Shown: positions 1-64,000, numbered from the stretch's first letter. The stretch: 64,000 bases of DNA from Paludibacteraceae bacterium (GCA_017559505.1 JAFYSF010000025.1:20637-84636), one strand, 5' to 3'. Numbers and translations: made by a program. Notes: generated by a model from the sequence alone, not told the origin.

Positions 1-696
1 GCCATTTTTGTAGCAGCAACTACTTTGTCAACCATTTCGTGTTTTGCACTACCTTTAGTTGAGAAAGAAAGCATAGCAATACGTGGTTCTTTGTTGGCAA
101 TAGCACGCATAGTTTCGCCTGTTGCAACCGCGATTTGAGCCAACTCTTCTGCTGTTGGATTTGGCATAACTGCCACGTCAGCAACCATCAACAAGCCATC
201 TTCACCGTATTGAGGAGTTTTTGTAAACAACATCATCGCACCAGACACACAAGTCATACCAGGTTTAGTTTTCACAATTTGCAATGCTGGACGAAGCACA
301 TTACCTGTAGTATTCAATGCACCGGCCAATTCACCATCTGCATCGCCCGATTTAATCATCAAACAAGCAAGATACAACGGATCTTTAGCCAAACGTGTAG
401 CCTCTTCAATAGTCATACCTTTGCTTTTGCGAAGTTCTGCAAGCAAAGTAGCATATTTTTCAAGGTTAGGATTGTTTTCTGGGTCAACAATTGTGGCCTC
501 TTTAATGTAAGTATATCCTTTCTCTTCTGCAATACGATTGATTTCTGCAGGGTTACCAATAAGGATAAGTTTAGCAACTTTGTCACGCAATACTGAGTTT
601 GCAGCCTCAAGCGTACGAGGTTCAGTACCTTCTGGCAAAACAATGCGCTGTGGATTTTGTTGTGCGCGTTCTTTGATTTCTTGAAGAAGTTTCATA
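1..696 (-). CDS. pta: phosphate acetyltransferase, N-terminal ~232 codons (gene runs off window start)
   Basis: Absent from the ORF track because the frame is open at the window edge. Hand translation from the ATG (revcomp of 694-696) gives MKLLQEIKERAQQNPQRIVLPEGTEPRTLEAANSVLRDKVAKLILIGNP...MIKSGDADGELAGALNTTGNVLRPALQIVKT, a typical PTA_PTB N-terminus. Confidence 0.85.
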
Positions 697-750
697 ATAG
701 TGTAAAGTTAGGAGCTAAAAATTAGGTTTTTCCACCCAAATCAACCTCCA

Positions 751-785
751 AATTATTAATTATTAATTGTTAATTCTTAATTCTA
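751..785. repeat. tandem heptamer array AATTNTT x5
   Basis: aattatt aattatt aattgtt aattctt aattcta, read directly; lies upstream of the pta start. Confidence 0.85.
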
Positions 786-795
786 TAACATCTTG

Positions 796-803
796 CAAAG
801 TTA
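796..803 (-). promoter_or_regulatory. candidate Bacteroidota -7 box (TAACTTTG on minus strand) for pta
   Basis: Plus-strand CAAAGTTA matches revcomp of TAnnTTTG, ~100 nt upstream of the pta ATG. Confidence 0.4.
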
Positions 804-829
804 CTAATACTTTTCGATATAACAAAAAA

Positions 830-880
830 AATCACAAAAAAAAGAAGCACCGAATTTTATCTCGGTGCCTCTTTTTTTTA
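830..880 (-). terminator. intrinsic terminator downstream of the 891-3044 gene
   Basis: 10-bp stem gaagcaccga/tcggtgcctc (1 mismatch), flanked by an A-run and a T-run. Confidence 0.7.
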
Positions 881-890
881 TCTACTAAAA

Positions 891-3044
891 TTAGTAACAA
901 ATTTGCTCTGCTAAACTGCGAAGTTCATAATTTGACTCTGTGCGATACAAAGATACTGCACGCATCACATTTTGTGTTTGAGTTTCCAACAAAGGAAGTT
1001 TAACTGCGTCATGAACCATGCGATTAGTTGTATTTGTTATCTTACCATGCACAACAGCAACAATTTCCATATTTTCAAACACACAATCAAAAGTACCTTT
1101 AGAACCACCAATCTTAGCAGGAACTTTATATGTATATGATTTAGAATAGCTACCTCCATCAAGTGTCATAAGTTCTCCAATTTGAGAAGTTAAGAACTTA
1201 CGTGGTGCATTGTTATGAGTATATGTTCCTGTTACCCCACTTTGACTTGCACTCAAACCACTTTGTGTCACTATTACAGTAACATAAACTTCATCTACTA
1301 TAGAATTTCCTTTAACTTCCACTGTCAATGTAGAATCTTCTACATTAAATGTACGATTAAGTTCGATAGTAGAAAGAGCTGGAGTCAAAAGGTTTTTTTC
1401 AAGGATTGCTGATGTAGCATAACCCGGGTGCCAAATAAGCACTGATTGACCTGCGCCATAATCACAAGCCATACGATTAATATTACACATAGGCGCAGCA
1501 TTAACACCAAGATAATCTGCAATATACAAACTTTCATTCAATGTAAATGCATCTGTACCATATGTATGGTGCGCAACCCACACTGCTTTACTTGGATCTT
1601 TCATGCCTGCAATTGCTGCAGCCATCGTTTTTGTTCCATTTGGACAGTTAGGACAACCTTGACCTGTAAACTGCTCTATATATACACTTTGACGTTCAAA
1701 CGCATCCGCAGAAAATACTGTAAAAATAAGATCTTCATCATTATTTGTAGACACAACGTCATCTGCATATTCAGCAACTATTTCAACCGCTACTTCTTTA
1801 AATGCACCCTCAATAGCTGGAGCAGAAAAACCATCAATGTTAACCATATAAGATTGTCCATTCAATAATCTATCTGAAACTGTAACTGTTTTTTCTTCAC
1901 CTCCAAGAGTACATTTAACCACTACATTTTCTGCTGGAGTAATACCTGCATTACGCAACTCACACGATACAACAACAGGATCGCCTACTTTAAGAGTTTG
2001 CGAAATAGCACCTCTTTCAAGAAGCACATCGTGTTGACGTTCTTTAGAATAATCTCCACCAACCATAATCGCTTGAATTGACCACACATATTTACCCAAT
2101 TGATTAGATACAAGGTCCCATCCGCTTTCTACATAAATCATCTCTGTTTTAGATGTTTTGCTTGATTTTTCGCAAGCCATAAAGTCCGTTGTACCTGTTG
2201 CAATATAACCAATATATGTATCTTGTTTGAAATCATACAATTCATCAAACATGATATATTGCCAACCTCCTTTTATATATGTAAATGTTTTTTCAATTTC
2301 TGGTTTTTGATAATCTGTACCAATAAACACTTTACCAGTTTTTACTTCATTTCCAACATAAACACGAATACCTGCAACATAGCAACCCGCATTAATCAAA
2401 TTTTCTACGCTCAACAATGTAGCTCCCCCGAATGTATGTGTTTTACCATCACCATAGCCAAAAACCAACGCATCATCCATACCTGATGATTTACAGTTAC
2501 CTAAAAGTTTCACCATCTCTTTGTCACCATCTTCAAGTTGTTTGCTTTGTTTATAAACAAATTTCACTGTAAATGTAACATCCAACGAATCTCGTCCATT
2601 TGTTACCATATACTCTGTTTCACAAACCGTTCTTACATTGTCATTCAATGCTTTCAAACGGAATGAAACATCACGAGTTTCTTTTGGAGCCACTTCTCCT
2701 AATTCCCAAATTTGTTCCGATGCTGAATTAGACTCAGCCAATAATACATCACCAACTACAACAGATGAAGTAAACTTATTAACATTAAATTTACGAGTTT
2801 CATAAATATCAAAGTTATTTTTCACTTCACCATTAATGATTTCTATTTCAGCCGACATTTCTTTTGATGCATCGTCATAATCATCCATTGTAACTACAAT
2901 AACATCATTAGATTTAACTGTTTTACCATTATACTTGATAGTATAAGACATATCACCGCCTTGTGTAATATGATCATCACAAGCAGCAAATGCTACAACT
3001 AACAACAAAGCAAATAATGCTTTAAACAAATTTTTTAAGTTCAT
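891..3044 (-). CDS. Omp28-related outer-membrane lipoprotein with long N-terminal extension
   Basis: 717-aa ORF with lipoprotein signal MNLKNLFKALFALLLVVAFAAC. The C-terminal half carries a thioredoxin-like FTGQGCPNCPNG motif, as in Omp28-family proteins. The N-terminal ~440 aa are unassigned. Confidence 0.5.
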   Translation of the reverse strand: MNLKNLFKALFALLLVVAFAACDDHITQGGDMSYTIKYNGKTVKSNDVIVVTMDDYDDASKEMSAEIEIINGEVKNNFDIYETRKFNVNKFTSSVVVGDVLLAESNSASEQIWELGEVAPKETRDVSFRLKALNDNVRTVCETEYMVTNGRDSLDVTFTVKFVYKQSKQLEDGDKEMVKLLGNCKSSGMDDALVFGYGDGKTHTFGGATLLSVENLINAGCYVAGIRVYVGNEVKTGKVFIGTDYQKPEIEKTFTYIKGGWQYIMFDELYDFKQDTYIGYIATGTTDFMACEKSSKTSKTEMIYVESGWDLVSNQLGKYVWSIQAIMVGGDYSKERQHDVLLERGAISQTLKVGDPVVVSCELRNAGITPAENVVVKCTLGGEEKTVTVSDRLLNGQSYMVNIDGFSAPAIEGAFKEVAVEIVAEYADDVVSTNNDEDLIFTVFSADAFERQSVYIEQFTGQGCPNCPNGTKTMAAAIAGMKDPSKAVWVAHHTYGTDAFTLNESLYIADYLGVNAAPMCNINRMACDYGAGQSVLIWHPGYATSAILEKNLLTPALSTIELNRTFNVEDSTLTVEVKGNSIVDEVYVTVIVTQSGLSASQSGVTGTYTHNNAPRKFLTSQIGELMTLDGGSYSKSYTYKVPAKIGGSKGTFDCVFENMEIVAVVHGKITNTTNRMVHDAVKLPLLETQTQNVMRAVSLYRTESNYELRSLAEQICY

Positions 3045-3099
3045 AAAACTAATTTTTTTAAGTTATTAGATAAAAGATTGAAAATTAATAATCAGACTG

Positions 3100-3107
3100 C
3101 AAAGGTA
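3100..3107 (-). promoter_or_regulatory. candidate -7 box (TACCTTTG on minus strand)
   Basis: Plus-strand CAAAGGTA, 56 nt upstream of the start at 3044. Confidence 0.45.
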
Positions 3108-3160
3108 ATATATTTTTTTTAATCTTACTACAAAAATAAAAAAAAAATGAATCAAACGGC

Positions 3161-4336
3161 CTATTTTAGCATTATACTTGCCCTATACACTGTATTTTCC
3201 GTCACAGGGCACAATGAAAAATATCCTTTTTTAAATCTTCCACCCTCTATTTCAATCGGATTTTCCTCTGTTTGCATATAATGATCACGCAACAATTCCC
3301 CTGGAGGACAATGATCTATCATAAACATCCCTTTAGCTCCTTTACACACACAACGATCATAAACCACTCTCGCCACCATACCCATAGTCATCCTTAAATT
3401 AAATTCTACCACTGGATTTATCTTATAATTTACATCATCTTGTGTATCCGAATAAACAAACATATCCACTCCCACAAATCCAGCATAATTTTTTGCCACT
3501 TTCTCACGCAAAAAGTCAGTTAATGTTTCACGTATCCAATTCAAATAATCAACAGACACCCACTTCGACAACTCTGCCTCGATATCTTCATTCGACAACA
3601 AATAATTTCCGCGATAAATTCCACTACCCTCAGTAAAAAACAACGAGTACCCTGCAAATGTAACATCTCCACGACCCACCTTAAACTCCATTGCAAAATC
3701 TTGTACCCTATTATAAGCCACCTCTCCCATTACAGAACCCTGCTTATCTATAACACGCTTACACCACCCCGAAAGACTCGGAGTCAACTGTCCTGAAGAC
3801 CAAAAAACACCCTTACCACTACCGCTCCAAGGAGCCTTAAAAACCACCTCTTCATATTTCGCAGCAAAAGCATTAACATCGGCCATCGCAACTAACTCTT
3901 CTGCCGATTTAGGCAACAAATTAGGATTAACTACTCTCTCTCTCAAATAATCCATCGCTTCAATAGTCAACCTACGGTGAGCCAATTGCTTATATTCATC
4001 TATCCTTTCTAATGTAGGCAACAATTTTTCTGCAACTCCATTATTCAAAAAAAACTTACGCACAGCCATATCCCACCCCCAAGGCTCAACCTTAAACTCT
4101 TCTATTTTATCTTTTGAAAACAATGGAATAGTCGCAACATCTAAACCCAACACATTCAAATCGTCCGTAAATTCCTGATCGCTCAACACCTCTGAAGCAA
4201 CCTCTTCCGCAAACCAACATGGTAGCAACGACAAATCCTCAGCAAAAGCAACTGCCGATTCTGGTGCTTGAAAATGAGCATTCCCATTTGCCAAAGCCAA
4301 ATCATGATCTGGATTAAAATAATATAACCTAGACAT
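3161..4336 (-). CDS. conserved hypothetical, ATP-grasp-like
   Basis: 391-aa ORF. VVFKAPWSGSGKGVFW and VGVDMF...INPVVEFNLRMTMG resemble ATP-grasp motifs. The exact family was not recognised. Confidence 0.4.
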   Translation of the reverse strand: MSRLYYFNPDHDLALANGNAHFQAPESAVAFAEDLSLLPCWFAEEVASEVLSDQEFTDDLNVLGLDVATIPLFSKDKIEEFKVEPWGWDMAVRKFFLNNGVAEKLLPTLERIDEYKQLAHRRLTIEAMDYLRERVVNPNLLPKSAEELVAMADVNAFAAKYEEVVFKAPWSGSGKGVFWSSGQLTPSLSGWCKRVIDKQGSVMGEVAYNRVQDFAMEFKVGRGDVTFAGYSLFFTEGSGIYRGNYLLSNEDIEAELSKWVSVDYLNWIRETLTDFLREKVAKNYAGFVGVDMFVYSDTQDDVNYKINPVVEFNLRMTMGMVARVVYDRCVCKGAKGMFMIDHCPPGELLRDHYMQTEENPIEIEGGRFKKGYFSLCPVTENTVYRASIMLK

Positions 4337-4423
4337 TTTTTAAAATTAAAATTTGAAAATCACAATTCGGTAAAGTAAACTCAATCTAAACAATACCGAG
4401 CACAAACAAAACAAAAAACTTGA

Positions 4424-4458
4424 AACTTTCACATTTCAACTTTAAACTTTCAACTTTA
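4424..4458. repeat. tandem heptamer array AACTTTM x5
   Basis: aactttc acatttc aacttta aactttc aacttta. Overlaps the sufE stop and encodes its last residues (LLKLKV). Confidence 0.85.
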
Positions 4459-4870
4459 AAAGTGCATATGCCTTCATCTTTTCAACCATCGACACAAGTC
4501 CATTACTACGTGTTGGCGACAAATGTTCTTTCAAACCTATTTTATCGAGGAATCCAAAATTATATTTTACAACCTCTTCTGCCGTACAACCCGACATCAT
4601 ATTTATCAAGAGCGCAACAATACCCTTTACTATTATCGCATCACTTTCTCCTCTAAAATACAATCTACCATCTTGCTCATCACACACCAACCACACCTGA
4701 CTCTGACAGCCTTTTATCAGTGTATCATCATTCTTTTCTTCTGCCGACAAACCTTCTAATTCTCCTCCCAAATCCACAAGATATTGGTAACGATCCATCC
4801 AATCCTCATAAACCTCAAATTCCTCAAGTAATTCAATCTCTTTTTCTTCTAATGTTTTCATATATTTCAA
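4442..4870 (-). CDS. sufE: SufE-family cysteine desulfuration protein
   Basis: 142 aa with the KGCQSQVW active-Cys loop and the SPTRSNGL motif. Confidence 0.85.
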   Translation of the reverse strand: MKYMKTLEEKEIELLEEFEVYEDWMDRYQYLVDLGGELEGLSAEEKNDDTLIKGCQSQVWLVCDEQDGRLYFRGESDAIIVKGIVALLINMMSGCTAEEVVKYNFGFLDKIGLKEHLSPTRSNGLVSMVEKMKAYALLKLKV

Positions 4871-4899
4871 ATACTATTTTTTATTTCTGATTACAACAA

Positions 4900-6084
4900 T
4901 TATTTTTTAATTCTATCAAATTCATCCCAAAAATTCGGATACGACTTATTTACCACCTCTGGGTTCTCTATTTCAATCTCTCTCATTAACCCTACAATCG
5001 ACATCGACATTGCTATACGATGGTCATTATACGCATTTATATATGGCACTTTTTCGCCTTCACCTCTCTCTCCCAACCAACAAATTTTACCCTTTTCATC
5101 ATATTTCAACGCATATCCACACTTACGCATTTCCGTCATCATCGCCCCTATTCTATCACTCTCCTTCACTCTCAACGTTTTCACACCACTTATCTCAAAT
5201 TCTACTCCCAACAAACATGCCACCACTACTATATACATCACAGCGTCTGGCATATTTTCACAATTCAGCTCTAATTTATTCACCTTGCATCCACTCCACT
5301 CTATTGCAACACCACCTTCTATCTCTTTAGTTTCAACCCCTAATCGTGCAAACACCTCCACCACCGCTCTATCAGGCTGAACGCTATCTAAACTCAATCC
5401 CAAAAATCTAAACTCCCCTCTTTTCAATACCGCCATCATAGCATACCACACCGTTGCCGACGACCAATCTTTCTCTCCACTATATCCTACACCTCTTCTA
5501 TATCTTTCTATCACACTATTTGTCAATCTAATATACGATTTCGAGGCCACATCTCCCTCATATTCTATCTCAATTCCACCCTCCACTCTGTCTGCAATCA
5601 ACATCAATGCCGATGCAAACTGACTACTCAACGACGCATCTAATCTCACTCGTCCGCCCCTCAATGCCTTACCTTTTATTTTCAATGGAGCAAATCCCTC
5701 TTTATCTACATAAGAAATATCTGCCCCCATTGCAAGCAAAACATCAACCAATGGCTTTATTGGTCGCTCACACAATCTTTTCGACCCAGTCAACACAAAT
5801 TCCCCCTCACTCACAGCACAATAAGCTGTCATAAACCGCAAAGCTGTCCCCGAATGATGCAAATCTAAATTCGTAATTGTGCATTGTGCATTGTGCATTG
5901 TGCACTGTTTCAACGCCCTCGACAACACAAATATATCATCATTCTCATCTTCAACCCCCACTTCTATTCCATTCAAAGCATCTAACACCAACTCCCTTGC
6001 CCTCACACTTTTCGACAAAGGCAAACCAATTGAGAACTTACCTTCTCCTGCATTATGAATTGTGAATTGTGAACCGTAGGTCAT
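4900..6084 (-). CDS. aroA: 3-phosphoshikimate 1-carboxyvinyltransferase (EPSP synthase)
   Basis: 394 aa with the motifs LPLSKSV, HSGTALRFMTAY, GSKRLCERPI and KESDR. Confidence 0.9.
   Translation of the reverse strand: MTYGSQFTIHNAGEGKFSIGLPLSKSVRARELVLDALNGIEVGVEDENDDIFVLSRALKQCTMHNAQCTITNLDLHHSGTALRFMTAYCAVSEGEFVLTGSKRLCERPIKPLVDVLLAMGADISYVDKEGFAPLKIKGKALRGGRVRLDASLSSQFASALMLIADRVEGGIEIEYEGDVASKSYIRLTNSVIERYRRGVGYSGEKDWSSATVWYAMMAVLKRGEFRFLGLSLDSVQPDRAVVEVFARLGVETKEIEGGVAIEWSGCKVNKLELNCENMPDAVMYIVVVACLLGVEFEISGVKTLRVKESDRIGAMMTEMRKCGYALKYDEKGKICWLGERGEGEKVPYINAYNDHRIAMSMSIVGLMREIEIENPEVVNKSYPNFWDEFDRIKK
5873..5907. repeat. tandem heptamer array TGCATTG x5 inside aroA
   Basis: gtaattg tgcattg tgcattg tgcattg tgcactg. 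On the coding strand it encodes QCTMHNAQCTITN. Confidence 0.9.
6051..6078. repeat. tandem heptamer array AATTGTG-type x4 at aroA 5' end
   Basis: cattatg aattgtg aattgtg aaccgta. Encodes the aroA N-terminus MTYGSQFTIHNA. Confidence 0.8.
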
Positions 6085-6097
6085 GAGCCTTTAAGCG

Positions 6098-6118
6098 AAT
6101 ATTGTGCATTATGAATTA
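6098..6118. repeat. heptamer array x3 (aatattg tgcatta tgaatta)
   Basis: Lies between the aroA start and the stop of the 6116-7441 gene. Confidence 0.6.
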
Positions 6119-7441
6119 TCTCCTAAATCCTGGCAATGACGCATAATTCAAACCACGCCACACATCATTATTCGAACGAACCGCCGAACTCTTTCCGCCT
6201 ATCAAATAAATATATCCGTTAGGAACAACCACTGCTGAATGACCATATCGTGGCACATACAAATCACCTATTTCTGATTTCGATTTAGGCGCGCCCCAAG
6301 TCAATCCAAAATCTTTAGAAAACACTTGAGCATCTTTCACCACCACACTTTCAGATTCCGAATCTGCAACCTGCGACATACCACCAAACAACATCAATCC
6401 ACCTCCATATTGAGCCAAAGCAGCATATGCTCGTGGCGAAAAACGTTCGATTCCACCGCTCAATTCGCTCCAATATCCTCCTGTTTCACTACTCCACACT
6501 GTCGACAAAAATCTACCATTGGCATCTATACCACCAACAACAAAAACCCTCTCTTTTCCCGAAGGTGCCTTTGCCACCAAAACAGCGGCTCCTTCTACAG
6601 GAAAGTCCGAAGGCAATCTACCCAAATCTACCCAATCTGTACCATCCAAACGTGCCAAACCATGATCTGCTGTAACGCCATACACCTTGCCCTCCATCGA
6701 AAACAATAGATATTCCACCGCTATACCTGTAATAACTTCAGATGTCCATGTTGCCCCATCCGCACTTTTATACAACTCTCCATCATAATACAGACAAACA
6801 AAGTCTTCATATCCAACCAAATAATTCAAATCTATATCCGAAAAATCAATATCCAAACCCGAAACTTCTAATGCCTCCCATTTCTCGCCATCAACACTCT
6901 CATTCACAAGCAAATCATTATCTACTATAGCAAAATAAAGCAATCTATCATTGATCCACAACACCTTTTCTGTCATGGCATAACCTCCAAACACCTCGCT
7001 CTTTATTCCTTGCCAGATGAACGTGTCAGGGTCAACAGTATGAACATTAACCTTCACAAAATAATCCGCCGAAGTCTTCTCATCCGACGCAACTACCGTG
7101 AATTTCACACCATTCGTAAAATCCAAATACACCTCTGTCAAATTATAATAATCAAGCGTATCATTGATATAAACCGACGAAAATCTCGGATTTATAACAA
7201 ACGACAACGAATCAATTCGAGTGCCATAATCAATCGAATCATAATTATAAATCAACATACTATCATCGTCGATAGTAAACACATAATCATCAATCCCCTC
7301 AATACTATCACTATAAAGATAAAACGAAGTGATTTTTGCCTCATCCGAAATCGTCGTAGATGTCGTTCCTCCACTATCCAAGCACGACGTTGCACACAAC
7401 ATCAAAAACATCATTCCTAAAATATAAATACTCTTTCTCAT
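6116..7441 (-). CDS. lipoprotein with Kelch/beta-propeller-like repeats (DUF6242-like)
   Basis: 441 aa with lipobox LMLCATSC. The C-terminal half has Kelch-like motifs (PRYGHSAVV, IYLIGG, VFVVGG). Confidence 0.5.
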   Translation of the reverse strand: MRKSIYILGMMFLMLCATSCLDSGGTTSTTISDEAKITSFYLYSDSIEGIDDYVFTIDDDSMLIYNYDSIDYGTRIDSLSFVINPRFSSVYINDTLDYYNLTEVYLDFTNGVKFTVVASDEKTSADYFVKVNVHTVDPDTFIWQGIKSEVFGGYAMTEKVLWINDRLLYFAIVDNDLLVNESVDGEKWEALEVSGLDIDFSDIDLNYLVGYEDFVCLYYDGELYKSADGATWTSEVITGIAVEYLLFSMEGKVYGVTADHGLARLDGTDWVDLGRLPSDFPVEGAAVLVAKAPSGKERVFVVGGIDANGRFLSTVWSSETGGYWSELSGGIERFSPRAYAALAQYGGGLMLFGGMSQVADSESESVVVKDAQVFSKDFGLTWGAPKSKSEIGDLYVPRYGHSAVVVPNGYIYLIGGKSSAVRSNNDVWRGLNYASLPGFRR

Positions 7442-7474
7442 AAATTCTTTCTATTATATTATTATACCAAACTG

Positions 7475-7482
7475 CAAAGTTA
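7475..7482 (-). promoter_or_regulatory. candidate -7 box (TAACTTTG on minus strand)
   Basis: Plus-strand CAAAGTTA, 34 nt upstream of the start at 7441. Confidence 0.45.
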
Positions 7483-8331
7483 ATTATTATTTTCCGATTT
7501 CACGCTATTTTCACCATATTTTTGAGTGCAAATCATCAAAACCACACCTAAAAGAAACAATGGCACGCTCAACCACTGCCCCATATTCAACACCATATCA
7601 TGCTCAAAACCAACCTGAATCTCCTTCACAAACTCCACACAAAATCTAAACCCAGCTATCACCATCAATTGCAACGACAAATAAAATCCCGGCTTAACAC
7701 TCTCATATTTCAATCGCTTAAACAACCAAACTCCCACTCCAAACAGCATAAAAAAGAACAACGACTCATACAACTGAGCTGGATGACGAGGCAAATCATC
7801 TATTTCAGGGAAAACAAATGCCCACACCACATCCGTCGATGCACCAACAATCTCCGAATTCATCAAATTACCCAATCTTATAAAAGCCCCAGCCAATGCC
7901 GTCGCTATAGCCATCCAATCCATTATCGGCAATATCGCCAACTTCGACCTCCATCTAAACAACATCAATGCCAACATCAACCCCATCACAGCACCATGAC
8001 TTGCCAAACCATGGTATCCACTAAAGTAATAATTCCCCATTTCATCGACACCCACAGGCAAAAACATCTCTATCGGATGCGACAAAAAATAATCTGCTTC
8101 ATAGAATAAACAATGCCCCAATCTCGCACCCAAAAATATTCCAAAAAACGACCAAATTATCAAATTCTCAAACACCCCCTGCTCAATTCCAAACTCCTTA
8201 AATCTACCCCACACATACCATCCCGCCAATACCAAACCCAAAGCAAACAACACCCCGTACCACAACAAAGTGAAGCTCCCAACCGAAAAAATCACCGGAT
8301 TGGGCGACCATACAATCCAAAATAAATTCAT
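7480..8331 (-). CDS. lgt: prolipoprotein diacylglyceryl transferase
   Basis: 283 aa, polytopic, with GARLGHCLFYE and PRHPAQLYES motifs. Confidence 0.9.
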   Translation of the reverse strand: MNLFWIVWSPNPVIFSVGSFTLLWYGVLFALGLVLAGWYVWGRFKEFGIEQGVFENLIIWSFFGIFLGARLGHCLFYEADYFLSHPIEMFLPVGVDEMGNYYFSGYHGLASHGAVMGLMLALMLFRWRSKLAILPIMDWMAIATALAGAFIRLGNLMNSEIVGASTDVVWAFVFPEIDDLPRHPAQLYESLFFFMLFGVGVWLFKRLKYESVKPGFYLSLQLMVIAGFRFCVEFVKEIQVGFEHDMVLNMGQWLSVPLFLLGVVLMICTQKYGENSVKSENNN

Positions 8332-8416
8332 AATATTTTCTTATGGGACTTCTATAAATTACCTTGTAAATAAAATTAAAAAACGGGCAATTTATAGAAG
8401 TTCCCTTGTTACAAAC

Positions 8417-8517
8417 ACCCATTTACAGTGTGTATCAAAATCACAAATCTCTCCTTACCCTCAAGCAACCTTCAAGCAACCTTCACCGAAGAAGACTGAC
8501 ACACACTCTCATTGTGT
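8417..8517 (-). repeat. copy 1 of the GTGTCAGTCTTCTTCGRTGAAGGTTGCTTGAAGGTTGC element family (reverse orientation; full ~105-bp form)
   Basis: The reverse complement aligns along its length with 49840-49948. The core also occurs at 23676-23724 and 40460-40558. Confidence 0.85.
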
Positions 8518-8530
8518 ACTCGCATTAAAA

Positions 8531-8558
8531 ATTCCTCACTCCTCATTCCTCATTCCAA
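8531..8558. repeat. tandem heptamer array ATTCCTC x4
   Basis: attcctc actcctc attcctc attccaa. Overlaps the dusB stop codon and last codons. Confidence 0.85.
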
Positions 8559-9534
8559 CCATTCCCGGCACCGAATCAATTATACCAAACAACTCATCCA
8601 ACGTCTCAGCTCTCAACATCGCAATCCTCGTCGGCTTAAAATGATCTATACCCTTAAACACTGGCGTAACCGCCAAATGTCTTCTACTATGCACAATCCC
8701 CTTCCTCTCATCACCCAACCACTCAATCGATCTCAACACATGCTCTTTTATAATATCAATTTGCCATTGCATCTCATACGGAGTCACATATTCTCCCGTT
8801 TGCAAGTAATGTTTCACCTCCTCAAAAATCCAAGGCCTACCAATCGACCCACGCCCAATCATCACAGCATCAACACCATACTTATCAAAACACTCTCTCG
8901 CCCTCTCTGGAGTTGTAACATCACCATTTCCAATAATCGGAATTCTCATTCTCGGATTATTCTTCACCTCACCAATCAATGTCCAATCAGCCTCACCAGT
9001 ATACATTTGCGCTCTCGTACGCCCATGAATCGCCAACGCCTGAGCTCCACAATCCTGTATAGCCTCTGCCAAATCAACAATAATTTTCGATTGATCATCC
9101 CAACCCAAACGCGTCTTCACCGTAACAGGTATCTTCACTGCCTCAACCACAGCCTTCGTGATAGCCAACAACTTAGGCACATCACGCAACATACCCGAAC
9201 CTGCCCCCTTACCAGCAACCTTCTTCACTGGGCACCCAAAATTCAAGTCCAAAATATCAGGTTTCGCTTCTTCCACAATCTTTGCAGCCTCCACCATCGT
9301 ATCCACATCCTTACCATAAATCTGTATCGCCACAGGTCTCTCCTCATCATGTATAGTCAACTTCTGCTCCGTACGTTTCACATTACGTATCAAAGCATCA
9401 GCACTAACAAACTCTGTATAAACCATATCCGCTCCAAATCGTTTACACAACAATCTGAATGCCGGATCCGTCACATCCTCCATCGGAGCCAAAAACAAAG
9501 GCTCTTTACCAAACTCTACATTACCTATTTTCAT
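8536..9534 (-). CDS. dusB: tRNA-dihydrouridine synthase
   Basis: Start moved to MKIGNVEFGKEPLFLAPMEDVTD (ATG = revcomp 9532-9534). The longer ORF-track N-terminus reads through heptamer repeats. Dus/FMN TIM-barrel motifs are present throughout. Confidence 0.9.
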   Translation of the reverse strand: MKIGNVEFGKEPLFLAPMEDVTDPAFRLLCKRFGADMVYTEFVSADALIRNVKRTEQKLTIHDEERPVAIQIYGKDVDTMVEAAKIVEEAKPDILDLNFGCPVKKVAGKGAGSGMLRDVPKLLAITKAVVEAVKIPVTVKTRLGWDDQSKIIVDLAEAIQDCGAQALAIHGRTRAQMYTGEADWTLIGEVKNNPRMRIPIIGNGDVTTPERARECFDKYGVDAVMIGRGSIGRPWIFEEVKHYLQTGEYVTPYEMQWQIDIIKEHVLRSIEWLGDERKGIVHSRRHLAVTPVFKGIDHFKPTRIAMLRAETLDELFGIIDSVPGMVGMRNEE

Positions 9535-9563
9535 ACCTTTTCCAACTTTTACTTTTAAAGGTA

Positions 9564-9571
9564 CAAAATTA
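9564..9571 (-). promoter_or_regulatory. candidate -7 box (TAATTTTG on minus strand) for dusB
   Basis: Plus-strand CAAAATTA, 30 nt upstream of the start at 9534. Confidence 0.45.
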
Positions 9572-9584
9572 CAAAAAAAATTCG

Positions 9585-9592
9585 TATCTTTG
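9585..9592 (+). promoter_or_regulatory. candidate -7 box TATCTTTG for the sufT-like/lpxH operon
   Basis: Exact TAnnTTTG match, 82 nt upstream of the ATG at 9674. Confidence 0.5.
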
Positions 9593-9599
9593 CACAAAA

Positions 9600-9665
9600 A
9601 AATTGAGAATTGAGAATTAAGAATTAAAAATTCAAGCATTCCTCACTCCTCACTCCTAATTCCTC
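9600..9665. repeat. two abutting heptamer arrays: GAATTRA x5 (9600-9634) and AYTCCTC x4 (9638-9665)
   Basis: aaattga gaattga gaattaa gaattaa aaattca / attcctc actcctc actccta attcctc. Confidence 0.85.
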
Positions 9666-9673
9666 ATTAAACT

Positions 9674-9985
9674 ATGAACGAATTTCTCGAACTTGAAGAA
9701 CGCATTGTTGCAATGCTCAAAACCGTTTTCGACCCAGAAATCCCTGTCAACATCTACGACCTCGGACTCATCTATCGCATTGACGCCAACGATGGCAACG
9801 TCATTCTCGACATGACCCTCACTGCGCCCAACTGCCCTGCTGCCGAATTCATTATGGAAGACGTCAAAATGAAAATCGAATCAGTCGAAGGCGTAAAATC
9901 AGTAACAGTCAATCTCGTATTCGAACCCGAATGGGATCGCTCAATGATGTCCGAAGAAGCCCAACTCGAACTCGGATTATTATGA
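9674..9985 (+). CDS. DUF59/SufT-like Fe-S assembly protein
   Basis: 103 aa with DPEIPVNIYDLGLIY...TLTAPNCP. Confidence 0.8.
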   Translation: MNEFLELEERIVAMLKTVFDPEIPVNIYDLGLIYRIDANDGNVILDMTLTAPNCPAAEFIMEDVKMKIESVEGVKSVTVNLVFEPEWDRSMMSEEAQLELGLL

Positions 9986-10749
9986 AACACTATTTCGTAG
10001 CAGATGCCCATCTTGGCTCACGCCTATTTGATGACAATGACGCAAAAATCGCCCATTTCATCGAATGGCTCAGTATGGCTACTGCCGAAGAATCCGAAAT
10101 ATATCTCCTCGGCGACATTTTCGACTTTTGGTTCGAATTTGCCCACGCCATTCCTCCCGGATTCGACCTCTTACTCAATACTCTCCGCCAAAAAACAGAG
10201 CAAGGCACCCGCATCCATTTCTTCTGTGGCAATCACGACCAATGGACCTATGGCCACCTCCACAACTATTGTGGACTCATCATTCACAAAAAAGGCGATT
10301 TCATCGACATCGAAGGCAAACGCTTCTATCTCGCCCACGGACATGGTCTTGGCGAAAAACGTCGCTCAACTCTCATTCTGAATCGCATATTCGAAAACTC
10401 AATAACCCAATGGCTTTTCCGCCATTTAATGATACCCCACCTTGGCTACGCCTTTGGCTATCGATGGAGTGCGCGCAATCGCAAAAAGCACGATTCCATC
10501 ACAAACACCAACCGCCACCACAACTACTATGAGGCTCACACCTCCGATTCCAATGCCTTCCAAGTAGAATGGGCAAAACAATTCACCACACAACACCCCG
10601 ACACCGACTATATCGTCATGGGCCACCTACACCAAGAAATCAATATGCGATTATCCACAGGTTGCCAACTCCTAATTCTCGATGAATTCTATCAAAACTA
10701 TGGCTACGCCATCTACGATGGCACCTACCTCTGGCCCGAAAACTTCTAA
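9982..10749 (+). CDS. lpxH: UDP-2,3-diacylglucosamine diphosphatase
   Basis: Start at ATG 9982 overlaps the upstream stop (ATGA). Metallophosphoesterase motifs DAHLG, GDIFDFW, GNHD and GHLH are present. Confidence 0.85.
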   Translation: MKHYFVADAHLGSRLFDDNDAKIAHFIEWLSMATAEESEIYLLGDIFDFWFEFAHAIPPGFDLLLNTLRQKTEQGTRIHFFCGNHDQWTYGHLHNYCGLIIHKKGDFIDIEGKRFYLAHGHGLGEKRRSTLILNRIFENSITQWLFRHLMIPHLGYAFGYRWSARNRKKHDSITNTNRHHNYYEAHTSDSNAFQVEWAKQFTTQHPDTDYIVMGHLHQEINMRLSTGCQLLILDEFYQNYGYAIYDGTYLWPENF

Positions 10750-10812
10750 AAACATTTAGCCTAATAAACGAAAAACAAGCTTATTAAAATTTCTTACGGA
10801 TATAAATTAACA

Positions 10813-10843
10813 AATAAGAGGCGCAAATATTGCGCCTCTTATT
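10813..10843 (+). terminator. intrinsic terminator after lpxH
   Basis: Perfect 13-bp stem aataagaggcgca/tgcgcctcttatt with a 5-nt loop. Confidence 0.75.
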
Positions 10844-11155
10844 GCTTTTCAACATACTCACATCGTGCATTATTTTGTAGGTTTTCTTGCTTACACCTTG
10901 CTTGAAGGTATAAATAATATGGTAACATCACTCCCACTTTGTACATACGAGAACACTCTTGGGATGTCACTCTACTTAGGCACACATAAGGAGCAGCTAT
11001 GGCTCACTATCTTGGCTCTATTCTTAAACTTGCTATTCGCAAAATTCAAATTTTACGAAATTCAAGAGAGTAAACCTACATTTCCAACTTAAACCTCCAA
11101 CGCACTTTCAAGATGTTGTATCTTTGCAAAAAATTGAAGGAGGGCAAATAAAAAA

Positions 11156-11187
11156 ACATCCTCCGACCCAAAAGAGTCAAAGGATGT
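11156..11187 (-). terminator. hairpin with T-runs on both strands; probable nqr operon terminator
   Basis: Stem acatcct/aggatgt plus an inner gac/gtc pairing. On the minus strand it is followed by TTTTTTT. Confidence 0.55.
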
Positions 11188-11295
11188 TTTATTATAATAA
11201 ATATGCAATTTATTATTAAGCACCAAAGTTATTCACTAAAGTTCATGACTTTGGTTACACTCGGTAGAGTTTAAATAAATTTAACTCTACTCTCA

Positions 11296-12582
11296 TTAAG
11301 CACCAAAGTTGTCGAACATAAGGTTTTCGCGTGGAACACCAAGTGAATAGAGCATATTTTCAACTGCTTTACTCATTGGGCCAGGACCACACATGTAGTA
11401 TTCGATATCTTCTGGAGCATCGTGGTCTTTGAGGTATGTTTCGTAGATCACGTTGTGTACGAATCCAGGAGTATATTTAACACCTGCAGCATCAGCAGCA
11501 GGGTCTGGACGGTCGAGTGCCAAGTGGAAGTGGAAGTTAGGGAACTCTTTCTCAATAGCCATGAAATCTTCCAAATAGAACACTTCATTCAACGCACGTG
11601 CACCATAGAAGTAGTGCATTTCGCGGTCAGTAGTTTTCAATGTCTTAGTCAAGTGCATGATTTGAGCACGGAGAGGAGCCATACCAGCACCACCACCTAC
11701 CCACATCATCTCAGCTTTTGAGTCGAAGATTGGGTGGAAATCACCGTAAGGACCTGACATGATAACTTTATCACCTGGTTTGAGTGTAAAGATGTAAGAA
11801 GAAGCAATACCAGGCATTACATCCATAAAGCCACCACCTTGTTCTTTTGGTTTGAAAGGAGGAGTAGCAATACGCACTGTAAGCATGATACGGTCGCCCT
11901 CAGCTGGGTAGTTAGCCATAGAGTAAGCACGGATAGTTTCTTCAGTATTTTCGCATTTCAAGCCAAAGAGACCGAAGTTTTTCCAAGCATCGAGATAACC
12001 CTCGCCGATGAGAGATTTGTCGATGTCTTTATCATAATCCATTTTGAATTTAGGGATTTTGATTTGAGCATACGAACCTGGGATGAAGTCCATGTGTTCG
12101 CCTGGAGGCAATGCAACAATAAACTCTTTGATAAACGTAGCAACGTTTTTGTTAGAGATAACTTCGCATTCCCACTCTTTAACGCCAAGAACTGATTCGT
12201 CAACTTTAAGAGCCATATCACCCTTAACTTTTACTTGACAACCAAGACGCCAGTGGTCTTTAACTTGTTTACGTGAGAAGTGAACTGTTTCAGTAGGGAG
12301 AATTTCGCCACCACCTTCAGTCACTTGGCAACGGCATTGACCGCAAGAACCTTTACCACCACAAGCTGATGGAAGGAATACACCTGCATTAGCCATAGCA
12401 TTGAGGAGTGAGCCACCTGCTGCAGCCTCTACCTCTTTTTCGCCATTAAGGGTAATTTTTACATTACCTGATGCTACTAAGTAGCGTTTAGCGATAAGCA
12501 ACACAATTACAAGAAGGATAATCACCAAAAGGAATACTGCCAAACTTGTAAGAGTCGCCACTGTATTGATTTCTAATAACAT
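11296..12582 (-). CDS. nqrF: Na+-translocating NADH:quinone reductase subunit F
   Basis: 428 aa with an N-terminal TM helix, a 2Fe-2S ferredoxin Cys cluster (CGGKGSCGQCRC) and an FAD/NAD-binding domain. Confidence 0.95.
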   Translation of the reverse strand: MLLEINTVATLTSLAVFLLVIILLVIVLLIAKRYLVASGNVKITLNGEKEVEAAAGGSLLNAMANAGVFLPSACGGKGSCGQCRCQVTEGGGEILPTETVHFSRKQVKDHWRLGCQVKVKGDMALKVDESVLGVKEWECEVISNKNVATFIKEFIVALPPGEHMDFIPGSYAQIKIPKFKMDYDKDIDKSLIGEGYLDAWKNFGLFGLKCENTEETIRAYSMANYPAEGDRIMLTVRIATPPFKPKEQGGGFMDVMPGIASSYIFTLKPGDKVIMSGPYGDFHPIFDSKAEMMWVGGGAGMAPLRAQIMHLTKTLKTTDREMHYFYGARALNEVFYLEDFMAIEKEFPNFHFHLALDRPDPAADAAGVKYTPGFVHNVIYETYLKDHDAPEDIEYYMCGPGPMSKAVENMLYSLGVPRENLMFDNFGA

Positions 12583-12594
12583 AATTCTTTAAAA

Positions 12595-12736
12595 AGTTTA
12601 GAGTTTAGAGTTTAGAGTTTAGAGTGAAAATTGTCTATAACTCATAAGTCTTAACTCGAATAGTTAATAGTTAATTGGTTTTATGTAAAGTAAATATATA
12701 GTGAATCTCTATACACTATACTTTACACACTATACA
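12595..12736. repeat. nqrE-nqrF spacer built of heptamer blocks
   Basis: AGTTTAG x4 (12595-12625), TAACTCA-type x3 (12638-12658), AATAGTT x3 (12659-12679), CTATACA-type x4 (12709-12736). Confidence 0.85.
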
Positions 12737-12740
12737 TTAA

Positions 12741-13385
12741 TTAGATTTTCAAGCCTGAGAAGCACATGAATGCCATTGCCATAAGACCTACGATGATGAA
12801 AGTAATACCAAGGCCTTTCAATGGTGCAGGCACATCAGAATACTCCATACGTTCGCGGATAGCAGCAAGACCAACGATAGCCAAAAGCCAACCAATACCA
12901 GAACCGAGAGCATAGAATACTACGTCAACAATACCAGTAAGAGCTTTAGGGTCAGTACCTTCGAGAATTACGCGTTGTTGCATGAACAACGAGCCACCCA
13001 TGATAGCACAGTTTACAGCGATAAGAGGCAAGAAAATACCCAATGACGCATACAAAGAAGGCGAGAATTTTTCGACAATCATCTCAACCAATTGTACGAT
13101 AGCAGCAATTACAGCGATGAAAAGAATCAAGCTGAGATAGCTGAGGTCCAAATCAGCAAAGCCTTCGCCCAACCATGATAAAGCACCTTTTTGGAGGATA
13201 CCAGTATAAAGGTAATAGTTAACAGGAAGGGTGATGAGAAGCACTGCTGTTACAGCAATACCAAGACCAACAGAGGTCTTCACATTTTTCGATACTGCAA
13301 GGTATGAACACATACCAAGGAAGTATGCGAATATCATATTGTCCGAAAAAATCGAACTCATAAATAAACTTAATGCGTGTTCCAT
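12741..13385 (-). CDS. nqrE: Na+-NQR subunit E
   Basis: 214 aa, polytopic; matches the NqrE/RnfA family N-terminus and sits in the expected operon position. Confidence 0.95.
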
Positions 13386-13400
13386 ATTTCAAATATTTTT

Positions 13401-13470
13401 GTCAACGGTCAACGGTCAACAGCTGATAGTCATTAGACTGTTGTCTGTAGACTGTAGACTTTCGACATTT
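13401..13470. repeat. nqrD-nqrE spacer: ten in-phase heptamers
   Basis: gtcaacg gtcaacg gtcaaca gctgata gtcatta gactgtt gtctgta gactgta gactttc gacattt. Paralogous to 16116-16185. Confidence 0.9.
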
Positions 13471-13472
13471 TA

Positions 13473-14093
13473 TTATTTTTCTTGAAGGTCTTTGTTGATT
13501 GAACGGTGAACCCAAATGATACAAGCCACGATGATAAGCGCCATAGCAGGCATCATCATCATACCATTGTTTACATAACCCATTTCGTAGAACGAAGCAG
13601 GAATTACACGGAAACCAAAGAGTGTACCTGAACCGAGCAATTCACGGAAGAACGCTACAACGATTAAAACCCATGCATAACCAAGACCGTTACCGATACC
13701 ATCGAGGAACGAAGGCCAAGGTTTGTTTGCCATAGCAAATGCTTCAAGACGGCCCATAAGAATACAGTTAGTAATAATCAAACCGATATAAACCGAAAGT
13801 TGCACGCTAAGGTCGTACATGAAAGCTTTCAAAACTTCTGACACTACAGTTACGAGAGCAGCAACAACAACCAATTGCACGATGATACGTACACTGTTAG
13901 GAATAGTGTTGCGGATAAGAGATACTACAACGTTAGCCATAGCCACGATGATAGTAACCGAAATACCCATAACGATAGCAGGTTTCAATTGTACTGTTAC
14001 AGCTAAAGCTGAACAAATACCAAGTACTTGGATAGCTACAGGGTTGTTCTTGTTAAGAGGGCCAAGTAGCGCATTTTTCAATTCTTCTTTCAT
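13473..14093 (-). CDS. nqrD: Na+-NQR subunit D
   Basis: 206 aa, polytopic; NqrD/RnfE family and expected operon position. Confidence 0.95.
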   Translation of the reverse strand: MKEELKNALLGPLNKNNPVAIQVLGICSALAVTVQLKPAIVMGISVTIIVAMANVVVSLIRNTIPNSVRIIVQLVVVAALVTVVSEVLKAFMYDLSVQLSVYIGLIITNCILMGRLEAFAMANKPWPSFLDGIGNGLGYAWVLIVVAFFRELLGSGTLFGFRVIPASFYEMGYVNNGMMMMPAMALIIVACIIWVHRSINKDLQEK

Positions 14094-14094
14094 A

Positions 14095-14838
14095 TTAGTT
14101 GCCTCCTTCGATTACAGGTTCAACAATAACACTGTCGGCTACTTCTTCTACTACGATAGCAGCAGGGGCAGTGAGGAAATTTTCGTAATTTACAAGACTT
14201 GAAGAAAGCATAGCTTCAACACCTTTAGAAGTAATAGTACCACCAGAGATAGCGTCAACTTGGTCGCGACCTTCTACTTTAGTACCAGCTTTTTCGATAG
14301 CGATAGAAGCGAATTTGCCATTTTTCAAGAGTTCTTTACCGATGAATGGGTTACGGAATTTTTCAGTAACGATTTCAGCACCAAGACCTGGAGTTTCACC
14401 TGCGTGGTTAAAGAACACACCAAATACAGTATTGCGGTCGTCGTTGAGAGCCATATAACCCCAGATGGCACCCCAAAGACCAGCACCATTCATAGGAAGG
14501 ATATATTTAGTTTCGCCATCAATTTCAGCTACATACATAGGGAATTGTCCCTCTTCAGCTTTGACGTCGAAATCAGCCACAGGGTCGAGAGTTTTCACTA
14601 CGTTACCTTCAGCATCGAGCATGTTATACTCTTTGATAGTTGCTGCATAAGTAGCTGCTGCATCTTCGCCCAATTCGATGCCTGGCAACGAATTAAGGAT
14701 TTGCTTTTTAGTGTCGAGACGCACGTTGTCTTCTTGGAAAGAACGAAGAGACCCCGAAGTAATCGACAATAGCAACGATACGATGGTAATGATTACCACC
14801 ATATATATTAACGTATAACTATTTTTATTTGTATTCAT
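14095..14838 (-). CDS. nqrC: Na+-NQR subunit C
   Basis: 247 aa with an N-terminal TM helix and an FMN-attachment-type motif SGGTITS. Confidence 0.9.
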   Translation of the reverse strand: MNTNKNSYTLIYMVVIITIVSLLLSITSGSLRSFQEDNVRLDTKKQILNSLPGIELGEDAAATYAATIKEYNMLDAEGNVVKTLDPVADFDVKAEEGQFPMYVAEIDGETKYILPMNGAGLWGAIWGYMALNDDRNTVFGVFFNHAGETPGLGAEIVTEKFRNPFIGKELLKNGKFASIAIEKAGTKVEGRDQVDAISGGTITSKGVEAMLSSSLVNYENFLTAPAAIVVEEVADSVIVEPVIEGGN

Positions 14839-14847
14839 AATTAATTC

Positions 14848-14924
14848 AGTTGAAAGTTGAAAGTTGAAAGCTGAAAGTTAGGTCATATAGAATATCTAAC
14901 CTTTAACCTCTAACCTTTAACCAT
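14848..14924. repeat. nqrB-nqrC spacer: eleven in-phase heptamers
   Basis: agttgaa x3, agctgaa, agttagg, tcatata, gaatatc, taacctt, taacctc, taacctt, taaccat. Confidence 0.9.
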
Positions 14925-14927
14925 TAT

Positions 14928-16097
14928 TTATTTTGCACGTTTGAGACGTTTGTTGATATTAGCTTGAACTACGTAGTAGTCGATCAAGTTTGCGAAGATG
15001 TTCATAAGCAAGATAGCAAGCATCATACCTTCTGGATAACCAGGGTTAAGAACGCGAACTACAATTGCTACAACACCAATCAAGAAACCATAGATCCATT
15101 TACCACACTCTGTGCGAGCAGAAGTAACAGGGTCAGTAGCCATAAACACAGCACCAAAAGCAAAACCTCCGAGTACGAGGTGCATATACCAAGGCATATT
15201 AGCAACTGCTGTATCAGGACCAAATTGGTTGAACAAGAATGCAGTGAACGCACCACCTACAAATACAGATAACATAGTTTTCCAGCTTGCAACACGAGTA
15301 ACAAGAAGAATAACAGCACCGATAAGGATAGCCAATGTAGAAACTTCACCTACTGAACCAGGGATGAAACCAAGGAATGCATCCATAAATGAAACTGGAT
15401 CAGTATATTCAGAAGCTACTGCTACTTGACCAAGAGGAGTTGCACCAGAGAAACCGTCGATTTTTTCACCTGCACCATACCAGAATGCGTCGCGTGTACG
15501 TACCCATACTTGGTCGCCCGACATTGCTGTAGGATATGCAAAGAAAAGGAATGCACGTGTAACCAAAGCCACGTTGAATACGTTGTAACCAGTACCACCG
15601 AATACTTCTTTAGCGAAGATAACTGCAAAAGCAGTAGCGATAGCAACCATCCAAAGTGGAGTGTCAACTGGCACAATCATAGGAATAAGGATACCTGATA
15701 CAAGGAAACCTTCTTGAATTTCATGACCTTTGAATTGAGCAACAGTAAATTCGATGCCAAGACCTACGATGTAAGAAACAAGAAGGATAGGCAATACAGC
15801 CAAAAGACCGAAAATGAATTGTTGCCAGAAAGTAGCATCTTGACCAATAGCCAAGAAGTGTTGGTAACCAACGTTCCACATACCAAAAAGGAGAGCAGGA
15901 ACGAGAGCAAGTACCACCATAATCATTGTACGTTTCGAGTCAGTAACGTCGTGGATGTGAACACCATGTTTTGCTGTATCGTTAGGCACAAACAAGAATG
16001 TTTTGAATCCATCGAACACCGAGTGAAACATATGAAGTTTACCACCTTCAGAGAAAGTAGGTTCAACTTTGTCTACGATGTTTTTTAAAAATTTCAT
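14928..16097 (-). CDS. nqrB: Na+-NQR subunit B
   Basis: Start moved to MKFLKNIVDKVEP (ATG = revcomp 16095-16097). The ORF-track extension reads into the heptamer spacer. Confidence 0.9.
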   Translation of the reverse strand: MKFLKNIVDKVEPTFSEGGKLHMFHSVFDGFKTFLFVPNDTAKHGVHIHDVTDSKRTMIMVVLALVPALLFGMWNVGYQHFLAIGQDATFWQQFIFGLLAVLPILLVSYIVGLGIEFTVAQFKGHEIQEGFLVSGILIPMIVPVDTPLWMVAIATAFAVIFAKEVFGGTGYNVFNVALVTRAFLFFAYPTAMSGDQVWVRTRDAFWYGAGEKIDGFSGATPLGQVAVASEYTDPVSFMDAFLGFIPGSVGEVSTLAILIGAVILLVTRVASWKTMLSVFVGGAFTAFLFNQFGPDTAVANMPWYMHLVLGGFAFGAVFMATDPVTSARTECGKWIYGFLIGVVAIVVRVLNPGYPEGMMLAILLMNIFANLIDYYVVQANINKRLKRAK

Positions 16098-16115
16098 ATT
16101 TCTTTTATTGATTAT

Positions 16116-16185
16116 GTCAACAGTCAACGGTCAACGGTCGATAGTCAAATAGACTGTAAACTTTAGACTGTAGACTTTAGACATT
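16116..16185. repeat. nqrA-nqrB spacer: ten in-phase heptamers
   Basis: gtcaaca gtcaacg gtcaacg gtcgata gtcaaat agactgt aaacttt agactgt agacttt agacatt. Confidence 0.9.
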
Positions 16186-17538
16186 TTATTCAAGTTCTTT
16201 TCTCATATAGTTGAGGGCTTCGCGTACGATACGTTGTGTTTCAATTTTTGAAGTACAAACGAATTCGCAGAGGGCAAAATCTTCAGGAGCCACTTCGTAT
16301 GCACCGAGTTGTTCCATTTTCTCAAGGTTACGAGCAATCATAGCTTTAACCAATTGTTCTGGCATAATGTCCATTGGGAATACACGGTCGTATTCACCAC
16401 TTACGATGAATGCACGTTCTCCACCAAGGATACGAGCATCGAAATCGAATTGTTTTTTAGGACAAAGCATGCGTTGCAATTTTGTAAGGAAGAGGCATGA
16501 ATTAGAGAATTTGTTGAAACGTGGCATTGCCCAACCGAGAAGTTCGTCAGCTTCATCACCTTCTGCAATAACAGTTACTACATTTGCAAATGGTGAAAGG
16601 AACGATTTTTCATCAGTTTTCAAACCTGTAAGAACGTTACCGTTGATTACACGAATGTGTTCATCGAGGTTAAGGTTACCTTCTGTGATGTTGTTGACAA
16701 CTGTACCACTGATTGTTTCAACATAAACAGGGTGTTTTACTTTTGGACCAGCAACTGCTACTTTACGAGCAAAGTCGAGTTTACCTGTGTTTACATAACG
16801 GCCAAGCATTGCTACGTCCATAATGTTCATTGTCCAAACTGCTTCTTCTTTGTTCACTGGATTGAGGTGGTTGATTTGCACACCTACGTTACCAGCTGGG
16901 TGAGCACCGATGAATTCGTTGATTTCAACGCCTTTCATGTTACGCAATTCTGCCGATGTTGCAGGAGATACTGAATAGTAAGTTTTAGCAATAGCAGCCA
17001 AAACATTCAAACCTGCTTGTACATTAGCCTCTTCGCCTTTCAATACGAAATTGTAGTCAGCAGCCAAAGGAGCAGAATCAAAAGCAGATACGAAGATTGC
17101 TTTTGGAGCAACTTTAGGGTTAGCAACTACATCGTAAGGACGTTGACGCAACATAGCACCGAAACCAGCAGCCAACATAGCAGCGAGAATAGACTCTTTG
17201 CCTGCTTTAAGATCCATTGTAGGAAGCTCAGCTTGCTCTGTTTTACCGTTTTGTTCGATGAGCACGTAGAGTAGTTTACGGCGTTCGCCGCGTGCTACTT
17301 GCTTGATTGTACCACAAACGGGAGATACAACCTTCACCTCTGGGTGATTTTTGTCAAACAAGATAGGTGTACCGACTTTTACTTCGTCACCTTCTTTGAC
17401 AGCCACCTTAGGTGTCATACCTTCAAAATAATCAGGAACGATACCTACCTCTTGCGAGATAACTTTGCCAGCTACTTTAGCTTCAGCATCGCCTGAAATT
17501 TTGATGTTTAAACCTTTTTTTAATTTGATTGTTGTCAT
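16186..17538 (-). CDS. nqrA: Na+-NQR subunit A
   Basis: 450 aa; first gene of the nqrABCDEF order and full-length NqrA-like. Confidence 0.95.
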   Translation of the reverse strand: MTTIKLKKGLNIKISGDAEAKVAGKVISQEVGIVPDYFEGMTPKVAVKEGDEVKVGTPILFDKNHPEVKVVSPVCGTIKQVARGERRKLLYVLIEQNGKTEQAELPTMDLKAGKESILAAMLAAGFGAMLRQRPYDVVANPKVAPKAIFVSAFDSAPLAADYNFVLKGEEANVQAGLNVLAAIAKTYYSVSPATSAELRNMKGVEINEFIGAHPAGNVGVQINHLNPVNKEEAVWTMNIMDVAMLGRYVNTGKLDFARKVAVAGPKVKHPVYVETISGTVVNNITEGNLNLDEHIRVINGNVLTGLKTDEKSFLSPFANVVTVIAEGDEADELLGWAMPRFNKFSNSCLFLTKLQRMLCPKKQFDFDARILGGERAFIVSGEYDRVFPMDIMPEQLVKAMIARNLEKMEQLGAYEVAPEDFALCEFVCTSKIETQRIVREALNYMRKELE

Positions 17539-17728
17539 ATAACTAAAAGTTAATATAATAATTTGTTATATTTTTGTTATATTTTGGACGTATTTATGGC
17601 TCGAATACACACAACTTACCCACCAATAATCTATACGTTACTGATGTGTAAATAAAGTGATTTTCAGCCTGTTATATTGTATTTATTTAACATTCAATAC
17701 TACTTGTGTAGTATAAATTTCAACTTGG

Positions 17729-17736
17729 CAAATTTA
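17729..17736 (-). promoter_or_regulatory. candidate -7 box (TAAATTTG on minus strand) for the nqr operon
   Basis: Plus-strand CAAATTTA, ~190 nt upstream of the nqrA ATG. Confidence 0.35.
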
Positions 17737-18085
17737 CAACTTTATTTTCTAATAACCAACAGAATAGCAAAAAAATGTAAAAACTTTAGCATAAAACAAC
17801 TTAAGCAAAACAAATCTAAAATTATCTTAAAAGCAAATTCCAATATACAACAATAGACAATATATCACTAAAAACCAATCTTTTAAGTTAATGTCTAAAA
17901 AACAATTAATACTAATTAAATATAATATCAATGAACAATCCAGAATATCTATTAATTTTCAAAAACCATATAAACTTTTTTTATAAATTTGTAGTAATTT
18001 AAAAGTTGCTTTTTGATATCGAATCTATCAAATAAAACAAAATAAAACAATATTACATAGATTTTGTATTATCAACTAAAATGAG

Positions 18086-18093
18086 TATCTTTG
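18086..18093 (+). promoter_or_regulatory. candidate -7 box TATCTTTG for the C10 peptidase gene
   Basis: Exact motif, 105 nt upstream of the ATG at 18198. Confidence 0.5.
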
Positions 18094-18197
18094 CAAATCG
18101 AAAGAAACATAGTAATACAAGAGATAACTACTCATAAACCTAACTATTACCTTAGTTACTAAAAAATCAATAAAAATAATAACTAAATATAATAACT

Positions 18198-20738
18198 ATG
18201 AAAAAAAATCTATTCTCGCTAACAATGATATCGCTATTGCTCATTGTTAGCATCAATCTATCTGCTAAAGAAATAACAGAACAAGAAGCACAAACTGTCG
18301 CTTATCAGTTTCTAAGTAAACAAAAATATAAATCGCAAAAAAAACTTGCACCAAACAAATCATTAACACTGGAATACACTAAATTTCACTCTACAAACAA
18401 CACCCCTCTATACTACATTTTCAGTCAAGCTGAGGAAGGATTTGTTATTGTTGCAGGTAACGACCAAATAGAGCCAATCATAGGCTATTCAGACAATGGC
18501 AAATTCGATATAAATAATCTACCAGATAACTTCAAAGCATACCTCGAATGTTGCAATAAAAAAATAGAATTAGACATCAACAATAACAAAAAAATCGAAC
18601 AAGCAGAAGAAGATGAAAACGAAACAGAAAATACGTTTGCGCCTTATATCGCTCCATTGTTAGGGGATATATGTTTTACACAATCAAGCCCATACAACAA
18701 TCAATGTCCAGAACAAAACGGAGTAAACACCGTAGTTGGATGTGTTGCTATATCAATTGGTCAAATAATGACATACTACAAATACCCAACAGAAGGAACA
18801 GGTTATAATTCTTACACAACATCATCAAACAAAATAAAATTAAGTGTAAACTTCGCAGAAGCTACATATAATTGGGACAACATCCTACCAACCTATAGAA
18901 AAGGATCATACACAGAAGAACAAGCCAATGAAGTAGCAAAATTACTTTTCCATTGCGGAGTAGCAACTAACATGGATTATGGAGTAGGTTTTAGTGGTAG
19001 CAACAACACATACGCAATGATAGCTTTAACAAGCTACTTTGGCTATGACAAAGGGATAAGATTGGAAAATCGTATACTTTACACACAAACCGAATGGGAA
19101 AAACTAATTAAAAAAGAACTAAACGAAAATAGACCTATCGTATATAGCGGCATCAGTGCAACAACAGGAGGACATGCATTCAACTGCGATGGATACGATG
19201 AAAATAATATGTTCCACATAAATTGGGGTTGGGGTGGATATTGCAACGGATACTATAGCCTACGTCTATTGGATGCCGATATAACAAACCCTGAAAACTT
19301 ACATTCAGGCTATGCCCTACGCCAAAATATGATTATCGGTATTCAACCAGCAAAAGAAAACAGCCCAAAAGAACTTCAACATCAAATAGAACTAAAAGAT
19401 GGACTTTTCTATAATGAACAATTAGACGAAATAAGTTTCGAATGTTGTAATTATGGGCTAAAATCATTTAACGGAGAAATTGCATTAGGACTATATGACG
19501 AAAATAATAATTACATAGGTATTTGCGAAGAAACAAAAGAACAAGTAACATTAGGTATTTTACGAACTAAAATATATAAAACTAATGGTTCAAAAATAAT
19601 TTCACACCAAAAAGGCTATCGCATCATGCCAATGTACAAAGAAAACAATAAAGAAGAATGGCAACTTATACCCGGAGGACCAAACACACCAACATCTTTA
19701 ATTGTTGATTACGATGAAAATTCAAATGTAATCTTTAAAAACTTAGAGCAATTTGAAAAATCACAATTACAAGTAATATCATTGAAACCGATAGGTAATG
19801 TCTACCAACAACGCACTGCTCGTTTCACTGCAAAAGTGAAAAACATAAGCTCGTTAGAATATTATGGACCTATCGCAGTTTACATGGCTAATATCAACAA
19901 AGAAAATGAAAAAATCATATCAGAAGATTTTCCTGTAACACTAAAAAGTGGTGAAGAAGCAGAATATGAAATTCATATTGAAAATGTAAACGTATCATTA
20001 GGAGATTACTATTGCTATATCGTTTATGATGCATATGATGGACGTTGGACTACACTATATGGCGACTACTATAATAGTCCAGATATAAACTTCTCCGTCA
20101 TTGCTCCGCCAACAGAAGAGCCTCAATTAACTCTTGCAAAAGGGCTTTCATTCAAAAACACCACTACAAACATTTTTAATAATAAAGAGACTCCAATAAT
20201 AACAACAACTATATCAAATAAAGGAGGATATGCACAAATAAATGTAGCCGCGGTTATATTAGACAAAGACAAAAAACCTCTTTATTCTTTTGCTACAAAA
20301 AAAGTAATGTTAGATAAAGATGAAAGTACAGAACTTTCTTTTGTTTGTGATTTCCTAGAATTGAATAATGGTAAACATTATCTCAACCTACAATACTACG
20401 ACCCATTTGACGGAACTCAAAAATGGAAAATGCTAACGCCAACTACCAGAAATCTATTAGCATTCACAATTTCTGATGACGAACCAAATGCTATTGAAAA
20501 CACAAAAGAAACAGGAATAATCGCTTTCCCTTCACATGCAAAGGATTTTATCAATATAACAGCAGAAGATGAAATAAAAAATGTTACAATATATAGTGTA
20601 ACAGGCATGAAAATAGCATCAATCAAACCAAATTCAAACATAGCAACCATTGATGTTCAATATTTTGAAAATGGAGTCTATCTACTTGTAATAGAAACAA
20701 CAAAAAACAAGCAAACTATAAAAATAAACAAAATATAA
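18198..20738 (+). CDS. C10-family (streptopain/PrtT-like) cysteine peptidase with T9SS C-terminal sorting domain
   Basis: 846 aa with a signal peptide and an inhibitor-like propeptide (EITEQEAQTVAYQFL). Catalytic motifs are VGCVAISIGQIMTYY and GGHAFNCDGY..FHINWGWGG. The C-terminal ~80 aa are beta-rich and CTD-like (NVTIYSVTGMKI...GVYLLVIET). Confidence 0.8.
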   Translation: MKKNLFSLTMISLLLIVSINLSAKEITEQEAQTVAYQFLSKQKYKSQKKLAPNKSLTLEYTKFHSTNNTPLYYIFSQAEEGFVIVAGNDQIEPIIGYSDNGKFDINNLPDNFKAYLECCNKKIELDINNNKKIEQAEEDENETENTFAPYIAPLLGDICFTQSSPYNNQCPEQNGVNTVVGCVAISIGQIMTYYKYPTEGTGYNSYTTSSNKIKLSVNFAEATYNWDNILPTYRKGSYTEEQANEVAKLLFHCGVATNMDYGVGFSGSNNTYAMIALTSYFGYDKGIRLENRILYTQTEWEKLIKKELNENRPIVYSGISATTGGHAFNCDGYDENNMFHINWGWGGYCNGYYSLRLLDADITNPENLHSGYALRQNMIIGIQPAKENSPKELQHQIELKDGLFYNEQLDEISFECCNYGLKSFNGEIALGLYDENNNYIGICEETKEQVTLGILRTKIYKTNGSKIISHQKGYRIMPMYKENNKEEWQLIPGGPNTPTSLIVDYDENSNVIFKNLEQFEKSQLQVISLKPIGNVYQQRTARFTAKVKNISSLEYYGPIAVYMANINKENEKIISEDFPVTLKSGEEAEYEIHIENVNVSLGDYYCYIVYDAYDGRWTTLYGDYYNSPDINFSVIAPPTEEPQLTLAKGLSFKNTTTNIFNNKETPIITTTISNKGGYAQINVAAVILDKDKKPLYSFATKKVMLDKDESTELSFVCDFLELNNGKHYLNLQYYDPFDGTQKWKMLTPTTRNLLAFTISDDEPNAIENTKETGIIAFPSHAKDFINITAEDEIKNVTIYSVTGMKIASIKPNSNIATIDVQYFENGVYLLVIETTKNKQTIKINKI

Positions 20739-20769
20739 AGAGTTTAATATAATCATAATACTTGATACT

Positions 20770-21474
20770 ATGAAAAAAATATTGCTTGCATTATTGCTAA
20801 TGATAATGATTGCATGTTCTACCAAAAACAGTATTATAACTCTCAATTACATATTAATAGACAAGAAACACGAAACGACTCTCACGTTTGATGGAAATCT
20901 AGATTTATCAAATAAGCAAATAAATAAATTGTTACGTGACAGCATCATAACTACTGTATTAGGCCGTGATTTTACAAAATATAGCAACAGCAAAGTTCTC
21001 AAAAAATATGCAAAAGCCTCACTGAAAACATTTGTTGAAACAACAGATTCGACTCTAATAGGTATGTCATTATACACAAAAATAGATGGCGAAATTGTAT
21101 ATGCCAATGAAAATTACATAACTTTCAGACGCATTATGTCAACAAATATTGCACCTGAAAGCCAAGGATTGATGACTACATGTAATTACTATGTATTCGA
21201 TGCGAAAACAGGAAGACATCTACAAGAAAAAGATCTATTCTCACAACAAGCAATGAATTCAATGCGAAAATTACTCGTCAAACAAGCGAAAGAGATGGCT
21301 ACGCAAAATGAGATTGACATTTACTTAGATAGAGTGCGACCTAATGGTAATTTTGCAATTATGAGTTCATCAATTGTATATACATTCAACCCATATGAAA
21401 TTGCACATCCGGAAATTGGATTTATTGATATTATAATAACAGAAAAAGAGAAATATCTACAAATTGAACCATAA
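20770..21474 (+). CDS. lipoprotein, DUF3298/DUF4163-like
   Basis: 234 aa with lipobox MIMIACS. The C-terminal FNPYEIAHPEIGFIDIII resembles the DUF3298 signature. Confidence 0.45.
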   Translation: MKKILLALLLMIMIACSTKNSIITLNYILIDKKHETTLTFDGNLDLSNKQINKLLRDSIITTVLGRDFTKYSNSKVLKKYAKASLKTFVETTDSTLIGMSLYTKIDGEIVYANENYITFRRIMSTNIAPESQGLMTTCNYYVFDAKTGRHLQEKDLFSQQAMNSMRKLLVKQAKEMATQNEIDIYLDRVRPNGNFAIMSSSIVYTFNPYEIAHPEIGFIDIIITEKEKYLQIEP

Positions 21475-21488
21475 AAAAAGAGAAAACT

Positions 21489-23651
21489 ATGAAAACAGAA
21501 AAAGAGAAAAAACCAGAAAAACGTCGTTTTACAAAAGAAGCAATTACAAAAGATGTGTTGAATTTTTTTAACGAAAATTCGACTAAGCCATTCAATTACA
21601 AACAAGTGTCGGCGGCTTTAGGTTTGAAGAAGTCGGTAATGAAAGAGCGTGTAGTTGATGCTATGTTTGACCTTGAATCTGCTGGTAAAATTCAACGTAT
21701 AAGCGCAGGTAAATATAAAGCTAATATGCGCCGACAAACAGTGACGGGTGTACTTGACCGCGAGTCGGTGGCTAAAAAGACCTATCTTATACCCGATGAT
21801 GGAGGAGAACGTGTGTGGATTGCAGAACGTTCGATGGGGTGCGCACTAAATGGCGACAAAGTAGAAGTTGTATTATTTCCTCGTCGTAAAGGTAAGGAGC
21901 AAGAAGGAGAGGTGGTGAATGTACTTGAACGCAAAAAGACTGAATTTGTCGGTATATTGGAAGTTAAGCCTACTTTTGCATTTCTCAATATTGACAAAAA
22001 GTTATTGACACACGACATGTTTATTCCTCTCGAAAAATTGAATGGAGGGAAAGATGGTCAACGATGTGTGGGTCGTATTGTTGAGTGGTCGAGCAAAGAG
22101 AAAAACCCTATTGGTGAAATTGTTGCCGTGCTGGGCGATGTGGGCAACAACGATGCTGAAATGCATGCCATATTAGCTGAATTTGGATTGCCATATTCGT
22201 ACCCACAAGAGGTAGAAGATGCTGCTAACGAGATTTCGGATGTCATTGATGCAGAAGAAATTGCTCGCCGCAAAGATATGCGAGAGGTGCTTACTTTCAC
22301 TATTGACCCTCGCGATGCAAAAGACTTTGATGATGCATTGTCAATCAGAAAATTAGAGAGTGGATTGTGGGAAGTTGGCGTGCATATTGCAGACGTAACT
22401 CACTATGTAACACCAAATTCTATTATTGACAAAGAAGCCTATAAACGTGCAACTTCGGTATATTTGGTGGATAGAACGATACCGATGTTGCCTGAACGAT
22501 TGTGTAATAATATTTGTTCATTAAGACCAAATGAGGATAAATTGGCTTATTCAGTTGTATTTCAATTAGATGAGTTTGCAGAAGTGAAAAGTTATGAGAT
22601 TTGTCGCACTGTGATAAATTCGAATAGACGATTTACATACGAAGAGGCACAAGCAATAATTGAATCTGGCGAAGGCGATTATGCTACTGAATTATTGAAA
22701 TTGAATGAGTTGGCGAAGATATTGAGAGTTAAGAGATTTGCGAAAGGGGCTATTGCGTTTGACCGAGTGGAAGTGAGATTTGAAATTGACGAAAAAGGCA
22801 AGCCACTGAGCGTATATTTCAAAGAAGCAAAAGAGGCTAACAAATTGATTGAAGAATTTATGTTGCTGGCTAATAAGACAGTAGCCTCACACATAGGTAA
22901 ACCGAAAGGCGTGAAAGGAGCGAAAGCGAAGCCTAAGACATTCGTGTATCGCGTGCATGATGTGCCTAATCCTGATAAATTGGAGAATTTCAGTACGTTT
23001 ATCAAACGATTTGGGTATAAATTGAAAACTACGGGTAAGAACCAAGAGGTGTCGTCGGCTATCAATAATTTGCTCGACCAAGTGGTAGGCAAACGTGAAC
23101 AAAATTTGATTGAAACACTTGCAGTTAGATCAATGGCTAAGGCTACTTATACGACCGAAAATATTGGACACTATGGATTGGCGTTTGATTATTATTCGCA
23201 CTTTACGTCGCCTATTCGCCGATACCCAGACATGATGGCTCACAGATTGTTGACTCGATATTTGTTTGAAGAGGGACACTCGGTAAATAAAAATGAGTAT
23301 GAGGAGTATTGCGAACACTCGTCGGATATGGAGCAGTTGGCTGCATCGGCGGAACGCGCTTCGATAAAATATAAACAGGTGGAATATATGAGCGAACGAT
23401 TGGGTCAGGTGTATGATGGTGTGATTTCGGGCGTTACGGATTGGGGTATTTATGTTGAATTGAATGAAAATAAATGTGAGGGTATGATTCCTATTCGATG
23501 CTTGGATGATGATTACTATGAATTTGATGAAAAAAACTATTGCATAGTGGGCCGCCACACTGGCAAAAGATACCAATTGGGCGATGAATTGACTGTGAGA
23601 ATTGCAAAAACTGACCTTGTGAAAAAACAGTTGGATTTTGAGTTGGTGTAA
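21489..23651 (+). CDS. rnr: ribonuclease R
   Basis: 720 aa with an RNB catalytic domain (FTIDPRDAKDFDDAL) and a C-terminal S1 domain. Confidence 0.95.
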   Translation: MKTEKEKKPEKRRFTKEAITKDVLNFFNENSTKPFNYKQVSAALGLKKSVMKERVVDAMFDLESAGKIQRISAGKYKANMRRQTVTGVLDRESVAKKTYLIPDDGGERVWIAERSMGCALNGDKVEVVLFPRRKGKEQEGEVVNVLERKKTEFVGILEVKPTFAFLNIDKKLLTHDMFIPLEKLNGGKDGQRCVGRIVEWSSKEKNPIGEIVAVLGDVGNNDAEMHAILAEFGLPYSYPQEVEDAANEISDVIDAEEIARRKDMREVLTFTIDPRDAKDFDDALSIRKLESGLWEVGVHIADVTHYVTPNSIIDKEAYKRATSVYLVDRTIPMLPERLCNNICSLRPNEDKLAYSVVFQLDEFAEVKSYEICRTVINSNRRFTYEEAQAIIESGEGDYATELLKLNELAKILRVKRFAKGAIAFDRVEVRFEIDEKGKPLSVYFKEAKEANKLIEEFMLLANKTVASHIGKPKGVKGAKAKPKTFVYRVHDVPNPDKLENFSTFIKRFGYKLKTTGKNQEVSSAINNLLDQVVGKREQNLIETLAVRSMAKATYTTENIGHYGLAFDYYSHFTSPIRRYPDMMAHRLLTRYLFEEGHSVNKNEYEEYCEHSSDMEQLAASAERASIKYKQVEYMSERLGQVYDGVISGVTDWGIYVELNENKCEGMIPIRCLDDDYYEFDEKNYCIVGRHTGKRYQLGDELTVRIAKTDLVKKQLDFELV

Positions 23652-23675
23652 AGGGAATCTTAATTTCTTTGTATG

Positions 23676-23724
23676 GTGTCAGTCTTCTTCGATGAAGGTT
23701 GCTTGAAGGTTGCTATTGGGTAAA
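23676..23724 (+). repeat. copy 2 (core only) of the GTGTCAGTCTTCTTCGATGAAGGTTGCTTGAAGGTTGC element
   Basis: gtgtcagtcttcttcgatgaaggttgcttgaaggttgctattgggtaaag. Confidence 0.85.
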
Positions 23725-23759
23725 GAAAAGTATAATAGAGATTTTTTAATTTTTTTGAT

Positions 23760-24221
23760 ATGAAAAATTTTGATATAAAAGAGAGAGCAGAAAAGGCTAA
23801 GGCTTATTTTCAAGATGGATATAACTGCTCGCAATCGGTGTTTATGGCATACGCTGATTTGTTTGATTTGGATGTAGAATTGGCATCGAAATTTGCATCA
23901 AGTTTCGGTGGTGGTATGGGTAGATTGCGCGAGGTGTGTGGCGCATGTACCGGTATGTTTATGGTGGCATCGATGGCTATACCAGCAGATAATAAAGACG
24001 CAGAGGCTAAAAAGGCTAATTACGCACTCGTACAAGCTGTTGCTGAAGATTTTAGACAAGAAAATGGGTCAATTATATGTCGTGAGTTATTAGGTTTGAC
24101 TTGCCAAAAAGAAGAGCCTACACCATCGGCTCGCACACAGGAATATTATAAAAAACGTCCTTGTGGAGAGTTGATTTATTTGGCAGCAGAGATTGTTGGT
24201 AAAAGACTTTTAGAACTATGA
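23760..24221 (+). CDS. C_GCAxxG_C_C family redox-active protein
   Basis: 153 aa with GYNCSQSV and VCGACTG motifs. Confidence 0.8.
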   Translation: MKNFDIKERAEKAKAYFQDGYNCSQSVFMAYADLFDLDVELASKFASSFGGGMGRLREVCGACTGMFMVASMAIPADNKDAEAKKANYALVQAVAEDFRQENGSIICRELLGLTCQKEEPTPSARTQEYYKKRPCGELIYLAAEIVGKRLLEL

Positions 24222-24670
24222 GACTTGTTATACAAAGGGTTACGCATGCCTCGGTGACGATTGAGGGTGTGTTGAAATCGAAAATAGGCAATGGCTTGTT
24301 GATTTTGGTTGGCATTGAAGATGCTGACACGGATACTGACATAAATTGGTTGGCACAGAAAGTGGTGAATTTGAGGATTTTCGACGACGAGAATGGAGTG
24401 ATGAATCGTTCGGTGGTGGATGTAGATGGAGAAATATTGATAGTCAGCCAATTTACGCTACACGCAATGACGGCTAAGGGTAATCGCCCAAGTTATATAC
24501 GCGCATCGAAACCTGATTTTGCAATACCTATGTATGAGAAATTCTGCACAAAAGTGTCGGAATTGTTGGGCAAAGAGGTTGGTACTGGACAATTTGGAGC
24601 AGATATGAAAGTGGAATTGCTCAATGACGGACCCGTTACAATATTGATTGATTCACAAAAAAGAGAATAA
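24218..24670 (+). CDS. dtd: D-aminoacyl-tRNA deacylase
   Basis: 150 aa with MRLVIQRV...SQFTLHA...GNRPSY. Confidence 0.95.
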   Translation: MRLVIQRVTHASVTIEGVLKSKIGNGLLILVGIEDADTDTDINWLAQKVVNLRIFDDENGVMNRSVVDVDGEILIVSQFTLHAMTAKGNRPSYIRASKPDFAIPMYEKFCTKVSELLGKEVGTGQFGADMKVELLNDGPVTILIDSQKRE

Positions 24671-24675
24671 ATATT

Positions 24676-25557
24676 ATGGAAAAATTAAAACAACTTTACA
24701 ACGAGTATGACTTCAACTTTACAGATGATAGTGTGGCTGAAGCAGTAAAAGAAATTCTTGCAAAAAACTTCGACAAATATAATAACGTTGAGGTGTGGAA
24801 ACAATGTTTTAATCAAATAGACCTCACATCACTAAATAGCACTGATACAGAAGATAAAATCGGTGGTATGATGGAGCAAGTAAATGAATTCAAGGAAAAA
24901 TATCCTGAGATGCCTAATGTGGCTGCTGTGTGCGTATATCCAGCATTGGTGCCTGTTGCAAAGGCTACGCTTGAAGCAGAGGGCGTAAATATTGCCGCTG
25001 TATCAGCAGGTTTTCCTTCGTCGCAAACATTTATTGAAGCAAAAATTGCAGAAGTGGCATTGACAGCAGTAGCTGGAGCTAATGAAATAGATGTTGTTAT
25101 TTCAGTAGGCAAATTTTTCAGTGGATTCCACACTGAAGTGTATGAAGAATTGCAAGAAATCAAAGATGCTTGCCACGGCGCACACTTGAAAGTTATACTC
25201 GAAAGCGGACTTCTACGTAACACAAAAGAGATTAAACAAGCTTCGCTATTGGCTATGGCTGCAGGAGCAGACTTCATAAAAACATCGACAGGAAAAACAG
25301 AACGTTCGGCTACATTGGAAGGTGCATACGTTATGTGTCAGGCAATTAAAGAATATCACGAAAAGACAGGCATTAAAGTAGGATTTAAACCTGCAGGAGG
25401 TATATCTACAACTAAAGAAGCTGTGGAATATTATACTATCGTACGCACAGTGCTTGGAGAAGAATGGATTAGCAATGAGTTATTCCGCTTCGGAGCTAGC
25501 CGTTTGGCTAACAATTTATTAACAAGCATTTATGGCACAGAAGTGAAATACTTCTAA
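24676..25557 (+). CDS. deoC: deoxyribose-phosphate aldolase (long form)
   Basis: 293 aa with IDLTSLN, VCVYP and the Schiff-base region FIKTSTGK. Confidence 0.85.
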   Translation: MEKLKQLYNEYDFNFTDDSVAEAVKEILAKNFDKYNNVEVWKQCFNQIDLTSLNSTDTEDKIGGMMEQVNEFKEKYPEMPNVAAVCVYPALVPVAKATLEAEGVNIAAVSAGFPSSQTFIEAKIAEVALTAVAGANEIDVVISVGKFFSGFHTEVYEELQEIKDACHGAHLKVILESGLLRNTKEIKQASLLAMAAGADFIKTSTGKTERSATLEGAYVMCQAIKEYHEKTGIKVGFKPAGGISTTKEAVEYYTIVRTVLGEEWISNELFRFGASRLANNLLTSIYGTEVKYF

Positions 25558-25604
25558 TTAAGCAAGTTATTTTTACTGTTTGCAATTTGTTGCTTACCAC
25601 TTTT

Positions 25605-25979
25605 ATGATAAAATATCTCCCAACCATATTGGTATGTACCTTTGTGTTGATACTTTCGGTTATCAACATAGGGGTATTGCCTAAAACAGACGTGCCAAGT
25701 GCTGATAAAATTGTACATGCGATTATGTATTTTGGCATAACTGGAATGCTAATGCTAAATCAAACATCGTATTTTCGCAATCAGATAACAAAAGTTCAAT
25801 TATATTTTGCCTTTCTGTTTTCTGTGGGTTTTGGCATTTTGATGGAGATAATACAGTATTTTTTGCCTTGGCGATCTGGTTCGATATATGATTTAATTGC
25901 TAATGCGTTTGGAACCATAATCGCTATTATCATTATGCTCATTGTTTCTCACTATTATAATCCTAAATATGAACAATAA
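25605..25979 (+). CDS. VanZ-like membrane protein
   Basis: ATG at 25605 preferred over the TTG at 25587. Four TM segments and DKIVHAIMYFG. Confidence 0.6.
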   Translation: MIKYLPTILVCTFVLILSVINIGVLPKTDVPSADKIVHAIMYFGITGMLMLNQTSYFRNQITKVQLYFAFLFSVGFGILMEIIQYFLPWRSGSIYDLIANAFGTIIAIIIMLIVSHYYNPKYEQ

Positions 25980-27084
25980 TTTATTATACGATATTGCTCT
26001 CACACAATTATTTATGGTTGGACCTCGTACTGCTAGAACATTGACAGAACATCTTGGATCGGCAGAAGCAGTGTTCAAAGAATCGGCAGAGGTATTGCGA
26101 ACCATTGGTGGAGTTGGAGCATATATTTCGGATGATGGATATAGACAAGAGGCATTGCGTAGAGCAACAGAAGAAATAGAATTTATTACAAAGAATAAAA
26201 TTAAAGCTATTCCTTGGGGTTCAGATGACTACCCTACTAAACTTGCTCAATGTGGAGATGCACCACAGATATTATATCAATATGGCAATTGCGATTTGAA
26301 TACTCAAAAATTTGTTGCCATAGTAGGCACTCGTAATGCCACAAAATATGGGCGAGACTTGACAAATGAATTGGTAAGAACTCTTGCAACATCAAACCCA
26401 GACACTGTTATTATCAGCGGATTGGCTTATGGCATAGACATAGCAGCACATAAAGCAGCCCTTGAATATGGACTGCCGACAATAGGAGTTGTTGCTCATG
26501 GACTTGACCGAATTTATCCCCATGTACACCGACAATATGCATCGCAAATGATACAATCGGGAGGAGCTATAATAACAGAATATCTCTCAAAAACCAACCC
26601 CGACCCTCAAAATTTTGTACAACGCAATCGTATAGTGGCAGGAATGAGTGATGTAGTGGTTATTGTTGAATCTGCAATTAAGGGTGGATCACTTATAACT
26701 GCTAATATAGCAAATGATTACAATCGAGATGTGATGGCATTCCCAGGACGCATAGGAGATAAAACATCGGAAGGTTGCAACAAATTGATACGCCAACACA
26801 AAGCTGAAATTATTACTTCAGCAGAAGATTTAATAAATCTAATGGGATGGAATGCCCCTCAAAAAAATGCAGTGCAACAAACACTGTTTAACAACTTAAC
26901 ACCCGAACAACAATCGGTAGTAGATTTGCTAAAAACAGGACCTCAACACATTAATGTAATAAGTACAAACCTTGATTTATCAATACAAAAAACATCGGCT
27001 TTACTTACTGAAATGGTTTTTGATGAACTAATAGACCAACTACCCGGAGATGTTTATACTTTAAAACTGAGAATTGAAAATTGA
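25969..27084 (+). CDS. dprA: DNA-processing protein DprA
   Basis: Start at MNNNLLYDIALTQL (ATG 25969). Rossmann-like core VAIVGTRNATKYG...GLAYGIDIAAH. Confidence 0.9.
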   Translation: MNNNLLYDIALTQLFMVGPRTARTLTEHLGSAEAVFKESAEVLRTIGGVGAYISDDGYRQEALRRATEEIEFITKNKIKAIPWGSDDYPTKLAQCGDAPQILYQYGNCDLNTQKFVAIVGTRNATKYGRDLTNELVRTLATSNPDTVIISGLAYGIDIAAHKAALEYGLPTIGVVAHGLDRIYPHVHRQYASQMIQSGGAIITEYLSKTNPDPQNFVQRNRIVAGMSDVVVIVESAIKGGSLITANIANDYNRDVMAFPGRIGDKTSEGCNKLIRQHKAEIITSAEDLINLMGWNAPQKNAVQQTLFNNLTPEQQSVVDLLKTGPQHINVISTNLDLSIQKTSALLTEMVFDELIDQLPGDVYTLKLRIEN

Positions 27085-27087
27085 AAA
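27067..27087. repeat. heptamer array TTGARAA x3 at dprA 3' end
   Basis: ctgagaa ttgaaaa ttgaaaa. Encodes the dprA C-terminus LRIEN and its stop. Confidence 0.6.
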
Positions 27088-27104
27088 ATCGCATTCAACA
27101 ATAT

Positions 27105-28952
27105 ATGAAACAAAGAATTAAAATATTATCACTAATTGCATTTTGTGTATTTACCATTCTTGGTTGCGCTAGTAGAGGCAGTGGACCTCAAGGAGGGCCT
27201 AAAGATACTACACCGCCAAAATTATTAAAATGCACACCAGAAAATGGAGCTACAAATGTATCAACAAATAAAATACAACTAACATTCGACGAAATTGTAC
27301 TCGTACAAAGTACATTTGAAAAAGTTATTATTTCACCACCTCAAACCAATATTCCTATTATCAAAACTTCTGGGCATAAAGTAAATGTAAATTTGCAAGA
27401 TTCCCTCAAGTCAAATACTACATATACAATTGATTTTACAAACTCTATTATCGATAATAATGAGCGCAATGAACTCGATGGATTCACATTTAGTTTCGCA
27501 ACAGGTGATTTTATTGATACATTGAAGCTGTCTGGCACGATTATTGATTCCGAAACATTAAACCCAATACCTAATCTTATCGTCGGTATTCATAGTAATC
27601 TCAACGATACAGCCTTCACATCTATACCTTTTGAACGTATTACAAAAACAAATAATGAAGGTAAGTTTACCATAAACAATATAAGAGAAGGTCAATACCA
27701 TGTTTTTGCTCTTTCTGATATTGGTAGCAATTATTATTTTGATATTCCTACGGAGCAAATTGCTTTTGATGATAGCATTTACACACCTATCTGCACAACA
27801 GAAACTATCTACGATACAATATCTCATTATGCTATCATTGATTCAATAAACAATATAATTGACTCTACACAACTCATTATTGACTCGGTAATAACAAAAT
27901 ACAATCATACATACACCCCTGATGATGTAATATTATTTGCTTTTACTGAAAAAAATAATCGCCAATATTTATCAAAATCAACACGCACAGAACGACATAA
28001 ACTAACATTAGAATTTGGCAATCCATGTGACTCTTTGCCAATTCTTAAGCCACTAAATTTTGCCGATAGTATCTTCACATATATGCTACAAGAATCAGCC
28101 AATAGAGACACTTTAACTTATTGGCTTACAAATACTATTGTATGGCAACAAGACACATTACAGATAGAAACAACTTATCAAAAACGCGATGACTCAACTT
28201 ATTGGCAAACAGATACAATCACATTTTTGTATCGCGCTCCAAAAACCAATAAAAAGAAAAATAATGAAATTGAGCAAGAAATTAAATATCATCCAATAAA
28301 CTCAAATAAATCAACATCATTTGATATATATGTCCCATTTATTCTAACTTTTGATGTACCTACAACAATTACACCAAACGATACGACATGGTATAGATTA
28401 CAAGAAAAAGTTGATACAAATTGGATTGATTTGGATGCCAAATTGATTAAAGGTGATAGCATCGGATTAAAATATCAAATAGAATATAGTTGGAAAGCTG
28501 CAACTGACTATCAGCTAATTGTAGATTCAGCACTATTCACCTCTTTTGTTGGTTTAGCAACCCAAGAAGAGATATTTAGTTTTAAAACAAAATCGCTTGA
28601 AGAATACGCTGTTTTAATATTTGAGTTAACAAACTATACAGGGAAAGAGGTTATTCAAATATTAAACAAAGATGATAAAGTTGTAAAGCAACAAATTGCC
28701 ACAGAAGAAAAAGTGAAATTTGAATATATGAAACCTGACACCTACTATGCACGATTATTTATTGATGAGAATGGTAATGGCAAATGGGATACAGGTAATT
28801 ATAAAGAAAAACGTCAGGCAGAAAAAATATATTATTATCCATACGATATAGAACTTCGCGCTTTTTGGGATGTTGAAGAAGTTTGGAATGTTTATGAATT
28901 GCCTATTCTCGAACAAAAACCAAAAGAATTGAAAAAAGCAGGGAATAAGTAA
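27105..28952 (+). CDS. lipoprotein with SbsA-type Ig-like domain
   Basis: ATG 27105 (MKQRIKILSL..ILGCAS). PPKLLKCTPENGATNVSTNKIQLTFDE matches the Ig-like Big_5-type N-terminus. Confidence 0.55.
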   Translation: MKQRIKILSLIAFCVFTILGCASRGSGPQGGPKDTTPPKLLKCTPENGATNVSTNKIQLTFDEIVLVQSTFEKVIISPPQTNIPIIKTSGHKVNVNLQDSLKSNTTYTIDFTNSIIDNNERNELDGFTFSFATGDFIDTLKLSGTIIDSETLNPIPNLIVGIHSNLNDTAFTSIPFERITKTNNEGKFTINNIREGQYHVFALSDIGSNYYFDIPTEQIAFDDSIYTPICTTETIYDTISHYAIIDSINNIIDSTQLIIDSVITKYNHTYTPDDVILFAFTEKNNRQYLSKSTRTERHKLTLEFGNPCDSLPILKPLNFADSIFTYMLQESANRDTLTYWLTNTIVWQQDTLQIETTYQKRDDSTYWQTDTITFLYRAPKTNKKKNNEIEQEIKYHPINSNKSTSFDIYVPFILTFDVPTTITPNDTTWYRLQEKVDTNWIDLDAKLIKGDSIGLKYQIEYSWKAATDYQLIVDSALFTSFVGLATQEEIFSFKTKSLEEYAVLIFELTNYTGKEVIQILNKDDKVVKQQIATEEKVKFEYMKPDTYYARLFIDENGNGKWDTGNYKEKRQAEKIYYYPYDIELRAFWDVEEVWNVYELPILEQKPKELKKAGNK

Positions 28953-28980
28953 TAAAAAAGTAAAATTAAAAAAGAGAAAA

Positions 28981-29008
28981 CACTAATAACTAATCATTAA
29001 TAACTAAC
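28981..29008. repeat. tandem heptamer array AACTAAT-type x4
   Basis: cactaat aactaat cattaat aactaac, immediately upstream of the ATG at 29013. Confidence 0.8.
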
Positions 29009-29012
29009 TTTT

Positions 29013-30164
29013 ATGGCACGTATATTAGTAGTAGATGATGAACGTTTTATACGTAACACCATCAAAGATATTCTTGAACATGAAAAATATATAGTGGATA
29101 TAGCAGAAGATGCAACTCAAGCTTTTGAAAAGGCAAAAACTAAACACTACGATTTAATTCTTACTGATATAGTAATGCCAGGTATTAGTGGTATTGTTCT
29201 TCTTGAAAAACTTAAAGAAGATGGGTTTGAATCGCCAATCATGATTATGTCGGCTCATGGTAATATAGAAATAGCCGTTGAATGTATCAAAAAAGGAGCA
29301 TTCGATTTTCTTGAAAAACCATTAGATTTAAATCGTTTACTTGTATCGACCCGTAATGCCCTTGATAAAAACAAATTGGTGAAAGAGACCAAAACTCTTA
29401 AAAAGAAAATACAACGTAACTATGAAATGATTGGAGAGTCGCCTTGTGTCAAAAAATTACGCCATTTAATTGAGTTGATTTCTCAGACAGATACTAGAGT
29501 ATTGATTACTGGCGATAATGGCACTGGTAAAGAAGTTGTTGCTAGACAAATATATCAAAATTCACCACGTGCAGATAAACCATTCATAGAGGTTAACTGT
29601 GCTGCCATTCCATCAGAACTAATTGAAAGTGAGCTTTTCGGTCATGAGAAAGGTGCTTTTACTTCTGCAGTAAAACAGCGTATAGGCAAATTCGAACAAG
29701 CAGATGGTGGCACGATATTTCTTGACGAAATTGGCGATATGAGTCTTTCAGCACAGGCAAAGGTATTACGTTGCCTACAAGAGAATGTGATTTCGCCAGT
29801 TGGTAGTGATAAATTGATAAAAATCAATGTACGCGTAATAGCAGCTACTAATAAAAATTTAGAACAAGAAATTGAAAATGGTAATTTCCGTGAAGACCTT
29901 TTCCATCGCTTAAACGTTGTTCCTATCCATATTGACCCACTTTCAAAACGAATAGAAGATATTCCTTTGCTTGTGGAATATTTCACGCAAATTATCTGTG
30001 AAGCACAAGGTAGATCTATCAAAACTTTTTCGAAAGAGGCTATTGAAAAACTCCAGCAATTGCGATGGCGAGGCAATATTCGCGAGTTGCGCAACATTGT
30101 GGAACGGCTTATTATTCTTTGTGATAATACAATTACAGCTCAAGATGTTGAAGAATATGCATAA
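29013..30164 (+). CDS. sigma-54-dependent response regulator (receiver + AAA+), no C-terminal HTH
   Basis: 383 aa. The receiver has D in TDIVMPG. Walker A is GDNGTGKE, with the GAFTSA loop and FLDEIGDM. The protein ends ~25 aa after the AAA+ sensor II region. Confidence 0.85.
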   Translation: MARILVVDDERFIRNTIKDILEHEKYIVDIAEDATQAFEKAKTKHYDLILTDIVMPGISGIVLLEKLKEDGFESPIMIMSAHGNIEIAVECIKKGAFDFLEKPLDLNRLLVSTRNALDKNKLVKETKTLKKKIQRNYEMIGESPCVKKLRHLIELISQTDTRVLITGDNGTGKEVVARQIYQNSPRADKPFIEVNCAAIPSELIESELFGHEKGAFTSAVKQRIGKFEQADGGTIFLDEIGDMSLSAQAKVLRCLQENVISPVGSDKLIKINVRVIAATNKNLEQEIENGNFREDLFHRLNVVPIHIDPLSKRIEDIPLLVEYFTQIICEAQGRSIKTFSKEAIEKLQQLRWRGNIRELRNIVERLIILCDNTITAQDVEEYA

Positions 30165-30170
30165 CAAAAA

Positions 30171-30201
30171 AGATGTTGATTGACAATCAACATCTTTTTT
30201 T
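30171..30201. terminator. bidirectional terminator between convergent genes
   Basis: Perfect 11-bp stem agatgttgatt/aatcaacatct with a 3-nt loop, flanked by an A-run and a T-run. Overlaps the recQ-family stop. Confidence 0.75.
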
Positions 30202-31896
30202 ATTTGCTATACAAACATCACATCGGCCACATGGTTGAGCATCGGATTGTCCGAAATAACGTGCGAGTTGCACTGAGCGACATGTATTTTTAGTTGAATA
30301 ATCATATATAGAAACAAGCCGTGCGTACATTCGGTCTATTCTATTCTCATATGCCACAGGAGGTATATAGAGAGTTTCGGCATCGAGACGATCGGTGTTA
30401 TAAATGAGTAGGGGTGTACGTTTAAATGGCACATAAGTAACTACTCCAACACGGTGAAGCCAAATAAGATAGGCATATACTACCTCGCGCGTGGTATGCG
30501 CTAAAATGGCTATTTTATCTTCGTTTATATGTTTTGCATCAGTAAATATCCCAGTGTAAGTACGTAATATGGTCTCAAGTATTTCGTCTTTTTCGGGATG
30601 CTCCATACGCCATTCATAGAGTTTCGATGGATGCATAACAACTTTCAGTTTACTTGGACTCTCCATTTCTTCAGTTAAGGTGATATAGCCTGCCCATTGC
30701 AAGATGTTGAGCGCCCCCATCGTTTGAGAATAGGAGAGGCGACAAACATGACAAAATTCCTCCAACTTGAATGGATAAACAGAACCATTGCCTGAACCTT
30801 CTCCAATAATATAGTAATTGGCAAGATGCTGGTATATAGAGCGGACGTACTCTTTAGGAGGGAATACTTTTTCGTGACGACGCACTAATTGTTCAACCGA
30901 ACTTGGAGTTGTGAGCAATACAGCATACGACTTCTGCCCATCGCGACCGGCACGCCCAGCCTCTTGATAATATTGCTCGAGAGCATCGGGTATGTCGTAG
31001 TGAATTACTAATCGCACATCCGACTTGTCAATACCCATGCCGAAAGCATTTGTAGCACATAGTATTCGTGTATCACCTGACATCCAACTATTTTGACGTT
31101 CTTTACGCACATTTGCCTCTAAACCTGCATGATAATAATCTGCAGATAGGTCCATTGATTGTAGCATTTTGGCTACCTTCTCGGCTCCATCGCGAGTGCG
31201 AGTATAGACAATAGTGGAACCATTTACGGCATTGAGTATTTTGAATAGTTGCGCATCTTTATTATCTGACATGCGCACAACATAGTGTAGATTTTGACGT
31301 TCGACACTCGCCTGAAACATATTGCTTGGCACACGGAAAGCGAGTTTGTCTTTTATGTCAGTAACAACATCGGGAGTGGCAGATGCAGTCAGCGCCATAA
31401 TCGGCACATCGGGATACATCGTGCGTAATTCGGCAATTTTCAGGTAAGAAGGGCGGAAATCGTAGCCCCATTCTGATATACAGTGAGCTTCATCGACAGC
31501 AATGAAACTGAGTTGTAGGAATTGTAACCGTTTGAGAAAGAGATCTGACTGTAGGCGTTCGGGAGCGACATAGAGCATTTTGAATGCGCCATATTGGGCT
31601 TGTTCGAGTATGCTGAACACCTTGTCGCGATTCATTCCAGCATGAATCACTTCGGCGCGGATGCCTCGCTTTCGTAGATTTTGAATTTGGTCAGTCATCA
31701 AAGCAATTAAAGGCGAAATAATGAGAGCCATACCTTCCATTGCAAGAGCAGGCACTTGATAGGTGATGGATTTACCTCCCCCCGTTGGTAATATGGCAAG
31801 GGTGTCATGTCCCGAGCCAATGCTTTCGATAATATCTAATTGCAATGGTCGGAATTCGTCGTAGCCCCAGTTTTCCTTTAATATTTTTTTATACAT
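30187..31896 (-). CDS. RecQ-family ATP-dependent DNA helicase
   Basis: 569 aa with GYDEFRPLQ, PTGGGKS, DEAHCISEWGYDFRPSY and a C-terminal CGRCDVC. Confidence 0.85.
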   Translation of the reverse strand: MYKKILKENWGYDEFRPLQLDIIESIGSGHDTLAILPTGGGKSITYQVPALAMEGMALIISPLIALMTDQIQNLRKRGIRAEVIHAGMNRDKVFSILEQAQYGAFKMLYVAPERLQSDLFLKRLQFLQLSFIAVDEAHCISEWGYDFRPSYLKIAELRTMYPDVPIMALTASATPDVVTDIKDKLAFRVPSNMFQASVERQNLHYVVRMSDNKDAQLFKILNAVNGSTIVYTRTRDGAEKVAKMLQSMDLSADYYHAGLEANVRKERQNSWMSGDTRILCATNAFGMGIDKSDVRLVIHYDIPDALEQYYQEAGRAGRDGQKSYAVLLTTPSSVEQLVRRHEKVFPPKEYVRSIYQHLANYYIIGEGSGNGSVYPFKLEEFCHVCRLSYSQTMGALNILQWAGYITLTEEMESPSKLKVVMHPSKLYEWRMEHPEKDEILETILRTYTGIFTDAKHINEDKIAILAHTTREVVYAYLIWLHRVGVVTYVPFKRTPLLIYNTDRLDAETLYIPPVAYENRIDRMYARLVSIYDYSTKNTCRSVQLARYFGQSDAQPCGRCDVCIANKKRC

Positions 31897-31918
31897 GCGT
31901 TTTTGGATTTTGTAGATG

Positions 31919-31926
31919 CAAAGGTA
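31919..31926 (-). promoter_or_regulatory. candidate -7 box (TACCTTTG on minus strand) for the recQ-family gene
   Basis: Plus-strand CAAAGGTA, 23 nt upstream of the start at 31896. Confidence 0.45.
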
Positions 31927-31966
31927 GTAATTTTTTTTTGATTTTGAAATATATGTGCAGATTAGA

Positions 31967-32032
31967 TTATAGTATGTTTATAGTATATTTATCCTATATT
32001 TATAGTATATTTATGGTATATTTATAGTATAT
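31967..32032. repeat. 6 x 11-bp tandem array (TTATAGTATAT family), module copy A
   Basis: ttatagtatgt ttatagtatat ttatcctatat ttatagtatat ttatggtatat ttatagtatat. Paralogous to 62150-62215. Confidence 0.9.
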
Positions 32033-32123
32033 TGAAGGTATGAAGAGGATAGGGTGAGGGGAGGGGGGATTGTGTGTGTATTTATGGGGTGGTGGGGGTG
32101 GAGGGTGTAATGTGTTGGGTGTG
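32033..32123. repeat. G/T-rich low-complexity tail with G-runs, roughly 7-nt phased
   Basis: tgaaggt atgaaga ggatagg gtgaggg gaggggg ... ggggtggtgggggtggaggg. Confidence 0.6.
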
Positions 32124-32241
32124 ATTATTGTTTTGGGTTTAATTTATTGATTTTTAGGTTGATTTTTGTTGGATTTGAGGCGATGGTGTATTTTATTGTA
32201 AAATTGCATGAAAAATTGATAAAAAAAAGATAATTTTTTAT

Positions 32242-32249
32242 TAACTTTG
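32242..32249 (+). promoter_or_regulatory. candidate -7 box TAACTTTG
   Basis: 28 nt upstream of the ATG at 32277. Confidence 0.5.
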
Positions 32250-32276
32250 TAGTCGGAAAATTTTAACGTTTAATTT

Positions 32277-34097
32277 ATGGATTTTGGTTTAATTGATTTA
32301 TTGACCCTCATTGGTTCTATCGGACTTTTCTTGTACGGTATGAAGTTGATGAGTGAGGGTTTGCAGAAGGCTGCGGGTGACCGTTTGCGTAACATTTTGG
32401 CTTGGATGACAAACAATCGTTTGGTCGGAGCTTTGACCGGTATTCTTGTTACTGCGCTCATACAGAGTTCGTCGGCAACTACTGTGATGATTGTTAGTTT
32501 CGTTAATGCCGGATTGTTGTCTTTGGGACAATCTATGGCTGTGATTATGGGTGCTAACGTTGGTACTACTGCTACGGCATGGATTCTTTATTTAGGTGGT
32601 TTCAAAGTAAATCTTGCGGCAGCAGCTATTCCTATTGTTGCTTTCACGTTGCCTATGATGTTTTCGCAAAAGAATTCATGGAAAAGCTGGGGTGAAGTTT
32701 TATTGGGTTTTGCCTTCTTGTTTATGGGCTTGGACTTGTTGAACCACTCGGTGCCTGATTTGCGCTCGAATCCTGAACTTTTTGCTGCTATACAAAATTA
32801 TGCTGATATGGGGTGGATTTCTGTGGTGTTGTTTGCCTTTATCGGTATGATTATTACGATTGTGGTACAATCATCGAGCGTGACTTTTGCTATTACTCTT
32901 GTAATTTGTAGCAAGGGTTGGATTTCGTTTGAGATGGCAGCGGCATTGGTGCTTGGTAGCAATATTGGTACTTGTATTACGCCTATCATTGCATCGGCTT
33001 CGGGTAATATTTGGGCTAAGCGTTCGGCTATGGGACACTTGTTGTTCAATGTTTTAGGCTCTGTTTGGGTGTTGGCTCTATATTATCCGTTTATGAAATT
33101 GGTGATTTGGTTGTCGACTCTCGGTCAAGGCGATCCAACGGCGTTGCTCTCTTTTGTGAATAACACAGACCCTACTATTATCAATGCATTGAACGAAGGA
33201 ACGCTTGATTTGGCTGACCCAGTAAATCAACAACTTGCTACTACATTTACGGCTAATCAGGCATACGTGTCGTTTGGATTGTCGATATTCCATACGCTCT
33301 TTAATGCAATCAATATCTGCGTTATGATTTGGCTTACAGGCTTGTATGTGAAAATAGTAACGAAACTTATTCCAAGCAAACCTACTGAAGAAGAGGGTGA
33401 ATCGCACCTTAAATTTATCACAGCGGGTATGCTCTCTACATCGGAGCTTTCTATACTACAAGCGCGTAAAGAAATCCAACTCTATGGCGAACGTACACAA
33501 CGTATGTTTGGCCTTGTGCGTGATTTGTTCCACGAAACAGATGACAAGGAATTTACAAGCAAATACTCTCGTATTCAGAAGTATGAGAATATTTCTGACC
33601 GCATGGAGATGGAGATTGCTGAGTATTTGACAAAGGTTTCGGCAGGTCGTCTTTCGGATGAAAGTAAACACCAAGTGCAGATGAAGCTTCGTGTTATCTC
33701 TGAAATTGAGAGTGTTGCCGATTCATGTTACAATCTTGCTCGTACGTTGCAACGTCGTTTCCAACAACCTGAAAAATTCCCAGAAGATATTAATGGCAAT
33801 ATCGAATTGATGTTTAACCTCATCGAAAGCGGTTTGCAAAATATGTGTAATGTGCTCTGCGAGGAACATATAGATCAATCGTACGTAAATTCGGCGCAAA
33901 ATATTGAAAACGAAATCAATAACTATCGCAATCAACTTAAACTACAAAATGTTATTGCTGTGAATGAGGGCTATTATAATTACCCTGTGGCAACTACATA
34001 TATGGACACAATCGTTGAATGCGAGAAAATGGGCGATTATATCGTGAATGTGGTTGAGGCTGTAGCTGACTCAAAACTACATCCAACAGCTGAATGA
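32277..34097 (+). CDS. Na/Pi cotransporter family protein with PhoU-like C-terminal domain
   Basis: 606 aa with LFLYGMKLMSEGLQKAAG, QSSSATTVM and GANVGTT repeats. Confidence 0.85.
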   Translation: MDFGLIDLLTLIGSIGLFLYGMKLMSEGLQKAAGDRLRNILAWMTNNRLVGALTGILVTALIQSSSATTVMIVSFVNAGLLSLGQSMAVIMGANVGTTATAWILYLGGFKVNLAAAAIPIVAFTLPMMFSQKNSWKSWGEVLLGFAFLFMGLDLLNHSVPDLRSNPELFAAIQNYADMGWISVVLFAFIGMIITIVVQSSSVTFAITLVICSKGWISFEMAAALVLGSNIGTCITPIIASASGNIWAKRSAMGHLLFNVLGSVWVLALYYPFMKLVIWLSTLGQGDPTALLSFVNNTDPTIINALNEGTLDLADPVNQQLATTFTANQAYVSFGLSIFHTLFNAINICVMIWLTGLYVKIVTKLIPSKPTEEEGESHLKFITAGMLSTSELSILQARKEIQLYGERTQRMFGLVRDLFHETDDKEFTSKYSRIQKYENISDRMEMEIAEYLTKVSAGRLSDESKHQVQMKLRVISEIESVADSCYNLARTLQRRFQQPEKFPEDINGNIELMFNLIESGLQNMCNVLCEEHIDQSYVNSAQNIENEINNYRNQLKLQNVIAVNEGYYNYPVATTYMDTIVECEKMGDYIVNVVEAVADSKLHPTAE

Positions 34098-34205
34098 ATA
34101 ACCTGAGTTCGATATAATTTTGCTCTCACGGAACCAAAGGGCTTTGAACGTAGCGATAAAATGCGCGGAATACTTATATCGAACTGACGTTAAATACCAA
34201 AAACT

Positions 34206-34739
34206 ATGACACTTACAGAACAACAATTCGACAAATCAGCGGCAGAATGCCGTTCGATATACGAAAAAAAATTGAAAGACTACGGGGCTGCATGGCGAAT
34301 CATGCGCCCTGCAAGTCTTACAGACCAAATATTTATTAAGGCTAATCGTATTCGCTCGTTGGAAATCAAAGGCACGTCGATGGTGAATGAGGGAATTCGT
34401 CCTGAATTGATTGGGATTATCAATTACTGCATTATCGCATTGATACAGTTGGAGTTGGGTTATGCAGAGACTGATGACCTCCCTGTTGAGCGTGCGCTTG
34501 AGATGTATGATAGATATATGCTTGAGGCTAAGAATTTGATGATTGCTAAAAATCATGATTATGATGAGGCTTGGCGTCAGATGCGTACACAATCATATAC
34601 TGACCTTATTCTCATGAAGATACATCGCACCAAACAAATCGAAGACAATAATGGAAAAACCCTTATTTCAGAAGGTGTGGATGCTAACTATTTCGACATG
34701 CTCAATTATGCTGTATTCTATATGATTCAGCAAGTTTAA
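34206..34739 (+). CDS. DUF1599 domain protein
   Basis: 177 aa, a duplicated helical module (KDYGAAWR...; HDYDEAWRQMR). The usual Bacteroidota neighbour of the next gene and tpiA. Confidence 0.65.
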   Translation: MTLTEQQFDKSAAECRSIYEKKLKDYGAAWRIMRPASLTDQIFIKANRIRSLEIKGTSMVNEGIRPELIGIINYCIIALIQLELGYAETDDLPVERALEMYDRYMLEAKNLMIAKNHDYDEAWRQMRTQSYTDLILMKIHRTKQIEDNNGKTLISEGVDANYFDMLNYAVFYMIQQV

Positions 34740-34741
34740 TC

Positions 34742-34769
34742 CATAATTCATAATTACAATGCATAATTG
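34742..34769. repeat. heptamer array CATAATT/ATAATTG x4
   Basis: cataatt cataatt acaatgc ataattg. Overlaps the start codon at 34759 (MHNC...). Confidence 0.75.
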
Positions 34770-35862
34770 CCTCGCATTTCGCATTTTATACTTGATATCG
34801 CGACTTGTGGTCGGTTTGACATTTCTTTTTTCGGGATTCGTTAAAGCAATTGACCCACTTGGCACGACTTATAAGATTCAAGACTATCTTGAAGTGATGG
34901 GCTTGGCTTGGTTCAACGAATTGGCTTTGGTTGCTTCGTTCGCCCTTATTACAGCTGAATTTTTGGCTGGAGCATTGCTTATTACAAACATCAATTCCAA
35001 ATTAGGACTTTGGCTTTCAACGCTATTGATGGTGGCAATGACGCCACTCACATTGTGGATTGCAATTGAAAATCCTGTTACCGATTGTGGTTGCTTTGGC
35101 GATGCAATAATCCTTTCGAATTGGGCTACATTTTGGAAGAATATTATACTTGACCTGTTGATTCTTGCAATATGGTTATTGCAACGTCGAGTGTATCGTC
35201 CTTGGCTAACCCCATTCCCTTCTTGGACAATGACCATTACCTTTTCACTCATCACGATAGGTATAGGCATACATTCGCTTAACAATCTGCCATTTATAGA
35301 TTTCAGACCTTATAAAATAGGCAACGATATTCTTGAAGGCATGGAATTGCCAGAAGGTGCGCAACGCGACCAATATCGCACAACGTTTGTTTATAGTCGA
35401 GATGGTGTAAAACAAGAATTCGAATTGCAAAATGCACCATACAACGACTCCACTTGGACTTTCGTTGAACAACGCACTGAATTGATAGCCAAAGGCGAAG
35501 AGCCTCCAATCCACGATTTCTCTATAGTTACGCCAGAAGGCGATGATTTGACTTACGATATTCTTTATAGCGAAGGGCGCACCTACTTGTGTGTAATGTA
35601 CGATTTGCATAAGTCAAAGGTGAAACATCTCGATAATATACGTAAAGTCTATGAACAATCACAGGCCGAAGATGCTGAATTTTTGGTACTTACCTCATCG
35701 TCTGATATGATTGATTCGTTCAAACAAGAGCATAACTTGCCTTATCAATTTGCTCTCACCGACCCAATACAATTGAAAACTATGGTGCGCGCCAATCCGG
35801 GAATCGTAATTCTTGAAGGGGCTAAGGTTATCGATAAATTCAATGCTAATAAAGAAAAATAA
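34759..35862 (+). CDS. DoxX-like membrane protein with C-terminal thioredoxin-like domain (BT_3928-type)
   Basis: 367 aa. The N-terminal half has ~5 TM helices and a DCGCFGD motif. The soluble C-terminal half is unassigned in detail. Confidence 0.55.
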   Translation: MHNCLAFRILYLISRLVVGLTFLFSGFVKAIDPLGTTYKIQDYLEVMGLAWFNELALVASFALITAEFLAGALLITNINSKLGLWLSTLLMVAMTPLTLWIAIENPVTDCGCFGDAIILSNWATFWKNIILDLLILAIWLLQRRVYRPWLTPFPSWTMTITFSLITIGIGIHSLNNLPFIDFRPYKIGNDILEGMELPEGAQRDQYRTTFVYSRDGVKQEFELQNAPYNDSTWTFVEQRTELIAKGEEPPIHDFSIVTPEGDDLTYDILYSEGRTYLCVMYDLHKSKVKHLDNIRKVYEQSQAEDAEFLVLTSSSDMIDSFKQEHNLPYQFALTDPIQLKTMVRANPGIVILEGAKVIDKFNANKEK

Positions 35863-35904
35863 ACACCTCTTTTCTAAAATTAATATAACTAAATATCTGA
35901 AAAT

Positions 35905-36654
35905 ATGAGAAAAAACATTGTAGCAGGCAACTGGAAAATGAATAAAAACCTGCAAGAAGGCGTAGCTTTGGCTGCTGAATTGAAAGAAAAAGTATCTAAT
36001 CCAAATTGTGATGTGATAATAGGCACTCCATTTATTCACCTTGCAACTGTGGCTGAATTGCTCAAAGATTCACCAATCGCTGTTGCTGCTGAAAACTGTG
36101 CCGACCACACATCTGGCGCATACACAGGCGAAGTTTCTGCCGAAATGGTAGCTTCGACAGGCGCAACTTACTGCATTATTGGTCACTCAGAACGTCGTAC
36201 ATACTATGGCGAAACATACGAAATCCTTCGCGAAAAAGTGCAATTGGCATTGGCTAACAACCTTCGCCCAATCTTCTGCATCGGCGAAGTGAAAGAAGAA
36301 CGTGAAGCAAACCGCCAAAACGAAGTTGTTAAAGCACAACTCGAAGGTTCGGTATTCAACCTTTCGGCTGAAGAATTTGGCAAACTCGTTATTGCTTACG
36401 AGCCAGTTTGGGCTATCGGCACAGGTCTTACTGCTACACCAGAACAAGCACAAGAAATCCACGCTTATATCCGTAGCCTTATCGCTGAAAAATATGGCAA
36501 CGAAGTGGCTGATAACACATCAATCCTCTATGGCGGTAGCTGCAATGCTAAAAATGCAGTAGGTCTATTCGCCAACCCAGATATTGATGGTGGTCTTATC
36601 GGTGGTGCATCACTCAAAGCTGACGATTTCTGCGCTATTATTAGTGCATTTTGA
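35905..36654 (+). CDS. tpiA: triosephosphate isomerase
   Basis: 249 aa with AGNWKMN, IGHSERR and [11 protein letters not shown]. Confidence 0.95.
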
Positions 36655-36671
36655 TTCGTAAATTTAATTAT

Positions 36672-36710
36672 AAACTCTCCATTAGGTATATGCCGAATGG
36701 AGAGTTTTTT
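36672..36710 (+). terminator. tpiA terminator; first copy of the CTCCATT...GAATGGAG hairpin
   Basis: 12-bp stem aaactctccatt/aatggagagttt with a 12-nt loop and a T-run. Confidence 0.75.
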
Positions 36711-36753
36711 GTTTTTTAACTTAATTTTATTTGCATAATTGGAATAAAAGCAT

Positions 36754-36761
36754 TATTTTTG
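36754..36761 (+). promoter_or_regulatory. candidate -7 box TATTTTTG
   Basis: 25 nt upstream of the ATG at 36786. Confidence 0.45.
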
Positions 36762-36785
36762 CAGTGCATATTAAAAATTAACAGT

Positions 36786-37016
36786 ATGACATCAAAAGAA
36801 AAAGAGTATCGGAAATTACATTTTGCTATTATGGTGATTGAAGCGAGCGCAAGAAAGCAAAATATTGAAAGCCGTGAGATGTATCGTCGTCTAAAACAAC
36901 AAGATTTAATACGTCTTCGTCTGTCTCGCCATTATGAAACATTACACACTCAAAGTCTTGATTGGGTGGTTGATGATACAATAGAAACTCTTCATAACTG
37001 GGAATCAGAAAATTAA
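36786..37016 (+). CDS. DUF3791 domain protein
   Basis: 76 aa from MTSKEKEYRKLHFAIMVIE. Small and helical, in the typical position upstream of DUF3990. Confidence 0.65.
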   Translation: MTSKEKEYRKLHFAIMVIEASARKQNIESREMYRRLKQQDLIRLRLSRHYETLHTQSLDWVVDDTIETLHNWESEN

Positions 37017-37023
37017 TAGTTAT

Positions 37024-37527
37024 ATGATTACACTCTATCATGGTTCAAATATTGAAGTTGTTGCTCCTTTTGCAAGGGTAGGACGTAAGAATTTAGATTT
37101 TGGTCAAGGTTTTTACTTGACTAAAATAAAACGTCAAGCAGAGGATTGGGCGACAGTTATCGCTAGTCGCAAAGGTCGTAATAGTGTCGGTGTTATCTCA
37201 GAGTTTAGTTTTGAAAAAGAGCAAGCGGTTAAAGATGGATTTCGGTTTAAAATATTTAATGTGTATGATATCGAGTGGTTAGATTTTGTTGTTAATTGTC
37301 GAAAAGGAAAAGATTTTGCATCAAAGTATGATGTTATTGAAGGAGGTGTTGCAAATGACAATGTTATTGATACTGTTGAAGATTATGAAAAAGGGATTAT
37401 TACAGCAGAGCAAGCATTAGGTCAATTGCAATATAAGAAGGTGAACCATCAAATTTGTATTCTTAATCAGAAAGTTATAGATGCATATTTGACTTTTGTT
37501 AAATCATATATTGTGGAGGAGAAGTGA
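37024..37527 (+). CDS. DUF3990 domain protein
   Basis: 167 aa with LYHGS...DFGQGFYLT...DVIEGGVANDNV, the characteristic DUF3990 motif pattern. Confidence 0.75.
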   Translation: MITLYHGSNIEVVAPFARVGRKNLDFGQGFYLTKIKRQAEDWATVIASRKGRNSVGVISEFSFEKEQAVKDGFRFKIFNVYDIEWLDFVVNCRKGKDFASKYDVIEGGVANDNVIDTVEDYEKGIITAEQALGQLQYKKVNHQICILNQKVIDAYLTFVKSYIVEEK

Positions 37528-37528
37528 T

Positions 37529-37729
37529 ATGCGTGATTCTGTATTATGGCGCAAACAAAGTTTTATTGTTATTTTGCTCGCAAAAAGGCTTAGTATAGAC
37601 GTTGATAGAGCTTTGGATTTGTATTATTCAACAGAAACAGCTCGTCAATTATCCGATGCAAAAACAAAGTTATATTTAATGAGTGACCAATATATAGTAG
37701 ATAATATTATTTCTGAACTAAATAAATAA
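37529..37729 (+). CDS. DUF3791 domain protein (second copy)
   Basis: ATG 37529, 1 nt after the DUF3990 stop. 66 aa, MRDSVLWRKQSFIVILLAKRL. Confidence 0.6.
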   Translation: MRDSVLWRKQSFIVILLAKRLSIDVDRALDLYYSTETARQLSDAKTKLYLMSDQYIVDNIISELNK

Positions 37730-37740
37730 GAATAATTAAA

Positions 37741-37780
37741 AAAATCTTCATTCGCATTATTGGTGAATGGAGATTTTTTT
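37741..37780 (+). terminator. terminator hairpin, cassette copy 2
   Basis: Stem atcttcattc/gaatggagat (one U-G pair) followed by TTTTTTT. About 90% identical to 39218-39263. Confidence 0.7.
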
Positions 37781-37781
37781 A

Positions 37782-37789
37782 TATCTTTG
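37782..37789 (+). promoter_or_regulatory. candidate -7 box TATCTTTG, fused to the preceding terminator
   Basis: Exact motif, 84 nt upstream of the ATG at 37873. Confidence 0.5.
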
Positions 37790-37790
37790 C

Positions 37791-37873
37791 ATCGAAAATG
37801 TGATTTTTTACACATAAAAACATCTAAAAATGTGATTTTTTCAAACAAAAGACAACTAAAAATGTGATTTTTA
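37791..37873 (+). repeat. 2.6 tandem copies of a 32-bp unit, each containing AAAATGTGATTTTT
   Basis: ATGTGA occurs at 37798, 37830 and 37862 (32-nt spacing). The third unit runs into the CDS start. Confidence 0.85.
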
Positions 37874-39210
37874 TGCTTAAACGTAAGATTGACAACTTTT
37901 TGGCAGAATGGAAGCAAAAAAAGGATAAAAAACCTCTTATAGTAAAAGGAGCTCGTCAAATAGGCAAAACTGCGTCTATTGAACATTTTGCTAAAAATAA
38001 TTATGTCCATATTGTAGAAATAAACTTTGCATTACAACCAAAGTTCAAGCGTATTTTTGATGATGGTTTTGAAGTTGATATAATACTTAAGAATATTTCG
38101 AGAATAGATCCATCTTTAGTTTTTTCTCCCGGCGAAACATTATTATTTTTTGATGAGTTACAAGATTGTCCAAATTGCGCTACAAGTTTGAAGTCGTTTA
38201 AATTGGATGGTCGTTATGATGTCATATGTTCTGGCTCGTTGATGGGACTTTATTATCAACAAATAGAATCTAATAGTGTAGGTTATAAAGAAGATTATGA
38301 AATGTATTCTCTTGATTTCGAGGAATTTTTGTGGGCTAGTGGTTATGGAGATGATTTTATTGATGAACTATATGATAGTATGATTAATCTACAACCTCTA
38401 TCATCAATTACATTTGATGTTTTGAGTTCGATTTTTCGTGATTATATGATTATTGGAGGTATGCCTGAGGTGGTTAATCGTTATGCTGAAACTAAACAAT
38501 TTTCAGGAACACTTCAATTACAGCAACAACTTTTACGAGATTATGAAGAGGATATAACAAAGTATGCATCTGGATTTGATAAAGCAAAAGTATTAGCAGT
38601 TTATCGTCATATATCTACATTTCTTGCACAAGAGAATAAAAAATTTCAGGTAACCAAGATTGCACGTGGAGCTCGTAATCGCGAATATATGGGAGCGGTA
38701 GAGTGGTTGTCTAATGCAGGGATTGTAAATGTTTGCTATTGCATAGCTACATTAGAATTACCTCTGAAAGGTAATTACGACCCAAAACAATATAAACTTT
38801 ATTATGGTGATACTGGATTGTTGATTGCTTCGCTTGACGATGAAGCACAAGATGATTTACGTTCGAATAATAACTTTGGAACATATAAGGGCGCAATTTA
38901 TGAAAATATAGTCGCTGATATGTTGGTCAAGCAGGGTTATGATTTGTATTATTATAACAACAATTCTCCAAGTTTAGAAATGGATTTTTTTGTGAGAGAT
39001 ACTAATTCGCTTATACCTATTGAAGTTAAAGCAAATAATAATGCAACAGTTTCACTTAATCGCTTAATTGATAGTGATGCAAATAAATATTCTGACATTC
39101 GCTATGGCATAAAACTTTGTAATAACAATATAGGTTTTAATGGTAAATTTTATACTTTTCCTTACTCTTTGACCTTTTTGCTTAAGCGTTTTCTTAAAAA
39201 CAAAAAATAA
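37873..39210 (+). CDS. AAA_14 ATPase with C-terminal DUF4143 (PD-(D/E)xK-like) domain
   Basis: 445 aa from MLKRKIDNF. Walker A is GARQIGKT and Walker B is LLFFDELQ. The C-terminal EMDFFV...IPIEVKA is a nuclease-like D..E.K motif. Confidence 0.8.
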   Translation: MLKRKIDNFLAEWKQKKDKKPLIVKGARQIGKTASIEHFAKNNYVHIVEINFALQPKFKRIFDDGFEVDIILKNISRIDPSLVFSPGETLLFFDELQDCPNCATSLKSFKLDGRYDVICSGSLMGLYYQQIESNSVGYKEDYEMYSLDFEEFLWASGYGDDFIDELYDSMINLQPLSSITFDVLSSIFRDYMIIGGMPEVVNRYAETKQFSGTLQLQQQLLRDYEEDITKYASGFDKAKVLAVYRHISTFLAQENKKFQVTKIARGARNREYMGAVEWLSNAGIVNVCYCIATLELPLKGNYDPKQYKLYYGDTGLLIASLDDEAQDDLRSNNNFGTYKGAIYENIVADMLVKQGYDLYYYNNNSPSLEMDFFVRDTNSLIPIEVKANNNATVSLNRLIDSDANKYSDIRYGIKLCNNNIGFNGKFYTFPYSLTFLLKRFLKNKK

Positions 39211-39217
39211 ATAATTC

Positions 39218-39263
39218 AAAAAAATCTCCATTCGCATTATTATTGCCGAATGGAGATTTTTTT
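39218..39263 (+). terminator. terminator hairpin, cassette copy 3
   Basis: Perfect 14-bp stem aaaatctccattcg/cgaatggagatttt with a 12-nt loop. Confidence 0.75.
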
Positions 39264-39264
39264 A

Positions 39265-39272
39265 TACCTTTG
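39265..39272 (+). promoter_or_regulatory. candidate -7 box TACCTTTG, fused to the preceding terminator
   Basis: 37 nt upstream of the ATG at 39309. Confidence 0.5.
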
Positions 39273-39308
39273 CGTTCAGAAATACTAATTTTTAAATCTA
39301 ATTTAGTT

Positions 39309-40382
39309 ATGAAAATCATTAATGTTGATGCACCTAAGCATCTTTTAAAAAAAATTGAACACAACAGAATTTATGATTTTATTCTTGATGTAGTTCGACC
39401 ATTAGAGTGTTGTTATTACGAACATTTTTCTCGTCATAGCTACCCATTATCTCATTATCATCACTATCACTCATGTCATTTTAATGCTTATGAAAGCATA
39501 GCAATTCTGTTACATACAATGCCGATTTTTCTTCGTGATTCAGCATCTCGAAGCCGTGATGATAATGCTATTATTGACCCATTGGGTGCATATTTTTCTA
39601 ACCGAAAAAGTGATAGTGCGTACATTGAGTTGTATTTGTCTAACATTGATGATGAGGCTAAAAATGATGAACATTTTAAATGGTTATTCACAAAAGTTTT
39701 AATACACGAGTTGGCTCATGCTACTATGGATGTTTGGGATGAAAAAGTGTCTTATCATACTGAATTTGGTAGATGGCGTGAAGAATCAATGGCAAATGCT
39801 ATAGCCCTTAGAATAATAAAAGAATATGCTGACCAAGATTTCTATGATTATGCTAAAATATTTATGCAATCACAACCTGCAGAATATGCACTCGGTGTAT
39901 TGATGGTAGATTTAGAATATTGGGATTTTAGTGATGTTGTACGTTCTAAATATCATGGGGTTAATCTTGATTTACAAAAAGAATGGCTTAATTATGTAAA
40001 AGGATCTCCAAATTTGGATGGATTAAAAACATGGAATGATTTATTATCTAGAGCTGATGTATATTATTTCCAATGTAAATATTATACTTCAGAAGAAGAT
40101 CTTGTATATGATATTGTAAACGAGGTTCTTTCTGATTATGAAGCTAACAATGGAGAAAATATGGATTATGCGAAATTTAGTTCTTTATTCCCTTGTATCG
40201 AAATGAGTGAAGACGAAATGTCGTATGAACCAGCTAACAAAGTAGAAGGTAATGATAGTTATGAAACCAAAATAGAACTAAAAGACGGTGATTATTATTT
40301 ATATGACTGTTGGACTAACAAAGAACTTCATGAGTTTATAAAAAATGTAAAAGTAGATTTAAAAGAGTTTACTAATTGGTAG
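39309..40382 (+). CDS. hypothetical protein with HExxH zinc-metallopeptidase motif
   Basis: 357 aa from MKIINVDAPK (the ORF-track start lies inside the terminator). VLIHELAHATMD is followed by EESMANA ~24 aa downstream (gluzincin-like spacing). The N-terminus has a Cys/His-rich patch CCYYEHFSRHSYPLSHYHHYHSCH. Confidence 0.5.
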   Translation: MKIINVDAPKHLLKKIEHNRIYDFILDVVRPLECCYYEHFSRHSYPLSHYHHYHSCHFNAYESIAILLHTMPIFLRDSASRSRDDNAIIDPLGAYFSNRKSDSAYIELYLSNIDDEAKNDEHFKWLFTKVLIHELAHATMDVWDEKVSYHTEFGRWREESMANAIALRIIKEYADQDFYDYAKIFMQSQPAEYALGVLMVDLEYWDFSDVVRSKYHGVNLDLQKEWLNYVKGSPNLDGLKTWNDLLSRADVYYFQCKYYTSEEDLVYDIVNEVLSDYEANNGENMDYAKFSSLFPCIEMSEDEMSYEPANKVEGNDSYETKIELKDGDYYLYDCWTNKELHEFIKNVKVDLKEFTNW

Positions 40383-40459
40383 TTTCTGCTCAATGTGGAT
40401 AATAAAACATACAAAGTTGCAATGTAATTTTAACCCTATATAAATACCATCGTTGCTAT

Positions 40460-40558
40460 GTGTCAGTCTTCTTCGATGAAGGTTGCTTGAAGGTTGCTTA
40501 CAGATAAGGAAAGGTTTTATCTTATCCATCAGCAAAGTACAAGCAACCTTTAAGCAAG
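40460..40558 (+). repeat. copy 3 of the GTGTCAGTCTTC... element core, extended into a long hairpin
   Basis: The core is followed by a 15-bp stem (40485-40499 with 40541-55, one G-U pair) that encloses an inner gataag/cttatc hairpin. Confidence 0.8.
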
Positions 40559-40917
40559 AAAACAGCCATCTTTACACCCTACATTTACAAAGTCTGCAAA
40601 ACAAATAAAATCCACTTGACCAAGTTTATTTTCCTAAAAAATAGACAATTTTTCTACTTTTTTCCTAAATAAATAGACGAACTTTGCAATTGCAAAGTTG
40701 CAAAGTTAATCTAAAGTTCTGATTATTAAAGCTAAAGCCTCTTTGCATTGTAATCAATCCTAATAAATATTTAGCATGTAACTCAAAGAATACCACCGTG
40801 TTGTCTTAATTTTATAAACTTTGTAAACTTTGCAACTCCTTATAAGCAAAAAATCTTATGTTAATATCTTGTTAATATTTTTAATAAAAAACAGCGTGGA
40901 ACATTCGAAAAAAAATG

Positions 40918-40925
40918 CTACTTTT
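40918..40925 (+). promoter_or_regulatory. candidate -7 box TACTTTTG
   Basis: 47 nt upstream of the ATG at 40972. Confidence 0.45.
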
Positions 40926-40971
40926 GTATTTTATTTGCATGGGGTTCTATGTAAATACTAAATGAGTAATT

Positions 40972-42003
40972 ATGAGAGTGTTGATAACTTGTTTTTCGTC
41001 TATTAGCAATGTTGCTGCAATTGTTCCACAGCTTTATGGACTTGTGAATGACTATCCTCAGCACGAATTTGTTGTGCTAAGCCGTAGTTTTTTGAAGCCA
41101 TTGTTCGACAAATTGCCACGTGTGACTTTTGTCGGTGCTGACATTCGTGGCGAGCATAAAACAATCGTTGGGGTATATCAGTTATTCAAACAATTAAAGG
41201 CTATGAGGCCAGATGTTGTATTAGACATGCAACGCTCGTGGCGCACGAAGTTGATAACTCGCCTTTTTACATTGTTAGGTACTAAAACTTTACAAATTGG
41301 ATTTGCTCGAAGCGAACAAAAACATTTGATTAAACAAGGAGCAAACAAGTATCACCCAATTCCTACAATATTCGACCGCCAAGCACGTTTATATGCTAAA
41401 ATAGGGCTGAAAGTAAACGATGATTTCCATAAACTCTATGACCCAAACATGGAGCAAGTGGCAAAAATCAAAGAATTGTATGGGGAGAAACTTGGACATT
41501 GGATTGGCATTGCTCCATTCTCGATTGCAAGAGGTAAAACATTGCCACTCCGCAAGATGAAGAATGTTATTGCTCATTTTGACAAGCAACCAAATACAAA
41601 AATTTTCTTGTTCGGCGCAGGAGAAATGGAGAACGAGTTGCTCTCTGATTGGCAATCGCTCTACAACAATGTTTATGCGGTGCATACAAATTTGAAACTT
41701 GACGATGAATTGATATTGATGAATTTTTTGGATGTTATGTTGTGTATGGACTCGGCTAATATGCACTTAGCGTCGTTGATGGCTGTACCTGTGGTGAGTG
41801 TTTGGGGCGCAACGCATCCTTATTCGGGATTTCTTGGATGGAAACAGTCTGTGGATAATTGCGTAGGAGTAGATTTTTCGTGCCGACCTTGTACGGCTCA
41901 TTCCGACAAGAAATGTAAATATGGCGACTATCGTTGCCTCGAAAGTCTCCATTCAAGCAAAATAATAGAAATAATTAATCAATGCATAATGCACAATGCA
42001 TAA
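40972..42003 (+). CDS. glycosyltransferase family 9 (heptosyltransferase-like)
   Basis: 343 aa with a two-Rossmann GT-B layout. Its size and motifs resemble LPS heptosyltransferase-type proteins. The C-terminus (QCIMHNA) is encoded by a heptamer array. Confidence 0.6.
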   Translation: MRVLITCFSSISNVAAIVPQLYGLVNDYPQHEFVVLSRSFLKPLFDKLPRVTFVGADIRGEHKTIVGVYQLFKQLKAMRPDVVLDMQRSWRTKLITRLFTLLGTKTLQIGFARSEQKHLIKQGANKYHPIPTIFDRQARLYAKIGLKVNDDFHKLYDPNMEQVAKIKELYGEKLGHWIGIAPFSIARGKTLPLRKMKNVIAHFDKQPNTKIFLFGAGEMENELLSDWQSLYNNVYAVHTNLKLDDELILMNFLDVMLCMDSANMHLASLMAVPVVSVWGATHPYSGFLGWKQSVDNCVGVDFSCRPCTAHSDKKCKYGDYRCLESLHSSKIIEIINQCIMHNA

Positions 42004-42015
42004 TGCACAATTGCC
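41981..42015. repeat. tandem heptamer array AATGCAY x5
   Basis: aatgcat aatgcac aatgcat aatgcac aattgcc. Confidence 0.9.
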
Positions 42016-42054
42016 ATTCGGTATTTGTTTAATTAATAATAAAAAGATAATTAA

Positions 42055-42089
42055 GATTATGCATTGTGCATTTAGCATTGTGCATTGAA
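42055..42089. repeat. tandem heptamer array CATTGTG-type x5, inverted relative to 41981-42015
   Basis: gattatg cattgtg catttag cattgtg cattgaa. Confidence 0.9.
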
Positions 42090-42098
42090 ATAAGAATT

Positions 42099-42860
42099 AT
42101 GGGAAAAATTATAGCAATAGCAAATCAAAAAGGTGGTGTAGGTAAGACAACCACAAGTATAAATCTTTCGGCATCGTTGGCTCGTGAAGGCAAAACTGTG
42201 TTGCTCATTGATGCTGACCCTCAGGCAAATGCTTCATCGGGTTTGGGTGTTGACGTGAAAGATTTGAAAACAACGGTTTACGAGTGTATGATTGGCGAAG
42301 TGAAAGTGGCTGATGCCACTTTTGACACTGAAATCGAGGGGCTAAAAATTGTACCTTCGCATATCGACCTTGTAGGTGCTGAAATAGAGATGCTTAATCT
42401 CGACAATCGTGAGAAATGTATGCGTAATATGTTGGTGACAGAAAAAAGCAAATATGATTATATCATTATTGACTGCTCGCCATCGTTGGGGCTTATTACA
42501 GTAAATGCCCTTACAGCTGCCGATTCGGTTATCATACCTGTGCAATGCGAATATTTTGCACTTGAGGGTATTGGTAAGTTGTTGAATACCATTAAAATTA
42601 TCAAAAGCGGACTCAATCCTGCACTTAACATAGAAGGCTTCTTGCTCACTATGTTCGATGCTCGTCTTCGCTATGCTAATCAAGTAGCTGAAGAGGTGCG
42701 TAAACACTTCGGCGATATGGTATTCAAAACCTCTATTCAACGTAATGTGAAATTGTCAGAAGCAACATCGTATGGTCAGCCTGCGATTGTGTATGACCCT
42801 GATTCGCGTGGCGCACAAAATCACATTGAACTTGCTAAAGAATTGATTAACAAGAATTAA
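42099..42860 (+). CDS. parA: chromosome partitioning ATPase ParA/Soj
   Basis: Start at MGKIIAIANQKGGVGKTTT (ATG 42099), which contains the deviant Walker A motif. Confidence 0.9.
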   Translation: MGKIIAIANQKGGVGKTTTSINLSASLAREGKTVLLIDADPQANASSGLGVDVKDLKTTVYECMIGEVKVADATFDTEIEGLKIVPSHIDLVGAEIEMLNLDNREKCMRNMLVTEKSKYDYIIIDCSPSLGLITVNALTAADSVIIPVQCEYFALEGIGKLLNTIKIIKSGLNPALNIEGFLLTMFDARLRYANQVAEEVRKHFGDMVFKTSIQRNVKLSEATSYGQPAIVYDPDSRGAQNHIELAKELINKN

Positions 42861-42985
42861 ATATTTCCTACAAATAACACAAATATTCACAAATTTATAA
42901 TTTATTTGTGGGGATAAAGGATGGTAAATAAAATATTAAGAGCGAGCAGTATATCTATCGCTACTCGCAACTAAATGTCTATTAT

Positions 42986-43858
42986 ATGAAAAAACAAGTT
43001 TTAGGTCGTGGACTCAGTGCTTTGATTGAAACAGAGCCAGTGGCAGCAGTGGGTTCTACTATATTTAATGAAATAGAAATCAGCAAAATATATCCAAATC
43101 CTAATCAGCCTCGTACTGATTTTGATGACGACGCTTTAGAGGAATTAGCTACATCGATTCGAGCAAATGGCATCATTAGCCCTATTACTTTACGTAAAAT
43201 TTCTGATGACAACTACCAAATTATAGCTGGTGAACGTCGTTATCGTGCATCTAAAATGGTGGGATTAGATAAAATTCCAGCTTATATTCGTGATGTTGAT
43301 GATGGTCAAGTCATGGAAATGGCTCTTATCGAAAACATCCAACGCGAAGACTTAAATGCAATAGAAATTGCGTTGAGCTACAACAGTCTTGTGGCTACAC
43401 TCAATCTCACACAAGAAGCATTGGCAGAGCGTGTTGGCAAAAAACGTGCAACTATTACCAACTATCTTCGTCTTCTCAAACTCCCTGCAGAAATTCAAAT
43501 GGGATTGAAAAACAAAAAGATAGATATGGGTCATGCGCGTGCGCTTGTCAGTGTCGAAAATCCTGAGGTATTGCTAAATATCTATGCTCAAGTGCTTGCC
43601 GAAGGTGCATCTGTGCGTCGCACCGAAGAGTTAGTACGTTTGGCATCAACTAACGAAATTGTAGAAAAACCCCTCAAAAAAGAAAAACAACACACTTTCA
43701 TCCCAGAAGAATATGAAGCACTTTGCAAAGAATTAAACGATAAATTCAATGCTAAAGTAAAACTTTCGTACAACGAAAAAGGCAAAGGCAAAGTAACAAT
43801 TCCTTTCGATTCTGACGACGATTTGATGCGCCTAATGTCATTGTTCGACAAAATATAA
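42986..43858 (+). CDS. parB: chromosome partitioning protein ParB/Spo0J
   Basis: 290 aa with PNPNQPRTDFD, the IIAGERRYRA arginine patch and an HTH region. Confidence 0.9.
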   Translation: MKKQVLGRGLSALIETEPVAAVGSTIFNEIEISKIYPNPNQPRTDFDDDALEELATSIRANGIISPITLRKISDDNYQIIAGERRYRASKMVGLDKIPAYIRDVDDGQVMEMALIENIQREDLNAIEIALSYNSLVATLNLTQEALAERVGKKRATITNYLRLLKLPAEIQMGLKNKKIDMGHARALVSVENPEVLLNIYAQVLAEGASVRRTEELVRLASTNEIVEKPLKKEKQHTFIPEEYEALCKELNDKFNAKVKLSYNEKGKGKVTIPFDSDDDLMRLMSLFDKI

Positions 43859-43866
43859 GACTTAAA

Positions 43867-44598
43867 ATGCTGAATTGTTGCAAATTGTATATATTACTAT
43901 TTTTTGTGTTTGTAGCAGGTTTGCTACAAGCACAGTCCGACAATTCACAACTATTATCCGACACGACACTGTTTTCTACTCAATCAACATTAATCTCTAA
44001 CTCTCAATTCTCAACCCTAAATTCACAGTTAGAGATACAAAATGTAGAATCACTACAAAAAGATTCTCTTCGTTTAGCTAAACAAATGCGTCGAGAGCAA
44101 CGAGCATTAGCTCAAGCTAATTTCAAACCCGACCCAAACAAGAGCCTTTGGTTAGGACTAACTTTTCCTGGTGCTGGTCAAATTTATAATCGTAAATATT
44201 GGAAACTACCGATAATATATGGTGGTGCAATGGGCGTAGCATATGCGGTTTCCTATTATGGTGGGCATTACAACGACTATATGAAAGGATATCGCGATTA
44301 TTTAGATTCTGACCCTAATACAAATTATCATCTTCAATTAATACCTCAAGGCTATCCCGAGTCAAGTGCTGGAAATTATGTAAAAAATCGTGTAAACTCA
44401 TATCGACGTTATCGAGATATATTCATTGTAGTTGGCGTAGCAGTATATGCCTTATCTGTGATAGATGCCTATGTCGATGCCCAATTAGCTGATTTTGACA
44501 TTAGTACAGACTTATCTATGAAAGTACGCCCTAAATTAGATGTAGAACAACATACAGGCACTCCAACAGCTGCTTGTCAAATGCAAATTTATTTTTAA
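43867..44598 (+). CDS. DUF5683 domain protein
   Basis: 243 aa with LGLTFPGAGQIYNRKYWKLPIIYGG. The usual Bacteroidota neighbour downstream of parB. Confidence 0.7.
   Translation: MLNCCKLYILLFFVFVAGLLQAQSDNSQLLSDTTLFSTQSTLISNSQFSTLNSQLEIQNVESLQKDSLRLAKQMRREQRALAQANFKPDPNKSLWLGLTFPGAGQIYNRKYWKLPIIYGGAMGVAYAVSYYGGHYNDYMKGYRDYLDSDPNTNYHLQLIPQGYPESSAGNYVKNRVNSYRRYRDIFIVVGVAVYALSVIDAYVDAQLADFDISTDLSMKVRPKLDVEQHTGTPTAACQMQIYF
43993..44027. repeat. tandem heptamer array AYTCTCA-type x5 inside the DUF5683 gene
   Basis: atctcta actctca attctca accctaa attcaca. Encodes ISNSQFSTLNSQ. Confidence 0.85.
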
Positions 44599-44613
44599 CT
44601 AACACAAATTTTT

Positions 44614-45888
44614 ATGATGAAAAAAATCTTATATATAATACTCTCTTCCCTCTTGTCTATCAATGCTATAGCACAAGATTCTCTCTTCATTGAATCGGAT
44701 TCTATTCTCGCTATTTCAGATTCAACTCTCCTCTATCAAATAGACACAACTATTGATTTTCAATTAAATGCACAATATATTACCCCTCTGCCATTAGATA
44801 CTATACTTCACGACTATTTCATCGAAAAAGCCTTTCAAATAAATTGCGAACGCACTGATAGTGGAGCTGTATATTATTCCGACTCAGTGTATATAGCACG
44901 TCTACAATCACTACCTCATGTCATAGAAATGACTTATAATAAAATAGTTAAGTCATGTATCGAACGATATGCTCGTTGCCCTAAAGATGTAGGCTACATG
45001 CTCGGCATAGGCAATACCTATTACTTCCCATTGTTTGAAGAGGCTTTAGAGCGTCATAATCTACCCCTCGAACTCAAATATCTTCCTGTCATCGAGAGTG
45101 CCCTCAATGCAAAAGCAAAATCACCCGTAGGAGCTATGGGCTTGTGGCAATTCATGGTTGGTACAGGCAAAATCTATGGTCTTGAAGTGAATAGCATGGT
45201 CGACGAACGTCGCGACCCTCGTAAAGCTTCCGATGCAGCAGCTCGTTTTCTCGCTGATTTATACAAACTTTATGGCGACTGGCATCTTGTTATTGCAGCA
45301 TATAATTGTGGCCCAGGCAATGTTGCTAAAGCAATTCGCATATCTAATGGCAAACGCAATTTCTGGGAAATTTACCCATATCTCCCTCGCGAAACACGTA
45401 GCTATGTACCACTATTCATCGCAGCCAACTACATCATGAACTTCTACGAACATCATAATATGTGCCCAGCCACACCACTTTTCAATTATGCGACAGACAC
45501 AGTGATGATTTCAGATCGTGTTCACCTTCAGCAAATTGCCGAAAAAGTAAACATTCCATTAGACGAACTAAAATTCCTCAATCCTCAATATCGCTACGAC
45601 ATCATTCCTGGCAACATTAAGCCATACCCCCTTGTCGTACCTTTCGAACATATCAACTCGTATGCCCTCAATCGCGATAGCATTTTAGCACACAAACCTG
45701 AATTAGCTAAACGTGAAATAAAATTCGAACCATCTGAAGGTGAGGTCGTTTACTATAAAGTAAAAAGTGGAGATACTCTCGGTGGCATTGCAAAAAAATA
45801 TAAAGTTTCAGTCAAAAATCTCCAAAAATGGAATAAACTTAGCTCCACAACAATACATATAGGACAAAAACTTCGAATTTATAAGTAA
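44614..45888 (+). CDS. lytic transglycosylase (SLT domain) with C-terminal LysM
   Basis: 424 aa with the SLT motif IESALNAKAKSPVGAMGLWQF and the LysM segment YKVKSGDTLGGIAKKY. Confidence 0.8.
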   Translation: MMKKILYIILSSLLSINAIAQDSLFIESDSILAISDSTLLYQIDTTIDFQLNAQYITPLPLDTILHDYFIEKAFQINCERTDSGAVYYSDSVYIARLQSLPHVIEMTYNKIVKSCIERYARCPKDVGYMLGIGNTYYFPLFEEALERHNLPLELKYLPVIESALNAKAKSPVGAMGLWQFMVGTGKIYGLEVNSMVDERRDPRKASDAAARFLADLYKLYGDWHLVIAAYNCGPGNVAKAIRISNGKRNFWEIYPYLPRETRSYVPLFIAANYIMNFYEHHNMCPATPLFNYATDTVMISDRVHLQQIAEKVNIPLDELKFLNPQYRYDIIPGNIKPYPLVVPFEHINSYALNRDSILAHKPELAKREIKFEPSEGEVVYYKVKSGDTLGGIAKKYKVSVKNLQKWNKLSSTTIHIGQKLRIYK

Positions 45889-45959
45889 ATATTTATTAGA
45901 TGGTATAATATTTGTTAATTATAAGTTAGATTAAGAAAACTTTTTGAAGTTATAATCGT

Positions 45960-46316
45960 ATGAATGAAAAAAAATATTATTCTATAAAAGAAGTATCTGA
46001 AATGCTCAATTTGCCTCAATCCACTTTACGATTTTGGGAAAAAGAAATAGATATTCTTGAACCAAACAAATCAAAAGGAGGCACACGTCGCTATATACAA
46101 AAAGATATAGACCTTTTACAGCAAATTAAGTTCTTAGTAGAAGAACAACATCTAACCCTTGCAGGTGTCAATGAGCGTTTATCCAATCACCGCGAAGTAG
46201 ATGAAAAACGCATAAAAGTAATAGAAACTCTAAAGACAGTACGCAAAGAACTAATGGCAATACGCCTCGAACTAAACGAACATGAAGCCCTCGCTTCCGA
46301 AACTATAGTTGACTAA
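45960..46316 (+). CDS. MerR-family transcriptional regulator
   Basis: 118 aa with an N-terminal HTH (YYSIKEVSEMLNLPQSTLRFWEKE) and a C-terminal coiled coil. Confidence 0.75.
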   Translation: MNEKKYYSIKEVSEMLNLPQSTLRFWEKEIDILEPNKSKGGTRRYIQKDIDLLQQIKFLVEEQHLTLAGVNERLSNHREVDEKRIKVIETLKTVRKELMAIRLELNEHEALASETIVD

Positions 46317-46383
46317 CTTTTACCTTACTTCTCCATACCTTCTTCATAGGATAACCCTACCTTCAAAACAAATTCAACGCTAT

Positions 46384-47463
46384 ATGAAAAAAGCATTATT
46401 CTTATTTTTCTCGCTCGCCATATTAGTAGGTTGTACCCCAAAAACCGAGCAAACTTCATCTTCTAAACCTCGTAAACCAAAAAATATCATCTATATGATT
46501 GGTGATGGTATGGGTCTAAACCAAGTATATGCAGCCATGACAGCCAATGGAGGAACACTCAATATCGAACGTTGCACATACACTGGCCTATCAAAAACCT
46601 ACTCTGCCAATTCCTATATAACTGATTCAGCCGCAGGAGGCACAGCCCTTGCCACAGGCTCTAAAACCAACAATGGCATGATTGGTATGAACGCCGATTC
46701 CGCAGCAGTAAAATCAATATTAGAATTAGCCGAAGAAAAAGGTATGGCTACAGGTCTCATTGCAACAGTTCGCATTACACATGCCACACCTGCATCATTC
46801 TATGCTCACCAAATCAATCGTGGGATGTACGAAGAAATTGCTACCGAAATGCTTACCTCTGGCGTAGATTTCTTTATTGGAGGAGGGCGCAACAATTTCG
46901 AAAATCGCAAAGATTCACTCAACTATTCCGACTCTCTCCGCAATGCTAATTACAACATAGTCTATTCAATTGACTCAGTCGAAGCTCCAGTTTTATTACC
47001 TTTTGGAGCCCTTTGTGCCGATGTAGATATGCCACAAGCACACGAACGTGGAGATTTTCTTCCACAAGCAGTAGATTTAGCTATAAAATCATTAGATGCG
47101 CGCGGCGATGGCTTCTTCCTTATGGTAGAAGGCTCACAAATCGATTATCAAGGTCATGGCAATAATACAGAAGGCGTTATCAATGAAACATTAGACTTTG
47201 ATAGTGCCATCAAAGTAGCTCTCGACTTTGCTGAACGCAACGGCGAAACCCTTGTAGTAATCACTGCCGACCACGAAACTGGCGGTATGACCATCATGAA
47301 TGGCTCATATTCCGACAAAACAATAGAAGCCCAATTCAACACAGGAGGTCACACAAGCACAATGGTCCCAATCTACTCTTTTGGACCTCAAGCCGACAAA
47401 TTTACTGGTATTATGGAAAATACAAAAATACCACTCCTAATAAAAGAAGCTTTAGAACAATAA
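46384..47463 (+). CDS. alkaline phosphatase (lipoprotein)
   Basis: ATG 46384 (MKKALFLFFSLAILVGC). Motifs are DGMG, TDSAAGGTA (Ser nucleophile), DHETGG and GGHT. Confidence 0.85.
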   Translation: MKKALFLFFSLAILVGCTPKTEQTSSSKPRKPKNIIYMIGDGMGLNQVYAAMTANGGTLNIERCTYTGLSKTYSANSYITDSAAGGTALATGSKTNNGMIGMNADSAAVKSILELAEEKGMATGLIATVRITHATPASFYAHQINRGMYEEIATEMLTSGVDFFIGGGRNNFENRKDSLNYSDSLRNANYNIVYSIDSVEAPVLLPFGALCADVDMPQAHERGDFLPQAVDLAIKSLDARGDGFFLMVEGSQIDYQGHGNNTEGVINETLDFDSAIKVALDFAERNGETLVVITADHETGGMTIMNGSYSDKTIEAQFNTGGHTSTMVPIYSFGPQADKFTGIMENTKIPLLIKEALEQ

Positions 47464-47465
47464 AC

Positions 47466-47498
47466 AAAAGAGGTGCAATATAATTTGCACCTCTTTTT
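47466..47498. terminator. bidirectional terminator between convergent genes
   Basis: 9-bp stem gaggtgcaa/ttgcacctc flanked by an A-run and a T-run. Confidence 0.7.
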
Positions 47499-47520
47499 AT
47501 TTTAATACCCATTATAAAGC

Positions 47521-48393
47521 TCATACGTTAGCTCTATTGAAGTCTTTTCTTATTTGCTCACGAAGGTTCTCAAGAGAAGAAAAACGTTGCTCATGGCGCA
47601 AAAAACGCAAAAAACGCAACTCTAACTCCTCACCATATAACTCTACACCTTCATATCCTATAATATGAACTTCTATAGTGCGCTTATCGCCAGAAACAGT
47701 AGGTCGTGTACCTATATTCAATACACCCCTATATTCTTTACCTCTCACAACAACTTCTACAACATAAACTCCATCAGATGGTATCAATTTAAACGAATCA
47801 ACCTGCAAGTTTGCTGTAGGAAATCCTATTTGACGACCTATTTTTTGACCTTCTACTACCCTACCTTTAACAAAATATTTATAACCTAAAAACTTATTAG
47901 CCAAAGGTATATCCCATAATTCTAACGCACGACGCACTTTTGAACTACTCACCATCACTTCACTCTCACTAAAACCATCGCAGCGTTTAATCTCTAAACC
48001 TAATTGCTTGCCATACGCAATATACTCGTCGAAAGATGTACTTCTATCGCTGCCAAATCGATGGTCATACCCCATCAACAACACTTTAACTCCATAATTC
48101 TCAACAAGTAATTGCATAAATTCACGCGATGTAAGTTTTGATAACTTATCATCAAATTGCAACATAACTACCTCATCAACACCTTTTTGTTTAAGTAAAT
48201 CAACTTTCTCGTCTGATAGAGTCAACTGCTTCAATGCACAATTAGGGTCGAAAAACAATCGTGGATGATTGGCAAATGTAACAACTACAGATTGCATACC
48301 TCTTTGTTGTGCTTCTGTTTTTAATTGCTCCAACAAATAGTTATGCCCTAAGTGTACACCATCGAAAAATCCAATAGTAGCTACTTTACTCAT
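47521..48393 (-). CDS. ribF: bifunctional riboflavin kinase / FMN adenylyltransferase
   Basis: 290 aa with GFFDGVHLGH and GFPTANL. Confidence 0.9.
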   Translation of the reverse strand: MSKVATIGFFDGVHLGHNYLLEQLKTEAQQRGMQSVVVTFANHPRLFFDPNCALKQLTLSDEKVDLLKQKGVDEVVMLQFDDKLSKLTSREFMQLLVENYGVKVLLMGYDHRFGSDRSTSFDEYIAYGKQLGLEIKRCDGFSESEVMVSSSKVRRALELWDIPLANKFLGYKYFVKGRVVEGQKIGRQIGFPTANLQVDSFKLIPSDGVYVVEVVVRGKEYRGVLNIGTRPTVSGDKRTIEVHIIGYEGVELYGEELELRFLRFLRHEQRFSSLENLREQIRKDFNRANV

Positions 48394-49805
48394 TATTTTT
48401 TAGCATCAATACGTTTTGTAATTATCTCATAAAGAATGAGTCCAATAGCAGCAGCAACACCAATGGCAGCAAAATAATACCAAATGTAATGTGCATTGGC
48501 AGATGCTTCAAGCCAAGCCTCACGAGTTTCAAACAATTTTGGGTCTGGACAATATTTTTGCAACAATACGCCTGACAAACCAAAACCTATGATAGATGAG
48601 AAGAATGAATCTAACTGACTAAAACCAAGATACATACCCTCTTCACCTTTAGGTGCTTGAAGAGAGAAATACTCTAAATAGCGCGGAGTGATGAAACACT
48701 CACACAAACCTTGTAACATAATACCTACGACCAACATAAGTGTGATAGGGTGCATTCCAATAATAGGCTCACTACCAAGAAGATTGCCTGTTGACATAAC
48801 CAATGCCGCTACTGGTACTAAAATCATACCTACAACCATAGAGGTTAGGGCAGTGTAGCGCGACATCCATTTAGTAATTAAATTAACCATCAAGACTACA
48901 ACCAATGGGTTGACGTTGGCAATCCAACCAGGTTTAGCTGCCTCGCCTGCCATACGGATAACATATTTAGGCATAGTAGCATACAACTGTTGCTGACACA
49001 TCCAGAAACCAGAGGCAATAAAAATAAAAATCAATAAACGTTTGTTAGTCAAACCTTTCCACAAACCTTGCCATACTTCACGCATTGTTTTATTCTCACC
49101 TTCGGTATTCACCGAATGATACATAAATATAATTAACAACAAAGCAATGAGACACAATGCTGTAGAGAAGAAATTGACATAGATATAAGCACGCTCGCCA
49201 ATCCAAGAACGTAGTGGGTCTATAACTGTTTTACCACTGAAAGCACCAATATTGACTAAAGTGTAGAAAATAGAGTAGCCTCGAGCGCGTGTTTCAGTAG
49301 TTGTTTCACGTGCAACAGAAGCACGAATAAGACTACGAATGAAACTACCACCTACGACCATAATCAACATAATTGGTATAACTAACCATTTGAGTGGACT
49401 TTCGTGCAATCCAAAATATTGGTTTTCGGTAATAACATTTGCTACGAGTGCTTTTGCACCTTCAGGTGCATCGGCATAATGAACTAATCCAAGACCTTCG
49501 AGCATAAATGGCAATACACCCAACAAGAGATAGCCAATAGGCATCATAGTGAAGGCAATAATCATAGCTTTGCGATAACCAATTTTGTCGGCATAGGCAC
49601 CTGTGAAAATTGGTAGCAAATACATCAACGCAGAAAATCCACCAGAAATGAACCCTGCCTCAATATCGCTAAATCCAAGAATATTCGACAAATAAAAAGT
49701 AATGGCTATAAAAAGCGCATAATAAGCCGTACGCTCGAGCATCTCGGCAACATTGGCTGTCCAGAAAGCAGCTGAAAATTTTAATTTTTGAGTTTGTTGT
49801 TCCAT
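48393..49805 (-). CDS. POT/PTR2-family peptide MFS transporter
   Basis: Start moved to MEQQTQKLKF (ATG = revcomp 49803-49805). EMLERTAYY is an ExxER-type motif. The ORF-track N-terminal 50 aa read through the repeat element. Confidence 0.8.
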   Translation of the reverse strand: MEQQTQKLKFSAAFWTANVAEMLERTAYYALFIAITFYLSNILGFSDIEAGFISGGFSALMYLLPIFTGAYADKIGYRKAMIIAFTMMPIGYLLLGVLPFMLEGLGLVHYADAPEGAKALVANVITENQYFGLHESPLKWLVIPIMLIMVVGGSFIRSLIRASVARETTTETRARGYSIFYTLVNIGAFSGKTVIDPLRSWIGERAYIYVNFFSTALCLIALLLIIFMYHSVNTEGENKTMREVWQGLWKGLTNKRLLIFIFIASGFWMCQQQLYATMPKYVIRMAGEAAKPGWIANVNPLVVVLMVNLITKWMSRYTALTSMVVGMILVPVAALVMSTGNLLGSEPIIGMHPITLMLVVGIMLQGLCECFITPRYLEYFSLQAPKGEEGMYLGFSQLDSFFSSIIGFGLSGVLLQKYCPDPKLFETREAWLEASANAHYIWYYFAAIGVAAAIGLILYEIITKRIDAKK

Positions 49806-49839
49806 ATAATAGATTTTTTTATTTTTATCAAGAATAAAT

Positions 49840-49948
49840 ACACACAGTGAGTGGGTGTCAGTCTTCTTCGGTGAAGTTTGCTTGAAGGTTGCTTGAGAGG
49901 GTAGGAAGATATTTGGATTTTGAATATACACTGTGAATGGGTAGTCAG
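49840..49948 (+). repeat. copy 4 (full ~105-bp form) of the GTGTCAGTCTTC... element, with ~20-bp terminal direct repeats
   Basis: DR-L is acacagtgagtgggtgtcag (49842-61) and DR-R is acactgtgaatgggtagtcag (49928-48). The core is gtcttcttcggtgaagtttgcttgaaggttgcttgagagggtagg. Confidence 0.85.
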
Positions 49949-50030
49949 AAAACAATTTTTTTTAGAAAAACTATTAAATCTACACTAAAAATCAAGCACA
50001 GATACTAAGCATTAGAAAAATATTCGATTC

Positions 50031-51848
50031 TCAAGGCTCTATTTTTGGATGAAAATGAGTGTAAACTACTGATGCTCTTGATTTTCCTATAACTTCGGAA
50101 ATTTCGATTTCAGAAGCCAAAGAGATTCGTTTTACCGATTTAAAGTGCTTTAAGAGCAAATTTTTTGTTTTTTCGCCCACACCAACAATTTTATCGAGCT
50201 CGGACTGTGTTTGACTCTTACTACGCTTGTCGCGATGAAATGTAATAGCAAATCGGTGCACCTCGTCTTGCACAGAGGCAAGAAATTTGAATAACACGTC
50301 GGTTGGTTTCAATCCAACTGAACGCGGTGGAAAACCAACCAATACTTCAGACGTATGGTGTTTATCATTTTTAGCTAAACCTGCAATTGCAATATTTAGA
50401 CCTAACTCGTCTTCAACAACTCGACGTACTACCTCCATCTGACCTTTACCCCCATCGGTCAAAATCAGATCGGGTAGGGTAGTGCCTTCTTCAATCATAC
50501 GACTATAACGACGATGCACAACCTCTGCCATTGAGGCATAGTCATCAGGACCTTCTACCGTTTTTATAATATATTTTCGATAATCTTTTTTCGATGGTTT
50601 CGCCATTTTATAAACAACACATGCTGCTACGGCATCGCTACCAGAAATATTAGAATTATCGAAACACTCGATATGTTGAGGTAATTTTTCGAGATATAAT
50701 CGTTCTTGTATTTCTTTTAACAAGCGTACTTGACGTTGCTCTGGATTCAACTTCTCACTTTGCTTATATTTATCTACACGATATTGCTTAACATTCTGAA
50801 TACTAAGATCTAAGAGTTTTTTCTTATCTCCCTTTTGAGGTATAATGAAATTAACCTTATCTAACTCAATATCAGGCATAAAAGGTACAATAACCTCACG
50901 AGAAATACTCTTAAAACGCTCGCGTAACTCGACAATAGCTAATGATAATATTTCTTCTTTAGGTTCATCAAGTGTTTTTTTATATTCAATTGTGAATCCT
51001 TGAACTACTGAGCCACCAGCTATACGCAATATATTGATATAAGCTGAACTTTCATCTTCGTCGTAACCAAAAACATCTATGTCATTATCACTCGTAGTAG
51101 TGATAACAGTTTTTAATTGATATTTTACGATTAAATCATACTTTTCTTTAATTTTTTGAGCCTCTTCAAATTTATATTCAGCAGCTAATTGTTGCATCTG
51201 CTGCATAAGATAATCAGTAATAATATGAGAGCGTCCTTTGGCTATTTCACGAATTTCATCAATAAATTTTCTATATTCTTCCTGCGATTGACGACCAACA
51301 CATGGAGCCAAACAATTTTTTATATGATATTGTAAACATACATCATACTTGTGAGATGCGATACCTTGTTCTGATAATGGATGCTTACAAGTGCGGATAG
51401 GGTAAAGCTCTCGTATCAATTCGAGTAATAAATCGAGAGTCCAACTACTTGGATATGGTCCGAAATAATCGGCACCACGCACTACATTGCGAGTTTTAAA
51501 AACTCGAGGAAATGGTTCTTTTGTAATACACAACCAAGGATATGTTTTACCATCTTTAAGTAAAATATTATATCGTGGTTGATATTTTTTTATAAGATTA
51601 TTTTCTAAAAGTAGAGCATCAGCTTCGGTATTTACACATATGTATTTTATATCAGCAATATTACTTACTAATATATTAGTTTTAGCTGAATCATGTTGTT
51701 TATTAAAATACGATGAAACCCGACGTTTTAGATTTTTTGCTTTACCTACATAGATAATTTTACCTTCTGAATTAAAGTATTGATATACTCCAGGCGTAGA
51801 AGGCATCACAGAAATAATCTGTTTTAAATTATCTTTTATAGTAGTCAT
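50031..51848 (-). CDS. uvrC: excinuclease ABC subunit C
   Basis: 605 aa with a GIY-YIG N-terminus (GVYQYFNSEGKIIYVGKAKNLKRR), a UVR domain and a C-terminal HhH. Confidence 0.95.
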   Translation of the reverse strand: MTTIKDNLKQIISVMPSTPGVYQYFNSEGKIIYVGKAKNLKRRVSSYFNKQHDSAKTNILVSNIADIKYICVNTEADALLLENNLIKKYQPRYNILLKDGKTYPWLCITKEPFPRVFKTRNVVRGADYFGPYPSSWTLDLLLELIRELYPIRTCKHPLSEQGIASHKYDVCLQYHIKNCLAPCVGRQSQEEYRKFIDEIREIAKGRSHIITDYLMQQMQQLAAEYKFEEAQKIKEKYDLIVKYQLKTVITTTSDNDIDVFGYDEDESSAYINILRIAGGSVVQGFTIEYKKTLDEPKEEILSLAIVELRERFKSISREVIVPFMPDIELDKVNFIIPQKGDKKKLLDLSIQNVKQYRVDKYKQSEKLNPEQRQVRLLKEIQERLYLEKLPQHIECFDNSNISGSDAVAACVVYKMAKPSKKDYRKYIIKTVEGPDDYASMAEVVHRRYSRMIEEGTTLPDLILTDGGKGQMEVVRRVVEDELGLNIAIAGLAKNDKHHTSEVLVGFPPRSVGLKPTDVLFKFLASVQDEVHRFAITFHRDKRSKSQTQSELDKIVGVGEKTKNLLLKHFKSVKRISLASEIEISEVIGKSRASVVYTHFHPKIEP

Positions 51849-51891
51849 ATAAAAGGTAGAAACGCAAAAAAGTGCGTCTCATTTTTTATCA

Positions 51892-52416
51892 TTAAAAATG
51901 TATTAAAGATTCAACCTCTATTTCAGAATCGAAAACTTTACGACCCTCAAGAAAATCTAATTCAACAAGGAAGTTAACATAGATTTTTTTTATACCAAAT
52001 TTTTTAACCAAATCACAAGCTGCTTTCATAGTTCCACCTGTTGCAAGAAGATCATCATGAATAAGAACTACATCGTTTTCATCGAGAGAATCAGCATGAA
52101 TTTGTATAATATCTTCACCATATTCCTTACCATAAGAAATTTCTATAACATCGGCAGGAAGTTTACCTTTTTTACGAATAGGCACAAATCCAACTCCAAG
52201 TTTATTACCAAGCACAGGAGCCATAATAAATCCACGTGATTCAATACCTACAACTTTAGTAATACCTTTATCCTTATAAAGACGATATAATTCATCTTCA
52301 AAAAATTTCATACAATCAGGATTTTTAAAAGCTGTTGTTAAATCCTTAAACACGATTCCCGAAATAGGAAAATCTATTATATCACGAATATTAGCTTTTA
52401 CTTCTTCAATTGTCAT
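51892..52416 (-). CDS. apt: adenine phosphoribosyltransferase
   Basis: 174 aa with the PRPP-binding motif VVLIHDDLLATGGT. Confidence 0.9.
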   Translation of the reverse strand: MTIEEVKANIRDIIDFPISGIVFKDLTTAFKNPDCMKFFEDELYRLYKDKGITKVVGIESRGFIMAPVLGNKLGVGFVPIRKKGKLPADVIEISYGKEYGEDIIQIHADSLDENDVVLIHDDLLATGGTMKAACDLVKKFGIKKIYVNFLVELDFLEGRKVFDSEIEVESLIHF

Positions 52417-52475
52417 AATATATTATTTTTTTATAAATAGTTTTTCGTTACACTCAAGATTTTTGCAACTACAAA

Positions 52476-52491
52476 AGTTCCACGTGGAACA
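52476..52491. promoter_or_regulatory. candidate parS centromere site AGTTCCACGTGGAACA
   Basis: Perfect 14-bp palindrome GTTCCACGTGGAAC, 14/16 to TGTTNCACGTGAAACA. Intergenic between mnmG and apt, ~9 kb from parAB. Confidence 0.6.
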
Positions 52492-52500
52492 TAAATATTT

Positions 52501-54378
52501 TTATCTACCTAACATAACAAGTAATACATTTATATCATTTGGAGATATACCCGGAATACGACTTGCTTGTCCTATAGTTTGTGGTTTTATTTTATTTAAC
52601 TTTTGACGTGCTTCAGTTGATAAAGATTGAATAATAGAGTAGTCGAATTTATCAGAAATATTAATATAATCTAAACGCTGAAGTTTATCAGCAACCATAC
52701 GTTCACGATCAATATAACCAGAATATTTAATAAGAATTTCGGCTGCTTCAAGAATTTCTTCACGACGCGATTCTTCTATAAAATCAGTTTGACGACGAAG
52801 CTCTGGTATTATATCTAAAAGATTATTTATGGTTAATTGTGGACGTAACAAGAAATCGAAAAGTCGCATAGTTTGACGTGCTGGAGTAGAACCAACAGAA
52901 ACAAGAAAATCATTTATCATATCTTGTCGTACCGAATAGTTGCGAGTGAATTCTATAAAATTAGATATAGCTTCACGTTTTGAAATCATTAAATCGTATC
53001 TATCTTTTTTAGCTAATCCAAGTTTATATGCTTTTTCAGTTAATCGCATATCAGCATCATCTTGACGAAGAAGAATACGATATTCTGCACGCGATGTAAA
53101 CATACGATATGGTTCGTCAACACCTTTAGTTACTAAATCATCTATCAATACACCTATATATGCTTCATCACGACGAAGAATAAATGGTTCGCCACCATGA
53201 CAATTTATATGTGCATTTACACCTGCAATTAAACCTTGACCAGCTGCTTCTTCATAACCAGTTGTACCATTAACTTGTCCAGCAAAGAAAAGATTTTTTA
53301 CAAGTTTTGTTTCAAGTGTATGATAAAGTTGAGTAGGATCGAAGAAATCGTATTCAATAGCATAACCTGGACGATAAGCTTTCATATTCTCAAGACCTGG
53401 TACAGTACGCAAAGCAGCAAATTGCACGTCCATAGGAAGAGATGATGAAAAACCATTGATATAATACTCTTGTGTATTATATCCCTCAGGTTCTATAAAT
53501 AATTGATGTTGATCTTTATCAGCAAAAGTTACAATTTTAGTTTCAATACTTGGACAATAACGTGGACCTATACTTTGTATTTGACCATTATATAGAGGTG
53601 AATCTTTTAATCCACTACGAAGTATATCATGAGTTTCAGTAGAAGTATATGTTATCCAACAAGGTTGCTGTGGAAGAGGACGTGGTTTGAAGTCAAGAAA
53701 AGAAAATTTATGAAAGTCGTTTTCTCCATCTTGACGTTGCAACTTATTGAAATCTATTGAATTACCATTAATACGAACAGGAGTACCTGTCTTCATACGA
53801 TCAGTTGTAAACCCTAAAGATTTTAATTGCTCAGTAACACCAAAAGATGAAGGTTCAGATATTCGACCTCCAACAATTTGAGTACGCCCAATATGCATCA
53901 AACCATTAAGGAAAGTACCTGCAGTAAGAACAACACTATTAGCTTGAAAATCAACACCTAACGTTGTTTTTACACCTTTTACTACATTATTTTCTATTAT
54001 TAATTCAGTAACAGTATCTTGCCAAATATCAAGATTAGGAGTAGTATCCAATATCTCACGCCATTTCATAATAAAATGCATACGATCAGATTGACTACGT
54101 GGACTCCACATAGCTGGACCTTTACTTCTATTCAACATACGGAATTGAATAGCAGTCATATCAGTAACAATACCCATATAACCACCAAGTGCATCAATTT
54201 CACGAACAATTTGACCTTTGGCAATTCCACCAACAGCAGGATTACAGCTCATTTGAGCTATCTTATTCATATCCATGGTAATAAGTAAAGTCTTACTACC
54301 CATATTTGCTGAAGCACAAGCTGCTTCGCAGCCTGCGTGTCCTGCTCCTATAACAATAACATCATATTGAAAATTCAT
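52501..54378 (-). CDS. mnmG: tRNA uridine 5-carboxymethylaminomethyl modification enzyme MnmG (GidA)
   Basis: Start at MNFQYDVIVIGAGHAGCEA (ATG = revcomp 54376-54378). Confidence 0.95.
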   Translation of the reverse strand: MNFQYDVIVIGAGHAGCEAACASANMGSKTLLITMDMNKIAQMSCNPAVGGIAKGQIVREIDALGGYMGIVTDMTAIQFRMLNRSKGPAMWSPRSQSDRMHFIMKWREILDTTPNLDIWQDTVTELIIENNVVKGVKTTLGVDFQANSVVLTAGTFLNGLMHIGRTQIVGGRISEPSSFGVTEQLKSLGFTTDRMKTGTPVRINGNSIDFNKLQRQDGENDFHKFSFLDFKPRPLPQQPCWITYTSTETHDILRSGLKDSPLYNGQIQSIGPRYCPSIETKIVTFADKDQHQLFIEPEGYNTQEYYINGFSSSLPMDVQFAALRTVPGLENMKAYRPGYAIEYDFFDPTQLYHTLETKLVKNLFFAGQVNGTTGYEEAAGQGLIAGVNAHINCHGGEPFILRRDEAYIGVLIDDLVTKGVDEPYRMFTSRAEYRILLRQDDADMRLTEKAYKLGLAKKDRYDLMISKREAISNFIEFTRNYSVRQDMINDFLVSVGSTPARQTMRLFDFLLRPQLTINNLLDIIPELRRQTDFIEESRREEILEAAEILIKYSGYIDRERMVADKLQRLDYINISDKFDYSIIQSLSTEARQKLNKIKPQTIGQASRIPGISPNDINVLLVMLGR

Positions 54379-54398
54379 AATACAAAGGTACAAAAAAA

Positions 54399-54433
54399 AG
54401 TTGAAATGTAAAATTTGAAAATTGAAAGTTTTT
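54399..54433. repeat. heptamer array ARTTGAA-type x5
   Basis: agttgaa atgtaaa atttgaa aattgaa agttttt. Confidence 0.65.
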
Positions 54434-54753
54434 TACTTTTATTTTATTAACAATAGTTATTAACAAATATGTGAATTAGTTGTGGAAAAATAATAACAAA
54501 TATTTTGAAAATGGTATTGTAATTGTAAAAAATAAAAATATATGAAAAAAGTTTTTTAATAACAATGCACAACAGTTATAAATTTATTATCTATTTTTTC
54601 AACATAAAACTAACATAGCTAAATTATTAAAAAACAATAATATAAATATAATTACTAACATTTTCCACACCATATAATTATTATCATTTTTTATTTTATT
54701 AAAAAGAAAAAATTAAATCTAAATAATAGTTTGAGAGGAAATGTGTAATTCTA

Positions 54754-55743
54754 CTATTCGTTACAATTTCTACATATATCAAATGATTTACGATTACTTA
54801 AAAGAGTATTACGAAAATCATATGCTTTTTCACTTTTCCATATTTTTTCAATTTTATTTTCTTTTATGTTTCCATAAATATATTTTTCTTGTTTATCAAA
54901 ACAACAAGGTAAAATATTTCCGTCAGCTGAAACTACTATTCCATACCAGGCACGAAAACATGCTTTTGAAAAATCTTTTTTAATTTTCCATTCATTATTT
55001 ATTTTATGATATCTACTATATTTATTTATGGTAGGTATAATTTCTGAATTTTTATTTGGAGAATGAATTTGTGCTGATTTAATCGAAATTTTATCAGCAC
55101 CCCATATTGGTGCTAATTGTTTAAATTCATCTATTTGATGTTCGTTAAATTTAAAAACTATAAATTGAGCTTCTATGCAAGGTGTTTTACTATTAAGTTC
55201 TGTTTTTGCTTCTTTCAAAAATTTTATAGTTTCAATAGCTTTTGATAATAATCCACCTTTACGATATTTTTCATATATTTCTTGAGTAGTTCCATCTATT
55301 GATATAATTATTCTATCAAGACCTGATTTTACAATTTCAATGGCAATATTTTTATTTATAATTTGGGCATTTGTAGATGTAATTGTATAAATATTATATT
55401 GTTTAGCATAAAATATGTAATTTGTAAAATTTTTATTTAAAAAAGGTTCACCTTGAAAATAAAATATTGCATCAAGCATTGTAGTACCTATTTCATTTAT
55501 AATTTTACAATATTCATCATAGTTAAGAAAATTATTTTTACGATTAGTTAAATTATTACCGACGTCACATTGTGGACAATTAAGATTACAGCGTGAAGAT
55601 AATTCAAAAGAAGCAAAAGATGGTTTACCATATACATATACTTTTTTAGTTATACGCGATAATAAGAATGCTATTATGTTATTAAAAAAGTTATAAAATT
55701 TATAAATGTTAATTTTACAAAAATATTTCATAAAAAAACACAT
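54754..55743 (-). CDS. radical SAM protein with SPASM-like C-terminal Cys cluster
   Basis: 329 aa with the CNLNCPQC (CxxxCxxC) motif. The C-terminus has CFRAW...PCCFD...CRNC. The N-terminus is hydrophobic. The gene is very AT-rich. Confidence 0.8.
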   Translation of the reverse strand: MCFFMKYFCKINIYKFYNFFNNIIAFLLSRITKKVYVYGKPSFASFELSSRCNLNCPQCDVGNNLTNRKNNFLNYDEYCKIINEIGTTMLDAIFYFQGEPFLNKNFTNYIFYAKQYNIYTITSTNAQIINKNIAIEIVKSGLDRIIISIDGTTQEIYEKYRKGGLLSKAIETIKFLKEAKTELNSKTPCIEAQFIVFKFNEHQIDEFKQLAPIWGADKISIKSAQIHSPNKNSEIIPTINKYSRYHKINNEWKIKKDFSKACFRAWYGIVVSADGNILPCCFDKQEKYIYGNIKENKIEKIWKSEKAYDFRNTLLSNRKSFDICRNCNE

Positions 55744-55815
55744 TAAAAATATTATGTTAAATATTTAAATATCAATAGTTTAATAAAAAATAAAGATATT
55801 ATATAATTTTTGTTG

Positions 55816-55823
55816 CAAATTTA
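55816..55823 (-). promoter_or_regulatory. candidate -7 box (TAAATTTG on minus strand) for the radical SAM gene
   Basis: Plus-strand CAAATTTA, 73 nt upstream of the start at 55743. Confidence 0.4.
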
Positions 55824-55848
55824 GTAATAATATTTTAATTTTTATTTG

Positions 55849-55856
55849 TATATTTG
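55849..55856 (+). promoter_or_regulatory. candidate -7 box TATATTTG
   Basis: 82 nt upstream of the ATG at 55938. Confidence 0.45.
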
Positions 55857-55937
55857 CAAGGAATTATAAGTTTGGATATCTATGTACTTAAATATCTTAA
55901 AATCAGATAATAATCAATTATTTAATATTATTTAATT

Positions 55938-57614
55938 ATGAAAAAGCAATCATTAATTTTGACTTTAGCACTCGTTGTGCTTACTTTCTTTGGTTGTAAA
56001 CCTCCAAAAGAATTTATTGACAGTATTAAAGCTACTCCAAATCCAGCGGAGTATAAAGGTGGTAAAATTGAAGTAGTATTTGAAGGTAATTTTCCTAATA
56101 AATACTTTGGTAAAAAAATGACAATGCAAGTTGTTCCTGTATTAACAACTGCTGATGGTAAAGTTTATAAAGCTGAACCTGCAAATTATCAAGGTGAAAA
56201 AATTAAAGACAATAACGATGTAATTAAATACAAAGTTGGTGGTAAATATACACAAACTGCTGTATGGGATTATGTAGAAGGTATGGAAACAGGTGTTATC
56301 ACTCTTGAAGCTTCAGGTAAATATGGTAAAAAAGAGTATACACTTGATCCAATTAAAGTTATTGAAGGTGTTAATATTACACCTCTTTTGGTAACTGTAA
56401 AAGCTGGTACTGAGGATTTGAAACCTGCAATTGCAGCTGATAAATTCCAACGTATTATCGAAGAAACTACAGATGCTCAAATTAAATTCTTGGTTAACCA
56501 ATCAAATATTCGTGGTTCTGAAAAGAAAACAGAAGCTATTGTTAATTTGACAAAAGCTATTAAAGAAGCTAAAAAAGCTGAAAATAAAGAATTAAAATCA
56601 ATTGAAATTAGTTCATATGCTTCTCCAGAAGGTGAACTTGATTGGAATGAGAAACTTTCTAACCGTCGTGGTGAAGCTTCTTCAAAATATATCAACCGTG
56701 AGTTGAAAAAATTGAAAGCTTCTGTAAATATTGATTCTAAATTTACAGCTGAAGACTGGGATGGTTTCCAAAAATTAGTTGAAGCTTCTTCTATTGAAGA
56801 TAAAGCAGTTATTCTTCGTGTTCTTTCTATGTACACTGATCCACAACAACGTGAACAAGAAATTAAAAATATTGCTGTAGCTTATAAAGCAATTTCTGAA
56901 GAAATTCTTCCAGAACTTCGTCGTTCAAAAATGACTTTGACAGTTAATGTAATTGGTAAATCAGATGAAGAAATCAGTGCTCTTGTAAAAGAAAATCCAG
57001 CACAACTTAATGTAGAAGAACTTCTTTATGCTGCTACATTGGTAGCTGATAATGCAGCTAAAGCTGAAATTTATACTAAAGCAACTGAAATTTATGCTAA
57101 TGATTATCGTTCATTCAATAACCTTGGTATGGTTCTTTATGCACAAGGTAAATCTGAAGAAGCAGCTCGTTGCTTTGCTAAAGCATTAGAAATGGCTCCT
57201 AACTGTCCTAGCGTAAACTATAATAATGGTCTTATAGCTCTTTCTAAAAATGATGTAGCTAAAGCTGAAGAATTCTTCGGTAAAGCAGGTGGTGTAGGTA
57301 AAGATCTTGATTATGCAAATGGTGCAATTGCTATTTTGAAAGGTAACTATAAAAAAGCTGCTGAATTGTTTGGTGCTGCTGCAACTAACAATGCTGCTCT
57401 TGCAAATATCCTTAACAAAAATAATGGTGCTGCTCGTAAAGCATTGGAAAATGTTGCTACTCCAAATGCTATTACTGCTTATTTGAAAGCTATTGTTGCT
57501 GCTCGTACTAACAATGCAGCTGAATATGAAGCAAATATTGCTGAAGCTTCTAAATGTGCAAAACTTGCTGAACGTGCTAAAACAGATGTTGAATTTGTAA
57601 ATGTACGTAAATAA
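55938..57614 (+). CDS. lipoprotein with OmpA-like segment and C-terminal TPR repeats
   Basis: 558 aa with lipobox LTFFGC. SYASPEGELDWNEKLSNRRG is OmpA-like, followed by TPR-like repeats (NNLGMVLYAQGKSEEAARCFAKALEMAPN). Confidence 0.5.
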   Translation: MKKQSLILTLALVVLTFFGCKPPKEFIDSIKATPNPAEYKGGKIEVVFEGNFPNKYFGKKMTMQVVPVLTTADGKVYKAEPANYQGEKIKDNNDVIKYKVGGKYTQTAVWDYVEGMETGVITLEASGKYGKKEYTLDPIKVIEGVNITPLLVTVKAGTEDLKPAIAADKFQRIIEETTDAQIKFLVNQSNIRGSEKKTEAIVNLTKAIKEAKKAENKELKSIEISSYASPEGELDWNEKLSNRRGEASSKYINRELKKLKASVNIDSKFTAEDWDGFQKLVEASSIEDKAVILRVLSMYTDPQQREQEIKNIAVAYKAISEEILPELRRSKMTLTVNVIGKSDEEISALVKENPAQLNVEELLYAATLVADNAAKAEIYTKATEIYANDYRSFNNLGMVLYAQGKSEEAARCFAKALEMAPNCPSVNYNNGLIALSKNDVAKAEEFFGKAGGVGKDLDYANGAIAILKGNYKKAAELFGAAATNNAALANILNKNNGAARKALENVATPNAITAYLKAIVAARTNNAAEYEANIAEASKCAKLAERAKTDVEFVNVRK

Positions 57615-57631
57615 TAAAAAATAAATTAAAT

Positions 57632-57667
57632 AAAAAAGGTTGACTTTTTTAAGTCAACCTTTTTTTA
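57632..57667. terminator. bidirectional terminator between convergent genes
   Basis: 9-bp stem ggttgactt/aagtcaacc with a 4-nt loop, flanked by an A-run and a T-run. Confidence 0.75.
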
Positions 57668-58660
57668 TTTCCAATGTGGATTATTTTTTTTGTAAAATAA
57701 TATTGATATTATTATTGTTAATATGTATAGAGGATAGAATAATGACATTAAAGGGAAGAATATTGGATAGTATTTTAATATTTTATGTTGTTTATATTTA
57801 AATAGATAAGGCAACATTATTATATTTTCAATAATGAAAATTATTAAAAATATAGGAAGTATAAAATGAGGAATGAGAAATATGAATATTAGTAATAAAA
57901 TATTGATGATTGCAACTGAAAAAGCAACTAATATTGTTGTAAAATCTTTATAATTTATTGATTTAGATGCCCAACGAGTGCGTTGGATGATGAATTTTTT
58001 AAATGAATTTGTGCCTTTAGTTTTAATTATATAGTTGCTATCATATAGATAATTTATTTTTGCCTTGCTTTTTTTGAGTGCATGTAACATAAACATATCA
58101 TCACCTGAAGCAATATTTTTGTTTATTTTGTCTATATACTGGATATATATATTGCGCTTTATAATTAAATTAGCACCATTACACATAATAGGATTATTGA
58201 GTAGGGCTGTGTAAGCAGTAATTGCTTGAAGAGAAGAAAATTCTATTTTTTCTATTATATTAAAAATACCTTTTTCATCAATAATATCTACAGCGCCAAG
58301 TAGCATATCACTATTATTTTTATTGAGATATTGTAGTGCTAATTCACAATGATTATTATTTAAGCAACAATCGGCATCGGTAAATATTAGATATTTAGAT
58401 GTTGCTATTTTAGCTGCTTCTATTAGTGCTGATTTTTTACCTTTACCACTATTTTTAATTACCTTTATTTTATTATATTTTTTTGAATAATTTATTAAAA
58501 AATTGTAGGTTTCATCGGTAGAATTGTCATCAACAAATATAACTTCATCTGGCTTGAATGTTTGGTTTTTTATAGATTCAAGCAAGTTAGTAAGATTGCT
58601 TATTTCATTGCGACAAGCAATTATAATTGAAAGTTGAGAATTGAGAGTTGAAAATTGCAT
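57665..58660 (-). CDS. glycosyltransferase family 2 with C-terminal TM helices
   Basis: 331 aa with IIIACRNE...VIFVDDNSTDET and TDADC. The N-terminal MQFSTLNSQLS is encoded by a heptamer array. Confidence 0.75.
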   Translation of the reverse strand: MQFSTLNSQLSIIIACRNEISNLTNLLESIKNQTFKPDEVIFVDDNSTDETYNFLINYSKKYNKIKVIKNSGKGKKSALIEAAKIATSKYLIFTDADCCLNNNHCELALQYLNKNNSDMLLGAVDIIDEKGIFNIIEKIEFSSLQAITAYTALLNNPIMCNGANLIIKRNIYIQYIDKINKNIASGDDMFMLHALKKSKAKINYLYDSNYIIKTKGTNSFKKFIIQRTRWASKSINYKDFTTILVAFSVAIINILLLIFIFLIPHFILPIFLIIFIIENIIMLPYLFKYKQHKILKYYPIFFPLMSLFYPLYILTIIISILFYKKNNPHWK

Positions 58661-58661
58661 G
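58627..58661. repeat. tandem heptamer array TTGARAR x5 at the GT2 5' end
   Basis: ttgaaag ttgagaa ttgagag ttgaaaa ttgcatg. Confidence 0.85.
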
Positions 58662-58694
58662 ATATATGTTCTTATAGAAGCTATAAATGAAAAG

Positions 58695-58702
58695 CAAAGA
58701 TA
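58695..58702 (-). promoter_or_regulatory. candidate -7 box (TATCTTTG on minus strand) for the GT2 gene
   Basis: Plus-strand CAAAGATA, 35 nt upstream of the start at 58660. Confidence 0.45.
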
Positions 58703-58745
58703 ATATATTTTTTTTATATGAGATTGTTATATGCTAATTTTTTAG

Positions 58746-58753
58746 TAAATTTG
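58746..58753 (+). promoter_or_regulatory. candidate -7 box TAAATTTG for recG (would give a near-leaderless mRNA)
   Basis: Only 8 nt upstream of the ATG at 58761. Confidence 0.3.
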
Positions 58754-58760
58754 CACTGTT

Positions 58761-60857
58761 ATGTTAACTCTTGATACTCCTATAGAATATCTATTGGGTG
58801 TTGGTCCTAAACGGGCTGATACTTTGATAGTTGAACTTGGCATTCGTTGTGTCGAGGATTTGGTTACGCATTATCCTTATAAATACATAGATAGAAGTAA
58901 ATTTTATACTGTTAGAGAGTGTACAGAAGATTTGGCATACGTGCAATTGAAGGGTAGAATATTGCAATTTGAGATGAAAGGAGAAGGTCGTGCGAGGAGG
59001 TTGACAGCTACTTTTGCCGATGGAACGGGGTTTATAGAGTTAGTTTGGTTTAAGGGTTGGAAATATGTGGAGGAGAAATTGCGTGTAAATGTTGATTATA
59101 TTATTTTTGGTAAGCCATCAAAATTTGGTGAGAGATTGAATATTGCTCATCCAGAAATAGAGGAATATAGTGAAAAGAATTTAGAAAAAAACAGTGGTCT
59201 TCAAGGGCATTATAATACATCTGAGAAGATGAAAACACGATTTCTTAATTCGGCTGGGATACGTAAATTGATGTACACTGTTTTTAGTGATAGAGAATTT
59301 TATATACCTGAGAATTTACCCGATGAAATCGTTAAAAATTTTGGTTTAATGTCGCGTAGTGATGCTATGCGTCAGGCACATTTTCCACAGAATTTTGATT
59401 TGTTGCGCCGTGCTCAAGCTCGATTGAAATTTGAAGAGTTGTTTTATATTCAACTTTCTATTATGCGACAGAGTAAGTTGCGTGAAATGAAGTATCAAGG
59501 GTTTGTATTTGATAAAGTAGGGGAGTATTTTAATCGATTTTATCGAGAATGTTTGCCATTTGAATTGACTGATGCACAAAAACGAGTGATACGTGAGATA
59601 CGCACTGATATGAATACAGGTAGGCAGATGAATCGTTTGTTGCAGGGTGATGTGGGTAGTGGAAAGACTATGGTGGCGTTGATGACTTCGTTGATAGCAT
59701 TAGATAATGGTTATCAGGCATGTATAATGGCTCCAACAGAGATTTTGGCAACGCAACATTATCAGAGTATATCAGAACAGGTGAAGTCGTTGGGTGTTAG
59801 TGTGAGATTGTTGACGGGTAGTACGCGTAAGAAAGAGCGTGAAGAGATTGATGAGGGGTTGCGAGATGGTACGTTGCAGATAGTGATTGGCACACATGCA
59901 TTGATTGAAGATAGTGTGCAATTTAAGAATCTTGGTTATGTAGTTATAGATGAGCAACATAGATTTGGAGTAGCGCAGAGGGCTAAGTTGTGGACAAAGA
60001 ATATACGTCCGCCTCATGTGTTGGTTATGACTGCTACGCCTATACCGCGTACGTTGGCAATGACTATATATGGCGATTTGGAGGTTAGTGTTATAGACCA
60101 ATTGCCTCCAGGAAGAAAACCTATTGCTACGTATCATTATTTTGATAATAAGCGCGCTGCATTGAATGGATTTTTGGCGCGTGAGATAGAAAAGGGGCGT
60201 CAAGTGTATGTTGTGTATCCTTTAATTCAAGAGAGTGAGAAGTTGGATTTGAAGGATTTGGAGCAGGGGTATCAGGCGATGGTGGAGACTTTTCCTAAAT
60301 ACAATATAGTGATGGTGCATGGGAAGATGAAACCTGCGTATAAAGATGCTGCTATGCAAAGGTTTGCATCGGGTGAGGCGCAAATAATGGTGGCTACTAC
60401 GGTGATTGAGGTGGGGGTGAATGTGCCTAATGCGAGTGTTATGGTGATAGAGAGTGCTGAGAGGTTTGGACTTAGTCAGTTGCATCAGTTGCGCGGGCGA
60501 GTTGGTCGTGGTGCAGATCAGAGTTATTGCATCTTGATGTCGAAATATGAATTGGCTAATGATACGCGTAAGCGATTGCAAATAATGTGCGATTCCACCG
60601 ATGGTTTTGTGATTGCTGAAGCAGATTTGAATCTTCGTGGGCCGGGTGATATTGATGGTTTGCAACAGAGTGGTTTGCCGTTTGATTTGAAAATAGCTAA
60701 TTTGGCTACTGATGGGCGTTTGTTGCAGACGGCTCGTTCGGTGGTTAAGGAGTTGTTGGAGCGTGATCCGGAATTGAATTTACCGGAACATAGTGTGTTG
60801 TTGAGGCAGTTGAGTAGATTGCAGAAAGGAAATATTAATTGGGGATCTATTTCTTAA
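58761..60857 (+). CDS. recG: ATP-dependent DNA helicase RecG
   Basis: 698 aa with a wedge domain, GDVGSGKT, DEQHRFGV and QLHQLRGRVGRG. Confidence 0.95.
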   Translation: MLTLDTPIEYLLGVGPKRADTLIVELGIRCVEDLVTHYPYKYIDRSKFYTVRECTEDLAYVQLKGRILQFEMKGEGRARRLTATFADGTGFIELVWFKGWKYVEEKLRVNVDYIIFGKPSKFGERLNIAHPEIEEYSEKNLEKNSGLQGHYNTSEKMKTRFLNSAGIRKLMYTVFSDREFYIPENLPDEIVKNFGLMSRSDAMRQAHFPQNFDLLRRAQARLKFEELFYIQLSIMRQSKLREMKYQGFVFDKVGEYFNRFYRECLPFELTDAQKRVIREIRTDMNTGRQMNRLLQGDVGSGKTMVALMTSLIALDNGYQACIMAPTEILATQHYQSISEQVKSLGVSVRLLTGSTRKKEREEIDEGLRDGTLQIVIGTHALIEDSVQFKNLGYVVIDEQHRFGVAQRAKLWTKNIRPPHVLVMTATPIPRTLAMTIYGDLEVSVIDQLPPGRKPIATYHYFDNKRAALNGFLAREIEKGRQVYVVYPLIQESEKLDLKDLEQGYQAMVETFPKYNIVMVHGKMKPAYKDAAMQRFASGEAQIMVATTVIEVGVNVPNASVMVIESAERFGLSQLHQLRGRVGRGADQSYCILMSKYELANDTRKRLQIMCDSTDGFVIAEADLNLRGPGDIDGLQQSGLPFDLKIANLATDGRLLQTARSVVKELLERDPELNLPEHSVLLRQLSRLQKGNINWGSIS

Positions 60858-60874
60858 TTGTATAAAAATGGTAT

Positions 60875-60908
60875 AAAAAAAAGAGGCTTATGAGCCTCTT
60901 TTTTTTAT
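60875..60908. terminator. bidirectional terminator between convergent genes
   Basis: Stem gaggct/agcctc with a 4-nt loop, flanked by A8 and T8 runs. Confidence 0.7.
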
Positions 60909-62035
60909 TTGTTATATCCGAAGATGTCTACTTCGATGATGTAGTTGGCTACGCCTTCGCCGTGAAGGTCGTTGACTTTAGAGTTGAAACGGTCGAGGTC
61001 GAAGTCGATAGTGAGGTTGCCGTCTTTAGGGAGATTGTGGATTTCGAGCCAATCTACTTTGAGAGGTAGGCCTGGTCCCCAGTTGGCACGGTCGTATTTG
61101 TAGGTGCCGGCTTGTTTGTAGGTGCTATCGTTTTCGTAGAAGATGTAGCCTTCATAGGTTTGTTTGCCATTGAGGATTACGCGGTAGAAGTTTTCGTCGA
61201 ATTCTGCTGCGTTGTTTGCGCGTTTGCCTTTGCCTGTTGTGCCACGGTCAGGGAATACGCCACGGTCGGCACCGTGTCCGCTGATGCTGACTTTCATGAG
61301 AAGTGATTTAACTTCTTGAGGTAGTTGTACGTTACGAATGCCTAAGCGTTCGATGTCTTCGATGTCGTTGCTACCGAGTGAGTCGGGAGATACGCCATAC
61401 GCCCATGAGCGATAGCCAATGTTGCTTGATGCGCGTGAGTCGTAGATTTTTTTGTAGAATATTGTTTCTTTGTCTTTTTTGCCTTCGTAGAAGTCGAATG
61501 TGAGTGTGACGGTGTGTGCTTTTTTGTCAGTTGCATCCCAGCCACCGTAGTAGATGTGGAATTCTACTTCGCCATTGAGCATTGGGAGGTATTCGGTGAT
61601 GTCCATGTAGTAGAGTTTTTCCCAATTGATGTCGAAATAGCCACCGTAAGGGGTGAATGCGCGTACGAGTTCGTAGAATTCGCCTGTGTGTGGGTTTTTG
61701 AGCATAATCATTGTGGTCATATCCCAATCAGCAGGTCCTTCGTTCCAACCTCCCATGCGATATGTGAGGATAGCGCGGTTGTATTGGTCGGTGGTTTCAG
61801 GGAATTTGACAGTGATTACAGAGTCTTCGTCGAGTCCCCAGCCGTAGAAATGGAGGCGTACGGCATCGGTTTTGACAGAGAAATCAGCTTCGGTGCCAGC
61901 CATGGGGTGTTCGTTGTACCATGCTGGGCGAGTGCTTTCGCGTGTGTAACATTTGTCGTTAGGAATTTCGGGATTGCATCCTACGAAAATAGCAGTTAGA
62001 ATTGCTAATGTGAATAGTTGTCTGAGTGTTTTCAT
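60905..62035 (-). CDS. lipoprotein, possibly peptide-N-glycosidase F-related
   Basis: 376 aa with lipobox IFVGC. ISGHGAD...NNAAEF...ILNGKQ resembles the PNGase F C-terminal domain pattern. This rests on recollection only and is not verified. Confidence 0.35.
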   Translation of the reverse strand: MKTLRQLFTLAILTAIFVGCNPEIPNDKCYTRESTRPAWYNEHPMAGTEADFSVKTDAVRLHFYGWGLDEDSVITVKFPETTDQYNRAILTYRMGGWNEGPADWDMTTMIMLKNPHTGEFYELVRAFTPYGGYFDINWEKLYYMDITEYLPMLNGEVEFHIYYGGWDATDKKAHTVTLTFDFYEGKKDKETIFYKKIYDSRASSNIGYRSWAYGVSPDSLGSNDIEDIERLGIRNVQLPQEVKSLLMKVSISGHGADRGVFPDRGTTGKGKRANNAAEFDENFYRVILNGKQTYEGYIFYENDSTYKQAGTYKYDRANWGPGLPLKVDWLEIHNLPKDGNLTIDFDLDRFNSKVNDLHGEGVANYIIEVDIFGYNK

Positions 62036-62087
62036 AGATTTTATTTGTTTAATTGTGTGTTAATTATTCGTTCAATTGTTTGGAATG

Positions 62088-62095
62088 CAAAGATA
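62088..62095 (-). promoter_or_regulatory. candidate -7 box (TATCTTTG on minus strand)
   Basis: Plus-strand CAAAGATA, 53 nt upstream of the start at 62035. Confidence 0.45.
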
Positions 62096-62149
62096 ATAAA
62101 AATTTGTAATATAGGGGCGAGTGTGTGTGTTTATTTTTTGCAGATAAGG

Positions 62150-62215
62150 TTATAGTATATTTATAGTATGTTTATAGTATATTTATCCTATATTTATGGT
62201 ATATTTATAGTATAT
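62150..62215. repeat. 6 x 11-bp tandem array (TTATAGTATAT family), module copy B
   Basis: ttatagtatat ttatagtatgt ttatagtatat ttatcctatat ttatggtatat ttatagtatat. Confidence 0.9.
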
Positions 62216-62299
62216 TGAAGGTAAGGAGAGGTTAGGGAGCAGGGAGTAGGAAATAAGGAGTAGGGAGCAGGGAGTTGAAGTGAGAGTTGAGGGATTTGT
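62216..62299. repeat. purine/G-rich tail made of 12 in-phase heptamers
   Basis: tgaaggt aaggaga ggttagg gagcagg gagtagg aaataag gagtagg gagcagg gagttga agtgaga gttgagg gatttgt. Confidence 0.8.
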
Positions 62300-62363
62300 A
62301 ATGGAAATGGATTTTATAAATTTGTTTTTTTGTTGTTTTATTGTAAGAGTTGTAATTTTTTAG

Positions 62364-62371
62364 TAACTTTG
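62364..62371 (+). promoter_or_regulatory. candidate -7 box TAACTTTG for metG
   Basis: 40 nt upstream of the ATG at 62411. Confidence 0.5.
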
Positions 62372-62410
62372 CAGTTTGATAGAAAAATAATCAGAAAACA
62401 AATAAAAAGA

Positions 62411-64000
62411 TATGAAAGATTTTAAACGTACGTTGGTTACTACGGCATTGCCGTATGCAAATGGTCCGGTGCATATTGGTCACTTGGCAGGTGTGTATGT
62501 CCCAGCAGATATTTATGTTAGATATTTGCGATTGAAGGGTGAAGAGGTGTTGTTTATTGGTGGTTCGGATGAGCACGGGGTGCCTATCACAATCAAGGCT
62601 AAGAAAGAGGGTGTTACGCCTCAAGATATTGTTGACCGTTATCATGGTATTATTAAAAAATCGTTTGAGGAGTTGGGTATTTCGTTTGATATTTATTCTC
62701 GTACTACTTCGAAGATTCACTATGAGACTGCGGCTGAATATTTCAAGAATTTGTATGAGAAAGGTGAGTTTGTGGAGAAAACTTCGGAACAATATTATGA
62801 TGAAGAGGCTGGTCAATTCTTGGCAGACCGCTATATTACAGGTACTTGCCCTCATTGTAAGAATCCTAATGCATACGGTGACCAATGTGAGGCTTGCGGT
62901 ACGAGCTTGAGTCCGCTTGATTTGATTGATCCAAAATCGGCTATTTCGGGTTCGAAACCTGTGTTGCGTGAAACAAAACACTGGTATTTGCCATTGGATA
63001 AACATGAAGAGTGGCTTCGTCAGTGGATTTTGGAAGACCACAAGGAGTGGAAGACTAATGTGTATGGTCAATGTAAGTCGTGGATTGACATGGGCTTGCA
63101 ACCACGTGCGGTGAGTCGTGACTTGGATTGGGGTGTGCCAGTGCCAGTGGAGGGAGCTGATGGTAAGGTGTTGTATGTGTGGTGTGATGCGCCAATTGGT
63201 TATATATCAAATACTAAGGAGTTGTTGCCAAACGATTGGGAAAAATGGTGGAAAGATCAATCTACTCGTATGCTTCACTTTATTGGTAAAGATAATATTG
63301 TGTTCCACTGCATTGTGTTCCCAGCGATGTTGAAAGCTGATGGTTCTTATATTTTGCCAGACAATGTGCCTGCAAATGAGTTCCTTAACCTTGAAGGTGA
63401 CAAGATTTCTACTTCACGTAACTGGGCTGTTTGGTTGCACGAATATTTGGTGGAATTCCCAGGTAAACAGGATGTGTTGCGCTATGTGTTGACAGCTAAT
63501 GCGCCTGAGACTAAGGATAATGACTTCACATGGAAAGATTTCCAAACAAGAAATAATAGCGAGTTGGTGGCTATCTTTGGTAACTTTATCAATCGCGCTT
63601 TGGTGTTGACTCACAAATATTTTGACGGTGTGGTGCCTGCTTTGGGCGAATTGACTGACTATGACCGCGAAACATTGAAAGAGTTTGCTGATGTTAAAGC
63701 TGATGTAGAGTCGTACCTTGATAACTTCCGTTTCCGCGATGCACAGAAAGAGGCTATGAACTTGGCACGTATTGGTAATAAATATCTTGCTGATACAGAG
63801 CCTTGGAAGTTGGCTAAAACAGATATGGAGCGTACGGCTACTATCTTGCATATTGGATTGCAAATTGCGGCTAACTTGGCTATTGCATTCGAGCCATTCT
63901 TGCCATTCTCGGCTAAAAAATTGCGTGATATGTTGGGTATGGAGTCGTTTGCATGGAACGATCTTGGTAGCATCGAACTCTTGAAAGAGGGTGCAAAACT
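62411..64000 (+). CDS. metG: methionine--tRNA ligase, N-terminal 530 codons (runs off window end)
   Basis: Absent from the ORF track (no stop in window). Hand translation gives [60 protein letters not shown], including the HIGH motif. Confidence 0.95.

What the first reader, a model, noticed from the sequence alone, without database searches (positions are those of the whole stretch)
62150..62299. Repeat module B: second copy of the 11-bp array with a different tail, again in a divergent promoter region
The same six 11-bp units occur here, but their order is permuted relative to copy A. The same TGAAGGTA junction follows. The tail differs: 12 in-phase purine-rich heptamers (GAGCAGG, GAGTAGG ...) that contain TTAGGG-like and GGGAG runs.

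The module lies between the divergent lipoprotein gene (start 62035) and metG (62411), in the same orientation and a similar position as copy A. The array is conserved while the tail has diverged, which suggests the array is the functional or mobile part.
Basis: seen in the sequence. Interest (0 to 1): 0.6.

Follow-up and report, generated by a model that had tools for sequence, protein, structure and literature searches.

The report
Dispersed 11-bp phased intergenic repeat element
Module B is one copy of an undescribed ~99-bp non-coding repeat (about nine helically phased 11-bp units) that is scattered through promoter-bearing gene spacers of uncultured gut Paludibacteraceae (Candidatus Aphodosoma), changes fast between strains, and is not a switch specific to metG or its neighbour.

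Summary
The array is real: six 11-bp units (TTATNNTATRT) lie at 62150-62215. Their unit set is the same as in copy A (31967-32032) in a different order, and the same TGAAGGTA junction follows.

A profile built only from copies in other genomes sets the boundaries at 62139-62237: one G-rich junction unit, six AT-rich core units, then two G-rich junction units, all in 11-bp phase. The heptamer tail lies outside the family element.

More than 100 copies were found in eight or more Candidatus Aphodosoma/Paludibacteraceae MAGs (the scan was cut off). Copy number peaks at six units. Copies lie in either orientation, mostly 20-100 bp upstream of Bacteroidota -7 promoter boxes, and 57% are in divergent spacers.

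There are no terminal inverted repeats, no target duplication, no hairpin and no Rfam match.

Between strains of this species the flanks are almost identical (0-3 differences) but the element differs at up to 12 of 88 positions. It has 6 or 7 units, alternative heptamer tails, or a MITE-like insert just after the last junction unit. A close relative (MetG 98% identical) has a 142-bp spacer without the element.

Unit usage is genome-specific, and synteny breakpoints fall on arrays. Best reading: a recombination- and slippage-driven dispersed repeat in the style of BrickBuilt, BOX or MIRU.

The parts
62139..62149 (+). Left junction unit (TGCAGATAAGG), family consensus TGnAGRTWnnn
   Evidence: Logo of 105 copies: conservation starts at -11. 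The nhmmer profile of 55 foreign copies aligns from 62139/62140.
62150..62215 (+). Core array: six 11-bp units TTATNNTATRT (AGa AGg AGa CCa GGa AGa)
   Evidence: TRF, pattern search, unit table. Third least stable 66-bp duplex segment of the window (overlapping windows merged; raw rank 10 of 63,934) and highest TpA density, 21 steps.
62216..62237 (+). Two right junction units (TGAAGGTAAGG AGAGGTTAGGG), family consensus TGTAGnTAGGG AGAGGTTAGGG; this is the end of the family element
   Evidence: Logo: conservation ends at +22. The profile match ends at 62236/62237. In other strains and other copies a MITE-like insert starts exactly after this point.
62233..62287 (+). Purine-rich heptamer / 28-bp repeat tail; a local add-on, not part of the family element
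   Evidence: TRF: period 7 (6.1 copies, 72%) and period 28 (2 copies, 82%). Differs between strains. Three or more heptamers occur in only 11 of 105 copies.
62088..62095 (-). Bacteroidota-type -7 promoter box (TATCTTTG on the minus strand) of the lipoprotein gene, 43 bp from the element
   Evidence: Read from the sequence. Motif TAnnTTTG from own knowledge of Bacteroides promoters. Family-wide box distances.
62364..62371 (+). -7 promoter box (TAACTTTG) of metG, 126 bp after the element
   Evidence: Read from the sequence. This segment is invariant in all strains and conserved in relatives.
60905..62035 (-). Left neighbour: lipoprotein gene, weakly PNGase F-like
   Evidence: ORF. Pfam N-glycanase_C/N hits below the cut-off.
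62412..64000 (+). Right neighbour: metG (methionine-tRNA ligase), runs off the window
   Evidence: ORF. Pfam domains of the full-length gene in L108 and source names.
31956..32054 (+). Copy A of the same element (recQ / Na-Pi cotransporter spacer)
   Evidence: nhmmer E = 4e-20; alignment with B.
46322..46365 (-). Minimal relative: junction unit + one core-like unit (TTATCCTATGA) + two junction-like units
   Evidence: Relaxed search for the right module; sequence read.

Best explanation
**What it is.** Module B (62139-62237) is one copy of a lineage-restricted, non-coding, non-autonomous dispersed repeat family of Candidatus Aphodosoma/Paludibacteraceae. It has about nine 11-bp units in one helical phase: a G-rich junction unit, about six AT-rich core units (TTATNNTATRT), then two G-rich junction units.

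**How it acts.** It acts, if at all, as DNA and not as RNA or protein. The core is the most easily melted and most TpA-rich DNA of the region. It sits in the tolerant zone upstream of promoters.

**How it evolves (inferred).**
- Replication slippage changes the unit number (range 3-11, 6 versus 7 at this locus).
- Conversion or recombination among units and among the roughly 100 genomic copies reshuffles the centre dinucleotides while restoring the shared frame. This also makes unit usage genome-specific and produces rearrangement breakpoints.
- The G-rich right end seeds heptamer tails and attracts a MITE-like element.

**What it is not.** It is not a regulatory switch specific to metG or the lipoprotein gene.

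**Shown versus inferred.** Shown: family membership, boundaries, distribution, strain variability and absence in a close relative. Inferred: slippage and conversion as the drivers, and the DNA-level (melting or flexibility) property as the only likely local effect. How new copies reach new spacers is unknown.
For: **Family and boundaries**
- Logos are conserved only from -11 to +22.
- A profile of 55 foreign copies hits the window only at 62140-62236 (E = 1.3e-21) and 31957-32053.
- Unit number: 6 in 58 of 105 copies, 5 in 22, 7 in 11.

**Copy number**
- Array depth is 80-330 times that of the flanks in DNA metagenomes, and contigs break at the array.

**Context**
- 46 copies in divergent spacers, 19 and 13 in co-directional spacers, 3 in convergent spacers. 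Divergent spacers make up about 16% and convergent about 14% of all spacers.
- Promoter boxes lie mostly 20-100 bp outside the element on the promoter-bearing side(s).

**Not RNA and not a transposon-like structure**
- No Rfam hit.
- Fold z-scores are +1.5, -0.8 and -0.2.
- No terminal inverted repeats.
- Left and right junction units are no more alike within a copy than between copies: 5.72 versus 5.57 identities, with 258 of 2000 shuffles at least as high.

**Fast change at this locus within the species**
- Flanks differ at 0-3 of 133 and 0 of 119 positions; the element differs at up to 12 of 88.
- There are 6 or 7 units, and the tail is 85-86 nt, 212-213 nt (with the MITE-like insert) or longer.

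**Dispensable**
- A lineage with 98% identical MetG has a 142-bp spacer without the element. Another lineage has two core units plus the insert.

**Concerted evolution and recombination**
- Unit-type usage differs by genome: chi-square 108, P = 9e-16.
- Synteny between species breaks exactly at arrays in two cases.
- Arrays at orthologous sites keep their frame and length but differ in unit content.

**Physical property**
- The two arrays are the second and third least stable 66-bp duplex segments of the 64-kb window (overlapping windows merged; raw ranks 9 and 10 of 63,934), with 21 TpA steps against a mean of 5.4.
Against: - No insertion event with clean boundaries was seen, so mobility is inferred from dispersal alone.
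- Several features could reflect selection for a function rather than conversion: the strict conservation of the frame TTAT..TAT.T, the sharp mode of six units, and retention at orthologous sites in species whose flanks are only 70-90% identical.
- The whole spacer, not only the element, is C-poor on the element's strand: 3% C, GC skew +0.75. The model does not explain this.
- Strain alleles come from short-read metagenome assemblies, which may mis-join repeat arrays.
Confidence: 0.6

Rival explanations
1. Docking platform. The six phased 11-bp units are binding sites on one face of the helix for a lineage-specific DNA-binding protein. This could be a nucleoid-associated protein or a winged-helix regulator of the OmpR/PhoB type, which binds 10-11-bp direct repeats. 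Selection would then keep about 100 such platforms upstream of promoters.
For: - Eight of the 11 unit positions are nearly invariant, while positions 5, 6 and 10 vary freely.
- The mode of six units is kept in orthologous copies whose unit content has changed.
- Copies are retained at the same spacers in species with 70-90% flank identity.
- Placement is 20-100 bp upstream of -7 boxes, and convergent spacers are depleted.
- Ordinary slippage arrays with the same frame in giant-virus contigs have uniform units, unlike these.
Against: - The element is absent from the same spacer in a close relative, and reduced to two units in another.
- Copies occur in either orientation at variable distances.
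- It is hypervariable within the species, and a MITE-like insert next to it is tolerated.
- Neighbouring genes are unrelated housekeeping genes.
- Conversion among copies would also preserve the frame.
Confidence: 0.2
2. Structural DNA element. The AT core is a stress-induced melting (unwinding) tract, flanked by a G-rich, C-free strand. It would absorb or transmit the negative supercoils made between divergent promoters, coupling or insulating them.
For: - The arrays are among the least stable duplex segments of the window and have the highest TpA density.
- 57% of copies lie between divergent promoters.
- The 11-bp unit keeps the helical phase when the unit number changes.
- The element's strand is C-poor over more than 100 bp on both sides, whatever the gene orientation.
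Against: - 35 of 81 classified copies are not in divergent spacers.
- The element is absent in a close relative at this spacer.
- A G-quadruplex motif is present in only 9 of 105 right flanks.
- There are no experimental data.
Confidence: 0.1
3. Landing pad or end-associated sequence of a transposon. The element would exist because a transposase recognises it, either as the preferred target or as a sub-terminal part of the MITE-like element with 24-bp inverted ends (GGTTCTTCGTCAGTTTAGTTGAAA).
For: - 19 of 105 copies, and six of the ten strain alleles that span the array at this locus, have this insert starting right after the last junction unit, always with the same end adjacent. The interiors are of at least three different kinds.
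- In one allele the element's last junction unit and heptamer tail resume after the insert (L114).
Against: - 81% of copies have no insert.
- No second array lies at the other end of the insert.
- No consistent target duplication was found.
- No full-length insertion sequence with these ends was seen in about 700 kb of loci.
Confidence: 0.06
4. Locally generated microsatellite, or a small RNA gene. On this reading the array arose in place by slippage, or it encodes a transcript with a function of its own.
For: - The unit number changes by one between strains.
- A few array-bearing contigs appear in metatranscriptome runs.
Against: - All copies share junction units and heterogeneous but shared unit types at unrelated loci and in several species.
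- The right module never occurs without an array at four or fewer mismatches.
- There is no Rfam match and no structure on either strand.
- The element lies upstream of both promoter boxes.
- The RNA-run signal is small and cannot be told from DNA carry-over.
Confidence: 0.04

Closest known systems
BrickBuilt minisatellite-MITE of Porphyromonas gingivalis (Klein et al. 2015, PMC4596501)
   Same: - Host is also in the Bacteroidales.
- Modular leader - tandem repeats - tail architecture.
- Imperfect units with conserved and variable positions.
- Always intergenic, tens to hundreds of bp from genes; dispersed and lineage-restricted.
- Unit number varies between copies (compared).
   Different: - BrickBuilt has 23-nt units (1 to 22.8 per copy), long leader and tail (up to 285 and 318 nt) that end in 12-bp IS5-like terminal inverted repeats, 19 copies per genome, and promoter activity of its own.
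- Here the units are 11 nt with a sharp mode of six, and the flanking modules are only 11 and 22 nt, themselves in the 11-bp phase.
- No terminal inverted repeats were found.
- Copy number appears several-fold higher.
BOX elements of Streptococcus pneumoniae (boxA-(boxB)n-boxC) (own knowledge)
   Same: - Three-part modular repeat with a variable number of central units.
- About 100 or more intergenic copies, often near promoters.
- No known transposase, and effects on neighbouring genes are at most modulatory.
   Different: - BOX modules are 59, 45 and 50 bp and can form stable hairpins.
- This element has 11-bp units and no structure potential.
- No sequence relationship was tested.
MIRU / dispersed minisatellites of Mycobacterium tuberculosis (own knowledge)
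   Same: Dispersed loci of tandem repeats in intergenic DNA, with strain-variable unit number and units shared between loci.
   Different: - MIRU units are 46-100 bp, lie mostly inside operons and can carry small ORFs.
- Here the units are one helical turn long, have defined junction modules, and lie upstream of promoters.
Cyanobacterial STRR heptamers and prokaryotic long simple-sequence repeats of 5-11 nt
   Same: - The heptamer tail (62233-62287) and the many other heptamer arrays of this window are of this kind.
- They are strain-variable and intergenic.
   Different: - The 11-bp core is not a plain simple-sequence repeat.
- Its units are heterogeneous but drawn from a shared set, and they are bounded by conserved junction units at every locus.
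- Plain 11-bp arrays with the same frame in giant-virus contigs have uniform units.
Direct-repeat binding arrays of OmpR/PhoB-family regulators (pho boxes; own knowledge)
   Same: Direct repeats with an 11-bp period, part conserved and part free in each unit, several in a row upstream of promoters. This is a resemblance in how it could work.
   Different: - Pho boxes number two to six per regulated promoter, at fixed distance and orientation, in a defined regulon.
- Here there are about 100 copies at unrelated genes, in either orientation, variably present between strains.
- No binding protein is known.

Membership tests
Aphodosoma/Paludibacteraceae 11-bp phased intergenic element (undescribed; defined here) | Junction unit + n core units TTATNNTATRT + two junction units, recognised by a profile built from other genomes | tested here: met
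   nhmmer profile of 55 foreign six-unit copies: 62140-62236, E = 1.3e-21, model positions 2-98 of 99.
Aphodosoma/Paludibacteraceae 11-bp phased intergenic element (undescribed; defined here) | Lies in a promoter-bearing spacer, outside the -7 boxes | tested here: met
   Boxes at 62088-62095 (-) and 62364-62371 (+) flank the element. Family pattern.
MITE (including BrickBuilt) | Terminal inverted repeats | tested here: not met
   No conserved positions beyond -11 and +22, and the two ends are direct rather than inverted relatives. The only inverted pairs in the spacer are the two promoters and T/A-rich runs.
MITE (including BrickBuilt) | Target-site duplication | tested here: not met
   Left and right junction units are no more alike within a copy than between copies.
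MITE (including BrickBuilt) | Short, AT-rich, non-coding, multi-copy, tandem repeats between leader and tail | tested here: met
   paper features.
REP / BIME / ERIC-type palindromic repeats | Imperfect palindrome able to form a stem-loop | tested here: not met
   RNA fold z = +1.5 and -0.8; DNA fold z = -0.2.
BOX elements | A-(B)n-C modular build with a variable central number | tested here: met
   Architecture only.
BOX elements | Sequence homology to boxA, boxB and boxC | not tested
   No reference sequence was at hand; host phylum and unit size differ.
Simple-sequence (slippage) tandem repeat | Uniform units, no conserved flanks, locus-specific origin | tested here: not met
   Units are heterogeneous but shared, with conserved junctions at more than 100 loci. 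This contrasts with uniform arrays in viral contigs. The heptamer tail alone does fit this kind.
   Similarity between A and B ends a few bases outside the element.
Known structured RNA (Rfam) | Match to a covariance model | tested here: not met
   0 matches at E up to 1 in 61950-62500.
OmpR/PhoB-type binding array | Phased 10-11-bp direct repeats | tested here: met
   Period 11, six units.
OmpR/PhoB-type binding array | Bound by a cognate regulator; fixed position in a regulon | not testable with these tools
   No binding data. Variable position and orientation argue against a classical regulon.

The most novel reading that the evidence does not exclude
The phased arrays are selected docking platforms for a lineage-specific DNA-binding protein. 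About 100 portable six-site cassettes sit upstream of promoters. Their frame (TTAT..TAT.T) and length (66 bp) are kept by selection while the centres are free. The platforms also act as recombination and insertion hot spots that let promoter regions diversify between strains.
Probability: 0.2. Interest if true: 0.7.

Novelty: new member of a known kind. Interest (0 to 1): 0.4.

Why it matters
Dispersed intergenic repeats are well studied in Proteobacteria, streptococci and mycobacteria but hardly at all in gut Bacteroidales.

This family is unusual in three ways:
- It is built entirely of one-helical-turn units.
- It has a conserved frame and free centre positions.
- It has no palindromes or inverted ends.

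It marks hypervariable islands inside otherwise identical promoter spacers of one species. It breaks short-read assemblies, which matters for MAG quality. It coincides with rearrangement breakpoints and attracts a MITE-like insert.

If the arrays bind a protein, they would define a new genome-wide layer of promoter-upstream organisation in an abundant, uncultured group of ruminant-gut bacteria. If not, they are a clean case for studying concerted evolution of short repeats.

Tried and rejected
- **Own genome.** No census or replication-strand test of the window's own genome was possible, and it was not among the loci returned by the cut-off scan.
- **Structured RNA.** No Rfam match and no excess folding.
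- **Hairpin or cruciform DNA.** None.
- **Terminal inverted repeats.** Only the two promoters pair up, and they also exist in the relative without the element.
- **Target duplication.** None.
- **G-quadruplex tail as a family feature.** Only 9 of 105 copies.
- **Fixed distance rule from gene starts.** Rejected.
- **Phage or viral carriage.** 57 viral hits, all uniform AT arrays, mostly in giant-virus MAGs (GVMAG) contigs, none with junction units.
- **Transcription.** Metatranscriptome contigs hold a few arrays from other loci, and a run labelled RNA has the same array-to-gene depth ratio as DNA runs, so this is inconclusive.
- **Strain alleles of copy A.** Contigs break in the array or G-runs, and one is chimeric, so this was uninformative.
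- **Orthologous spacers in the eight MAGs.** None of the fetched loci holds metG or recQ.
- **Presence/absence pairs among the fetched loci.** None, because all loci were selected for having arrays.
- **Literature.** Nothing on repeats in Aphodosoma.

Full report
**Observation.** The region 62150-62215 consists of six 11-bp units of the form TTATNNTATRT. TRF gives period 11, 6.1 copies and 87% matches, with an identical result for 31967-32033. A two-unit pattern with up to three mismatches matches only these two arrays in the 64-kb window, 10 matches against 0.00 expected.

Written as centre dinucleotide plus base 10, copy A is AGg AGa CCa AGa GGa AGa and copy B is AGa AGg AGa CCa GGa AGa. This is the same set of units in another order. 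GTATATTGAAGGTA follows both arrays and occurs nowhere else exactly.

The module lies between a minus-strand lipoprotein gene (60905-62035) and metG (ATG at 62412). Bacteroidota-type -7 boxes (TAnnTTTG, own knowledge) lie at 62088-62095 on the minus strand and 62364-62371 on the plus strand. The module is therefore upstream of both promoters.

**Boundaries and family.** Of these, 102 are from eight MAGs named Candidatus Aphodosoma sp. or Paludibacteraceae bacterium. Five are chance AT-rich hits in other taxa.

I extracted 105 copies, including the window's two.
- Unit number is 6 in 58 copies, 5 in 22 and 7 in 11, with a range of 3-11.
- Position logos show conservation from -11 (TGnAGRTWnnn) through the array to +22 (TGTAGnTAGGG AGAGGTTAGGG), and none beyond.
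- The element is therefore about 99 bp: nine units in one 11-bp phase, AT-rich in the middle and G-rich at the edges.
- A profile HMM built from 55 six-unit copies of other genomes hits the window at exactly two places: 62140-62236 (E = 1.3e-21) and 31957-32053 (E = 4e-20).
The heptamers after them do not.
- Only 11 of 105 copies carry three or more near-identical heptamers, and the types differ (GGGAGTA, GAGAGTT, GGGGAAT).
- At four or fewer mismatches the right module never occurs without an array. Looser matching finds array-less relatives.

**Copy number.** In three DNA gut metagenomes that hold this locus, summed contig depth over the array is 860-5400, against 9-21 for the flanks. Contigs end in the array. 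Part of this depth comes from related species. Even so, the order of magnitude, together with 33 or more copies in one MAG in a cut-off scan, indicates on the order of 100 copies per genome.

**Context.** Of 81 copies with called genes on both sides:
- 46 lie in divergent spacers;
- 19 lie in co-directional spacers pointing with the genes, and 13 pointing against;
- 3 lie in convergent spacers.

Divergent spacers are about 16% and convergent about 14% of all spacers in the same loci. The nearest -7 box lies mostly 20-100 bp outside the element, on whichever side bears a promoter. Distances to gene starts range from about 20 to 900 bp.

**What it is not.**
- No Rfam family matches.
- Neither strand folds better than shuffles as RNA (z = +1.5 and -0.8), nor does the element as DNA (z = -0.2).
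- The only inverted pairs in the spacer are the two promoters, which also exist in a relative without the element, and T/A runs.
- The left and right junction units are no more alike within a copy than between copies, so they are not a target duplication.
- A and B share no flanks.
- Viral contigs hold only uniform AT arrays, mostly from giant-virus MAGs (GVMAG contigs), without junction units. This also shows what ordinary slippage arrays of this frame look like.

**Variation at this locus.** I fetched ten contigs encoding the identical lipoprotein. Among seven complete spacers:
- the left flank differs at 0-3 of 133 positions and the right flank at 0 of 119;
- the array plus right junction units differs at up to 12 of 88 positions, all at unit positions 5, 6 and 10 or in the junction units;
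- one allele has seven units;
- the stretch after the element is 85-86 nt (two heptamer versions), 212-213 nt, or longer.

The long alleles carry a MITE-like insert with 24-bp inverted ends (GGTTCTTYGTCA..TTAGTTGAAA) that starts right after the last junction unit.

In a lineage whose MetG is 98% identical, the spacer is 142 bp. It holds two promoters and heptamers but no element. In another lineage (97%) it holds two core units, one junction unit and the insert.

The element is therefore dispensable for metG and recently gained, lost or remodelled. One caveat applies: the lipoprotein orthologue in the 98% lineage is only 65% identical, so the left half of the region may have been exchanged as a block. 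A second caveat is that the alleles come from short-read assemblies.

**Family dynamics.**
- Arrays at orthologous spacers of different species (flank identity 70-93%) keep their frame and about six units, but differ in unit content.
- Unit-type usage is genome-specific. For example, GG units are 23% in one MAG and 2-5% in the others (chi-square 108, P = 9e-16).
- The window's two copies share the rare TGAAGG junction and an unusual last unit.
- In two cases synteny between species breaks exactly at arrays. One flank continues in one locus and the other flank in another.
- There is weak positional structure. The first unit is AG in 70% of copies, CC peaks at units 3-4, and the last unit ends in G in 80%.

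Together these results fit concerted evolution by conversion and recombination among copies, plus slippage.

**Physical properties.**
- The two arrays are the second and third least stable 66-bp duplex segments of the window once overlapping windows are merged (raw ranks 9 and 10 of 63,934). They have 21 TpA steps against a mean of 5.4.
- The whole spacers that carry them have 3% C and GC skew +0.75 to +0.82 on the element's strand, unlike the other long spacers of the window (only three short 67-108-bp spacers reach |0.5|-|0.75|).
- Family-wide, C is 5-10% for about 100 bp on either side in the three main context classes, whatever the gene orientation.
- I have no tested explanation for this asymmetry.

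**Interpretation.** The best-supported reading is a lineage-specific dispersed intergenic repeat. It is tolerated upstream of promoters and evolves by slippage and ectopic exchange. It secondarily serves as a seed for heptamer arrays and as a landing site for a MITE-like element.

The closest described analogue is BrickBuilt of Porphyromonas gingivalis, which has a leader, 23-nt tandem repeats and a tail, is intergenic, and has 19 copies. BrickBuilt, however, has long flanks ending in IS5-like inverted repeats, which this element lacks. BOX and MIRU elements are similar in build or behaviour.

The main rival reading is a selected protein-docking or DNA-melting tract. It is favoured by the conserved frame, the fixed length and the retention at orthologous sites. 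It is disfavoured by strain-level presence/absence, free orientation and the unrelated neighbouring genes. It cannot be excluded with sequence data alone.

How copies reach new spacers remains unknown.

**RNA evidence.** Metatranscriptome contigs contain a few arrays from other loci. One contig recurs in three runs, but nothing from this spacer appears. A run labelled RNA shows the same array-to-gene depth ratio as DNA runs. This neither shows nor excludes transcription.

**Verdict.** A gene-specific or position-specific role is not supported. This is a new family of a known kind of element, of moderate interest.

Noticed in passing
L109, L111, L112, L114-L116 (alleles of window 62238 onward); L011, L062, L063, L067, L077, L093 and others: A MITE-like element of about 190-450 bp has 24-bp inverted ends (GGTTCTTCGTCAGTTTAGTTGAAA, each holding a small TCAAC..GTTGA palindrome) and at least three different interiors. 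It starts right after the last junction unit in 19 of 105 copies, always with the same end next to the array. No consistent target duplication and no full-length parent were seen.
   Followed up: partly
window 8417-8517 (-), 23676-23736, 40460-40520, 49855-49915; L009, L059, L071: The repeat family GTGTCAGTCTTCTTCG..TGAAGGTTGCT TGAAGGTTGCT is followed directly by TGAGGGTAAGG AGAG.. . It is built from the same junction-type 11-mers as module B but has no AT core units. It looks like an array-less relative.
   Followed up: partly
window 46322-46365 (-): A minimal relative sits in a 67-bp co-directional spacer: TGAAGGTAGGG + one core-like unit (TTATCCTATGA) + AGAAGGTATGG AGAAGTAAGGT. The spacer is strongly C-rich on the plus strand, which fits the inverted orientation.
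   Followed up: partly
window 62036-62411 and 31897-32276: Both element-bearing spacers have only 3% C and GC skew +0.75 to +0.82 over their full 376-380 bp, unlike the other long spacers of the window (only three short 67-108-bp spacers reach |0.5|-|0.75|). Family-wide, the C-poor strand follows the element's orientation rather than the genes'. This is unexplained.
   Followed up: partly
L026/L038/L068/L073 and L066/L103/L080/L104: Synteny between Aphodosoma species breaks exactly at 11-bp arrays. The left flank is shared with one locus and the right flank with another, as expected if dispersed copies recombine.
   Followed up: partly
window 60905-62035 (-) versus L118:180-1358: The lipoprotein (weak PNGase F-like Pfam hits below the cut-off) is only 65% identical to its positional counterpart in a lineage whose adjacent MetG is 98% identical. 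The gene is either evolving very fast or was replaced.
   Followed up: partly
L118-L127, metG leader (about 60 nt before the ATG): In the lineage without the element, the metG 5' leader carries four AATGCAT heptamers and the promoter-upstream part carries TATAATTCATAATT repeats. The window's metG leader has neither. Heptamer arrays in leaders thus also differ between close relatives.
   Followed up: no
L132:1-410: A contig holding the Na/Pi cotransporter gene joins GC-rich, unrelated DNA to the G-run tail of module A. This is probably an assembly chimera at the G-runs.
   Followed up: no
L128:1075-1100: In the two-unit form of the metG spacer, the left junction is preceded by a small hairpin followed by a T-run (AACAAC TACG GTTGTT GATTTTTGCT). 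Some other copies (for example L007) also have a hairpin plus T-rich stretch just before a ..TTGCT left junction.
   Followed up: no
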